This document shows positions 1 through 64,000 of a stretch of DNA of 64,000 nucleotides, piece by piece; the first letter of the stretch is position 1; every line of letters starts with the position of its first letter. Source of the stretch: Kondoa subrosea. Its lineage: Eukaryota. Location of the stretch: the NCBI GenBank assembly GCA_039545335.1, contig BCIN01000002.1, positions 372,001 through 436,000 of the forward strand. The letters run 5' to 3'. A model generated the notes under the pieces. That model had not been told where the DNA came from and searched no databases. It saw nothing but the letters and a program-made list of their open reading frames with translations. The translations under genes and the position numbers were made by a program.

Positions 1-1344
1 TCGACTTCATCAATGGTGCATCCTCGACTACTCAATCTCGCTTGCTCCTGAGTGCATTGAAGCATGTCATCGAACCTTCTTCTGCTCCTGCTGGTCATCC
101 ACTTCGAGCTTTAGTCATGATGGGTGGAGAACAATTCTTCAGCAACGGGATTCATTTATCAGTCATTGAAGGTCATGAAGATCCAGCAGGCGAATCTTGG
201 AGACAAATCAATGCGATTGATGATGTTTGTGAATTCCTGCTATCTATGAATTTGCCTGCGTAAGTTTCTCTTTTACTTCCCTACATAGTAGATCTCAAAC
301 TGAATTTTACGGTACAGTCGCAATATTGTTACTGTTTCTGCTATTCGAGGTAACGCAGCGGCAGGTGGTTTCGCTCTCGCAACTTGCTGCGATATTGTCG
401 TTACATCTGAACAAGCTACTCTCAATCCGCATTATCGCGGTGTGGGTCTTTATGGATCTGAATACCATACTTATACATGGAGAAAGCGATTGGAGAAGAC
501 TGGGCAAGCAGATGCCAAGTTTGAAGAGATTACAAAAGGTTTATTACCGATGAGCAGCACTCAAGCTAAAATTCTTGGTTTGATCGATGAAGCGATTCCT
601 TACTCTGGTGAAGATGCGAATCAACACATTTCCAAAATGGTCAAAATGGCTCTTTCTCGTCGTGTGGGATCTCGCAACTTTGGTTCAGTATCGCCTTGGT
701 GTTTACCCCTCAGCCAAAGCTTACCTTCTGGCGCTCCTCTTCTTCCTGCTCTACTTCAAGGCAAACTCAAGACCTTCAGCACCCTCACTACACCTCTAGC
801 TGAAGTCCGTCGCTTGGAGCTAGACGAGATGATGCAAGACTTCTTTCATCCTCATCGATCTCAACGGTACAATGATCGTCGAATCGCCTTCTCCCGCAAA
901 ATCGCACCCAAAACTTCTCCGATGCGTTTCGCTTTGCATCGTCGCTTTTGTGACTGGTCGGGCGTCAAAAGAGATATCGAAGAAACACCTGAATTCGATA
1001 CTCTGGAACCTTCTGCATCTCTGGAACCATTCCCTCTCTTACCGGCTGTTCATATACGACAGATTACACCGCAGCCTATCGACATCGATGATCAAAGCGT
1101 TCCTTCACTTACTTCTTCGCCTACTTCTGTTGGATCCTTGTCTTTGGCTGAACCGAATCCACAGTACGAGCCACCCATGTCCTTGGCAGAGAGGTACCGT
1201 CGCAACAGCTCAATAATCTCTTGGGCTTGTATTGGCGAAGGAGGAAAAGAAGAAACCATTCATCAACCTCTTTTCCCTTGCTTGTATGAACAGATGGAGA
1301 AAGAAGGGGTAGAGATGACTGCTAGTCTTGAAGTATGTGTTTGA
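1..1344 (+). CDS. HypX/HoxX-like protein, C-terminal crotonase-fold domain plus low-complexity tail (5'-partial; intron 260-317)
   Basis: Splicing GT 260..AG 317 joins MGGEQFFSNGIHLSVIEGHEDPAGESWRQINAIDDV to TVSAIRGNAAAGGFALATCCDIV...LNPHYRGVGLYGSEYHTYTW. These match the FFSNGIHL..IE, GNA.AGG and LNPHY...LYGSEY.TY motifs of HypX/HoxX. Confidence 0.85.
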
Positions 1345-1789
1345 GAACGCTCTGTCTCTTGTCTTGTATCAGTAATACACTTTTTCTATTGTTCAGTTAG
1401 TCTGGTAGTAACGTATTCTATCCTCTCCCACGCCTCTGTTGCCCCTACCGTGCGCATCACTTCTCTCTACTTGTATTGTTCCGAGACATTCGAACTTTGA
1501 AGTCTTTTTGGGATTCTTGCGCCTGGTAGTAGAAGCAGTACATGTTGTCAAGTCGATTACGTGGAAGAGAGATTAGGATACAGCACAGTAGGGTTACCCA
1601 TCATCGTGAACGGAGATCCGAGATTTGTATACGAGACTTTTAGGGTTCGCAATCAGATGAAGGAGACGTTTCTCTGTATAATGCTGTTCATAACTTGCTG
1701 GATGTCTTCAGACTCTTGCATGTTTTGGCATACTTTGCACCTTGCGTGCCTTCAATTTCATGTATCCATTGTCCTGAACAGCCATTCAT

Positions 1790-2452
1790 ATGAAGACTAA
1801 TCAATTCGCTTACCATGCCCGGGATGATACCTTCACCGTCTTAGGCGTACACATATCTGCCAATACAATCGTACAGCTTTTGCAGCGGCAGGAATGTAAG
1901 AGGAAGGAGAAATATAGCCGCTGCATGTTAGGTGAATACACACTCACAAGTCAAGACAAGGAGGTAGGTGTCGCAGTACTTTAGATGCCAGGCGGCCATA
2001 CTGAATCATGCTAGTAGCGCATTCTGCTTACAGGTTTGTGTATTCCCTAAATGGAGTCCTACCCGATGCCTAACGATCACTCAAGGATGTCTAGCTGAAA
2101 TGCTGTATGCACGGGATGAAGCCAAGAAATGGCTTTGGTTTCCAGTAAGTTGTCAAACATGATGCTCTAACTTATGCTGAAATTGGACTTTTGACGGAAG
2201 ACGAAGCGTACCTTCGGTCGAGCAGCTCAGACTTCTACTCCTCTGTTATCTCTTTCACGTACCAATGGATCATGGTCACTTACAGCTGGCGAAGGCATTA
2301 AAGCTATAGCGCCATCATTGAAAGGACTGCCGGCTCGAACATCACTGTCAAGGTGTGTCTGCTGTTGATGCTGCCTGCATAACTACTAAGAACTACTCTG
2401 TCTTGCTAACAGGCGATTAACGATGTCGCCTCCGCCGGCTTATACACCTTGA
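1790..2452 (+). CDS. Hypothetical protein, ~4 exons
   Basis: Exons can be joined in frame across canonical GT-AG introns (MKTNQF...QDKE / VCVFP...WFP / TKRTF...LSR / RLTMSPPPAYTP*). No family recognised. Confidence 0.45.
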
Positions 2453-2551
2453 ACCGGATTGGACAGGGGAAAGTGAATGTCTATTTTAGTAGTAGTAGCA
2501 GCTGCTTTGTATTTTATGTTGTACTGTAACCTTATCCTTTTCATACTGTAA

Positions 2552-3426
2552 ATGTCAAGCACTGGTATTCATTTGACCGAAACTGCTCGCAACACTCAGA
2601 AAGTCATTCAAATGAGTGATGCAGATGATGTGGAAGCTGGTAGGTTCATCCCTGCTGCAGTAACCCAGGTCTTATTGACTCTAGGATCTACACATTCTTC
2701 TGCTTTGACTTCAGCCAATGTATCGCCCATGAAGAATCGATCCCCAGCAAAGAAAATGACCAGCATACAACTTCTATTCTTAGCTGCACAGAACGAGGAA
2801 AAGGACGTGTATTTGCGAGATCTGGTCTCTGGCAGAGATGCAGAAGCTATTCGGGGTCTGAGTGAAGATACAACACAGCTCGACCTAGAAAAGGACCCGG
2901 CAATGCAAAGACTGATCAAGGCAGCAATTGATACCGAAAATCAAGACTTAGCATTGGCACTATTAGATATAGAAGCTTTGACAGCTTTGTCTAAGACAGA
3001 ACAGAAGAGGAAAGACAAGATTGCAGGTGACAGCAAAAGAAGCGAAACTCTTTTGACTGCGAAAACTACTCTGGTTGTAGGCTTGCTGGCTCTTCTGGCT
3101 GCTCTTATAGCAAGTGCATGGACATATGTGGGCAGTAGGGAAGTAGAAAAGGACACTTCGAAAACAGCGTTGGAAGTAGACCAGGATACTTCAAAGACAG
3201 CGTTGGAAGCAGGTAAGCAGCCGTTTTCTATGCTTGTAATGCTTCTGCCTAAAGCTGCTCTTTCTTCGTAGCTCGTATCGGAGCAGTCGCTGTTGTACAA
3301 GCTGCGAACATCAATGCCGCAGCTGTCAGGTATTCAGCAACGCTAAATGCAGTCGTAGCCAACAAAAGCAACTCAAGCGACTGCAAATGCTTGACTATGG
3401 AAGACTTAGAAGGCTTGCTCAAGTAG
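2552..3426 (+). CDS. Hypothetical single-pass membrane protein (2 exons)
   Basis: 239-aa ORF with hydrophobic helix TLVVGLLALLAALIASAWTYV. An intron near 3213-3271 continues it to ...EDLEGLLK*. Internal duplication KDTSKTALEV/QDTSKTALEA. Confidence 0.6.
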
Positions 3427-3600
3427 TAGGTAATACACAGGCATAATAGATATAACTCTTCTAGCCAGTATACTAGAATTTAGAATTTAGACCTGGCATT
3501 AGTGTAAAGAGATCTTCTGCATTGCAACGAATCTCATAGAATCAAAGTCATACATAGCCTTCTCTTCCGTACGCGCCAAGCGAAACGAACCAGCTCCTGC

Positions 3601-5127
3601 TCAACGATTTCTTGCTGCTGCCTTGCTGCTCTTCAACTTCCTCGTAAACTCCTTGAACCTATCACTCGTCTCTCTTGACCCAGAACCAGTAACGCCAGCA
3701 TCATCCGCTGTTCTACTTCTAGGAGCAATAGTATAGTTGGTCGTACTCGCTTGAGGAATACGTGCATGTCTTCTTTCAGTACCAGAATCTTTGATTCCAG
3801 GCTTGATGCTCGCTAATCTAGCTCTTTGAGATCCAGCTGCAGTTGGATGAGACGAATCGTCTGGTCGAGAAGAAGCTTGTGGGATTGGTCGATCTCGCCA
3901 AGTTGCACTTCTTCTCAATAAGGGTCGCATCCAGTTGGTGATTAGTAAATCGGCTGTACGACGGATAGATGGATCGCAGCGTTCACATCGAGAGTAGAAC
4001 AGTACTACTCGGCCGATCTTAGATTCTTTGAGTGAAGCAGTGTCGCAAGTAAGCTGTGCGGAAGAGACATAGATGTGAGCTAGAGCCCAGCGAAATCCAT
4101 CGTCATACACACATTCAATAAGATAGAAAACATTGCTCGGAGAATATTTAGAGCGGGAAGAGATTTGTCGCTGAGTGGTTCGAGCCATTCTTTGATAGCA
4201 CCCAGAATGCCTTGATCGAGAGCAATTAGTTCCAAATGAGATCTGTGAAGCATACTTAGGAGACTGGAGCAGCGAGTCGGAACAAAACCCTACTTCTGTA
4301 AAGTAGCGATAACTTTTGGCAGCATCTTCAGTTTGTGAGTAGCTGGTTTGCCTTCGGTGTTTGCATCGAAATCTCGTTTGGCGGCACCCAGCATATCAGC
4401 ACGCAAGGTGAGAATCTCTTCATCGTCTCCAGCAGCTCCCAGATCCTAGCAACGCAATGTAAGCATACTTTGTCATTCAGCAGTAGAAGCATTACCTCTT
4501 CGTCTCCAGCACGTTTCTTCTTCTTGGCTTTAGGCTTCTTGATGATAGCATCTAAACGCCTATCCAGATCGCGTTTGCGTTCTGTATGGTAACCAACAAA
4601 GCGAGAATCAGGGAAGTGCTGATGTCTCAATGTCCGGCACATACGTTCTTCAGGAGTGAGATTCTCTTCAGGTGAAGGCTCTCTCTCGACTGCTTTGCGC
4701 GCACGCTTCTTCTTCCTGTTAGTTCCATTTTGGCTTTAGCATACATTCCGCAAACACAAAATGTGACCGACTGAGGGGCTTCGCCATCAGAGTCCACCGC
4801 TCTCTTCTTCTTTCTGACTTTCTTCTCTTTAGGCGCTTTACCAGCATCAGCAGCCTTTTCAGCCTTCGAGCGGCCATCCTTTTCTTGATATTCCCCATCT
4901 CCTCGACCTTCCTCGTTAGCGTCTCCTTCAGAAGCTGACTCGTATGGTTCTTCCTGATCATCTTGACCTCCAGCGGCATCGCCAGCATTCGAATCCAAAT
5001 CAGACAAGTCGGAATCTCCTCCAAAGATTTCTCGGTCGCTAATCCATCCTATGAGACATCTGAGTGTACCTGAAGTAGGCCGAGCTCACAGAGCATCTCT
5101 GATGTTAGGTACAGCAGCCTCAGACAT
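3601..5127 (-). CDS. IWS1: Transcription elongation factor Iws1/Spn1
   Basis: Acidic N-terminus, then [28 protein letters not shown] and [13 protein letters not shown]...[10 protein letters not shown], typical of the Iws1 TFIIS-N-like domain. Multi-exon. Confidence 0.9.
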
Positions 5128-5189
5128 CTTTGCAATTCCAAGTGATAGTTCGAGGTTAAGCTCATGAGTTGTGGATTGCTCTCTTGTCC

Positions 5190-6595
5190 ATGACCGCCGC
5201 TGCTCAGAATGCTTACTCTATTCTTGCTTCCATCCTATTAGACTACACAATGTCCGTCATCTCACGTACTTGCTGTTCTCAAGCTTGTTAGTTTCTCATT
5301 TCTTGTCTGTGCTTTGTCATGTAGTGACGAAATCGCTCTCTCTCCTCATCCTTTAGAAGATGCCTCTCATCCTCCTTTCGCTCTCTATGATTCTGTCAAT
5401 CTCGTTATCCCTATCAAGACCCTTTACTCCATCTACCCTCTTGCCAAATCGCTCGTCAAAGAATGGAGAACTCTTTCAGCTCGAGATATAGATGTAGCTT
5501 CTCGAATCGTATTGATTCAAAGTCCAGAGCACTTGACAGCGTTGAATTGTCGAAAACGCTTGCTTGTGCAGACATCTAAAAGTAAAGTGGTCAAAATGGG
5601 TCTCAAACCTGAATACTTTGAGCAAATCAGATCGGGTCAAAAGAGCTGGGAAGGTAGATTGAATCGCAATATCTACTCTACAATCAAGCAAGGGGATCAA
5701 ATACACTTTTACTCCAACAACGATCCCTCTTCGACAATTGTACGAATTGTGGAAGAGGTCCAGAGGTTTTCTACATTTGAGGACATGCTCAACAAGCGAC
5801 ATCATCTCTTTCTACCTCCTGCCACTACCTTAGAAGAAGCTGTAACAACTTACAAGTCTCTACCTGGTTATGCTGAAGCAGTCAAAGCAATAGGGTGTAT
5901 CGCTTTCCGTCTCAGTCAGCCTTATCTCACAGCAGATCAAGAACTACTTTTCCTTAACGCCTTATTATCGATCAAGGGGAACAGCAAAGCACCACCACTT
6001 TGGTCACATAGGCGTTTCCTTCTATCTCTTTTACCTTCTTCTTCCCAACAATCTGATGAAGATCAAGAATTATTGATTGCTCAAAAAGCTTGCGAAGGAT
6101 ATAAAAGAAACTACGCTGCTTATACTCATCGAACAATCCTTTCTCTTCCTACAGACTTGGGGCAAGCATTAAAGTGGTTCGAAAGGAATCCATCAGATTG
6201 GTCAGCTGCTGCTCTAGTATTACATCTCTTACAAACCTATCCAAATGTGAATGCGAAGGAAGAAGTTTGGGAAATAGCCATGGATAATGTTAGAAGATAT
6301 GGGAGGGAAAGCTGTTGGTTGTTCTTGAGAGCTCTGTGTGGCTTGTGGAGGGAGAAATTGGACAAAGCGTTGAACTTGATCGAGGATTGTTTGGTTCAAG
6401 AAGTAAAAGGAGAAGGAAACGTTGCAGACAAGCAAAGAGAAGAGATGCAGGAAAGTCATGAATGGGCCAGAAAGACAAAGGCGTTCTTGCTTTGGCAGGT
6501 AAGTGCAACGAAAGCGGTTTCGGGAAGAACTTGCTGATGAGCCTTTCCAGAATGGGAGGTTGAATTTCGATAGCGCGAAGCAGGTCCTAGGATAA
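5190..6595 (+). CDS. PTAR1-like protein prenyltransferase alpha-subunit repeat protein with an inserted ASCH domain (introns 5252-5324, 6499-6550)
   Basis: PPTA-type motifs PEHLTALNCRKRLL, SKAPPLWSHRRFLL, YKRNYAAYTHR, NPSDWSAA and GRESCWLFLR. ASCH segment ~5584-5916 with MGLKPEYFEQIRSGQKSWEGRLN and IKQGDQIHF. Confidence 0.85.
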
Positions 6596-6854
6596 TGTGC
6601 ACGCACTAGTTACTGTATAAGGCCATGCAGTTCGGCTATCTTCAACATTACGTAATCTACTTTTAGCTTTTAGATGCTCCACCTCGAACTATTGGAAGTT
6701 CTCCTTGGTCTGCCACGACCTAATCGCATCCGGATACTGTTCTAGTTCTCTTACAGCAGACTACCTCAATTCCGCGGCTTGAAGCTGTCTAGTCCTGCAC
6801 CATTGCCATCGATTGTTGATTCCACTTCCTGTGCTCGCTGCCTGCTTCGCAAAT

Positions 6855-7906
6855 ATGCACACAACGATTCATGAAGATCGATCTTTCCTTACTTCTATTG
6901 TCATTGCTGTACTTGGTTGGCTTGGGCACATGCGAGTAGATAAGATCAAACCTCAACCAGCTGGGTCAAAGAAGTTGGATGTACCAAAGTTTCTGGCCAA
7001 GGGCTTCCTAGTCACTGAACGTAATCTCGATGGAATCTACGTATACGAGATTATTTCGCGCGCAGCAACTCGCAAGGCAAAGAAGCGCATTCTACAGTTC
7101 GTGTGTTCACAACTTCTCTGTACTATCAGACTCAACTCCCGCTGTTTTCAGTTTCCCTGGTGGCGGATTCCTGTCTCCGGCTGGTTATCTTCATTGGAAA
7201 ACGCTCAGCCGGATTGTCGAGAAAACACCTGACACTGAATGTCTTCTGGTCTCTTATCCTTTGGGACCTAATTCACCTGCTCCAGAAACTTTCCCTCGTC
7301 TTGTAGAAATAACCAACATAATAGCGAAAGAAACAGCAGAAGCAGAGCAGGAACTCATATTCAGGTATGTGGCATTACCTTTCATTGTCGTCAATCATTC
7401 AGCTAATGCCGAGATTATGAAGTGGTGATAGTGCTGGTGGAAATCTTGCGTTCGGTCTTCCTTTACATCTTCTTCACAATGATCCATCATTCCCTGCACC
7501 TTCGAGAATCGTCACAGTGGTACCGGCTGTTTCGCTAGACAAGTCACTACTCAATAGCGAAGAACGTCAAGATCCAATACTATCTCTCGCTTTGGTCGAT
7601 GCAATTCAGAAGCAATGGTTCGGCGACTGGTCAGTTTCTGATCCCAGAATCTCTCCGACGCAAGCGGATGTAGCTATATTGAAGCAGAAAGGAGTAAAAG
7701 TTCACATGAGCGTTTCGGGATTGGATATTTGCGCGGATGGTGCATTGTTTATGAGGGATAAATTAGAGAAAGCTGGAGTTGAAGGAACTTGCAAACTCTG
7801 GACGAAGCAGATTCACCTCTCAGCTGGTGTCGGTTTGGCTTTCCCTGGATGGGGTTTCAGAGATATGGATGCAATGGCGCGTGCGCATTTGGAAGATTAT
7901 GCATAA
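6855..7906 (+). CDS. Alpha/beta-hydrolase, HSL-like esterase (3 exons)
   Basis: FPGGGF oxyanion motif, SYPLGP, nucleophile motif GDSAGGNLA after an intron (~7423), SGLDI acid motif and QIH histidine. Confidence 0.85.
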
Positions 7907-8138
7907 GAAAGGCTCATAGGTGAAGGTGTAAACTATGAAAGAATGGGATGATTTAACTCAAAGGTACTGCGATACTATCTCTTGCTCGGCTTCATGGCAT
8001 CTTCGCTTGGTTTCGTTTCTCCATTTCTAGCAGCTCCCGTGCATAAGGAGCCATAGCCGCCTGGAAGCTTGTATCAGGCACCTGCTGAGCAGAAGTGACT
8101 ACGCATTCAACGAATCAGATTGGTAGCAATGAAGTGTC

Positions 8139-8538
8139 TCAGTATTCATTACCGTTCAGATTAGCTTGTGCAGTGACTGAGATGGAGAGCATTTAAGTAT
8201 TGACATTCGGTGTACAAAGCGAGGGTGTTAACTGACCTCTTTGGACATGCCTCGGTACGACATGGAAGATTCTGTCTGCGGTGAAATAGCCGTGTCCATG
8301 AGGGGGGTGATCTGCATTGCCATCATCAGTAAATATACAACTGCAAGAGCAATCTTTGACCTTGAACAATCACGCGGCCCGGGTGGACATGCTTGTCGTG
8401 CCACCAGCCATCGTAGTAATAACCAATTTGGTTGCCGTCATGATCTTTATGAGCTGTAGGCAGCTTAGTAGACATATAGTTCATGGAAACAATCATTATA
8501 CCTTGTCGACCATCCCTCTCGTTTATAAAAGTAGTCAT
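8139..8538 (-). CDS. Small His-rich hypothetical protein (80 aa, 4 exons)
   Basis: Three phase-1 GT-AG introns give one open frame: MTTFINERDGRQAHKDHDGNQIGYYYDGWWHDKHVHPGRVIVQDHPPHGHGYFTADRIFHVVPRHVQRVTAQANLNGNEY*. Confidence 0.6.
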
Positions 8539-9028
8539 GTTTGTTTCTGCATGAGGATCAATACAGTAAATCAAGAAACGGCAAGAAGCTCACGAAAGTG
8601 TACTAATACGTATGAGATCGAAAGAGCTCAAGAGGAATGAAGAATGGCAAGAGAGAAGAGAATAATAAAGAAAGACATAGATGATGAGGCGATGTCGTCA
8701 GTAGCAGGCGTTTGAAAAAGACAAAGGGGACACGATTCCACTCAGCCGGTTTGAGCCAGAAATGTTACCAGCTTGGATTTGTAGAAGATCAGAGGGGTTT
8801 GCGCATCAGGAGAACGTACAGTAGACAGACTGCAAAGTCTTTTCAGCAGGAACGCAGCTTAACCGGGAATGAATCAATGGGAAAAGACGTATGAAAGGGA
8901 ATAAATACACAAATCCTTACGAAGCAGAATTACGATGTACTTATCGATGCGCAAGGCTACAGCGAACTATGGCCAAGTAAGGCAAAGAGATCCAGTGAGA
9001 CAATGCGATTCGGCGAGCCAATGACGAT

Positions 9029-10700
9029 TCAAAGTTCGTGCTTGTCGTTGCCAAATACTTCGCTCAGGTCCCGCTTGATAGTAGTCGAAGCTATTCAAAC
9101 AATCAGCTAAAGCTCCTGTACTAATCGAATCCGTACATTTCCCGCTAGTGAATGCTGTCTTTGCTGCTTTGACCAAAACACCATTATAATCCTGAGATAG
9201 CTCAAAAAGTGAAATTCCAGCCAGGCCTTGCGCTTTTGCGAACGCCGCTTTCGCCGCTATGGAGTCGGGATCATCATAAGTTACGAAAGAAGTGAGTTTG
9301 GAGTTCCAGAGGAATGGAGTCGAAGTGCAGGCCTGTGGATAGACTATCAGTCTCAGATCGACTTGAGAAAGGCGAAACACGTACATCCCAATAGCGCTTG
9401 TATGGCGCGACAGCTGATCCATTCGGAGAAAGCAAACCTTGGTAGATCAAACCGCCATAGGTGACATTGCCGACCTGATAACATTGACCATCAGTCGCGA
9501 CAAGGCTATACAAAGTATAGGACTTACCTGAGGGTTCAGATTGAACAAAGGTTGGAAAGCTTGACTTGGTTTTCCAGCAAGAGTAGTGATCTTCTTGAGG
9601 ACCGTGTATTTAGTACTGTACGATGTACCATATCCAGGCATCTAGTATGACATAAGAGACCATCGATACGGGAAAAAGGTTTGCTTACAATTAAGATCAA
9701 TTTCGAACCAGGAATCTTTGCGCCCTTCCAGTATGCAACGCTCTGCAAATCTTCAGCAAGGATCTTAACTTTTCATCTCAAGACTCACTGCAGACACGCT
9801 ATTCTTTTGTGCACCAGAGTAACATTGCGACATAGGTGCAACAGGTGCTGTTGCTACTGTTCCAGGCCAAGCACCTGTTGCCCAGCATCATCAGCATCAA
9901 GGCGAAGGTGCGACTTTAACATTAAAGCTACCGTTGAAGTCATACGCCATTATTTTGAAATATGAGACTGCTTTCAACCAAGCAGAGTAATCTTTGATGA
10001 TGGCTCCATTGGCGTCGCTGAACCCGCCTGCTGGGACGGATATAGTTATCAAAGGGGTAGAGCCAAGCTGCGAAACACATTGTCAACCGGTTTATAAATT
10101 AATGATAAAGACACTCACTGTACTTCTCAGTTGAGTCAAGAACAACAAGAAATTGGCGGAATCTTTCGGATTGTTGGCATTATTGCCAATTCCAGCTGAA
10201 CCTGGCCATTCCCAATCCAATTCAATCCCAGCAAAGCCATATTGTTTCATGATCTTTTGTAAAGAAGTAGCGTAATTCTTTCTTGAGGTTGCAGAAGCAG
10301 TCAGAGTACTAAAGTAACGACTTCCTGACCATCCACCTATAACTAAAGTAGTCTTGATTTTAGCTGCTTTGGATCGTTTGACTACATCTTTGATAATAGC
10401 ATCGGCATTGAGAGTAGTATTGAGGTTGATGCCATATCCGTCCTGCGTCTCGGCAACGAAGAAATCAAGATGTGTAAGATCCTTGTAGTTCCTGTAAGCC
10501 AAGGCTACTCTTCAAGCACAAATGCTATTTGACGAATTCTTGACTTACACTTTCGAGGGCGGTGTAACGAATTGATTGTAGCCCGCATAGTATCCCATGA
10601 CCAGCGGAGCAGCAGCGGCGCGTTTGTGCAAGACTTCAACATGGGAATCGGCGGAGACGCATAACGCGCTCAAGAGGAGCAGAGCAATGGCAGGCAGCAT
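9029..10700 (-). CDS. Secreted GH18 chitinase-family protein, multi-exon
   Basis: Signal peptide MLPAIALLLLSALCVSA, then LTHLDFF, VIGGWSGS, FAGIELDWEWPG, IMAYDFNG, FVTYDDPDSIAAKAAFAKAQGLAG and FELSQD. Confidence 0.9.
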
Positions 10701-11183
10701 TGCGATAAAGCTTACGCAGGTGAAGAAGAGAGCTATTCGAGGTCAAAGAGTCAAAAGAAGGGCAAGGAGAGAAAAGAAAACAGAGATGAACGGAACTTCG
10801 CACAAGCCTTCAATTGCCTGAAATAGAAGCATGGTCACAAGGCGCTCAGTCGACCAAGGCAACGCGTCTTGAACAGCTTAAAAGAGATCATGATCGCTTC
10901 AAGACAACCTTACATTTATGATCTAGGCAAGGTTGTTTTCTACGGCCACTAAGGGGCTTCTAGTTTCGTCTTGATATCCTGGCTCCTGATACCTGTGACT
11001 GCATATACTGCTGCATGTCGCGTTGATCTAGCCTTGGGATTCATTACTGTCTTTACTCGGTCTCGAGGTAGAAGCTCGCTTGATCAGCACCTCTTTTTGG
11101 CTCTTTCACTCCTGGACATCTTCTCTAGTATCAACTATACTCACTAGCGGCGAACTCGAACATTGTAATCATCCAATCAAGCA

Positions 11184-13236
11184 ATGAGCAATTCACGAAC
11201 TGGAACATTTGCGGAAGAACAACGCACAGTCACGCTAGAATGGAAGATTCCCAACTTGCGAGAGCTCTTCGAGTCGACCAAGGGAGATGTGAAAACGAGG
11301 GTCATCAAGAGTTGCTTGTTTGGTGATGGGTACGCCAGATTCCGCCTCGGCAATGTTATTGCTGAGCCGCGCTTCTTGGTGTACAGTCAATGGCAGGTCT
11401 ACTTCTATGCCAACTCGGGAGATCAGTTCGTCTCGCTCTACCTCTCTTGCGAGCCAACAGCAGCCGAAAGAGCCCGAGGCATGCCAAATAACACAGTCGA
11501 CTGTCAGAAGAGTGCCAAAGCATTGGAAGCGAGCTCGTCGAGTTCGGCAGCAGCAGCTACAGATAATGCACCTGAATCAGCATGGCAGCGAGAAGGCCGA
11601 TTCAAGTTTGTCTTTGAGCTGAGAAGTGTCGACAAGTTGACCAGGCTAAAGAGTATTGATGCTGTAGGTCTCGGCCTACTAAGACGATTCTTCAGCTTAC
11701 ATAGATGCTTCTTGTCATAGGCTGATCATCAATTTTCATCCATTGTACGGAATTGGGGATGGGCGCAATTCGCACCTCGTTCCTCAGTTTACTTCAACAA
11801 TACCAAGATCAAGCAAGATGATGCCATGCTCATTACCTGTACAGTAGTCTATCAATCTACTCCTCCAACATCCGCAGCTCCAACAAACACAATACCTAAA
11901 TCCCTTATCCCTTCTGAATTGGTCTCCGCTTACGCTTCTCTGTTCAACGATAAAGATCATTCAGATGTGGTGTTTGTCATTATCCCTCCTTCTTCTACTA
12001 CGCCTAGACCGAAAACCAAGAAGTTGTACGCGATTAAGAAGATTCTGTCACTTCGGTCTGATTATTTCGCGGTATTGCTTTCTGGAGAATGGTCAGAAGG
12101 AGGTGGAGAAACAGGGGCATCGGTAGTACGATCTATGGAATCTTTATCCGATTCGGAAGAAGAAGAAGATGAGGATGATCTGGCAAGTGATTCTTCAGCT
12201 ATCTCATCAGAGGATGAAGATTTCTCTTCTGATGTCGAAGAAGAAGAAGAAGGGGAAACAACAAGCGTAAGAGGGCCATCAGTCCAATCCTCGACAAGAG
12301 CTACAGTATCGGAATCGGATCCGCCAGCTTATGTTTCTACTTCGACGACCACGCAACAAGGAGAAGAAGAAGAACGCGTTGCAGGATCTACTACTCCTAT
12401 AACTACTCAACCGGATGAACCAACACATTCGGTTTATAATACTCCTAGTCGTAAATTGACTAGACAAAGAGCAAAAGGCAACAAGAGGCAGCACGAGCGG
12501 ATGGTGGTTAAGGTCACTGATGTGAGATCTCTCTCTCTCACAGAAGTAGAACTAGGCTCACAAAGATCATGCAGGCAAGCTACAAGACTTTCAAAAGTCT
12601 GTTATATTACCTCTATACAGATTCGATAGGTACGTTCACCGTGTTCTTGGTTTGGTTGAATGTCTCGCTAACGGATTTGTGATTCAAGTCTTTGCACCTC
12701 TTGCTTCAACCTATCGAGCAGCAAAAGAAACCGCTCAAGCCAAGAACCAACCTTTCCCGTATTCTTCCCGATCTGAATTCTGTCAAGCTCTTGCTTTCTC
12801 CTCTAAAACTCCACATCATGTAGTAGAAGGTTTAGTAGCCAAAGATACTTTACGAAATCCTCAACCAGGTTCCAACGCCAAAGAAATTTATATTCTTTCC
12901 GATAAATTAGGCTTAAACGATTTAAAAAATCGAGCTTTTCAACATTTTCAAGCATCTTTATCTTCTTCTACTTGCGCTTACGAAGTTTTTTCACCTTTTA
13001 CTCATTCTTATCAAGAAGTTTTGGATTTGAATACAAACTATTTGAAAAAGTATTGGAAAGAAGTTAGAGTTTCACTTGCTATGAAATCAGTTTTGGAAGA
13101 AATAGGAGCAGGAAAAAGATCAGGAGGAGAAGGTAATAGGAAATATCCTGGTTTCGCAAATGTGTTTGGTCAATTGTTGGAATGCTTGGAAGTGGTTCCC
13201 ACTATTGAATCAAGTGAAGGAGGAGGAAGTCATTGA
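11184..13236 (+). CDS. MATH-BTB (SPOP-like) protein
   Basis: MATH-type VTLEWKIPNL, WQVYFYAN, VSLYLSC and RNWGWAQF. BTB-type SLFNDKDHSDVVF and KKILSLRSDYF. AKEIYILSDKLGLNDLK follows. Confidence 0.85.
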
Positions 13237-13354
13237 GATGGTCATTGTGTTGGCATCAGCTATGTATATGCGATGTATTATCTCCACTTGATCAAATGCG
13301 TGAACTGTTACAATATTGATGTTTGTTCTAGGTATATGCATGATTAGACGTATA

Positions 13355-14264
13355 CTACTTCTTCTTACGTGATGCTGCTGATCTCTTCCGTTCGCTCTTG
13401 CTGGTATAAGCTGGTCTAGCTTGATGATGCGGATCTGTGCGAAACAAACTTCAAACTAAGCACTCAAAAAGTACCAAAGAATGATGTTCACGCACTAGCT
13501 TTCGTTATCGTCTTCTTTTTCGGGAGAGGTTTATGCTTCATTTTCGGTCTATCATCTCTCGGTGCAGATTTAGCAGAAGAAGCTCGACTGTAGTTGACTC
13601 TTGATTCATGAAAATGCGCTCCCTTTGGTTTTGGTTCTTCTTCTTCTTGTTGAGCATCAAAGTCTACTTGTTCTATCAATACGGTAGCTTGCACATCTTC
13701 ATCGTTGATGAAATCTTCTCTACGATCAGAAGTTCGATCTCGAGGTATTGTTTCTGCTGAGATATTCATCGTTTCGCTCAATAGAGGATCTGTACACATT
13801 GATATGAGTACAAATGTAGAAGAAGAACATGAAGGAGAAGTTGCTGACCTCCGTAGAGTACACTAGCAGCTTGCATATTTTCCATAGCTTGAGTTTTCCT
13901 TTGTTGCCGAAGCTGTAATCAATAGATTGGCACATTGATGCAAAACATAAGACAGAGAGGGCTCACCTCTAATCTCATCTCATTCCTTGCTAATCTATCT
14001 TTTTCTTCAGCTCGAGTTGCAGCAGCTTCCTTCTTTGCTTTCTTTCGCTTTGAGAACCCAGTCAAATAATCCCTGCTCCGCCATAACAGCAATCAACCTG
14101 TCTGTACTGTCCATTATGCAGTCCCAGACGCACCTTCTCGCTTCATCATCGAAATTAGCTTCTGCTTTCCTTTTAGGCGGTCTTGAAGCAGGTAAAGCAG
14201 GTTTAATTGCTCTCTTGTTGGACTTGTATGTGAATTTGCCTTGTTTGTTATTAGTATGCGGCAT
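13355..14264 (-). CDS. RRP17: rRNA-processing protein Rrp17/NOL12 (Nop25 family)
   Basis: Splicing yields NFDDEARR-DYLTGFSKRKKAKK, the Nop25 signature. Later EDVQATVLIEQVDFD and a basic C-terminus ...SAASRKKK*. Not visible as a single ORF in the track. Confidence 0.8.
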
Positions 14265-14329
14265 CCTCCTCTTCGTAGTTGCTCGTTGAATGTCAAACCG
14301 CATTATTCTTGTTCTCAAACCAATACACC

Positions 14330-15206
14330 ATGGCTTCAGCTATTAGAAGATACGCAACACCTTCAGCTTCATTACCTTCTAGAATAGTAGCCTCTTTAAT
14401 AATCTCTAGACCTCCGTTAACATTATCGAAATTGAGCAATTTTGAAAAAGCTTACTATGAATATGCTACGAAAGTAAACGCAGCAGCAAGTGATGAATTC
14501 GATCAAGGGTTTTATTTCAGAAAGGGAAGTCAGGCTGAAAAGTCATTCTTACAATCTAGGAATTCTGGGCAGCAAGTGATTGAGAGTGGGAGTAGCAGTA
14601 TTCAATCAGAGAAGAGTAGTAAGGATGAACAGGTGAAAGGGAAGGGGAAAGGAAAAGAAATCGAGCAAGGGATGAAAGATCTCAACAGATTAGCTGATCG
14701 AACTTTATACCTATTATTGAAGAAATCAGGTAGATCAAAGCAATCGGGTTCATGGCAATTTCGTTAGTCTTTCCCTATCCCTTTTACTTCTATTCATCTC
14801 TTATACTCTTCTGGATCGGGATACAGCTCAAGGTGGAATTGAAGAATCAGACTCATCGATCCTTAATGCAGCATTGAGGGAAACTTCAGAAGAAGTTGGA
14901 CCAAATATGGATCTCTTCACTCCTTCTAAAGTACCTATCTCAGTCTATTCCTATCCTTCTTCATCAACAACCACCAAGGTAAGCTTATTCTCTTTATAGA
15001 TCGACTTCATGTTGATTTTATACTTGGGTGAACAGGTCTTTTATTTACCTGCTAAACTATTAAGAGGTCAAGCAAGTATAACACAGCAAGGAAAGAAAGA
15101 GGGAATTCAAGATTTCGCTTGGTGTACAGCAGAAGAAGTCAAAGAACGGGTCCCTGATGGTTGTTGGACTCAAGCGTTGAAAGAGGGGGAGTTGTTGGCT
15201 AGGTGA
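14330..15206 (+). CDS. MRPL17: Mitochondrial large-subunit ribosomal protein mL46 (yeast Mrpl17)
   Basis: IISRPPLTL...FEKAYYEY, FYFRKGSQAE, LNRLADRTLYLLLK, WQF|PQG-like Nudix fold, VFYLPAKLLRGQ and DFAWCTAEEV. Confidence 0.85.
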
Positions 15207-15629
15207 AGATATCACTACTTTTTCATGTGGCATTGGGCGGATTCGTGTGAAGATGATTTGAAGCTAAGGGCCAATGTATATGATTTCTTTGAGCAAAAGG
15301 TATATCGCTTGCCAGAATGCATCCTTCGTTTTCGCTGATACCTGCCTATGTTCTCAGGCACATTTTCAGGCTTGGATTGTATGAGCAATTTTGGTTGAAG
15401 CGCCTTACCGCTTTTACACCGCATGCCATTCCAGTTTCTGCACCATCTGAGTCTAAACCGAGCATCTTCAAAGATACTTTACCTGCCTGTGCCATTCTCT
15501 CTGTCGCTATCGAACTTGTTGCTATCATTTGATTGCCTGGCTTCGTTTCAAGGATTTGGATATAGATTCTAACGCGTTATTGTTTATTTGTCATTGCATA
15601 GCTAATACAGTCTTTCAAGCCAAATGATC

Positions 15630-16538
15630 TTATGCTCTCTTTCCAGTATCGAGCTTGTATTTGCACGATTCGTTTTCATGATTGTATTTGGATCCAGGAC
15701 TGCTTAAACTTTTATCGCAACCAGGGTTTTCGCATTTGTACGGCCTGTCACGGTCGGTGGTAAAAGAAGCATCAGAAGATTGCGGGTTGTAATAGCTGAA
15801 TACCCCAGCGCCTACTTGCCTTGCAAGCGGCATCCCTTCTAATTTGTTTCTTGACTCCTTCATCGATTGCCGTCCATATGGAAACTCGTGTATGAATGTT
15901 AGCTGGTGAGAGCTGTCAAGAGTCTGCTCCATATGAGTTGGTGCAGGGTGTGAGGCGTTACTGATTGGAGTTTTCGATCGGAATTGACCTGGAGTATGTG
16001 TCGATTCTGCATCAAAAGGAGCTAACATATTGGCCTGATAAGCTCCGACTTTAGGAAGATGAGGAAAGACCTGACCTTGAGGGGAAGGCGGATTGAAATG
16101 AGGTGATTTAAGAGCAGGGTCATATTGAGGCTGTGTGATTGGATGCTTGCCCATATTGGGCTGCCCTTGGACGCCTAAGGGCTTGTTGTCCTGCCTGAAT
16201 TGCGACGAAGCAATGAAATTGACAGGTCTTTGACCAGTTGCTGAGTTAGTAGGAGCTGCACAGCCCGAATTTGCAAGGTTCCGACTTCTGTTGTCCGTTG
16301 TTGGAACGGGCATCTGATTCTGAGGCTGATGGAGAAAGGGTCTTGGAGCTGTATGAGGAGCAGCCAAATTTGCGCTATTGACATTCGGGTTGGAAGTTGG
16401 GCCATGGGACAGATTGGTATGAGTATCCGCAGTTGTACTTGGTCCCTCAAAGTTTGAGATATCAACGATCCGGTCGCCATCATAATACCAAGTTTGGCCA
16501 TTAGCTCGCGTCTCCGAACGTGTAAAATAGATAGGCAT
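15630..16538 (-). CDS. Intronless low-complexity protein with C-terminal C2HC zinc finger
   Basis: 302-aa ORF ending RPYKCENPGCDKSLSSPGSKYNHENESC. Confidence 0.7.
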   Translation of the reverse strand: MPIYFTRSETRANGQTWYYDGDRIVDISNFEGPSTTADTHTNLSHGPTSNPNVNSANLAAPHTAPRPFLHQPQNQMPVPTTDNRSRNLANSGCAAPTNSATGQRPVNFIASSQFRQDNKPLGVQGQPNMGKHPITQPQYDPALKSPHFNPPSPQGQVFPHLPKVGAYQANMLAPFDAESTHTPGQFRSKTPISNASHPAPTHMEQTLDSSHQLTFIHEFPYGRQSMKESRNKLEGMPLARQVGAGVFSYYNPQSSDASFTTDRDRPYKCENPGCDKSLSSPGSKYNHENESCKYKLDTGKRA

Positions 16539-17305
16539 CGAACCGAAAGATCAGAGTCACGGTACAGAGGGATTTGACCTAGGGAATTAGAGGAAGGAAT
16601 GATATGTCTGACAAATATCCGCTGGTAAGAGAAGAGAAGATTGAACCCAATTGACAAGCGGTAGGCGAAGCAAGAGTCCAATTCAAGTTTCAAGTTTACG
16701 TTTCATGTTTCAATCCGAAGATGTCTTCTCTGGTACCAATCGGTAATGAGCAGTAGAGCAATCACGTTCAATGTCAGAGAGTAACAAGATTGAAGAACAT
16801 GAAGAGCTAGAGACTGACCTCAAGCAGATAGACAAGAATCGTTCGAGACACAAGATCTGTTTTCAGTTCACAACGCATTCGATGCAATCGCAACGGAAAG
16901 AATAGCAAGCACAGCAGCTCATAGAGCGCGTGCCAACATTCGCAGCAGCGTGTACAGAGAATGAAGACAATAGTCTGAAGCTGAAAAATCGACAATTCTC
17001 GCTTGCCAGAATACAAGCCAGCACCGGCCTACACTATGTACGATGGAATAGTACTGCGGTGACAAATACTTTGTCACCGTTGCAGGTCTGAACTTGTCTG
17101 CGGAAACTTCCAATGCATCGAATCTGCCATGACCTTCATCATTCTTTCTGGCTTGGCTGCATTTTCTCATACCGTGACGTGCTCTTTTCTCCCTTTCAGT
17201 CTTACTCTCGTACCATCTCGCTCCTTTGGGACTCGCTTTCGCTTTCGTTTCGCTTTGATAGCGCTTACTTTCTATACATCTCTATCTGTTTTCTTTCTAG
17301 CAACA

Positions 17306-18867
17306 ATGGCTACTCGGCTACCAACTGATGAAGAGGACGAGGAAACTACAACGAGAGCTCCGATAACAAGAGTACAGGCTGTACGTCGAAAACCAGATGG
17401 AAGCTATAGGGTCTGATCGTTTTGCTGACAGACTCGAACTTCTCCAACTCGCGCAAACGCGCCTGAGGAGTCTACAACCCTTGCGCGAGTCACCAGATCT
17501 GCCGCTGCTCCTGTAATTTCTCCCACGGAAGAAGAGGACGAGGAGCCAGAACCTACCTCTCGTGCAAGAAACACTTCATCGTCCAGCCCAATTACTGCAG
17601 CTTTAGTAACGACTCGTGGAGCTTCACCTATTTCAGCTGTTACGCAACCAGCTCAGCCGGCTCGAGGAGCAGCGTTAACGACAAACACATCTCGTGTAGC
17701 AAGCGGATCTGGCGCAGGTACTTCGCTACCTACTGCTTCTATTGCAGCTTCAAGCGAAGGTCCAAAGGTGCGCGAGTGAGCCAAAAAGACTGCATTCAGC
17801 CATTGATTCGAATGTTCAGATCAATGTTTCTGCACCTGTTTTGGGAGCTATCGGAGGTGTTATTGTATTGATGCTTATGGCTGCACTAGGAAGGATGTGG
17901 TATAAGAAAAAGCACCAAAGGAAAGATCAAAGCAGGCTGGTAAAGGTAGGTTGAACATAACTTCTGCAAAATTGTCAATGTGCTAAAATGAATGTTCCAT
18001 TTACAGCTCTATGCTGGAAATGATACATTCGAAGGAGGTGTATATGAACACAAGAACGAGAAGCCGACTTCCTACGCTACGCCAGCTTCATATGGTTCTC
18101 TCGCTACACCAAACACGGCATTATTCAAGGACGACATTCTGTCTCCTCCTTCACCTTCTTTCAATTCGCCCTACCCAGCATTCAGTAACGGGTCCGTCTC
18201 ATCTATTTCCCGTCCATCATCTATAAGAAGTTTCGATTCTTCCGCACCTTTCTTCCCCTTTGCCAACCAACCCTTGGACGCTCAATTACCAAATCCAGCA
18301 GCATATCATAATCCAGTTGATTCTCGATCAGCTTCACCAGTCAATAACGAGCAGTCAAAGATCTATTCTGAACACCTTGTTTCTCAGCCTGTTCCATTCG
18401 GTAACGATTCAGCTTCGAAATATGATGCTACTCTTATGGACAATCCCTGCACTGGTCATTCTTTGAACGATTCAGCTTTCACTACATCAGCCAATTACAG
18501 CAAGGACATGAAAAATCGAGAATCAAGAGATCCGGACGATGTAGTTTATGGTCTTGCAAAGGCATTCCCAACACCGCCTATCTCTTCTTCTACTACAGCT
18601 CCTTTACAGTCAACACCTGGTAAAATGAGAACGCAGGAGAAGAGTCCATTCTTTGAACATGAGGAAGAAGAACCTACTATTCAACACAAAGGAGCACAAG
18701 AAGAATCTTCGTCTTATATCGTCATGGATGACGAAATGGATCAAAAGAAGAGGTTAAGCGTTGCTCCTAGAATTGAAACTAGACCTTCAAGTGTTAGCGG
18801 AGAATTCTCTTTCTTGGATACGTTATTACAACCGGTTCCTGAAGTGGATGGCAAGCAGAAGAAGTAG
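17306..18867 (+). CDS. Single-pass membrane protein with S/T-rich N-region and long cytosolic tail
   Basis: T/S/A-rich exons, TM helix VLGAIGGVIVLMLMAALG followed by basic RMWYKKKHQRK, and a 291-aa S/P-rich last exon. Confidence 0.65.
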
Positions 18868-19134
18868 AGAGACTTTGATGGGAGCAGGGAAGTGAATAGC
18901 ATAAAGCTGGACTTTTTTATAACCATTTGCATATCAGAACAGTCGTTAGCAAGTCAGTAGCTGTACCAGTGCATTGCGATTCACTTCTTTCTTGCGCAAT
19001 TCCGCTTCTCCGGGAGATGGAAGAAAACTAGCGGAACAGAGTACTGAAGAGATAATCAGTCTCTTTGCTTTCATTGTCCTTTGCTATATACATGAAAAAA
19101 GTTCCAGCTGATGCCTTTGCCGCAACAGTAAAGG

Positions 19135-20005
19135 TTACTCAGTGTAAGGTACACCGGCTTCATCCTATATTCTTATCAGAGCTGAAGTATTGTCGAAGAA
19201 GCCGACTTACAAGCATTTCGCGAGCATGCTCTTTTGCTGAAGGGGAATCAGCTTGTGCAGAAACAAGCAAAGATGACTAACCGCTTTCACCAGCATTTGG
19301 ATTGTGCAAAGTGGCTTTGAATCCGCCGAGAACACGATGCTGCTCTCGGTATTAGCAAAGTGAGTTGAAAGAGAAGAAGTAAAACTTGCGTTGTGCTCTT
19401 CATCGTTGGAAGAGGCAGAAAAAGTGCTAGCATCAGAAGCAGTACGAGTATCATGGCCAGTTTCCGTCTTGGCTTTTTTGCTGGCTTTCTCTTCGTTCTC
19501 GGGATCATCGCTGAAGAAAAGTGTCAGCAGACCGTTAGAAATCGGCCAGCGAGAACTTACTACTCGATACCAGCCTGCTGTTACCTCAGTATGTGATCTC
19601 AACCGAAGAGCTATGACTTACAGCATCTAGCATTTCCTGCTGGAGTGATCAGCTCGAGCATAATGCAGAACCGCAGCAGGACGAACTCTTGCATGATCCT
19701 TGGCTTTGTCACTGACGTCTGTGTAGGAGAGTGTCAGAATGGATCTATAACTAGTAGTAGAGATGTCTTACTGGCATTGTGAATAGTGGCTGTCCGCAAA
19801 GCTGTGAGGAGGTCCAAGCTCAATTCAACAGCAATATCGTACCTTTGTAACCTGTATCGGCGAGTCAGCTATATGTATAGGCTATGAGACAGCACATACC
19901 TGCAGCTTGTCTGGTGGAAAGGTCTTCACCTGGAACATGTTGAGATCCTGATGTTGGATTGAGCTCAAAGTCCAGGGAAGGGTACAGCCAGGATTCACCT
20001 GTCAT
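19135..20005 (-). CDS. Con-6 (conidiation protein 6)-family protein, two repeats, 11 exons
   Basis: Manual splicing gives MTGSQHVPGEDLSTRQAAGYKATIHNANVSDKAKDHAREMLDAAGIEY...HRVLGGFKATLHNPNAGESAKEHAREMLDEAGVPYTE*. Ten introns, one of them GC-AG. Confidence 0.8.
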
Positions 20006-20268
20006 CTTTAGAGAGTTTCACGAGAGTGATAGAGGTGAATGAAAGTCGCGGTAGAGAAGAGAGAAGCAAAGAATTCCATTATAAAGAGTCGTGTAAAGAG
20101 AAAATTACGTAATTTTGGACTAAAACAAGCTCGCGACATAAGAGAAAGATGAGAGAAAAAAGGATGAGGCAAGTATAGTAGAAGTGGGGAGATCATGTCT
20201 GCATTTTGGAAAACCTATTGAGATCAAAATGAGCGACCGCAGCCGAATCATGAGGCTTACCTCTGCGT

Positions 20269-20874
20269 CTACTCGGTATACTCGACACCAGCAGCATCCT
20301 GAGAACATATATCAGCTTCATACACGTGGTATACAATAGTGAATGTACCAGCTTCTCACGAGCGCGTTCTTTAGCTGAAGACGAACGTCAGCGCGAATCG
20401 GCCAATTAGTAGCGCTCTTCTAACCTTCTTCACCTGCTTTATCATTGTGCAGAGTAGCCTTCAATCCACCAATTACGTGATGCTCATGCACTTCCGCATC
20501 GTGTTCCTTTTCTGCTTTAGTTTCGTTCTTTGTGTTGTGTCTCAAATCATGGGCGACAGTGGCGCTCTCTTCTGTCTCGGCCTTCTTTTCGCTAGATGAT
20601 ACATCACTTGTGATTCTTGTGTTGTGCAAGGAAAACTCACTATTCAATACCAGCGGCGTCAAGGACTTCTTTTGCGTGCTCTTTAGCTTTCTCCGATACC
20701 GTAGGGTTGGATATAGTGGCTTCGGCAGTGCATCAGCTCTGTGACTTGTACGCTTATGAATCTTGACCACCTTTGTAGCCAGCGGCTTGTCGAGTAGATA
20801 GTTCAGTGTGTTCTGCTTTTGAATCTATCATCAGTGGCTTCGGAATCAAAAGCAGATGTTTGCATACCGCTCAT
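20269..20874 (-). CDS. Con-6-family protein, tandem paralog, 6 coding exons
   Basis: MSEHTELSTRQAAGYKATISNPTVSEKAKEHAKEVLDAAGIEY...HHVIGGLKATLHNDKAGEEAKERAREKLDAAGVEYTE*. Confidence 0.85.
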
Positions 20875-20995
20875 ATTTATATAGATTGGTCACCGCTCAA
20901 CAAGAACAAAGAGTAAAAAGAGAAAAGCAATATAGAAGAAAGAAGGAAATAGAGCCACGCTAGCAGGTCAAATGACATCTCCAGCGCTTGATTTA

Positions 20996-22858
20996 TCAAC
21001 AATCCAATCCAATCCTGTTGAAGACCTCTTTGAGTTTCTCACTCTTCGCAAGATCCATATGCCCATCCAATATATCGGTCAATTCGATATTGATCAAACC
21101 ATCAACATTGATTTCGCCCAATCCGGCAGGTGCTTTGATAGCCATATCTCCCTATGTATCTAATTAGCTCCTTCATAAGCCAAAAGTAAGGCAGACGACA
21201 CACGTGAATTGCCATTCTAGCCATTAGCGCCAAAACCCAATCATTACTCGACCAAGTTGATTTGAGCGGTCCAGCGACGACTGAACGAGCCATCTGCCAA
21301 GATTGATCCGATGGTGCGATAGGTAAAGAAATAAGAGTAGCAGAATAGATGAGATCGGAAGGAGGTTTTTCTTGTTCTGCTAATGTAAGGAGACAGTTGA
21401 AGATCACTACGGCTCCTAATGAAGTTCCAGTCTGTCGAAGAATCATGAGCAAACAGCTAAGAGATAAGAAGAAAGACGCACAAGCATTACAGGTCGATCG
21501 CCTTGAATCCTGTCTTGCAATACTTGAGCTAGGAGAACACCTGCTTTCTTCGCTTTCTCTAGGCATCTGATCCAATCCGAATCAAAGAGCGAAGTGGATG
21601 TCTTGTATAGGGTCACAGGTAATGATACAGCCGAAAGAACTGCTTGAGCTGCTGTGCGTTGAAGTACTTGATGAATGGCCTGATGCAACAATTGTGAGCA
21701 CAATGACGTATAGGAAGCGGGAATATGCTCACTTTGCCCTTAAGAAAGTCTAGACCGATCTTTAACGAGCGATCGGACGATAGCAGAAGGAAGGAACTCA
21801 CTCCAAGTGTACGATTGTATCGACTTGCCTAAAGCTAAGAAAGCAGCCGTATCGACCTTTACAGCAAAGACGTCTCTTTGATCTGGTGTATGCTCGAAGG
21901 TCGGTTTCAGAACATTAATATAACCTCCAGGTTCAGTATAAAGCCCGGCACAAATGATTGTAGCGTGAAGTGAAGGGATTTCAGGCAATTCTCCTTCAGG
22001 CTTGATTTGCTCGAATTCAAATTCCTACACATCGAATTAGCTAGATAATAAGACAAGCGCAGGATCAGAATTTACATCTATTCCTTCCACTCTCCGCTTG
22101 ACTCTATATGCCGTCAGACCACCACCTCCGAGTCCAAACAGTGTTCCAATAAAGACTGCTCCACCAGAAGAGGCCAGAAAACCAAGCATACCGCCAGAGA
22201 CACTAGCTAGAGCAGATCCTACGAGCGGAGCTGCTAACCCTCCAGTAAGACCGATAGCTAATCCACCAGCTAAAAACCCAGCTCCTGTTGCTGCCCAACC
22301 CCAAGAACCAGCTTTCTCCTTCGCGGCAGCCAAAGCAGAAGAAGTTTTACTGCTCGTTGACGAAGACGATTGAGATTTGGATTTAGCTGCTTTTTCTGAT
22401 TCGACGAGTTTAAAGTATAGTTGTTGCGCTACTGCTTTCTCTGTGTTGTAAAGAATTGATATTGGGATTTCTAAGGATCGCAGAAGGGAAACGAGCAAGA
22501 CTCTGTTGATTGCTGTATAGTGAGGTTTATTATCCTTGGCGTCGAATGAGACGGGTAAAAGATGTAAGGAGACTAGAAGGAGCTCTTCTGCTACTTCTTG
22601 CTGTTGCTTTGGCGAGACTTGATCAGAAACAGATAATGCACCCAGGTCATCTGACAGAGATTTGGACGAGGGAATATTCAAATGAGACAAGATAGAAGAT
22701 AGCCAGGCTTGCTTCGAGGATTCGATATGTTTATCCGAGCGAGACAGAACTTTCAAAGCAGTTTGACAAGCAAGTTCTTGTGCAGCTGATTTTCGAGCGA
22801 AAGCAGCAATGCGCTCTTTCAGTGGTGTACTCCACTTCTCAGCGAATGAGCTGGTCAT
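20996..22858 (-). CDS. DUF726/TMCO4-like membrane alpha/beta-hydrolase-fold protein
   Basis: GGLAIGLTGGLAAPLVG, IGTLFGLGGGGLT, KAKKAGVLLAQVL...QGDRPVML, GTSLGA and SSNDWVL. Confidence 0.85.
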
Positions 22859-22960
22859 CACAATGTCGTGGCTGTCAGAATGCGAGCCTTGGCCGTGCGT
22901 GTGAATGCAGCAGCTGCAGAGCCATGACGTTTTATTCCTTGCGTCCTTTGCTCTCGAACC

Positions 22961-24354
22961 ATGGATACCTTACCAAAAGAAGCGAAACAGCTCATCAGGC
23001 TACAGATACTGACGCCAATCTCAGTCTTGCTCGCATTGAGCTCGCAGCTGGTCGCAAGTCTAGCTATTGAACCCAGTATCGGCGAAATAAGCGATGATTA
23101 GTGCGTTGCATGTCAGGGCAGACATGCCAGAGACTGAATGGAGATGTAGCCTTACTATCCTGACACCGAAAAAGTACTGGATTGGCGCCTATTGGCTGCT
23201 TTTGTACATTCTCCAAGTCAGTCGGATCTCGCTCGAGCTTTGATATGGCACTCATCAGTCTTACCAGATTGGCTATTGCATTATACTAGCTACTGTACGA
23301 AAGCAAGAGACCAAAGTCAGACTGTCCAATTCATGCCCGATCAATTCTGAAGAGATCTACAGGACACAATAGTTAACGCCATTGGTCTCCCCTTCGTCCT
23401 GGCCAACGTCTGCATGGCTGGATGGACTCTCTTCTTCTCCTTGCGTTACTTTTTGGTTTCGGAAATCTTCCTTTTACTCGCTTTGGCTCTGATGATCTCC
23501 TGCTGGGCATTATGCCTCGTTTATCCTCCTCATTTCAAGAGTAGACCTATGGATACTATCTTCATTCATGCGCCCATCAGAGTATGTCTTTTGCGCTGCG
23601 GTCCACGTATTGGCCAATTGTTACATTCAGATGTTCCTGGTCATCCTTTTGGTTGTAGATGTTTGGCAAAATGGTCTGCTCGCTTTCAGATGGTACAAAT
23701 ACGTTGGCCCGGAACCCATCTCTCCCTCTCGACCTGGTCGATGGGTACGTTTCTCACAATTGTCCAATTAACAATGTTTAATGGCAATTGCAGGAAGGAG
23801 AACATAGCAAGCATTCATGGATCGCTTTCGGTGTTGTCATGGCTGTTGGCTTGATCAATGCCTTCATCGTCTTCATCGGTCGAGATGGTAAGTTTATCCG
23901 TTTGACAATAATGATGTCCGATTTTGAGACGCTTTTCATTCAGCTGTTTGGGCCTTGTCGGCTATCTTCTTATATATCGCTTTGATTGTGAAAGGACCCA
24001 AGCCAGCTCAGCTATTTGTAAGCATCAATTCCCCTGCTTGAACCTATCGACCGTCCCACTTATATAACGTTTACGTGATATTATTAGATTCCTCTTGTGC
24101 TCTTGGCTGTTCTTCAACTCGTAGCACTCATCGCTTCTGTTCTGTACTATCGCTACAAAGCTAACAGAGCGGGCGAAATCCGATTAAGATCAGATGAAGA
24201 AGCAGAAGAAGATGCATCTCCGATCGCTTCTGGTTCGCATCATCGATCAACCGCAAGACCTTCAAGTGGTGAACATACAGACTCCTTTGTAGTACAAGGA
24301 GGCGCAAAGAGAGCTAGTCATGATGGACCGAGAGAGATTGATGGAGAGCTTTAA
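22961..24354 (+). CDS. Fungal multi-pass membrane protein (DUF1774-like)
   Basis: MDTLPKEAKQLIRLQILTPISVLL, LANVCMAGWTLFF, TIFIHAPIR|MFLVIL, and C-terminal GEIRL after the last TM helix. Many short exons. Confidence 0.7.
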
Positions 24355-24584
24355 AGATCATTGAATTGGGAAATAGTAGAATTATTACTTATTGAATCGT
24401 TCCGTTAATGCAATTGACCTGACAGTTAAGAGTAAGGTCGACCTGAAAGTCCTTTACCGAAGAAGGCACTGCATGATTTTCATTGAAATGCGTTTGTAAT
24501 TGTACTCTTCTTTTGATAAGCCATGTCGGTCTCTTCGCTCTGATAACCTTGTCCTCCGATTGGTGATACCTTCTCCGTGCGATT

Positions 24585-27500
24585 ATGGCTGACGAGCCCT
24601 TCCAATTCGAGGAAGAGCCCGAAGAGCCTTTCGAAGAATCCAGTCTGCCCGTTTTACAGCGCAGGAACAGTAGTGGGAAGTCGATCAATCCTAAACCTGG
24701 TTCACCTAATCAGCGCAAGCATTGGCCTTATGATCGGAGAAGCTCAGATGAAAGATTGAGCCCTACTGCCTTGAAACGGAATTTGCATTTGGTCAATAAC
24801 ATTCAGCTTGGAGACTCGCTCTTCGATACTTCTTACAGTATGGCCAATCAAACTCCTACTGTTGCTGCTGCGTCGATGGAGAAATCTCTGAAACAAGCAC
24901 CTGCTTCACCTCGCTTAACTTCAACTCATGTCAGCGCAAATGGTCATCGCAGATCTCAGTCTTCCCCCAGAGCAGCTAATTACACTGAGCCCTACTTTCC
25001 TCTATCAAATCAATCCACTGCAAGCTATCGCAGATTGTCCGCAAACAGTTTGGAGGAAATGCAACCGTCAGCTGTTGCAAGTCGAAGAAGGGGTGCTTCG
25101 CCTTCAATGTTATCCGGAAGTCCGCCTTTCTCTGTATCTGTTCCGACCTCACCTTCTCAACCTATGGCTTCTTCGCCTACCAAATTCACTCGCACAATTT
25201 CAGCTCCAGGCGATTTACCAACTCTATCGACTTCACCATCAAACCACAACAATCATATCTTAGATCTCTTACACGCACCTAAATCACCTTCTCCAGGTCC
25301 ATCAAATTCTTCTTTCGGTCCACCAGGAATGCATGCTTTACTTCGACATTCAGGCTTTTCTGCTTTAGCTCCGCCAGCTTTAAGTTTACCTTCTGGTCCA
25401 GATGATCCAGATATCAATTCTCATTGGCCTGAACCTCGTTTCTCTTCACCTAAACTAAGAGCTTCCGCTTCACCACCTTTAAGATCAATTTCACCTCCAC
25501 CACCTCTACCTTTACCTCATGCAAGAAAATCTCCAATTGCTTTCAATCTAGATACAAGTTTACCTGCTCCTATTAAATTGAAAAGGACTTTATCAAACGA
25601 TACTGAAGATCCTTCACCTATTTCTTCTACTTCTTTACAATCCCCTCATTCAACTCATTCGACTTCAGAAAGTGAAAACGAAGATTCTCATTTCCCTCGA
25701 TCTTCAACCAGTGGTAGAAGTAGAAGGAGAAGAGGTAATAAAGGAAGTAATGCAAGCAGTCGAAATAGTTCTTTGGATCGAGATCGAGGTGGTGGAAGTG
25801 GTGATGAGAGCGATTCCTCTTTGGGTAAAGAAAGGAAAGAGAAAGTCAAACATGCTCATTTGGCTATGCCTGAACGAAGTGGTTGGGAATTAGATGAGGA
25901 TGAAGAAGAGGAAGATGAAGAGTCTGATTCTGATGGTTCGGATCATGAAGGAGAAGAAGACGAATCCCAAAGAAGGAATGACGCAAGGAGAACAGAAATG
26001 CACGATGTAGATGATGATGATGCCGGAGAAGATGAGGAAGAACAAGAAAGTCAACAGAGCCATCATCTCTCTAGAGCTAGTGGAATACCTAGATTACCTG
26101 CTTCACTTCGAAGGTCCACTTCACCTCAAGAACGGGCGCCGCGCATACTAAGTCCTTCAGCCTCGGATGGTCATCAAATAGGACCATCTTTGACTTCGGA
26201 AGGAGATCCAGCAGATCCAGAATGGCTCTCAGGCGAAAACGAGCAAGGTCATACAATGGAACGTTTCTTTGACGCAACAGAACCTGATGCGAAACTGGAT
26301 CCTATGGTGACGGATGATGAGTCGCTCAGCGTACTGGAGCGGATCTTCATTTTGTCGAAATCAGAGTACCGTGAACATCGGTCAGCGCTTTTCTAGCATT
26401 ATTGAGCCCAGTCTGAGCAGACTGTATGCAGAACTGCTGTCGCGAGAGCTTTGCCTGATTGGCTCGAGAGCGTTGATATTTGCGAGGCTGTTGAATACAT
26501 ATTACCTCTGCTGAACGGTCTAGCAACAGATGGTAGGTCCTTGTTTAGTGCCCTCTAATCATGCTAATGCTCGCTCTCACAGAGGACGAAGTCAAAGTCG
26601 GACTGGCGCAAGGTCTGGATCGCATCATGATGTATTTCTTCTCTCGATGTCCGCTCAACGAATCAGAAGACAAGAATGCCCAAGATGCTGAAATGGAACA
26701 TTCAGCTTTCGATACATCTTCTTCACCTCCGACCCGTAGCTCTTCCACTCGTTCTCTTACATCCTTACTCTCTGCAGTGCCTCAGGAAGCTTCTCCGATA
26801 CCAGCAGATGCCATTCCAGATGAAATCATTGAACCGCCGAAACTCATGGTTGGCACTTTCACACCCATCCTTGGTCTACTTCTTATGGACTCTCATATTG
26901 ACGTAACATCCTGGGCTAGAGCATCCGTGGTCCGGTTCCTATGTCGACTACACGAGAAAGAATTACCTACATATTTAGTGGAAGAAGATGTTCCTCCAGT
27001 TATGGCCACTCCTGCCAAAGGCGAAAGTGATGTCTCTCGAGCTCATGAACATCATCCATACATCTTGACTGAACAAGCGAAGCAAGCACTAGAAATGCAG
27101 ATTCTCATCGATGTTGTCCTTGGTCTCGCACGTTTGGAAGGCGACGAAGAACAAGACAAAGACGCAATGGAAGGCATTGAATCTGAAGCATCAATAGCTG
27201 ATGAACAAGAACAGCCAAACTCTTCCCCTGCTTCCGCAAGCCCCGACGATGGTTGGGGTCTGCCTGAGAGCCAAGATGTTTCCATGAAAGCAGAATCTTC
27301 TTCTCCAGACTGGGGTATGCCTCTTCGTCCGTTTGTACGGTCTGGTGTACACGAACCTAGTTCTGTTGATGCATCCGCATCCCAAAGTCATGGCAAATAC
27401 TTTAGCTCGGCTTCTGCAAGCGACAACGAAACAATACAAGGCAAGATGGCGTCGATGGAACTCATCGCATCGATAGCGGAAGCAAATTGTCTAACAGCTG

Positions 27501-29576
27501 AACAGCTTGCAGATACATTTGTACCGGAACTGAATCGGGTGGTTAGAGATCCTGCTTTCCGCGTGCGAAGCTTGGCTGCTTCTGCTATTGGTCCTATGGC
27601 TAAAGTACTTCCCTATGAATCTATTCTTCCTACTATCGTAAGTTTCCTTATGCTTCTTTCTCTTTCCAGTCGTACTAATTTGCCATCTAGCTACCTCTAA
27701 TCGACTCTTTCGCCAATGATGCTCAACCAAGCGTCAGAAGATGGGCATGTTTAGTTTTGCCGGAAATTTTTGGCAGGCTGCCAGACGACATCAAGCGCAG
27801 TCGAGTCATTATCGCAACAGAGAAATTCTCGAGAGACAAGGCTCGAGAAGTCCGAAGTGCATTGACCGAGATCAGTGGTCAACTCATTCATCTCTTTGTC
27901 GACTCTGCTGTCCCTGACGAACTGCTCGAATGGTATCTCGGCGGCCCTGCTTCAGAAACGCCAGTCAAGACAGCTTCGACGCCTTCACCCAATCCTTTCA
28001 ACCCCTTCGCTCCTCTTCCTACAGCCCTCTCTGCCCTTTCAGCACCTTTCAACATTCTGTCTCCGCCTAAAAAGCAAGAAGACTACATACAAGCTTTCGA
28101 CCCGGAAAGGGCAATGATCTGCGCTTTCAATTTTCCTGCTGTTGCTCTTTCCCTTGGTGCACAGCAATGGGGCAAACTTCGTAATTTCCACGCCTCGCTT
28201 GCACGGCATAATCAATATCCTGTCCGACGAAGCCTTGCCGCTTCTTTGCATGCAGTGGCCGAGATCATCGGCAGTGAGCAAGCTCTTACCGATCTAGCTG
28301 GTTTGTACAAGTCTTTTCTCTCCGACGTCAGTCCAGAAGTCAGGGAAATGGCCGTTGAACAATCTTTCACATTCATCGCTCACTTACCTACTTCAGCAAC
28401 GGATGAGCACCTTGTGATCTTGAAGCAAGCTCTTGTACCCGACAGCGGTAACCCTATGCCTTGGCGCCTGAGAGAAAAGGGAGCGATCCAGTTATCTTCA
28501 CTTACTACTCAATTGCTATCCAATCTTCCGGAGAAAGAAGATGCCAGCACACCTTTCTTTGATCTCCTTCTTTTCCTTTTGAAAGATGAAGTTGCTGCTG
28601 TTCGAGACGCAGCTTTGCGAGCGGTAAGTCCAAATCTTCCCAATATGTATGACTCTGGCTCATTCTTTTGTCCTTTAGATTCCAAATATCTATAATCTAG
28701 CTCAAGCACAACACGAGTCTATGGGTTTTGTCGTGCGATTCCTGCGGCGAAACTTTGCAGAAGCGCCTTCGTATCGAGATCGGACTACGTAAGTCTCCAC
28801 GTCTACTGTAGCTAGTTTGTATGCTGAAGTGATGTCTTTAGTTATGTCAACGCTGTGATCGCTTTAATGCAAGCTGGTGCAACAAGAGAATGCTTCGAAA
28901 ACGAATTGCTTTCGACTGTAGCAATATTGGCGAATGATCCAATCATCAATGTTCGGCTTGTATTGGCTCGATTGCTCAAACAGCTGGTAACGAAAGGTTA
29001 GCACTAGTGCTTAATTCATTCTTGATGCACATACTGACTACTGGTCCAGGCTTCTACGAACCACCTGCTTTAAGACATCTCACCTTTGATCAAATGTATC
29101 TCTCCCTACTATCTGATCCCGACGCGACTATCAGAGAAATGCTAGCAAACCCGACGTTTGAGCCTTTGCTTCGATCCGCAGTCACAATGCGCAGTCAACC
29201 GGAATCACTATCAAGATCTGGCTCATATGTCTCTCAACCTTCGAAATCACCTTTACCGAATTCGAGTGTTTCAACTAATGGTAATTCTCGTGGACAAGAA
29301 AGACCAAGATCTCTGTCAGCTGAAAGTGAAGATACCGATATGTTACTCGAAGAAGAAGAAGATCTGAATGCTTCTTCTACTGTTTTTGAAGATCTTCAAG
29401 TATTAAACGGGACTTCACCATCGGATGCATCTTATGCTTTCCCTACTCTTCGTCCTCGACATGATAAAGTCACTTCTTCTTTTTCTGGCTCTCCTACTGG
29501 TGCAGAACCACCGAATTTGTATAGGAAGTCTTCGGACAGTTTTGATGATTTTGTAAGGATTGATGTCGATTCGTAA
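24585..29576 (+). CDS. HEAT-repeat PP4 regulatory subunit 1-like protein with long disordered N-terminus
   Basis: DDESLSVLERIFILSKS, EAVEYILPLLNGLATD, RDPAFRVR, ERAMICAFNFPAVALSLG...W..LR, VRRSLAASLH and WRLRE. Confidence 0.85.
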
Positions 29577-29602
29577 AAGAAGAAGAAGAAGAAGGAAGGG
29601 AA
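29577..29602 (+). repeat. (AAG)n purine microsatellite just after the stop codon
   Basis: aagaagaagaagaagaaggaagggaag. Confidence 0.6.
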
Positions 29603-29747
29603 GCATGAATTACTTTGTAGCATAATCACAAAACAACTGTATACAAGAGAACATCAATGACATTCATTTCAGATCTCACAGACTTCGTTCTCAGTTTGCT
29701 GATAAATCCTAATTCTCTCGTCTTGATACCACGAATCTCCATTCAAG

Positions 29748-30398
29748 ATGAAAGTTCAGCGATTGATGCTGCGGACGCTCAAGCACTCCTCCTTACAGCG
29801 TCCAATAAGCCAGTACTGTCATTACTGCAGCTCGCCACTCTTACCCACAATCTCATCATATTCATTTCAAGCAAAGCGCTACCAATCTACATCTACTACT
29901 GCTTCTTCTACACAACAGCAACCTATACCTCCTCTTCCTCCTACTCCTTCTACAGCAAAGGACGATTTGATTCTTACGCCAAGTACTTTGAATCGAATAG
30001 ATAGCATAAGGGCACAAGAGAAGAATGATGCACTCGTATTAAGGATAACGGTTGAGAGTGGTGGATGTCATGGATATCAATACAAGCTGGACTTGGAAGA
30101 TTTGCCTGCTGAATTGAAAGTGGATGAGGATGGTGAAATTGAAGATCTGTTCGTTCATTCATTCCCCTCTTTCTATACCTTCTTCAGACTGATTCTATGT
30201 GTGAATACGGATAGGGTTATTGAAAGAAATGGTCGACCTTATATTCTGATTGATAAAATCTCAATGGATCTCACTAAAGGAGCAACAGTCAATTTCTCTA
30301 CTGAACTCATTGGGAGTACGTTCAAGATTGAAAATAATCCTCAAGCTCAAAGTGGAAGTAAATGTGGCTGTGGGATATCGTTCTCGTTAGGTGATTAG
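29748..30398 (+). CDS. ISA2: Mitochondrial Fe-S assembly protein Isa2
   Basis: LRITVESGGCHGYQY, ELIGSTFKIENNPQA and CGCGISF, plus a mitochondrial-type presequence. One intron. Confidence 0.92.
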   Translation: MKVQRLMLRTLKHSSLQRPISQYCHYCSSPLLPTISSYSFQAKRYQSTSTTASSTQQQPIPPLPPTPSTAKDDLILTPSTLNRIDSIRAQEKNDALVLRITVESGGCHGYQYKLDLEDLPAELKVDEDGEIEDLFVHSFPSFYTFFRLILCVNTDRVIERNGRPYILIDKISMDLTKGATVNFSTELIGSTFKIENNPQAQSGSKCGCGISFSLGD

Positions 30399-31168
30399 AA
30401 AGAGGTGCAAGCATGAGGTTCGATTCGGCTCGATGCAAGAGGCAGAAGTAATGCCGCTCATGAGGCTGCGGATCATTACCTTGGCTATTGCTCGGTCTAG
30501 GTCATGAAGAGAAGGTTGTAAACAGGTCGGTGCATCGCATAAACGCAAAGCAAGTCCGGCTGACTTCGCCTTTTCCGCCTGAACAGGACTTCTTCAAGTA
30601 TTGCAGATCCATTCTATTGCATATTTCGAGGCCCTTGGTCCTCAAAATCCTAAACAATGGAACCGATATCATTGATCAGATATACGTTCTGCGCCAAATA
30701 CTACGCAGCCTAATTCCTTATCCTTATCTTCCTTATATCTTAGTCTTTTTTGGTTGTCAGGATTCTAGCTCTCGTGTTGTCTTAAATCTGCTCTGGCAGT
30801 CTCACGACTTGCCTTGTCTGCATGCTTGATTGACCTGGGATTCTGGGAACTACAAGAAACGACCAATCAAGAATGCAATCAATTCTCCTATATGTTACCC
30901 GAGGAGATGCTTACAGGTAAAGGCTTCTTCTTCCTCTGCCGTCCTTCAGAACTGCCTGCTCGTTCCTAGAGAAGAGCGAATATTCAAATAGAAGATGTCT
31001 TCTTCCGACAAACAAGTCTTGTTTCACCTCGCCCAACGCTGACTAGGCTGCCGAAATACAGCGTGCGACGGCCCGGTGGGCTGTATTAGGTATCGCCTGG
31101 ATCGAATGACTTGCGATTTGGGTCCTCTTTCTTCTGTACTGCACTCTACCGTCGCTATTTCCTTCGAA

Positions 31169-31960
31169 ATGTCTTATTACTGGGATGCCACGACTAGAAC
31201 CTATATCATGCACGATGCCCAAGGCCATCCGATTCCAGTACCGGGATCTACGCCTTATCCAATTCATGCTACTCCCTATCAGTCTGCTGCCTATGGCTCG
31301 TCTGCTTCCGAACATGCCCAGTCTGGCTACAGTAATCACGCGAACCAATACTACGGTAATTATGACACGGCAGCTTCTTCTCGCGCACAAAACTATCCTC
31401 CCGCAGCTGCAACACCTAGTCATGCTCCTCAACAGCATCAGCAAGTCTCAGCCGCTCAAGATTACTACTCCCCTGTTCTCAATGCTCCTCAATCCGTTCA
31501 AACTACATACCCAGGATCAGGCTTCTATTCCGCGCAGGCATATCACGAACAAGCATATGCTGCTGGATCAAATCGCGAAATCACACGCAAGCCACAAAGT
31601 AGGTTTCATTCACAAGTCTCATGTTCTTTCTTCGATGTACGACGTTAATTAACTCTGCTATTGCTCTTTACAGCATCGGTCGAAGGTGAGTCTTTTTCAG
31701 CTGGTCACTCCATTAGTTGAGCTAATTTCGGTTTTAACGAAGGCTTTTACCCATGCCCCAAATGCCATGTCCCTCAAGGGAACGGCATTGCACTGGCCAA
31801 TCACAAGCGCGGCTGTCGTGGTGGTGAAGAAACCGAATATGACAGGACACTGATGTGCGGACAAGGCAATTGCCATGAAGGACCATACAAGAACCGGCAG
31901 AGACTTCTTGACCACCGCAGAGATAGGTGCCCGAACAAACATCTCTACAAGAGTAAATAA
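31169..31960 (+). CDS. Tyr/Gln/Ala-rich protein with two C-terminal C2HC zinc fingers
   Basis: MSYYWDATTRTYIMHD start and a 12-nt micro-exon at 31674-31685. Last exon reads FYPCPKC...ANHKRGC and LMCGQGNC...LDHRRDRC. Confidence 0.65.
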
Positions 31961-32339
31961 CCTTGTACAGCGCATTATTAGCTACTTCATATAATGCAGA
32001 TCTTCCGATTATATCCCATTCATTCTCTCTGTTCGTCTGTTGTGCGCGATCAAACCACAAACGAAAGTCAAGTCTGTTACATAAGGAGCCTACAGAGTGC
32101 AATAGCTACTCCTGAGATGTGCCTCTGCTTCACCCAAAATGCCTCTGCACAGCGACTGCTAGATCTTCTGCGGCGGGATGTTCTTCGACAAGCTTGGCAA
32201 TATCATCCGTTAGTCGTATCTTGGTTGGTCTTGCATCGAATTGATGTATTAGAGCCAATCGCTCAGCTTCCTGTAAGTATGTTCAGTAATCCGTCTAATT
32301 AGTCGGGGCGACTAACATCTAGATAGTGCTTAAAAGACT

Positions 32340-33831
32340 TTGCGCCTGACTTAGCCAGAGCATACTTGATAGCGCGCATCTGATACAGCTCCGGTAGACT
32401 GGGATATTTCGATGCGCCGCTGACTTTGTAGATCTGACGCAACAAGGGTACGTAGTAATTGTAGGCTTATGGAAGTGAGCGAAGAGAATGAAACAGCTTG
32501 ATTCCCAAGGCTTACTGTTGCCACTCTTTGTGAAGTACAGAGCGCGAGATTCCTTCTCCCTGTAGGCTTGGACTTCAAGCCTGAATTTCTGCTCCATATA
32601 TTTGCGTGTAGAATTTGATATGGTTCCATGCGGATGTGCATCAGCGGACCTGAAAGAAATCGACGATAGCTGTGAGGCTGTTTGAAATAGCTTACCCGCA
32701 TGGACAATCATTGAGCAGGTGGTATCGAAAACAAGGGGTACGAGTCGTGTTTGTGAGGCTTCGATCCGACGCTGACCAAGGCGAAAGTTGATGGGAAATA
32801 GGACGAAGCTGCTGATGTCGTTCGAACACATTTGTCCAGAACGGTCTGGGATGCGAATCAATACAGCTTGGCAGAGGTCCTATGTAGCGTACGTGAAAGG
32901 CTTGTTCGTTTCAACAATCGAACTGCAATAAAGACAGTCAGGGTAATGTTGGTACCAAGTTGCACTACTGACGGTGCAGCAAAAACATGACCTTTAGCAG
33001 CGGTGTGAGATTATCTCAGCTGCGTACAGAAATAAGGCTCACCTATGAGATGAACTTTTGTATCAATCTTCTGCTTTTCAAGTTGAGCTAGTGACTGAAC
33101 ATATCCATGGTCGGTACTGATACCAGCGAGGACAAGTCGGACTGCTGACAAGGATGTGTACAAAAGTAGGGCGGCGTTCACGTTCTCATCTGCCGCTTGG
33201 CTGGCTGTCCCAGAATCAACCATGTATGCTAGAGAATCAGATCTAAGTCAGTTAGTTAGTAATGGTTCTATCTTGATCCAGCGATGGAAATTACTCATTA
33301 AACCCAATAAAAACATGTCGAGGCTTCGCGCTTTTACTTCCGCACTTGACTGCCAGTATTGAAACCAGCCAGATTTATTGCAGACTGAGCCATGAGCGAG
33401 AGCTCCAATGGTTATAGAGTAGGCTCACATATTTGTAATAGTAAGACAAAATTATCATGACCAAAAACCTTCGCAGCGTATGATTCAATATTCTCTCTGA
33501 GCAGGTCTGCATAATCCGCACCACCGTCGTGACCATTCTCAATAAGGTCTTGCCGAATAAGATAGGCGTCGCCGTCGATAGCCACGTACACTATGTCTTG
33601 AGCCGCTTCCGCTTCTGCCTGTATCGATGAAATCCGTGCCAACTGCTGCCTACTCTCCTTAAGTTGTTCTTGCAGAAGAGTTACTTGTTCGGCCAGTTCT
33701 TCGTCATGCTGAAGCACAGCTGCCGTTGCATTGACCAGATTATCGGAAACTTGTGTCCAGCATGAGCACTGACAATAATTTGTCATTAAGCGAGAAGAAA
33801 CAGACGCGAGAGTAGGGCCGGCGGAGAGCAT
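32340..33831 (-). CDS. Fungal NYN/PIN-like (DUF7923-type) domain protein with N-terminal coiled coil; ends uncertain
   Basis: VYVAIDGDAYLI...GHDGGADYA, MVDSG...QAADENV and LVLAGISTDHGY. A possible CCCH-like segment PCFRYHLLNDCPCG lies downstream. Confidence 0.65.
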
Positions 33832-34336
33832 GGCGTGTAGGTACAGAATACAAGGAAAGAGTACGCCTGCCAATTGCTGCGAAACATCGCATTTCTGGTC
33901 AGAAACGCGTCGAGCGGAATAGCAGACTGCAGGCAGAGGATCTTGACGTGCAATTCTACACAGACTCAATGCAGCGATATCAACCAGCAACTTGGCCAAT
34001 GTTTTCGAGCTGCCAGGGCCGAGTATCAGGCGTCCAAAGGGATTGACTACTCTGTCTTGCAGGCAATTTGGATCAAGTACAGCCGACTAGCAACATCGCA
34101 GAGGCGCGACAAAGCTTCGCAAACATCATTTGAACATTTGCTTGTCTAAAAGCGGCCACTGCAATCGTCTGCTAATTCAGCCAATACCCGTAGATAGATG
34201 ATACACAGCTGCGCGACCTGTAAATGTGTTGGGTAGCCTGCTTCCAAAGCGTCGAACTCTTTAGAATAGACCCGATTGCCGCGATACCTCTTTCTTGCTT
34301 CGACTAGGTCTCTTTCTCAGCTCTACTGCCATCATA

Positions 34337-35153
34337 TGAAGTCGTTCAATATATCCTGCGCTGTACCTGGCAAGCTTTCGTATTCTGCATACTGGCCGGC
34401 CGAGTCAGCAGAACCAATCGTGTATGCTACTCAACCTGAATACCATGTTGATACCATTTCGCGAAGCATGGACGTGGAGCTTGTAGTCTCTCAATCTGTT
34501 CAGGTGAGCCAAGATCACGCTTAGCTATATGTTTGCAGCTAATGTCTTTTAGTCTTTGAGCGCTCTACATCACATCCTATCCAGTCGACAAAGAGATCCC
34601 TCAACCGTCAACAAGGACAATTTGGAAACGCTACGAATCAAGCTGCTGCGTCCTTACGCTAATCTCAAGCGTCATTGCAGAAATTGCTGGAAGAATTGGG
34701 ATTTGAATGGACAGGAATGTTCGTGGATAATTTGGTCGAAGGCAGAAGGAGCTTGCCTGTCATACCTATTGAAAGGTATGTATATTGAAGGATGATGTCT
34801 GCAAAGCTGACTCGCTGGCTCGTTCAGACCACTGCGATTGGATAATTATGCTTTACTTGTTTTGGATCTATATGCTATCAAAGAGTTGGTCCTACTCGCG
34901 GCAGAATGTAGTAGTAAGTTTCCACAAGTCGGTTCTGAAACTATGGCTGAGTTCAATAGCCTATATCGTCTCACAAACAGAATGGTCAGCTTTTCCTCGA
35001 TACCTCAACAGTAGATTGTTGGGATTACTTCCTTCAACTATCGAGCAGAAACACACACGCCCAAGAGAAGAGCTGAACGACTCTACCAACTCTGCTGATT
35101 CAGGCCCTCCTGACAATGGCGAGAGCCCTGCTTCTTGTGCTACGCCCGTTTGA
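34337..35153 (+). CDS. Hypothetical multi-exon protein
   Basis: Canonical donors (GTGAGC, GTATGT, GTAAGT) and a protein-like frame KLLEELGFEWTGMFVDNL...PLRLDNYALLVLDLYAIKELVLL. Exon structure not fully resolved. Confidence 0.35.
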
Positions 35154-35634
35154 TTGCGAAACATGCTGGATTGGAGACTTGCTCTTCAAGGTTGGATCAT
35201 CAAAACGTCAAGTACTTTCTGTTCAGCGCTCCTTCGATTAAGAAGTGGTGTTCTCGCTTTGTTCTGGCAGTTGCGGTTTTATTGCGAGCAGCTGTCCAGA
35301 CTTGCACAACGAACCGTGTCCATTCGCTCGGGTTTGCAAGACTTGCCGCATCAAGCTCTTACCTGTTTACTGCGACGGCATGCTGACTCAAGAATTTGGC
35401 TAAGATCGTCGTAGAGATACAGGCAAATCATATCGACAGTGCAAACATTAGGAACGTTACAGAACAAACTGCTTCAGGGGAAATGTTGGGCCGGTAGTCA
35501 TCGAAGTAAAGAGTAGAACTAGGATCAGACAGTACCCTGCATTTGCATTCGTCTGTATCGACATCAGTCTTGCCCTCGAACCAAAATCGAAGGATCTGAG
35601 CGCTCTGAGCGCTCTACAGTCAAGCGATACAGCA

Positions 35635-37741
35635 ATGTCTGTTCGGCACGCGTGGAACAAACGGAAAGCTTTCATGAGACAAGAGACTGGGCTGGATGAA
35701 ACGCAACAGCTGCTGCAGCTTCCTATCTTCTTCCAAGTCTTTATCATGTACGCAGACTTGTTCGGCATCTGCTGGGTCCTCTTCAACACTTATCTCCTCT
35801 TCCCTGTCTTTGACGCTCTCGTTTCCGAAGTGGTACCCTTTCTAGAAAGTGTCGAACGCAAAGAAATTGTATCGCATCTGAAGCAACGTTGGACGCAATA
35901 CCGTGTGATACCATTGCTCAATGTCAAGACCACTACTATCGAATGCCTACCGCCAGAGGTGATGCTTATGATAGTCGATGAACTGGCTGTACCGTTATTT
36001 CAAGCTTGTTCGATCGGGGAAACTCAAGAGATACTGGAAGTGCGACTGGTGTCGAGACTGTTCCGTACGTATATTGTAAGATCAAAAATGGGAACTTTAC
36101 TCAGACGCAAACACAGACATTGCCTTTCAACCCATTTTCAATTCTCTTTCGTGGGGTTTCATGGACCTTGGCGATTTGACAATCAACGGCGATACTACGA
36201 CGGCTTCCAACGCAACGTTGCAGCTGGAACTGAGGGACAGCAGTGTTGAAGATCACGTGGAGCTAATACAAAGCGGCGTGCTGCGGGAGCTGCTAACGCG
36301 AACTGCTTTCGTGAACAACCCAAGAATGGAGAAAGTCAAACGCCTTATCATCACAAGCGAGTACGAAGCTTTTGACCCCATGACATGCATTGCATTGCTC
36401 TCCGTTTGCTCTCAGCTCACCAATCTGACTATTGCCTGCAATCACGACGAATCGGCTTCTGATCTATTTGATGATGTGTTCAAATACGAATTTCCGCTTT
36501 TGCGACATCTGCAACTCACCCTGACTACATCGTCCTCCTTTAATGAACCATTGTGTCTTCCTCCCATTCTTCTCTCACTCCAGGCACCAAAGCTTCAATC
36601 TCTTCGTCTGGACGTCTCTGAAGAGCTCCACGATACTATTTTCGAGCTTCTCGGGCGAGTTGCAGCAACAATAGAAGAGTTGGATTTGCAGGTTGATGGT
36701 TGTCGCATCCTTGAGATCGCTTTGAAATTGAACAATATCGTCTGTCCGAAATTACGCAAGGCAAGAATTGGAGCAACGCCTCTACACAGACCGGCTTACG
36801 AAGTAGATTCGGGCCCGGAGGTCTTCTTCACCATATTGCTCAGGATGATGCCGAATCTGGAGATTTTCACTATCGATACGCCATCAGACATTTGCAACCA
36901 ATCTGTATTGGAGGGGTTGGCTGTCAGCTTACTCAGGTCTGCATGTAGACAGACCTTAAGAAGGCTTTCTTTGCCGTTACCGTCTGCCGTCTTTTCCGGA
37001 ATGCTAAGAGTACTGCTAAAGTACTTCCCTAAGCTTCTTCTCATCAAAGCTCGGGCCGATCAATACTGTCACAAACAACTTTCCGACCATGTGCACAAGA
37101 GGAAATTTGCTGGTTGGCAGAATGAGATTTCACTACAAATCTTTACTTCCCAATTCGATCTCCTTCGATCTCATCTTTCCACAATTGGGTCTACTTGTAC
37201 CGTGGAGATCAAAATCACTTTGAAGTCGGGAAGTTGGATGTCAGCATCAACGGCGCACGAGAAAGTCTTGTGCGATCCTTATACCTATTTCCTATCACAT
37301 CGCAATATCTGGAAATGGGGCTACAAGTTTGTTCAAGCTGATATCTGGGAGAAAATTGGAAACGGAATCGCTGCCGGACTCAGATCGATCGTGGGAGAGC
37401 AATCAGCTGAAGAAAAGAGGAAAGCAGAAGTGCATGCTAGAAGTATTGCTGTTGCGGATGCTTTTGCTGCTCGGATGCTTCAGAGCAAAGGTCTGATGTT
37501 ATCACCTCTCGGCGAAATCGTTCCAATACCAGGAATAAACAATCCCGCTGGTGGTGAAACTGAGGAAGAAGAAACCGACGAAGGAGATGAAGAAGATGAA
37601 GAAAGCGATGAGGATGAATGGGAAGATGAAAGCGAGGGATCCGAAGGCGATAGTGATCGATCTGAGACAGCAAGTGAAGTGTCGCAAGAAGAGAACGGGC
37701 TTCGAGAAGATGAACAGTGGCTTCGTCGTATTCGAATCTAG
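35635..37741 (+). CDS. F-box / LRR (RNI-like) protein with acidic tail
   Basis: F-box TIECLPPEVMLMIVDEL...VRLVSRLFR, then an intron. LRR-like LTNLTI, LRHLQL, LQSLRL and IEELDL. E/D-rich C-terminus. Confidence 0.8.
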
Positions 37742-37859
37742 AACAGTCTAGATCTTCTGCATGCTCTGAGCCACTATAGTAATGCACAAATCTCACTGTT
37801 GTCATGTTGGCATTGAACCGCCATAGCATTTATTTGCGAAAGGTTTACTGTGTTGTGCG

Positions 37860-39833
37860 ATGAAGAACGTATGTCAAGCATACCGACGTCTTGAGGAGGC
37901 ATACGTCATGCGCAAAACTGGAGGCGAAGAAGCTCAGTCTGTTTTGGAAATGCCGATTCTGCATCAAGTGCTTTGGCTCTATCTAGACGTACTGGTCTAT
38001 TCACTGGGCTTCACTTATGAGCACATCTTACGGCCACTCTCTCTTCTGCTCGCGAAGGAGATTTATTGGGTCATTGAAAGTGTCGAACGGAAACAAGTCT
38101 TGGCTCATCTTGCTCAACGATGGCGCCAGTATCGAATTGTTCCGCTCAGGGGAGTCAAGACGACCAACATGGATAGCTTACCGCCAGAGATTATGCTTGT
38201 CATTGCGGAAGAGCTATGTTTGCCCTTGCATCAGCCTTGCTCTCGCGAAGCAGCGGCAGCAGTGCTGAGATTGCAGCTTGTATCGAAACGGTTTCGTACG
38301 TATTGGACTTGATTGACTTTCCACAGCATGACGTTTCGTAAATCCAGATGCTGCATTTGCCCATGCGAGAACTCTGGTAAACTTTGCAAGCCTCGATGAT
38401 TACAAGATGTGGACTGCTGCTCCTGTTATGTCGGCTAAGCAGACATTACATCTTGTCTGCGAACCTTTGGAATGCGATCATTCCGACATTACAGCTTTAC
38501 AGCTGCTCGCGTTATCTCGGGACATTAACGAAGTATCGAAGGCGAACATCAAAAGAGCTGCTCAGTCCACTCATCATCTGATACTCTCTGGTCAATATGG
38601 CGATTTCAGTATGCATGCCTTGGACACCATAAGCTCTCTATTGCGGCACCTTACTGTGCTCACCATAGCATGCGGCGAAAACATCGATCCAGTAATCTCA
38701 TCACGCATGTTTCCATTGCCATGTGCTCATGACCTCCCTCATTTACAACACCTAGAACTTATGATAACCTCAACTATGTTGTATGATCAACCAAGTGGAC
38801 CAGTACTGATCAACATTGATGATGTGGGATTACCCAAACTTCGGTCAATCCGTATTGATATGCCACGCCGATTGGGTGATTGGGCCTTCCACTTGTTCAG
38901 AAGGGTCTCTGCAACGCTTGAAGAATTGGATTTACAGATCAGCGGAAACCACGTTTACGCGACTACAGAAGGCTTGAGGGATATCGTGTGCCCGCGTTTG
39001 TGGAAATGTAGGCTGGGAATAACAGATGAAGGGAAAAGTGAAGGGCACGGAGCCTGGATGATGGTATTTTTCGCTGTCTTCACTCGATTTGCTCCAAACT
39101 TGCACACTTTCACTTTCACGCTCCACCAAGCATCACTACCGATGGACCTATTTCCTGCGACTTCGTCTTTTTCTTGCAATATGCCGATCTCAAATCTACT
39201 TTGACCGTGTGCACATTACCTTACCATGGCCCTTTCACAAGCACGGCAATAAAAACGCTGCTTCACTTCTTCGCTCATTCTTCAAGCCTCCGCCATGTTC
39301 ATCTTACCGTTGACAGCTATCCTATAGAGCAATTGAACGATCAAGCAGAAAAGCGCGGTTTCTCTGGATTCTACGAAGAAATCGCCTTACAACTCTTCAC
39401 TTCTTACTTTACCACTTTTCGTTTCCACTTACACAAAACCAAATCTCAGATCAACTATGAAATCAAATTACCTTTGAACGAGAAATCTTGGATTGTCGGA
39501 TTCACTTCAACGGGGGAAATCATTTGCGATGATTATACTAGAATGCTATCTTATAGGAAAGTATGGAGATGGCCTTATCAATTCTACGAGTCGGAGTTTG
39601 CGCATTTCTTTTCAGAGTCTGCGAGAATTGGTTGGGTTTTGTGGAACTCGGATAATCGAGAAAAGGTTTGGAAAGAGTATTGGGCAGTAGAGGTGCTTGA
39701 TGATGATGGAAGCAAGGAAGAAAAAGAAGCGCAGGAAGAGAGAGGAGAAATAGAAGGAGGAGTAGCGTTGATTGAAGATACAGCCGCGGTAGCGAGAATT
39801 GAAACGCAAGATGATGGAAGTGGAAGAAGATGA
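37860..39833 (+). pseudogene. Tandem F-box/LRR paralog with an apparent 1-nt frameshift near 39151 (pseudogene or sequence error)
   Basis: MDSLPPEIMLVIAEEL F-box and the same intron position (FR|gtacgt). Similarity to the upstream paralog switches frame between ORFs 38407-39204 and 39174-39833 with no suitable intron. Confidence 0.65.
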
Positions 39834-40319
39834 TTCACTAATGGATGCCGTGACCTTTATGGTGAGTTTTCCATGGTATGGCAGGAGTGTGCTGCTGACT
39901 AAGTGAGCCAGAAAGTCAATCTGATTCCTCGAAGCATCATGATCTCGGAAACACGAAACGCGAGAAGAAGAGTTTTCATTGAAATTGTGGGACTGCGGAC
40001 ATGTCAGCCATGCCTATTGCATCACGAAGGGAGTCGCTGTGACCATTTGTGACCTTGCCACTTTTCCTTTCGCGTTTGCACTTTTCTTCGCCAAGTCATG
40101 CACTCTCTTCATCTCTCGACCAAAGAGCCCAAACCCTTTCGAAAAAAGCCTTATAATTGCCCAGTTTAGCAGACTCTTACTAAAAGAAAACCCTACGTGT
40201 TGGCCCGTTCCTAACAACAGAAAACTCTTATAACGCCAAATCAAGCATCTGCGTAACCAGATACTAGCACACCCTCTCTCTCTCCCTCTCGTACGTATCC
40301 CTTGCACCATAAGCTGTGA

Positions 40320-42874
<2,555 letters not shown>

Positions 42875-43159
42875 TTGCGTGTTTTGGTCTATTCCGCTAA
42901 GGTGCAAGCTTTCTTTGTTGTACAACATTTAGAGAAGGTAGCTTGATGCGTTGAGGTCTTTTTTTCTGTATGAGCTGTTCTGCGTGCAATAATGAGAGCT
43001 ATTTTTCACTGGGTCAAATCTTTCGAAGCATGTCTCGGTCTTAGGTCTCAATATGTCGTGCGTGCCTTGCATCAATTCAAGGTATCACTATGCAACAAAT
43101 TCTAGCTTTTTGGGCGTCTATTGTGCATGTTTTATGAGCGTCTATCGTGCATGTTTTAT

Positions 43160-45632
43160 TCACCAAGAAAACTCTTCGGTATGCAAGTACACCTCGCGCG
43201 GTCCAGCTTTGCCAAAGACAATGTTCTTTTGCAATGCTGCCACAGCATTGCGCACATCCGCTACCATTGCTTCAGGACCACAAGCTGGTTATACTATCAG
43301 TCAACACTCGGCGGTCAAAAGGAAACACTGACTAGCAACACCCAAAGTCTGAGAGGGGACACTCTCTGCTGCAGCTGCAACTGATCTTGCAACATCTGCT
43401 CTGCTGAAAAGGATTTGTTTGCTGCCACCTAGTATGGAACTTCGCTTCTCGCTCTTCTCTGAAGGTGTTTCGACGGGCGAAGAATCAGAAGAAGTAGAGG
43501 AAAAGCCAGTAACGTGGTAGGTGACTTGAAGAGCACCAGAAGAACGGCGAATCAGATCATCAAGCATGCTTTCGCACCAAGTGATGGCTTCTTCATCTCG
43601 AACGGACCAAACAAGGCGGATGGATTTGCAAGGTAGGCATTTTGGAGCTCTTCGCATCCGATTGACCAAATCTTGAAGAAGAGGAAGAACATACGAGATA
43701 CCTGACCCTCCTGCAAGAAGAAGGCAAGAGTCGTACATTCCAAGATTGATTGGCGACGAATAAGGTCCGTCTAGCAAAACCATGATTCCTTTGTTGTCAC
43801 GTTCTTTGCCGCAGAATTTCATAAGCTTCTGAGTTACTCCGGCCTGCTCTCGCAAGTAGACAATCATTTCTTGATGACCAGTGGTGTATGGGCTGGCCAC
43901 ATTAGCGATAGTGAAAGGATGACTGGAGAGAAGCATCAGCCTATTCAGTAGGTAGAATTAAGCAGCTTACGACTGGAAGGGCTGGCATTGAATGAAGTTG
44001 AGGAAATAATGTTGGCCAGGTTGCCAGCTTTCGCGTGGGTTGCAGCGAATAGTAAGCTTGACCATTTTGGATGGAAGAACTTCGTAAGTAGCCCTTGGTA
44101 TGCCGCTGCCATTGAGATAGAACATGCGACCGAAACGATACAGCACGCTTCCAGCGAAGAGCGCAGTCGTAGCCCAAAGGTAATCCCAACTCTGAGCAGC
44201 AAGTATGAGCGCCAGAGAACTCCTTGAGCGTTCGAACTTACACCAAGCAGCTTGTTACAATGTACAAAGAAGAAGCCAGTAAACATGATGGCTGAGACGA
44301 CGTGCAGAAGTTTGAAGAGCTCGTCTGCCTCGAAATCAGTATAAGGCGGTAACGACAGATTATACGCACAATACTTTTTTCTAAAAACAGGTAGAGACGC
44401 CCAGCATAGCCAAGCAAGAATGACCAACAGCTGATTTGGCCAGTAAGTCAACGAAGTTCTGCCATGTGACCGGACTTACAGCGGTACCAGACCCTTAACG
44501 TTGTATTGTTAGCGGTCGCAAATTAAAGCAAGTGAAGTCCGCTCACAATAGTAGACCTGTTGCAATGTTTGTTAAGTTGATTTACGTTGAAGCACAAAGT
44601 ATGTCTGACCTTCTTAGCAATGTGCCATCTTTCCCAAAGCACGGTGTGATTACCAGTATTGGTCCATTTTGCGGTGTTAGGAGCTATTTCTCGCATACCT
44701 GCTATGCAGAAAGGGAAGGTATGGACCAAGGACAAGAAGAGAAAAAGATGAGATGCCCATTGATCTATTTCGATGAATTGCTTTAGCTGCTTGCTGGCTG
44801 AATTACGCGGGGAAATTGGCTTACGAAAGACTTGGAGCTTCTCGTGCGAGACACCTGTCAAGAAGCTGACGATGTTGGCTTTTGATCCAAAAGCGCTTCA
44901 AAAGAATGAGCAGCATTCTGCAATCTGCTTAGTATATGGACTCACATAATGAAAGGAAACAATCCGAGTGCCATGAAACCACTACCAACAAGTCAGTAGG
45001 ATGTACAAGGAGCTCAAGAGGTAATCTACGTTCTCATGCCCAAAGGTGGCGAACCAATCGCCCATTCTGAGCGGTAGTAAGGTCTCACAGCCCTAGCAGA
45101 TTGGAATAAGCTTGACATATTGTGTCGCAGCTATGAAGTCACCATGTCCAGGCTATCAATGAAATTCGTTAACCCTGCACAAACTTATAGAGAAGATACT
45201 TTGCTTACTGAAGGTAAAAAGAAAGACGGCCAGCATCAAGAGACCGACTCCGAGAACAGGGAAGTATCCCAGAATAGGAATCCGCTGTTGTCTCGAACTA
45301 AAATAGCGCAAAAAGGCTGCTATCCGTTTGTAAAGGGTCGATTTGCCAATTGCAGCAGAGAATCTCGACTTGATTCGTGCATGTTGGGCCATCCGTACAA
45401 TAATAACGAGAGCCATAATACCGCAGATGAAACCAGCGGTACCGTGAGCATATTTCTGAGCAGAAAAAATTAGGCCCAATTCAGGATTGGCGAAACAAGG
45501 CGCACAGGTGTCTTGTTGTATCTAGAAAGCCCTTCAGCGCTATGAAATACCGCTTAACTTGAAGACATACGGATCATGCCGAAGCTCAGGACTGTCACCA
45601 GTATTCATGCCATGGGAACTGCCATGATTCAT
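43160..45632 (-). CDS. Ferric/cupric reductase (FRE family), multi-exon
   Basis: TGVSHEKLQVF, HLFLFLSLVHTFPF, FKLLHVVSA..F.FFVHC, HPFTIAN (FAD), LDGPY, LLAGGSGISY (NADPH), CGP and LHTEEFSW*. Confidence 0.92.
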
Positions 45633-45719
45633 TCTTGCTACCCAGTCTTTGAGCGCTGGTGCAACTCTATGGAAACAAGCATGAGTACAGTGACACTCAA
45701 CAAATACATAATGATCGTA

Positions 45720-46190
45720 CAGCAAAATTGCAAAATCTGTGTCCACCTGCACGACAGACTGAAGCAGAACTTGCGTTGGCTATGAAGAAAGAGAAGAGAT
45801 GGATGTCCAAGACTGGTTCTGAGCAGATTTCGCGCAAACATGATGATAGCTAAAAAAGCGCAGCCCAGTCCTTGTACACAAGACATAGCGTTTGACGACA
45901 TGCCAAGCTTGCATATTGTTGCGTCTTCAGCCAAGATGCGAGCTTTTCGCTGCCGACAGCGAGGCTCTGAGAGAGTAGTGTCAGTCTCAAGTAGCACCAG
46001 TCTTGTCGAGCCCAGCAGAGACACCGGGAACAGGAGCGGAAGTTAGGGAGCGGTGCCAAGGACAAGCTCAAATCTTGCTGCCAGTTGCTGGCTGGTGTAT
46101 GATTCGTCGAGGACTGCGACAGCAGCTGCTAATTTGTAAGATGAGAATCGTAGGTATAAACTAGCCCGAAAGCGAGAGTAGGAGCAAAGG
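45720..46190. promoter_or_regulatory. Candidate copper-responsive (Mac1/Cuf1-type) elements upstream of the FRE gene
   Basis: ATTTTGCTGT (minus, ~45719-45728), TTTGCGCG (minus, 45831-45838), ATCTTGCTG (plus, 46072-46080) and TTTGCTC (minus, 46182-46188). Short motifs that could arise by chance. Confidence 0.3.
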
Positions 46191-46472
46191 AAAGATTTAG
46201 CGGACAATTGCGCTGCGCAGTGTCCGTTTCTGAGGACAAACAGGCGACCGCTACTAGGAGCTGAGATAAGCACCTGAATCGAGAGGCACACAGAGAGCTA
46301 AATAGCTTGTTGTTGGTTCCAAGCCAACATCATTCCCTCCGCGGAAATTAAGATTGTGCAAGGACATCGTGTATAACATGAGCGAGTCAATAATGAAAGC
46401 TAGCAATGCATAATACTGAAATACTGATGAGATGATATCAAAGAAAACCCTTTCGTCATTCCGATCTGTCCC

Positions 46473-47297
46473 TTAGCAGCAGCATCCACTATCAACGTTG
46501 CTAGCGACAATAGTAGCTGTGTCTCTTCCGAAAACGGTGTATCCAGCAGTTCCGCCCAAGAAGATTGCAAAGAGGATCTTTGTAGAACGTTCGCTCAGAA
46601 GTGCAAAGACAATGAAGCAAAATAGCGAAAGAACTCACAAATCCATTGAAATACATTCCTAGAAGCATGAGAATGAAAGCAGCAGTAAATTGACTTCCAT
46701 AGAGAGCACCGCGGATCATTTGTTGAGGCCAAGTAACAACTTGAGCAGGAGTGCTTCACGCGCTGTCAGCTAGATCTACATGATGCAAGCCGGACTCACT
46801 AGATACCAGCTAAGTTAGGGTTTTTGCCCTTAGCCAAAGTCTCGACGCTTTCACTGGCAGCTTGGGCAATGGTAGCTTGAGCGATCAATCGACGATCGAA
46901 TTCGCGGTGCTGACATGTCTTGTGTGAGCACCAGGAGTAGGCTGAAATCGGGAGTCACCTACAATACGACGAACACCTTCGATAGCGAAAGCCAAGGCAA
47001 AGACACCCAGAACAGAAAGAGCAAAGATCCCTTTCGATTTGACGTGCCACGATGCGGCGAGGAAGCAACTGTCGACAGTGTACCAGCTGAAAAAATGGTC
47101 AGCAAGAGGAAAGAGAAAGGAGAAGTTATCCGCACTTCCACAGCATCGAGATCTATCCTTCCGATCAGCTAAGCACAAGCGCTTAGGTCTTAGTACTAAC
47201 CTTGCATGCGTTTCCGCCCATCCCCATATCATGTCCTGACATATCTGCTGGAAGATTAGCATGCATGTGTCAATTATCAGGACGAGCACTGACCCAT
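46473..47297 (-). CDS. Ctr-family copper transporter
   Basis: Met-rich start MADMSGHDMGMGGNACKISMLW, WYTVDSCFLAASWH, TM2 MxxxM motif (MLLGM), and C-terminal ...GCCC*. Confidence 0.93.
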
Positions 47298-47863
47298 TGT
47301 GATTGTAGATTGCTAAAGAGCGATTGGACTGCAATTGGATTACAGCAGTGAGAGGATAAGGAAAGTGAAGTCAAGCGGAAAGAGAGCGAGAGAGAACGAT
47401 TCGTGGAGAGATGCAAGCTGAAATGCCTCTCTGTTCCGGATACGCGTTCCGGAAGGCAGCTCGTCATGTAGAGGTCCGCTGAAGTGAGTGTTGGAATCGA
47501 GCAGGAGCGAGAAGGAGCTGGGACGGAATAACCTTGGAACGACGCGGCGAAAGAAAGAATTAACGCGTTTCCCGATCAAAACTGCAGTAGTAAAAACGAT
47601 TGCGTGATTCGAGTAGGCTGCAAGTGTAGGTACATTCGTAGTGCACATTCATTTCGTAGATTTGCATCGCATCTTGTGTCCAGCCTTCCAATCGGCCACC
47701 TGACATTCCTTGAGTGTATACTTTAGTCTTCGATACGTATGCGAGGAACGTCAGCTTACCGTGGAATCGTATCGCACAGCTTGACATCTCGAACATCTCT
47801 TCGACAGGGTGTCTGCCTTGTATCCTTCTGTCATACTGTCCCAGGGCGATAGTTCTTTCCGAT

Positions 47864-48978
47864 TCAGTTGCCGAGGGCATTGAGCATAGGCGCATCCATA
47901 TTCCCAGGGGACTCGTTTGTCAGCAGAGGGTTGCAGGTGATGACAGCCCAAGTTCTATCAGACAGAACTTCAGAATGATGCATCCATCTGACAAAGAGAT
48001 GTCTCACGGCCAATGCACCAGTCCATTGTCGCAGTACCAAGCCCGCTAGAGCGTTTCTTGAATTCAAGTCTTCCTCCTCCTCCTCTATCACTTTATCTGG
48101 CCACAATGTCCTTTGCAATTCCCTATCTGCTCCGAAACATCATTCACAATGCAATTCTAGGATGACGGGCAGACCAACTCTGTTGCCGCAAGGATCTGTG
48201 TTCCGAGTTTGACGTAAGCATTATCTTCATGCGCGAACGCATGAGCGAGTCTACGCTCTTGAAATGCTTTGCTGCTAATTGCAGTATGGTCAAATCGAAA
48301 GGCAATCTACATCCTGGTTTGCGGCATGGTGCAATATGGTTTATAGTCGAACAACATTGTATGACAGTATTCATGTGATTCATATCAGGTCGCCATCGAT
48401 TCCCGCGAGCAGGTGTATCAAGGAATGTTGAAGCCGCTTTACAAATCTCGTCTGCGGCTTTTGCACTGAGCTGAACGACACCAGCTTCTAAAGTCCACTG
48501 AAAGGCTTCCATAGGATCCGCAGCTAGAATTTGAGCGCTGTTGATAAGTTCGAAGGCATTGTACAAAATTAGGATTTTGATCTCTTCAGCCGATTTCGGT
48601 TTCTTAGCTTGCTGAGCCGCTTTGCCCTTAGCCGTCTTGTTAGCCCTCGGCGCATTTTCATTCATGAAACACCAATCTTGACTGCCTCCATAGAGCAATT
48701 GTCTAGATTTCGAGCATAAGGTTCATCCATCCATGCAGATGGGGAGTGTATGGAATGTACCTCTCTGCACAAGAGACGACGCTGAAGAACCATTCACGGC
48801 TCTTGGGTCGAACCAATTCACCGCGACCTTTGGCTTCCTTGCCTGAAATAAGGGAATCACTCTCTTCTGTAGCTTCCTTGTTCAGAGCAGCCAATTCATC
48901 TTCCAGAGCACATAGTAAATCCTCATCCAAGATACTGCGATCTGCTATTCTTGCAGCTGGAGATTTCGCCGAAGACAT
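47864..48978 (-). CDS. Hypothetical protein, multi-exon
   Basis: Three consecutive minus-strand ORF blocks separated by intron-like gaps. No family recognised. Confidence 0.45.
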
Positions 48979-49181
48979 TGCTTCGAGTTGTCAAGACTAG
49001 CAGGCTTCCAAATGTACAGGTCAAAGGCTGTCGTTATTAAGAGCTCTTGACCTGGTATATAGCGACTTCTTGGTATCTTCAATCTGATATCAATTGGTCA
49101 TGCGAGGTCAACCGCTCAAGTTTCTCCACACAATATTGAATCTATAGCGAAGCTATATGTTGCACTACTATTGAACCCTCT

Positions 49182-50913
49182 CTATTCTACCTTAACAGAC
49201 CACTGACTCTCTATCTCTCCATATTGATGCGCTACCAGTTCCTTGAGCATAGCTCGAGCAACATCACCCAACCCATCTTCACCAACAGGAACAGGGATAT
49301 CTTGACCCATATAACCCAAATTTTTCACCGGACTCACTACAGCAGCTGTACCAGAACCAAACATTTCTCTTAACCGACCTTGTTTTTGAGCAACAACAAT
49401 TTCAGGCATAGTCAACTTCCTTTCTACCATTTCCAAATTGTTTGGTAGACCAGCTAAACGTTTCGATCCTGATGCATGAGCGTGCGCTAGTTCCAGTATG
49501 GAGTCTCTTGTTACTCCGGGTAGGACCATATCTTCTAGTGGAGGTGTTATGAGTTGAGGAACTGATTGCGAGATGAGTGGTTCAGACTGAGGAATACGAG
49601 GGAAGTAGTAAAGTTACTCACCTCCAGCTTCATTCTCCAGAACAACAAAGAGATTCATTGTACCAACTTCAGTCAAATAGTGTTCAGGTCCAAAGAGCCA
49701 AAGAATTTGCTGATGCCCTTGAGCTGCTGCTTCTATTTGCGGTCTGCATTCGATCTTTCAGTATACGCCATAGCAAGAGAAGGCAAGGCATACACAACAC
49801 CTGATGCATAATTCGACCCAAGCTATCCACAAAATCAGCCAAAAAAAACAGGTTCAGCCGAGGAAGACATACTTTGTACGCGCCAGTACCGCCTGGAAAT
49901 GCTCGAACATATTGTGTGGTCGCTAACAAGCTTACAGGCCTATAGACGAAACCCTGTTTTAGCAACTAGACCCAATTGCCCTCAAAATCGACTCACTTGA
50001 ACCCAGTCTTGTAATATGGTCCAACAGGGGAGGCAATAACGAAAAGCAGCACATCCGTGGATGCACCAACACCCAGAGCCGCTTGTGTACCAATCATAGT
50101 AGGTCGAATGTAGAGCGAATGACCAGGTTCTTTAGGTATCCAATTCTTGTCCATACTGACTAGTTTCTTGATCAAAGAAATGACGGCTTCTCCATCGAAA
50201 TCAGGGAAAGCCAATCTTTTAGCTGAATGCTTCACTAGAATGCATTTTTAGTTGAAGGTTCATTTCGAAGGGGTTTGGACAACTAACTTCGAGCCATATT
50301 CTTATCTGGACGAAATAGTCTCGGTGATCCCGATTTGTCCAAATAGGCTTTCAGTCCTTCGAACAAGCAAGGTGCGTAGTGGAAAACAGTAGAAGAAGGA
50401 TCTAGATTGAGAGGTCCATAAGGTACTATTGAAGGTGCTGCCCAACCAGTCTCGACGTTCCATGGTATAAGAAGCATCTTCGCACAATACAAACATTATG
50501 ACTCGGTCCGAGGTAGCATGATCTCTCGACTTACATGATCGGTAAAGGTATGCCCAAACTGAAGCTCCGAATTGGGTGGCGGTGTCTTCCTGTTAGTAGA
50601 CTCTTGTACAGTCAAAGCGGAAAACTGTACAGATGAAATCCAGCATAAGTCGAGTCAAACATTCAGTCGGCCAGGCAAATAGGCGCACATCTATGTCCGG
50701 CGAAGGATGAGCCGCAGCAGCTTTCGTTCTCGCTTCCGATGGTCTGGCGCTTGCTGTATCAGGGCTAGCTTCCAGTTCCGTCAAGACTTGAGATTTATTC
50801 AACAGCGGGAGAGAGGTGGTCAGAGATCTTCTGGCTAGCTGCTGTGTCGCCGGTGAGCGAGCAGCTGATTTGGCTGCTGCCCGTAGCAGCGTTCGCTTGC
50901 TGCAATTCAGCAT
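49182..50913 (-). CDS. BAT1: Branched-chain amino acid aminotransferase (mitochondrial presequence)
   Basis: FGHTFTDHML, VFHYAPCLFEGLKAY, SLYIRPTMIGT, YVRAFPGGTGAYK, LTEVGTMN, LPGVTRDSILEL and EMFGSGTAAVVSPV. Confidence 0.96.
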
Positions 50914-51332
50914 TCGGGTGTAGGTGACCGAAATTCGTTGTTGTCGAAAGACAGCGAGGGCTGCCAATTTGTAGCGGATGCCTGCAGACTCACGTGTCCG
51001 TAGTTATGCTACTATCTCGCTCCGGCGTAGACCCTTCAATTCAGCGCACATCGTGTCCGCGGCTTTGCTTCGATTATTCCGTTCTCATATCTGCTCTGCT
51101 TTGCGTTTAATGCACTTGTAAGGTGACAGACATCGAGCGTGATATCAAGCTGTACCTGGACAACAACTTTGCCAGTCGCCAAGTTAGCAAGTTTCGTTGC
51201 CCATTGTTTCGTTCAGAGCAACACCGAGCGCAACTTCTTGGCTTTCTCGTTTGACTACCTATCTTCTTCTTCTTCTCCTTTATCTGCCAATCTGTACAAA
51301 ACTTTACTATACTCCGCTGGTCGAAGTCAATC

Positions 51333-52641
51333 ATGTTTAGATCTATGTCGTTCTTTGCTTTGACTGTATTTTTGGCTGTATTGCAATTGGTTTCTGGGCA
51401 TTCAATGATGCAACAACTGAGGGTGGATGGGAAAGGTCAGGGACTAGCGAAAGGTGGCTCCCAATTTGTTTAAAATTGTCCTACGAAGGCTGACTTCTTG
51501 TGGAAGGCATCAGGATGCCTGCTTCGAATGCGCCAATCAAAGGTATGGTATCTGATCGACCTTGCCTAACTGAAACTCATGGGTAGACTCACAGATGTCT
51601 ACTCGAACGATATGACGTGTGGTAATGGTGAAAATACAGCAGCAGCAGAATATATCAATATGAAACCAGGCCAAGAACTTGGATTTCAATGGAGGCACGA
51701 TCGTGAACTGAAAGGCATTGTGATGACTGCTGGTCATTGGGGCACAGAGGCGCTTTACGTAGCTCCTGCAGCATCGGAAGGCAAAGGAGACGGTAGGCAA
51801 TGCTTTATCTTACAGTTTACCGCTTCTTACCGATACCTTGTCAGTCTGGATCAAGCTGATGGAATCAGGATTACCGGACAACAATGGTGACAAGCCTTTT
51901 GACGACCTAAGAGCGAACGATGGTATGCTCAAAGCTTTGGATTTTTGAGATGTACTCATGTAGGCGTTATAGGTATTCATACTGTCACCATTCCTGATCT
52001 GGAAGATGGAGACTACCTCTTCCGAGCTGAACTATTGTCTTTGCATCAAGCGATGGATCTTAATGGTGCCCAATTTTATATCTCCTGTTTGTCCTATCTG
52101 TTCCTTCAGTCGACTGTCCTGATACAGCCTGATTAGGTGCTCAAATTAGAGTCTCGGGTGGAAGCAAACCTTTGCCCAAGGGAATAGCGCTACCTGGCGA
52201 CTACGATCCCAAAGACCCAGCGATCTTATTCACGGGTCATAGAGATACTGTTGTCGGCTACAAAGGTACGCTCACATCACTGAATTATTGATCTTTCAAC
52301 TGACCTGACACTCTGCAGCTCCCGGAGGAGATGTGTACAATTTCGATGACACTGCTGCAACATCACCTAAAGAAGCTCAGGTCAAACCTGCGCCAACAGA
52401 TGCGACTCCTTCTGGTGTAGAGAAAGCTCAGGCTAAAGCAAGCCCAACTAAAGTCAACGCTCAAACTGCGCCTAAAGCTGATACTTCTTCCTCAGCTACA
52501 AGCAGGAAATGTATTCGACGTCGCTCAACTTCACTCAGGAGACGAGCCGAAAGCGCTTATCATCGTTATTTGGGAGCAGTACTGAAGCGCGATGTACACT
52601 TGCGAATGGAGAAGAGGATTGTTGGATCTTACCATGTCTAG
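51333..52641 (+). CDS. Secreted AA9-type lytic polysaccharide monooxygenase
   Basis: Signal peptide ending LVSG followed by His1 (HSMMQ), GHWG second His, [10 protein letters not shown] and [11 protein letters not shown] linker and basic tail. Confidence 0.88.
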
Positions 52642-52838
52642 CTGGTAAATCGAGTAGTATATTGATAACATAGGATGATCTGCTGGCCAGATCAATGCAA
52701 TCTCTTCTGAGACCTTTACCTGCTTTTCGCTTTGATCGATAACAAGCCGAACGCCTGGGCTGCATATTATACAAGTCTAGAACCAGCTCGACTTGCTCGC
52801 TCAACGTATCTGCTGTATCAATGAAATGCATTGCAGAT

Positions 52839-55020
52839 CTATCGGCCCTCTCTGTAAGAGCAATATAACCTTCAGTCGTGATAGACGACAAAAGGAAATG
52901 TTCCCCTTACCTCTTTCTAGGTGTCGCGCGCAGCACATGATCCACCCTTAGAACACATTCGCTTGCTTCCGACGCTGACACCAGCACTTGCTTCTTCAGC
53001 TTGAAAGATTCCGTTACGCCCATTTCAGTCATTGATGCTATCGTGCCTTTGAAAAGGTCTGTGGGAAACAAAAGACCGCTATCAGCAATTTTAGATTGCA
53101 AAGCGAAACCTCCACCCACCTAAACCTGCATCCGATTGGCCTTCGTAATGCGCAGCTCTTAGCCTCGAGACGAGATCTGATGAATCCAGACCAGCGTTAT
53201 CCGCTAGTATCGTTGGCATCTATCCGCAACGCTACTTTGTCACTCGAGAAATCGACTAAAGGTAGAGTAAACGGACCTGTCTCAGTGCTTTTGCGAATGA
53301 CTCCGCAGCTAAAGCTTTCTTGCCCTGTGTGACTTTAGCCACATCATCCGCCGCATTAGCCATGATCATTTCCGCGCATCCACCTCCTAGAGTGATCCTA
53401 GATTCCTTGACTGTTTGCGATAAGACGGCTAAAGCATCATGAAGAGATCGTTCGGCTTCATCTACCATTTGCGTTGTTGCTCCTCGTAGAATGACAGTAC
53501 ATGCTTGACCTGCCGCAACACCAGAGAACTTGATCATCTGTGACATTCCTAATTTACCCTATGTCTAATTTGACAAAGGATCCAGAAGAAACGCACTCGA
53601 TCATCACCAATCATAATTTCTTCGATCCTCGCGCATTGTCCCAATTTGACTAAATCGGGTCTATCGAAAGTTGAAGCGATTTCACCACCAGTGACCAAAG
53701 CCAAACGTTCCACTCCTTCGAAATCAGCATGTTCGATGCACATGATGCCTTCCGCCGCAAAAAGCGATTCAGGGTAGTTGTATACCAGTTGCCGGTTCAC
53801 GAAACATGTGATGCCGTGAGCTTTGATTCTAGCGACTTTGGCTTTCATCTTTTCCTGTAGACGTTCAAGACGCGAATCAGCCTTCAGGCTGAACTCGCAC
53901 TTCTTCACCGCCTACTTTTTCTGCTCGTTCCAATTCTGCTAGCTTGCCTGTTCCATCGACCTTGACTCTAGCTCCGAAGATTTTGATCTTGTCAGTATCC
54001 ATAGCTGTCAATTCGGTCCTTACTGAGCGTCTAAGACCGCTTGGGAAGAACTCGGACTGACATGTATTAGCAATAAGAATCTTTGCATTCTCTTGGAACT
54101 TCGGGCAATTTGTGCTGATCTTCTTTTCCAAAATGAAACCTTCATCCAAATACGAATCCGTCAATTTCCCACCAACTTTCTTGATGATTTGCACATGTTC
54201 CAAATCCGTTGATCCTTTTAATCTCAACACTGCATTGACTGCTAGATTTGCGAAATAATCTTTATCAGCTGAAAGTACTTTAGAGGATAAAGTTGTTCTA
54301 GCGATATTGAGTAAATCTTTTTTGAATTTAGCTGGATCGGAAGAGTTATCTATTGCTGAGTTTGACAAGGCTGTTAGAGCTGCTTTTGAGGCTATACGGT
54401 ATCCTTCTATAATTGTTTGAGGATGGAGTTTTTGTTCAATGAGCTTTTCCGCTTCTCTTAGTAGTTCTGAAGCAAGTACACAGCTGGAGAACATCATGAG
54501 TCTTCAGGTTGAGACCCTGAATAGGTGGGGCTTACACTGATGTAGTTCCATCGCCTACTTCATCATCTTGTACTTTTGAAATATTGACGAGAATCTTGGC
54601 AGCTGGATTATCAAGAGCTATAGATTTGAGGATTGTTGCTCCATCGTTGGTGACAATGATATCGCCTGTAGATTGTCTATAGACCAACAATGAAGGCTTT
54701 AGCAGGTCCACCTTGCTGAAGCTTTCGAATGGCCTACGAATGCAGAATCTTGTTCATGCCTGTCAACATTTGCAAACTAATAAGCATAAAGACTATGCTT
54801 ATAGCTGTCCTTTGCTGACCTTTTGGACCCAAAGTTGACTTGACTAAATCTCCAATGGCCATTGCGCCGACGAAAGAAGACAAGCGAGCGTTCTCTGCGC
54901 GTTCTGATGTAGCTTCATTGCCAAGAATAGGGTACGACTATCAAGAGCAGAAGATACAAGCAATGTCAGCAAGGTGCGTTCATTGCGCAAATGCAAAATT
55001 GGAATAGAGCGACGAGACAT
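52839..55020 (-). CDS. CCT2: Chaperonin CCT subunit beta
   Basis: [74 protein letters not shown] and [24 protein letters not shown]. Confidence 0.98.
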
Positions 55021-55281
55021 TGCAGAGATGTTGACTGCAGGAGGACAGGACCGAACTAGAGCGTGTGAGAGGTATGGCGGCTTACCATAGCTAATCACCG
55101 AGTCGCTGTATGTTGAAACATTCGCGCTGTATTGAAATTTCAAGTCTTGACCTGCTCGGGCCACTCTGGAGGTTTCAGTAATGCAGAAGAAACAGATGAC
55201 AGAGCTATACCAGTGTCACTGAGATATCCTTGCCTTGTCTCGATTCCACTTCGTATACATTGGGCACTTCTACTTTATGCT

Positions 55282-56730
55282 ATGGCAGCCAATTATTGGG
55301 TCAGCTCACATGGGAATCACTGGCTTTTCAAGGAGCAGCAACTGTTCAAAGCTAGAGCTGAAGATCTCAAGTATGCAACACGTCAAGAGCTAGGTTTGAT
55401 CCTCATCTGGTCTGCCAATGGTTTGCCTTTCCGTTGAAGAGCTGGACTTGATCTCATTGCTGCATGAAGTCATTCATAAGATATCGAAGAAGCTATCCTT
55501 GAGACAGCAAGTCGCTGCTTCGGCTGTAGTCTTCTTCAGACGGTTCTATATGAAGAACTCGTATGCTGGTCGGTCGATGGAAGCCTCAGCGACTAAGACG
55601 CTGAATACTTTCGTTCTTCCGACAGAGACGGATCCATGTCTGGTTGCTGCCACTTGTCTTTATGTCGCTGCGAAAGCTGAAGAAATGCCAATTCATATCA
55701 AGAGCGTCGTAGCTGAAGCCAGAGCTGTCTTTGCAGGTAACGCTGGACCATTGTAACCGATTCTTTAGCTCACGCCAGAGTAGATCAAGGCGCTTCGACT
55801 TTTACTTCAGACAATCACAAGCTAGCAGAAATGGAATTCTGTAAGTCGAGCTCTTTGGCTGTACGACTGCTTTTTCTCAGATCAATGCAGATCTACTAGA
55901 GGATCTTGAATTCTATTTAATCATTCATCATCCTTACAAGGCATTGACCCAAATATGTGGGCGAGATCAAGCCAAGCGGGACGGGACACTAGAAATCAAG
56001 AGTGACACCTTAGACATGGCTTGGTATGTTTTCTCGCCCTCTTTCATGATGCCTGTGCTCACAGTATTCTAGGTATATCCTCAACGACACCTATCGAACG
56101 GAGATCTGTCTTCTCTATCCACCTCACCTTATAGCAATCGCAGCTCTTTTCCTAGCTTTCGCTCAACTTCCACCTCCACCTCCTTCAATATCAAAACCTG
56201 CTCCTCTACCTCAGGCTAAACCTGTTTCCAAGGCTTCTCTTCCAGATACATCAGCTTCCAAGCCGTCCCCTACCTTGCATCATTCTTTACCACAAAAACC
56301 AACAACAGTCATGCCGACTCTTTCTCGTTCTCTATCTTCCTCAGTCTCTTCACCACCAACAGTATCTCCTTCAGCGACAATACAACAGCAAGCAGTGATA
56401 GGCAAAGTCGAACCTTTAGTCTTTTTATCTCGCTTAAACGTTTCCATTCCATTGGTATTGGAGATAGTGCAACATATTGTCTCCTTATACGCTTTATGGA
56501 ATACTTATGAACAAGAAGGGCGTTCTTCAACTTCCTCCGTATCATCAGTTATGGGTGGTAGTACACCAGGTAGAAGTCCAATGCCTTCTATTGCAGGAGG
56601 TGGGAATGGGATGGGAAGTGATGAGAAAATTATCAAATTGTTGAGCAAGATGAGATTGGAAAGAATGGCGGATTTAGCACATCCTGCTTCTGGAAGACCA
56701 GCGTCTATACCAGCTCATTTGAGAAAGTAA
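55282..56730 (+). CDS. SSN8: Cyclin C (Mediator kinase module)
   Basis: MAANYWVSSH, LRQQVAASAVVFFRRFYMKNSY, TCLYVAAKAEE, EMEF|YLLEDLEF.LI.HHPY and ILNDTYRT..CLLYPPHLIA. Confidence 0.95.
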
Positions 56731-56922
56731 TTCATTGCGCGCGTGTATTTCGTTGGAAGATTGGCATCATGTTATTTTACATTGTATTTGTAAGTTCTTC
56801 TATAGCAAACGTTATGTACAATGAAGTAGAATCAGAATTGCATATATATACAAGAGAACGAATAGACGAGCTGAAAATTACGAAGGTCGAGTACCGAAAC
56901 AATTACTTGATTTGCAAGGCAG

Positions 56923-58162
56923 TCAAGCTTTGGCAGTAGCACCGAGATCCTCTCGTTTGGGTGAGATGATGTATAAAGGTCTTGCAGCCCAAAGAGAAAT
57001 GGCAAGGATGACCGGTAGATATTCCAAAAAGGAGAAGAACCATTCGCTTGAGTAAGCAGGACCAAAGATGCCTGTCACCCAAACATGAGCTCTTCAGCAG
57101 ATAAAACAGATTCGCTGTAAAATTCACCTTCTGCCGTTTCACCCAATCGAAAAGCAGTCCTCAACAAGATCAGAAGTGAAGTGACGGTGACTACGATTGG
57201 GTAGCTACGACCTGCATGGGCAGGCCATTTTCGAAGTGCCAGACCGAGAATAATAAGGAAGCAGCAGAAACTGAAGCACTGTTCAATAAAGATGTGTCAG
57301 GAATTTAGATTGACAAGTGACGCTACAACAGCTAACCTGCATGGCAAGACCAGCGAGTAAGATGTTGTTCGCGTCTTCTGGAGTGATTGAAAGTTGATCG
57401 CCGCCCTTGACTCTCTTGCTCTGAGTGATACCGACTAGAGCAGATCCAGCTACTTGCAAAGCCGTGCAGACTACATCTGCTGCAACAAAGACTGGTAACG
57501 TCACTTAGCTAATTGACAAGCTTACCCAGAAGGTGCACTTACTTCCGACTAAGAGCTTTGGCTGAATCGGTAGAATATTCCGGCCATCTTGCACCAGGAT
57601 TATACGGGTAGCAGTGGAGAGCGAAAGATAGATCGCGGCCTAGAAACCAATGTCAGAACAGAGACTAAACCATTCTGGAGAGATAGTACTGTGAAAAGGA
57701 CCGGAGCCTGAAGATACATCATTTTCTGAATGAGAAATGATGATACAGCAAGTCACAGATGACTCACGCAGATAATGAAGAAGTACTGCACGACGAACGC
57801 ATTGATCAAGAACGGCCTGTAATGAGACCAGATCCTGAAAGAGTAGCCAACGACTTCCATGAGCTATACCGTCAATGTCAGACTTGCTTGCATGTCCAAC
57901 ATCAGACTCACGCAGCCAAAAGCGATAAGGCCTTGAAAGATGCGTGTATGTTTGCCTTTGATTAAATTGAACAGATGTGCGAATCCGGCAAGAGCGAATG
58001 TAAGCACTCCGACAACACCGAGTGCAAGAGATGGCACATAGCTGACAGCAGAGAAATGGTCAAAAGAGCAGCAGCAGAGAGTCAAACGGAGAGTTACTTG
58101 TAAATAATAATGGCAGCTTCTCCGGGTCCAGGATTCTTTTGGATAGGTCCGTTGTAAGGCAT
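56923..58162 (-). CDS. RTA1-like 7-TM protein, paralog A
   Basis: YVPSLALGVVG, MEVVGYSFRIWS, FVAADVVCTALQVAGSAL, NILLAGLAMQ and LLRTAFRLGETAEG. Confidence 0.88.
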
Positions 58163-58433
58163 GATGATAGCAAGTAGTCTCAACAGAAAGAAAGACGTAG
58201 AAGTCAGTGAGAGATAAAGAGAAGTGTCGGACCCGATCCTCCGCTCGGCCGCGATATGATTTCACGATTGATGATGTTATCTTATCAGTCGATGGTATTG
58301 CCCAATGACAGCACGTAGCACATGACGAGATATCGAATACCGAGATGACGTAGTAAACTGTCGTAAACACAATTGTAAAAATCTCGAAAAGACAGAACAT
58401 ATTTGACTGACTTTGTAAATCTCGAGATACTGT

Positions 58434-59623
58434 TTACGCTTTTCTTTCGGACGGTGTGATTCTGTACAATGGCATGACAGCCCAAATTGAGACTGCGAAG
58501 ATCACAGGCAAATATTCCAGAAATGAGAAAAACCACTCGGAGCTGAAAGCCTGGCCAAAGATACCTGCGAAACATCTATCTCATCTCAGGAGTCTTGATA
58601 GAGACGACACGACTGACTGACCCTCCGCAGTCTCACCCAATCGAAAAGCGGTCCTTGTTAAGATCAAAAGGGATGTGATCGTGACGACAAATGGGAAGAG
58701 TCGGCCATCTGCGCTTGGCCATTTTCGCAACGTGAGAGCTAGAATTATAAGGAAGCAGCAGAAGCTAAAGCACTGTTCAATTGTTCAGCATTGTACGACT
58801 CTTCCCGTCAGACTACTGACTTGAGCAGCCAAACCAGCGAGCAGGATATTGTTTGCATCTTCAGGAGATAAGGATAACTGTTGACCACCTCTTGTCCTTC
58901 TGCTTTGAGTTGTTCCCACCAACGCAGCTCCAGCGATCTGCAACGCTGTACACAAGACATCTGCGCCAACGAACACTGCAGACTGGTTCACTAACAGTCA
59001 GAAAGGTAGGACAGATGGACTTACGACCGACCAGCAGTCTTGGTTTGATAGGCAGGATATTGCAACCCTCTCGTTCGAAAATGCGGCGAGTTGCGATCGA
59101 CAAGGAAAGATAGATAGCAGCCTTGTGGTAGTATCAGCTAATGTATCAAGATGACGATCATATTTACCGCAAAGAGAACAGGAGCCTGGATGACATGTCA
59201 ACTTTTTGAGATTGCGCAAAGGGGACAAACATACACAAACAATGAAGAAATACTGGCACACGAATGCATTGACCAGGAAGGGCCTATAATGTGACCATAT
59301 TCTGAAGGCATAGCCAACAACTTCCATCAACTGCATAATCATCAGCAGGATTGCACTTTTGAACAGAAAGCACTGACACAGCCGAATGTTATTAAACCTT
59401 GAAACGTCCTTGTACGGCTCCCTTTGATGAAGTGAAACAGATGCACCAGGCCAACAAGCGAGAAAGTAACGACTCCAGTGACACCCAAAGCTAAGGAAGG
59501 AACATAGCTGCAAAAGCAGTCTCAAGCTGGCTCGTGAACATGATAGAGCCTCATTCACTTATAGATAATGATGCTAGCTTCTCCGTCAGGCGGGTTGCGC
59601 TGAACCGGCCCATTATAAGGCAT
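58434..59623 (-). CDS. RTA1-like 7-TM protein, paralog B
   Basis: MPYNGPVQRNP start, MEVVGYAFRIWSHYRPF, FVGADVLCTALQIAGAAL and NILLAGLAAQ. Exon layout mirrors paralog A. Confidence 0.88.
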
Positions 59624-60078
59624 CAGATCAAATCACGCGCAAAAACTTAAGAAAGCAGAGTTCCGATTTGACAGCCAACTTCCAAAGCGCAAGACAAAGC
59701 AAACAAGATAGACACGGTAGAGGAGGTCAAAGAGTGCTCGCGGACTAGCATAGCGAAAGCTTAGTCATCAAACAAGCTTGGCAAAATGGCAATGCTTGAA
59801 ATTTCTCTTGTTGCTCAGAACCATGATCGTGTGCATCTCATGCCCGCTCAGACTATGTTGGAAGACCAGCTGATGATGCAAAGAGCGCACAATTTCGAAA
59901 TGGCGAGGCCACTTGAAAATCACCAAATGCGTCAAAGAAATGCCATTTTCCAATTTGATTTCCTTTCCCGTCTAGGCAGCAGCGCTCTCTGTCAATATTC
60001 CTTTGCTTTCTGTTTCATAGCATCTTCCATCTCGTTATATCCAGTTTCTCGTCATCACACTCTTTCACTATCATCACC

Positions 60079-63000
60079 ATGACTGGAAACCACAGGCGTC
60101 GTCCCACTCCCATTAGGCTGAATCAAGAATTGGATATCTCTGCAGCTCCAATGTTCTTTTCTGCCAGCGGTACTCCGGACGAGAGTCACTCAAGAACTTC
60201 AGCAACCTTTATGCCAAAGGCTGATAACTTCACTCGATCGAAATTTGACTCTGTGTCGTCGAGTGGCAGTCTAGATATCTCTTTCAGACCTGTCGAAGGC
60301 AGATCTCTCTACTCTGCCAACCCAGCATCTACTGCACCACCCACTAAACCGCAACGCAATTCGCGCGTTCCAGTACCAGTCTACATGCCCGTATGTTCAA
60401 GCATACTGAGCTAGACCAGGAATAGCTTACTCATTGCTGGTGTAGCGCAAACAATCACTAGTCAGACCTGAAGATTATCTTCCAACTTACGAAGCTCCAA
60501 CTTCGCAAAGTGCCTTCAACAGCTACGCTATTGCTCCCGTAAGTTACACCTACAAGCTTCTCAAGATATTCGAATAATTGGATCATATAGGGCTGGTCCG
60601 GATTGGCAGACTCTTTAGATCAAGACTTACATTCACCAGAAGGCTCACCAAGATCTTCTCGCTTCGATTCCATCGCTGGTCCTTCTCTTTTCCGCAACAG
60701 TACTGTTTCTTCCGACTCGCATATTCTTGGCGTACAATACGACACTCTTGACAGTAAAACTCGAACTTTAGGCGGTAAGAAGATTGTCAGATCTGGCGAT
60801 TGGCGAAAAAAGTTACAACTAGAAAGCAAAGTCACTCGACAGAACTCCATCAAACCTGAAGTTCATACTGTTGTTTTCAACAGCGACAAAGAATTCGATG
60901 ATGCCAAAGAAGAGAAATCCAGTTCTGAAATCTATCTTGGAACAATGCCCACTCCTATCGTTATTCCTTACTCTACTCCTGGTCCCAAAGGATTTCAAGC
61001 TTATATGGCCCGACTTGGTCCAATCACAGCACTACTGGCTACAGCTGGAATGATCGTTTACTTTGTCTTGAGGACTTGGTATTTGTGGAGAGCTGAGAGT
61101 AATTTAAACACCCATTTTGTCGCTGGTTGGCTCTTTTTGGGTATTGAGTTCATGTATGCGTCAAGGACGGGTGAGCATCAATTGCTATGTCTTTTGTTCA
61201 ATCGGGCTAACACTTTTTGCTTCAGTCATGCCTATCATCTTTGATGCTTTCAAATATCGACTTGCTTGTCCTAAACTCTTCAGAGTAAAGGGAGAAGCAT
61301 TCATGCCAACAGTGGATGTATTGATCTTGGCTAGTGGTCAGCATGAACAGATTGTGAGTTCAGCTGTTTCAACTGGCGGAGGCTTTTCTGACATAATGCA
61401 ATAGGTGATGGACTGTGCTATGGCTGCTTCTCGCTTGGATTGGCCTCTAGATCGAATCAGAGTCTTGGTCATTGACGATACAGCTTCGTCTGAACTTCAA
61501 AGAAGAGTGGAATCTTATGCTACAAATCGAGCTCTACATCTCACCTACCATCGTCGTGCAAGAGGAAACAGAATGCCAGATGCCGTTAATCATAAAGCAG
61601 CGTTGATCAACTTTGGTTTGACCGAAACTAGAATGCAAGGTCGTTTAGCGGGCGAATATACTTTGGTTCTGGAAGCAGAGGTCAGCTCATATAAACAGAT
61701 TCGTGCACTTTTAGCTGATTAATTTGACCAGTGCATTCCCGAAATGAGCATTCTCAGAGCATTAGTTCCCTGGATGACAAAAGATCCTCAACTTGGTTTG
61801 GTCCGCTCAAAGCAAGGCTTTTACAATGTTCCTAAACCGAGTGGTCATTCTTTCGCTACTTTCATGAACGCAATGGAACCGGTCGAAGATGCTCGTTCAG
61901 GCTTTTTGATGCGTCGAGCAGGACTTGACGATATTGGTGGTTTCCCTACTGGTTCCTCGGTCGAAGATGGACAACTTGCTGCTCTATTACATGGGAAAGG
62001 CTATCGTACCCATTTCGTCAGCGAAGCACTGACTTTTGGCTTGATCCCGGATTCGTTTGCCGTACATCTTAAACAACGCCTGAATCGAAGTAAGCCCTAG
62101 TCATCGTGCTTGTTCGACTCGTTTCTGATGAATACTGCAGCGATTGGTCCTATTAGAACTGCTCGTCGTCTGCATGGTTTCATTCGTGGTTCTAGAATTC
62201 GCTATATGGTCAGTTGAAGTTGACTACAGCTGTCGAAAGAGAGCTAAAGAGTCAAAATTCTGCTGACAGTCACTCTGGCAACGAGCCGAAGCTTTCTATG
62301 CTGCTATCGACCCTCTGCTCAGCTTCGACCTATTCTCTGGCATGATTGCTTTCCCAATTGCTTTGGCTTGGGGAGGAGTGAGTGGTATGAATCTTCCGCT
62401 AGGAATTTACTGATCGATCTCACTGCAGTTCCTTGTTCCCGTCATGAATATTCCAGAACTGCATATGCTTATTCGCGTGCTCTGGGTTGCTACTATGTTG
62501 GAGAGACTACATGAAGTGGTCTTTTGTTATCCCACTGGTAAGTCAAAGCTACTCGGATTTTAATTACTGGCTAACGGGACTTTTCAAAGGCAATCCTACA
62601 ACTCGTCAACTTATCCAGCAAGGCACCTTCCTCGCGCCTTACCAGATGTTCAGCATCATTGGCGCTATTCTTCCCTTCAAACGAAGTGCTCAACAGCCTG
62701 GCTGGGTTCAGGAACTTACTCCAAAAGAAAGAGATTCAAAAGCGAGAAAAGGTTTCTTCGCTCGAGTGCGATCTATCCTCATCGATTGGGGCTCCGTTCT
62801 GCACTTAGCTTTAATCATCTGCATTCTTCTTGCCGTGGCTCTATCGGCTGCAGCTATCATTCAGCCTGCAGTAAGCAAATCTAGAACCGCTCGTCAAGCA
62901 TGCTGTAAGTCTCTCTTCTATTGGAATTGTGCCACACATACTCATGGAGGACTTAGTGATGCTACTCTTAACTATTGGCTGGCCCTCACTCCACTGGTTG

Positions 63001-63310
63001 GATATTGTTCTTGCGTGCTGGACACCAATGTAAGCAACCCGATGCCTTCCTTGTCACGACTTAGCCTGACGACTTAGCCTGACTGTCTATACTTAGTGCT
63101 TATGTTCTCTTCCCTCCTACTGTACCATCAAGAGACAGCCTGCTGGTCAGAGAACCGATTACTGGAGTAGCCAAACCAGCCGAAGACGCAAAGAGCGAAG
63201 CTCCCTACTGCAAGAATCACAGCCTGGAAGGCGTCATCACTTTCTGCACAACTTCATATATCACAGCTATCTTTATTCTCACTTTCATCGGTAAAGGGTT
63301 GGACATGTAA
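60079..63310 (+). CDS. GT2 cellulose-synthase-like (BcsA/CelA-type) membrane protein with degenerate catalytic motifs
   Basis: Two N-terminal TMs, PTVDVLI, LDWP..RIRVLVIDD, HKAALINFGL, QGFYN, RRAGLDDIGGFPTGSSVED, GLIPDSF..HLKQR, and C-terminal TMs. Confidence 0.85.
63056..63083 (+). repeat. 13-nt tandem duplication inside an intron, duplicating the CTGAC branch-point-like motif
   Basis: acgacttagcctg acgacttagcctg ac. Confidence 0.6.
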
Positions 63311-63466
63311 AAATCGTTTGAAAATGGTCGTTTTTTCTTTGAGTATCTTAATTTGTAATATGCATTATATTGAGTCCTGTGAACGATCACTAGACGGTTG
63401 TGACTTGATTCCTCTATTTTCTGCAATTTGCATCATTTGATTGGTTCCAACTTTCTACTCTAATCC

Positions 63467-64000
63467 ATGAACCAATTAGAGCAGCGAGACTTTGATGTGG
63501 TCATTCGTGGTACTGGACTCGCTCAATGCATCCTAGCAGCGTCTGCTACACTCTCTTCCTCAGCTCGATGACACGAAACTCAAGTTGTGTTTGAATCAGT
63601 GCTCTGGCTCGGAATGGCCAATCTGTCTTACATTTGGATGAGAACCCATACTATGGATCACATGAAGCTAGTTTCTCACTGGAAGAACTTATAGAATGGG
63701 CTGAGAAACAGCAATCGCGTTACTCGAATGTCGACTATGCTTTTGAGAGTACTCAGACGGAAGCAGACATGATGAAGAAGAGTAGAAAATACGCTTTATC
63801 TCTCAAACCTGTGCTTGTTCCTGCCAACGGTCCATTTATCGATACATTGGTCAAGAGCGGTGTTGCTGCCTATACCAATTTCCGTTTGCTTGAAACGATT
63901 GTTATCTACCAGTCGGGGAAATTCAAAAGGGTACCTTCGTCAAAAGAAGACGTCTTCAAGACGGATGAGCTTAGTTTGATGGATAAACGCAGGTTGATGA
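63467..64000 (+). CDS. MRS6: Rab escort protein (REP/Mrs6, GDI family), 3'-partial
   Basis: FDVVIRGTGLAQCILAA|ALARNGQSVLHLDENPYYGS, SRKYALSLKP, FIDTLVKSGVAAY.NFRLL and VPSSKEDVF. Confidence 0.88.

Follow-up and report, generated by a model that had tools for sequence, protein, structure and literature searches.

Human PTAR1 and budding yeast Ecm9 represent the α subunit of geranylgeranyltransferase type III (GGTase-III), the enzyme that adds a second lipid to the SNARE Ykt6; it is a heterodimer with the β subunit of RabGGTase (RABGGTB/Bet2) and its substrate is the mono-farnesylated form of Ykt6. The ASCH proteins act as N4-acetylcytidine (ac4C) amidohydrolases and tRNA deacetylases, and the functions of both families have been worked out only recently. 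A prenyltransferase α subunit with a non-helical accessory domain is known from mammalian RabGGTase α, which bears Ig-like and LRR domains, the former being inserted within the helical domain; PDB titles such as “RabGGTase(DELTA LRR; DELTA IG)” indicate that both are removable.

Two papers (PMC12001115, PMC9141697) describe an N-terminal extension of PTAR1/Ecm9, made of a helix and a three-stranded β sheet, that is absent from FNTA and RABGGTA; according to the former (PMC12001115), Ecm9 binds Bet2 and geranylgeranylates Ykt6. As to the ASCH family, a recent preprint (bioRxiv 10.64898/2026.02.27.708502), from which the definition of the GKER subgroup used here is taken, reports that ac4C was removed from tRNA by all 19 ASCH proteins tested and that neither the Lys nor the Glu of the motif is dispensable in TthASCH, EOLA1 and TRIP4.

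In the window, i.e., the whole 64,000-nucleotide stretch of DNA that was analysed, positions 5190–6595 of the + strand are read as a three-exon gene of fungal type whose long middle exon lies within a single open frame (5242–6537). With a probability of about 0.8, this gene encodes an α subunit of the PTAR1/Ecm9 clade into which an entire ASCH domain has been inserted in frame and kept by selection, the product most likely being a bifunctional protein endowed with two largely independent activities.

Gene model and helical flanks

The stop-to-stop frame 5242–6537 (+) is open over 431 codons and contains, in the same order in which the original prediction had quoted them, the peptides ...PEHLTALNCRKRLLVQ, then KVVKMGLKPEYFEQIRSGQKSW...GCIAFRLS and finally ELLFLNALLS...SKAPPLWSHRRFLL. 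The ends of the gene, an ATG at 5190 and a TAA closing at 6595, and its two introns (5252–5324 and 6499–6550) were placed by visual inspection, guided by splice consensus and homology, and the product of this putative gene model would be ~426 residues long. Exon 1 (5190–5251) consists of the ATG followed by 20 codons (MTAAAQNAYSILASILLDYT) and two bases; it is the probable N-terminal helix of the PTAR1-type extension, its Y..L...L pattern lining up with the consensus of the family N-terminus. Given its phase, the putative intron 1 (5252–5324; 73 nt, GTCCGT...TAG, with the GTCCGT donor at 5252 recognised by eye) makes exon 1 continuous with DEIALSPHPLEDA, a conserved stretch that can be aligned with the ortholog P0001 and with the family.

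Exon 2 begins with the N-terminal flank (5325–5583), which comprises the β strands of the extension together with three helices and closes with PEHLTALNCRKRLL and the linker VQTSKS; there follow the 111 residues of the ASCH domain (5584–5916) and the C-terminal flank (5917–6498), in which the linker QPYLTAD precedes ten PPTA solenoid helices (ELLFLNALLS...SKAPPLWSHRRFLL...). The putative intron 2 (6499–6550; 52 nt, GTAAGT...CAG) has a branch-like CTGAT site, and at the equivalent place the called protein of P0001 reads through; exon 3 (6551–6595), as translated from the same model, would supply 14 codons (NGRLNFDSAKQVLG) and the TAA. An Rfam scan of positions 4000–8000 gave no match.

Of the two Pfam matches that had been anticipated, the one to ASCH was obtained (see below), whereas on the flanks PPTA (PF01239) reached 24.7 bits, under its cut-off of 29.5, the match being located at frame residues 247–263; relatives of the protein score above this cut-off (30.6 bits for P0001, 47.3 for P0002, 59.7 for P0049 and 64.5 for P0005). 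Nevertheless, a profile built from three sequences (the window protein, P0001 and P0002) matches in the PDB the α chains of FTase and RabGGTase as well as PTAR1, with E-values from 5e-8 to 8e-5 and best values of 5.1e-8 for FTase α, 7.1e-7 for PTAR1 and 7.2e-6 for RabGGTase α, a sequence profile that by itself leaves the three clades unseparated.

The structural comparisons are more discriminating. The AF2 model of the whole exon contains 13 helices and its flanks are mostly predicted with pLDDT >90 (78–97 over model residues 21–80 of the N-terminal flank and 85–98 over residues 201–391 of the C-terminal flank), while residues 1–13 remain below 50. In the VIA comparison the top 49 entries are all prenyltransferase α chains (Z 13.3–22.0), the first unrelated helical entry having a Z of 10.9; first among them is PTAR1 6o60_A (Z 22.0, rmsd 3.0 Å over 250 residues), four other PTAR1 entries score Z 18.0–18.6, and RabGGTase α and FTase/GGTase-I α do not exceed Z 16.6 and 15.9, respectively. 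PTAR1 6o60_A is also the first Foldseek match of the whole-exon model (E 1.9e-5, TMt 0.69). The structure prediction called for at the outset gives an ASCH barrel for the insert alone and, for the flanks, a modelled PTAR1-type crescent of antiparallel helical hairpins that is structurally nearer PTAR1 than FNTA or RABGGTA. The model places two strands (residues 20–22 and 25–27), as against the three of the sheet that marks PTAR1, ahead of the first solenoid helix, exon 1 lying outside of it, and the VIA alignment begins at residue 39 of PTAR1 6o60_A, within the N-terminal extension. Furthermore, three of the five JGI-sourced insert-free homologs that were looked up bear the label [quoted passage not shown].

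The window protein resembles human PTAR1 and budding yeast Ecm9 in its modelled crescent, whose antiparallel helices bear PPTA-like repeats, and has two predicted N-terminal β strands before the solenoid; its sequence identity to the PTAR1 chains is 22–23% in the structural alignment, and it differs from them by the ~105 extra residues, corresponding to the ASCH domain, carried in the α4–α5 loop.

The inserted ASCH domain

Segment 5584–5916 matches the Pfam ASCH family (PF04266) with 31.0 bits (E 4.3e-7), and the match in the whole frame amounts to 27.8 bits, the cut-off being 21.2 in both cases. Modelled by itself, the segment is predicted by AF2 with a pLDDT of 98.0 and a pTM of 0.87, and Foldseek superimposes this model on PH0355 of Pyrococcus (2z0t_A) with a TM of 0.88, an rmsd of 1.5 Å, 31% identity and an E-value of 3.3e-10; matches to PH0355, PF0455, PF0470, ZmASCH, YqfB and TTHA0113 span E-values from 3.3e-10 to 2.3e-3, and the profile of the ASCH subfamily finds 2z0t with E 3.9e-37. 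This bears out the proposal of an intact ASCH domain carrying the G-x-K-x-x-E-x-R signature: judged from its sequence and its model, segment 5584–5916 comprises the entire domain and has the fold of the solved small β-barrel ASCH proteins. When the whole exon is modelled, the ASCH part has a pLDDT of only 52–75 and its placement relative to the solenoid is of low confidence.

The signature octapeptide reads GQKSWEGR in the window, hence of the GKER type, and GSKTWEGR in P0001. Six positions (G18, K20, E23, R25, F65 and Y90) are invariant across 28 ASCH sequences and Y11 is invariant in the 5-sequence ASCH sets. In the insert, the G-K-E-R motif has kept its Lys and Glu as well as the Arg, and a pair of conserved tyrosines is also retained. 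With the GKER-type proteins TthASCH, ZmASCH, EOLA1 and TRIP4 it shares the Lys, Glu and Arg of the octapeptide and, nine residues ahead of this Lys, the Tyr that corresponds to Tyr14 of TthASCH; the TM of its fold is 0.71 with ZmASCH and 0.71–0.77 with the GKTR-type YqfB, at sequence identities of 14–19%, and, unlike here, the ASCH domain of TRIP4 is C-terminal on a zinc-finger protein rather than within a repeat protein. The likeness to Pyrococcus PH0355, PF0455 and PF0470 (2z0t, 1s04 and 1xne) extends to the size (~110 residues), the fold, the position at which the domain starts and the motifs G-K-E-G-R, F..ML, LPG and IY; these archaeal proteins, however, are free-standing, whereas the ASCH domain of the window has no free ends, being embedded in a eukaryotic helical-repeat protein.

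Searching with a 5-sequence ASCH profile identified 16 proteins among 518 candidates, while a word-based protein search with the ASCH segment alone gave one candidate and none that scored. The look-alikes retrieved from the ESM Atlas also belong to the ASCH family and fall in clusters that are mostly bacterial, their taxa being uninformative according to the tool's own caveat.

The inserted domain is apparently still catalytic. Like other GKER-type ASCH proteins, it would work autonomously, either as an amidohydrolase of N4-acetylcytidine (N4-acylcytidine) or as an RNA-binding module, hanging on two linkers of ~8 residues each from what should be the same solenoid edge as the α2–α3 loop, while the helical part would still pair with RabGGTase β (the Bet2 ortholog) and geranylgeranylate Ykt6, as yeast Ecm9 and human PTAR1 do. 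The alternative that survives best, possible although rather unlikely, is that the insert is translated without being an enzyme, serving as an RNA- or protein-binding module that recruits a new substrate or localises the prenyltransferase, or simply being carried along neutrally in a loop that tolerates it. The topology inferred for the α4–α5 loop is consistent with recruitment, since the α2–α3 loop, on the same edge, contacts the substrate FBXL2 in human GGTase-III according to PMC9141697, and nucleic-acid binding varies among ASCH proteins according to the preprint cited above (bioRxiv 10.64898/2026.02.27.708502); on the other hand, the catalytic Lys, Glu and Arg and the Tyr nine residues before the Lys are kept in both carriers of the architecture, and the 52% identity between their ASCH segments is not what would be expected of a pure spacer.

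Insertion site, distribution and retention of the segment

The distance between the two motifs that bracket the insertion site is 158 residues in the window protein and 155 in P0001, compared to 16–88 (median 52) in 111 homologs, a count limited to the proteins possessing both motifs, since with 39 of the 152 the simple patterns failed; the insert is thus ~105 residues longer than the normal loop, in keeping with the predicted in-frame insertion between two PTAR1-like helices that in relatives are joined by a short loop. In the numbering of PTAR1 the ASCH domain would have entered, in frame, the loop between the fourth and the fifth helix, to be subsequently kept by selection.

P0001 carries the same insert at the same site and in register, is identical to the window protein at 203 of 385 positions (53%) over the whole exon, and exceeds the cut-offs of both families (PPTA 30.6 bits versus 29.5, ASCH 23.0 versus 21.2). 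Identity between the two amounts to 73% (54/74) in the N-terminal flank, 52% (58/111) in the ASCH domain and 47% (87/186) in the C-terminal flank, figures that indicate that the insert is as constrained as its host. P0049, which is 43% identical to the window protein and matches PPTA with 59.7 bits, has no insert, and the alignment of orthologs that had been proposed to date the event would accordingly bracket it, the insertion having probably occurred after the P0049 lineage split off and before the organism of the window separated from P0001.

A profile search of 1,835,955,588 representatives yielded 2137 proteins at E ≤ 1e-3, and among the best 150 of these 2137 only P0001 matches end to end, as one stretch over positions 1–406; none of the other 146 proteins of these best 150 that are not ASCH-only, P0049 included, matches ASCH. 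Likewise, when the ASCH profile was run over the 171 collected proteins, the sole PPTA-like protein matched was P0001. In the proteins examined the architecture has two carriers, both from unannotated sources. As had been surmised, the architecture appears to be undescribed, the literature searched containing no paper that joins an ASCH domain with a prenyltransferase, or PTAR1 with ASCH. Relatives of the complete protein were sought by pattern in metagenomes as well, and of the 118 stretches matched not one proved to be a relative. A second scan, directed at the ASCH subclade, gave three loci (L010–L012), of which L010 and L011 are read as chance, since the match falls within or next to bacterial genes but in a different frame; the match statistics of L012 are those of L011.

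As far as can be judged from sequence comparison, an ASCH domain within a PTAR1-like protein is rare. Because P0001 shares both the insert and its G-K-E-R motif, while 146 other proteins, P0049 among them, do not have it, the insertion is best regarded as real, selected and lineage-restricted.

The segment could also be viewed as a cassette missing from some or most transcripts, with the in-frame GTAAAG...CAG stretch (351 or 354 nt) spliced out as an intron. The cell may then produce an ASCH-bearing isoform alongside an ordinary PTAR1-like protein, and the architecture could be what remains of a gene that inserted into an old intron and was later exonised. The insert is indeed bracketed by a GTAAAG (5582) and a CAG (5930–5932 or 5933–5935) whose distance is a multiple of three, and skipping would leave a product, RKRLLVQTSK-(Q)DQELLF, with about the loop length of the insert-free P0049 and P0002. 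Yet GT/AG pairs are common, the GTAAAG donor does not reach the strength of the two clear ones of the gene (GTCCGT and GTAAGT), and the 351 nt of the cassette are to be compared with the 73 and 52 nt of the clear introns. Moreover, the open frame, the 52% identity and the motif that is intact in two species imply that the segment is translated at least part of the time; on balance, skipping is clearly unlikely, and retention of the ASCH domain in a probably bifunctional protein is preferred.

Origin of the insert and meaning of the architecture

In the ASCH tree the fusion pair is grouped with a support of 99/93; its sister group (95/77) comprises P0156 and P0152/P0113, all of them standalone proteins, and P0157 comes next (94/85); the alignment and the tree include eight of the nine prokaryotic loci, L009 having been excluded for the four in-frame stops in its matched stretch. 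Fra10Ac1 is a spliceosome-associated family and is not known outside eukaryotes; a Fra10Ac1 domain is carried by P0171, a metagenome protein of 257 residues belonging to the P0157 cluster. P0171 resembles the window protein in having an ASCH domain of the same subclade (P0157 is 39% identical to the insert) fused to another eukaryotic protein and differs from it in the partner and in the C-terminal position of the domain, with the qualification that it may be a merged gene call. Members of the ASCH relatives are also present in EukProt and in plants, and the insert is 28–33% identical to the nine prokaryotic loci versus 39–42% to the nearest proteins that are eukaryotic or taxonomically unassigned. 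The GC3 of the insert (0.41) is close to that of the flanks (0.37–0.38), its codon-preference score (0.045) falls inside the 5–95% range of the window (0.006–0.167), and a search for target-site duplications and for direct or other repeats around it returned only short matches at chance level.

The insert probably derives from a eukaryotic standalone ASCH gene, and the horizontal acquisition from a prokaryote suggested by the original prediction is not borne out. A small prokaryotic ASCH gene transferred straight into the loop would account for the archaeal origin of the best solved-structure matches (PH0355, PF0455 and PF0470), for the mostly bacterial ESM Atlas clusters mentioned above and for a Met that in the window lies five residues ahead of the EYF motif, near the start of the standalone proteins; this Met, however, is a Val in P0001, and the position of the pair in the tree next to standalone proteins and to the cluster holding the Fra10Ac1-bearing P0171, the EukProt and plant members, the lower identity of the prokaryotic loci, the host-like GC3 and codon usage and the lack of flanking direct repeats all speak against such a transfer, which is highly improbable. 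An independent ASCH gene nested in an intron was also considered and ruled out: in neither species does a stop follow the domain, its frame continues into the flank on either side, and the Met is replaced in P0001, as noted. Finally, an assembly chimera or a dead gene open by chance is scarcely credible, for even if the proteins of this organism are unannotated in the collection searched and the stretch was found only in two DNA runs from one sample that is possibly the source, the ortholog P0001 comes from another, independent source with the same architecture, two re-assemblies (not independent of the source) span 5100–6700 in single contigs with 0 differences, and chance does not account for an open frame of 431 codons that matches two domains.

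The comparison with mammalian RabGGTase α is instructive in its differences, since that subunit belongs to another clade and carries a different inserted fold at a different site, and its Ig and LRR domains have no link to nucleic-acid chemistry. A link between prenylation and RNA chemistry in the window protein is a conjecture: it is quite improbable, albeit conceivable, that the ASCH domain, lying on the substrate-facing edge, recruits RNA or RNPs, senses free ac4C/N4-acylcytidine or gives the enzyme a new class of substrates. Were the domain to sense or recruit in this way, double prenylation of the Ykt6 type, and with it Golgi and autophagy trafficking, would respond to the turnover of RNA modifications.

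What the fusion protein offers is a clean case of domain insertion, with a known ancestral state and relatives on either side of the event, and an indication that the α4–α5 loop of a PTAR1-type enzyme tolerates a folded cargo of 110 residues, with a hint of either a functional link or simple bifunctionality. Only if the two activities turn out to be coupled would the understanding of either family change, and this protein would then represent the first physical link of protein prenylation to epitranscriptomic chemistry.

Gene model and neighbourhood

The plus-strand frame at window positions 5242–6537 is open for 431 codons and contains without interruption, in the order of the original prediction, the peptides ...SPEHLTALNCRKRLLVQ, then KVVKMGLKPEYFEQIRSGQKSWEGRLNRN...GCIAFRLS and finally ELLFLNALLS...SKAPPLWSHRRFLL. 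The exon/intron boundaries of the gene (5190–6595, plus strand) were read by eye off the sequence and give an inferred model in which exon 1 (5190–5251; ATG, MTAAAQNAYSILASILLDYT and two bases) is followed by intron 1 (5252–5324; GTCCGT...TAG, 73 nt), exon 2 (5325–6498), intron 2 (6499–6550; GTAAGT...CAG, 52 nt) and exon 3 (6551–6595; NGRLNFDSAKQVLG and TAA), the predicted product being of about 426 residues. The N-terminal exon join is supported by DEIALSPHPLEDA, which aligns with the family block LEIEILG.SHPL, and by the Y..L...L pattern of exon 1, which matches the family N-terminus.

The divergent neighbour (3601–5085, minus strand) looks Iws1/Spn1-like, given its match to the Med26/TFIIS N-terminal helical bundle at 36 bits and an N-terminal part that is acidic and rich in Lys; with its open frames ending ~100–140 nt short of the ATG at 5190, a very short promoter region is probably common to both genes. 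The downstream neighbour (6783–7906, plus strand; alpha/beta-hydrolase fold-3, Abhydrolase_3, 52 bits) probably contains introns, its coding being spread over several frames.

Identity of the insert and of its flanks

The segment encoded by 5584–5916 is a genuine ASCH domain, as had been predicted both for its profile match and for its fold. It scores 31.0 bits (E 4.3e-7) with Pfam ASCH, the gathering score being 21.2, and the ASCH protein PH0355 of Pyrococcus (2z0t, 109 residues) is matched at E 3.7e-8 by a profile built from the window protein plus two homologs; a subfamily profile of 28 sequences matches PH0355 at 3.9e-37, PF0455 at 2e-33 and PF0469 at 3.9e-23. Modelled alone with the 28-sequence alignment, the segment adopts an ASCH-type fold on its own (pLDDT 98.0, pTM 0.87), the top Foldseek match being PH0355 (TM 0.88, rmsd 1.5 Å, 31% identity, E 3.3e-10), followed by PF0455, PF0470, a Zymomonas ASCH ribonuclease, E. 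coli YqfB and Thermus TTHA0113. Within the ASCH coding sequence, positions 5726–5758 contain an inverted repeat of 14 nt (93% complementarity, loop of 5 nt) that is probably due to chance.

The octapeptide of the insert is GQKSWEGR, and residues G18, K20, E23, R25, F65 and Y90 of the segment are invariant in 28/28 aligned ASCH sequences, Y11 being unchanged across both five-sequence sets. Passages of a 2026 preprint (10.64898/2026.02.27.708502) define a "GKER" ASCH subgroup, report the removal of ac4C from tRNA by 19/19 ASCH proteins tested and describe the motif Lys and Glu as essential in TthASCH, EOLA1 and TRIP4, with further contributions of the Arg and of Tyr14, nine residues ahead of the Lys. 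Insert Y11, like TthASCH Tyr14, stands nine residues ahead of the motif Lys, and the presence in the insert of the motif Lys, Glu and Arg together with this Tyr means that the residues now thought, from these passages, to be needed for catalysis are all kept.

The predicted PPTA match of the flanks was obtained with the ortholog and relatives and not with the window protein, which alone scores 24.7 bits, under the cut-off of 29.5; this cut-off is passed by P0001, the ortholog that is the second carrier of the insert (30.6), by the insert-free relative P0049 (59.7) and by the further relatives P0002 (47.3), P0003 (44.0) and P0005 (64.5). A three-sequence profile matches FTase alpha, PTAR1 and RabGGTase alpha chains with E values from 5e-8 to 8e-5 and does not tell these clades apart. 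An AF2 model of exon 2, built on an alignment of 61 sequences, reaches a mean pLDDT of 81.2 and mostly >90 in the flanks. Its closest Foldseek match is the PTAR1 chain 6o60_A from the GGTase3-FBXL2-SKP1 complex (TMt 0.69, E 1.9e-5), with which VIA-align yields Z 22.0 (rmsd 3.0 Å, 250 residues), four other PTAR1 entries giving Z 18.0–18.6, RabGGTase alpha Z ≤16.6 and FTase/GGTase-I alpha Z ≤15.9. Structural comparison of the model, unlike sequence, separates the clades and assigns the flanks to the PTAR1 type, in line with the original prediction. Three of the five insert-free JGI homologs looked up by cluster are named [quoted passage not shown] and the remaining two "hypothetical protein". 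Portions of PMC12001115 and PMC9141697 give an N-terminal helix and a three-stranded sheet as the mark of PTAR1 homologs; this mark is partly displayed by the model, which starts after exon 1, has its first 13 residues poorly predicted and forms two strands (residues 20–22 and 25–27).

Conservation, rarity and origin of the insertion

A word-based search with the exon found two proteins among 3280 candidates, namely P0001 and an insert-free protein of Hypoxylon. P0001, a Logan-assembly protein of 392 residues, is identical to the window protein at 203/385 positions over its whole length and carries the insert at the identical site. An exhaustive profile search of 1,835,955,588 representatives returned 2137 proteins at E≤1e-3; among the best 150 of these 2137, only P0001 matched positions 1–406 in one stretch, P0071, P0101 and P0113 were ASCH-only, and the ASCH profile, run over all 171 collected proteins, had no match in the remaining 146. 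The flanking motifs are separated by 158 residues in the window protein, by 155 in P0001 and by 16–88 (median 52) in the 111 homologs with both patterns, 39/152 proteins having been left out of this count because the motif patterns failed. P0106 (674 residues) joins a PTAR1-like PPTA region to FAD_binding_4 and BBE, as an unusual fusion or a merged gene call. The original prediction knew of no description of this architecture; among 8.09 million PMC papers and 0.36 million bioRxiv preprints there is no joint mention of the ASCH domain with prenyltransferase or with PTAR1 and no report related to ASCH domain insertion in fungi.

P0049, 43% identical to the window protein, has in common with it the blocks PYALYDD, IPIKSLYRIYPLA, SPEH.TAMNCR and RNYAAY.HR; the clade-specific blocks are kept, and a 12-residue loop takes the place of the ASCH domain. 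Since P0049 is without the domain and both the window protein and P0001 possess it, this ortholog alignment dates the insertion after the split of P0049 and before that between window and P0001. Between the latter two, identity is 73% (54/74) in the N flank, 52% (58/111) in the insert and 47% (87/186) in the C flank, and the intermediate value of the insert is taken as evidence of purifying selection upon it. The four named relatives, from Hypoxylon, Apiospora, Lignoscripta and Rhizodiscina, are Pezizomycotina; taken with the gene's short introns and the compact layout, they would hint at an ascomycete-like fungus as the source of the window.

The ASCH cassette could be spliced out through an in-frame GTAAAG at 5582 and a CAG at 5930–5932 or 5933–5935, donor-like and acceptor-like sites that span 351 or 354 nt and bracket the cassette exactly, although such a GTAAAG...CAG pair may be due to chance. 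An assembly chimera is argued against by DNA re-assemblies (one sample, possibly the source of the window) that span the stretch with no differences and by P0001, which has the same architecture and comes from an independent source.

In a maximum-likelihood ASCH tree (28 sequences, 115 columns; locus L009 left out for its in-frame stops) the two inserts form a clade (support 99/93) whose sister comprises the standalone P0156 and P0152/P0113 (95/77); P0157 branches next outward (94/85), then the pair of P0071 and a Chlamydiae MAG locus, deeper branches lacking resolution. The 90% cluster of P0157 includes P0171, a metagenome protein of 257 residues in which an Arg/Ser-rich linker connects a Fra10Ac1 piece at residues 5–39 (PF09725, 36.1 bits) to an ASCH domain at residues 143–248. 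Since Fra10Ac1, a spliceosome-associated family, is not known outside eukaryotes, at least one near relative of the insert, the P0157/P0171 cluster, would be eukaryotic; P0171 itself would represent another fusion of ASCH in eukaryotes, here to a spliceosome-associated partner, unless its gene call is a merged one. The subfamily also includes a EukProt transcript protein and plant proteins. A scan of 185,579 prokaryotic genomes gave 22 pattern matches, and nine loci encode relatives with 28–33% identity to the insert, compared with 39–42% for the closest eukaryotic or taxon-unlabelled proteins. Furthermore, the GC (0.426), GC3 (0.414) and codon-preference score (0.045; window background 0.006–0.167) of the insert are flank-like, and no flanking repeats were found around it. 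Taken together, the tree, P0171, the EukProt and plant members, the lower prokaryotic identity, the host-like composition and the lack of such repeats make an endogenous eukaryotic donor the simpler reading. The originally suggested direct transfer of a prokaryotic gene is unlikely and finds no support here; against it stand the tree, the identities and the codon usage.

As to other ASCH loci, the tblastn match in L009 (2001–2291; MAG of an uncultured bacterium) has four stop codons in its assigned frame, as might result from a frameshift in the gene, from coordinates that are imprecise or from a different genetic code. P0071/P0154 and P0101 have two tandem ASCH domains of the insert's subfamily. 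The N-terminus of P0071 is hydrophobic and signal-like, and the second ASCH domain of this protein is the one grouping with the Chlamydiae MAG locus (98/91); in P0101 the N-terminal region is rich in Lys and Ser and 220 residues long.

Placement of the domain and possible function

In the exon 2 model, helices 30–45, 52–65 and 70–81 precede the insert and 203–214 onward follow it. Model residue 9 aligns with PTAR1 residue 39, and the three preceding helices would correspond to α2, α3 and α4 of PTAR1, a match that would place the ASCH domain in the α4–α5 loop; from the topology, this loop and the α2–α3 loop would share one edge of the antiparallel solenoid. In human GGTase-III, according to portions of PMC9141697, the α2–α3 loop touches the substrate FBXL2, and Ykt6 touches the N-terminal extension and the α9–α10 and α11–α12 loops. 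The ASCH part has a pLDDT of 52–75 in the full model, a range too low to fix its orientation.

One frame encodes two folds with an intact catalytic motif, in an architecture kept in two lineages, and we assign a probability of roughly 0.8 to its being a solenoid from which an ASCH domain is looped out. The solenoid would function as a GGTase-III alpha subunit and, by analogy with the yeast PTAR1 counterpart Ecm9, which binds Bet2 and geranylgeranylates Ykt6 (portions of PMC12001115), might do the same; the looped-out domain would act by itself, either as an ac4C/N4-acylcytidine amidohydrolase or by binding RNA. That the protein is bifunctional, with two activities, is held with far less confidence than the architecture, and a mechanism coupling them would be conjecture. 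We rate the arrangement as new and rare, composed of a known enzyme subunit and a known domain; it would be of high interest only if the two activities prove coupled.
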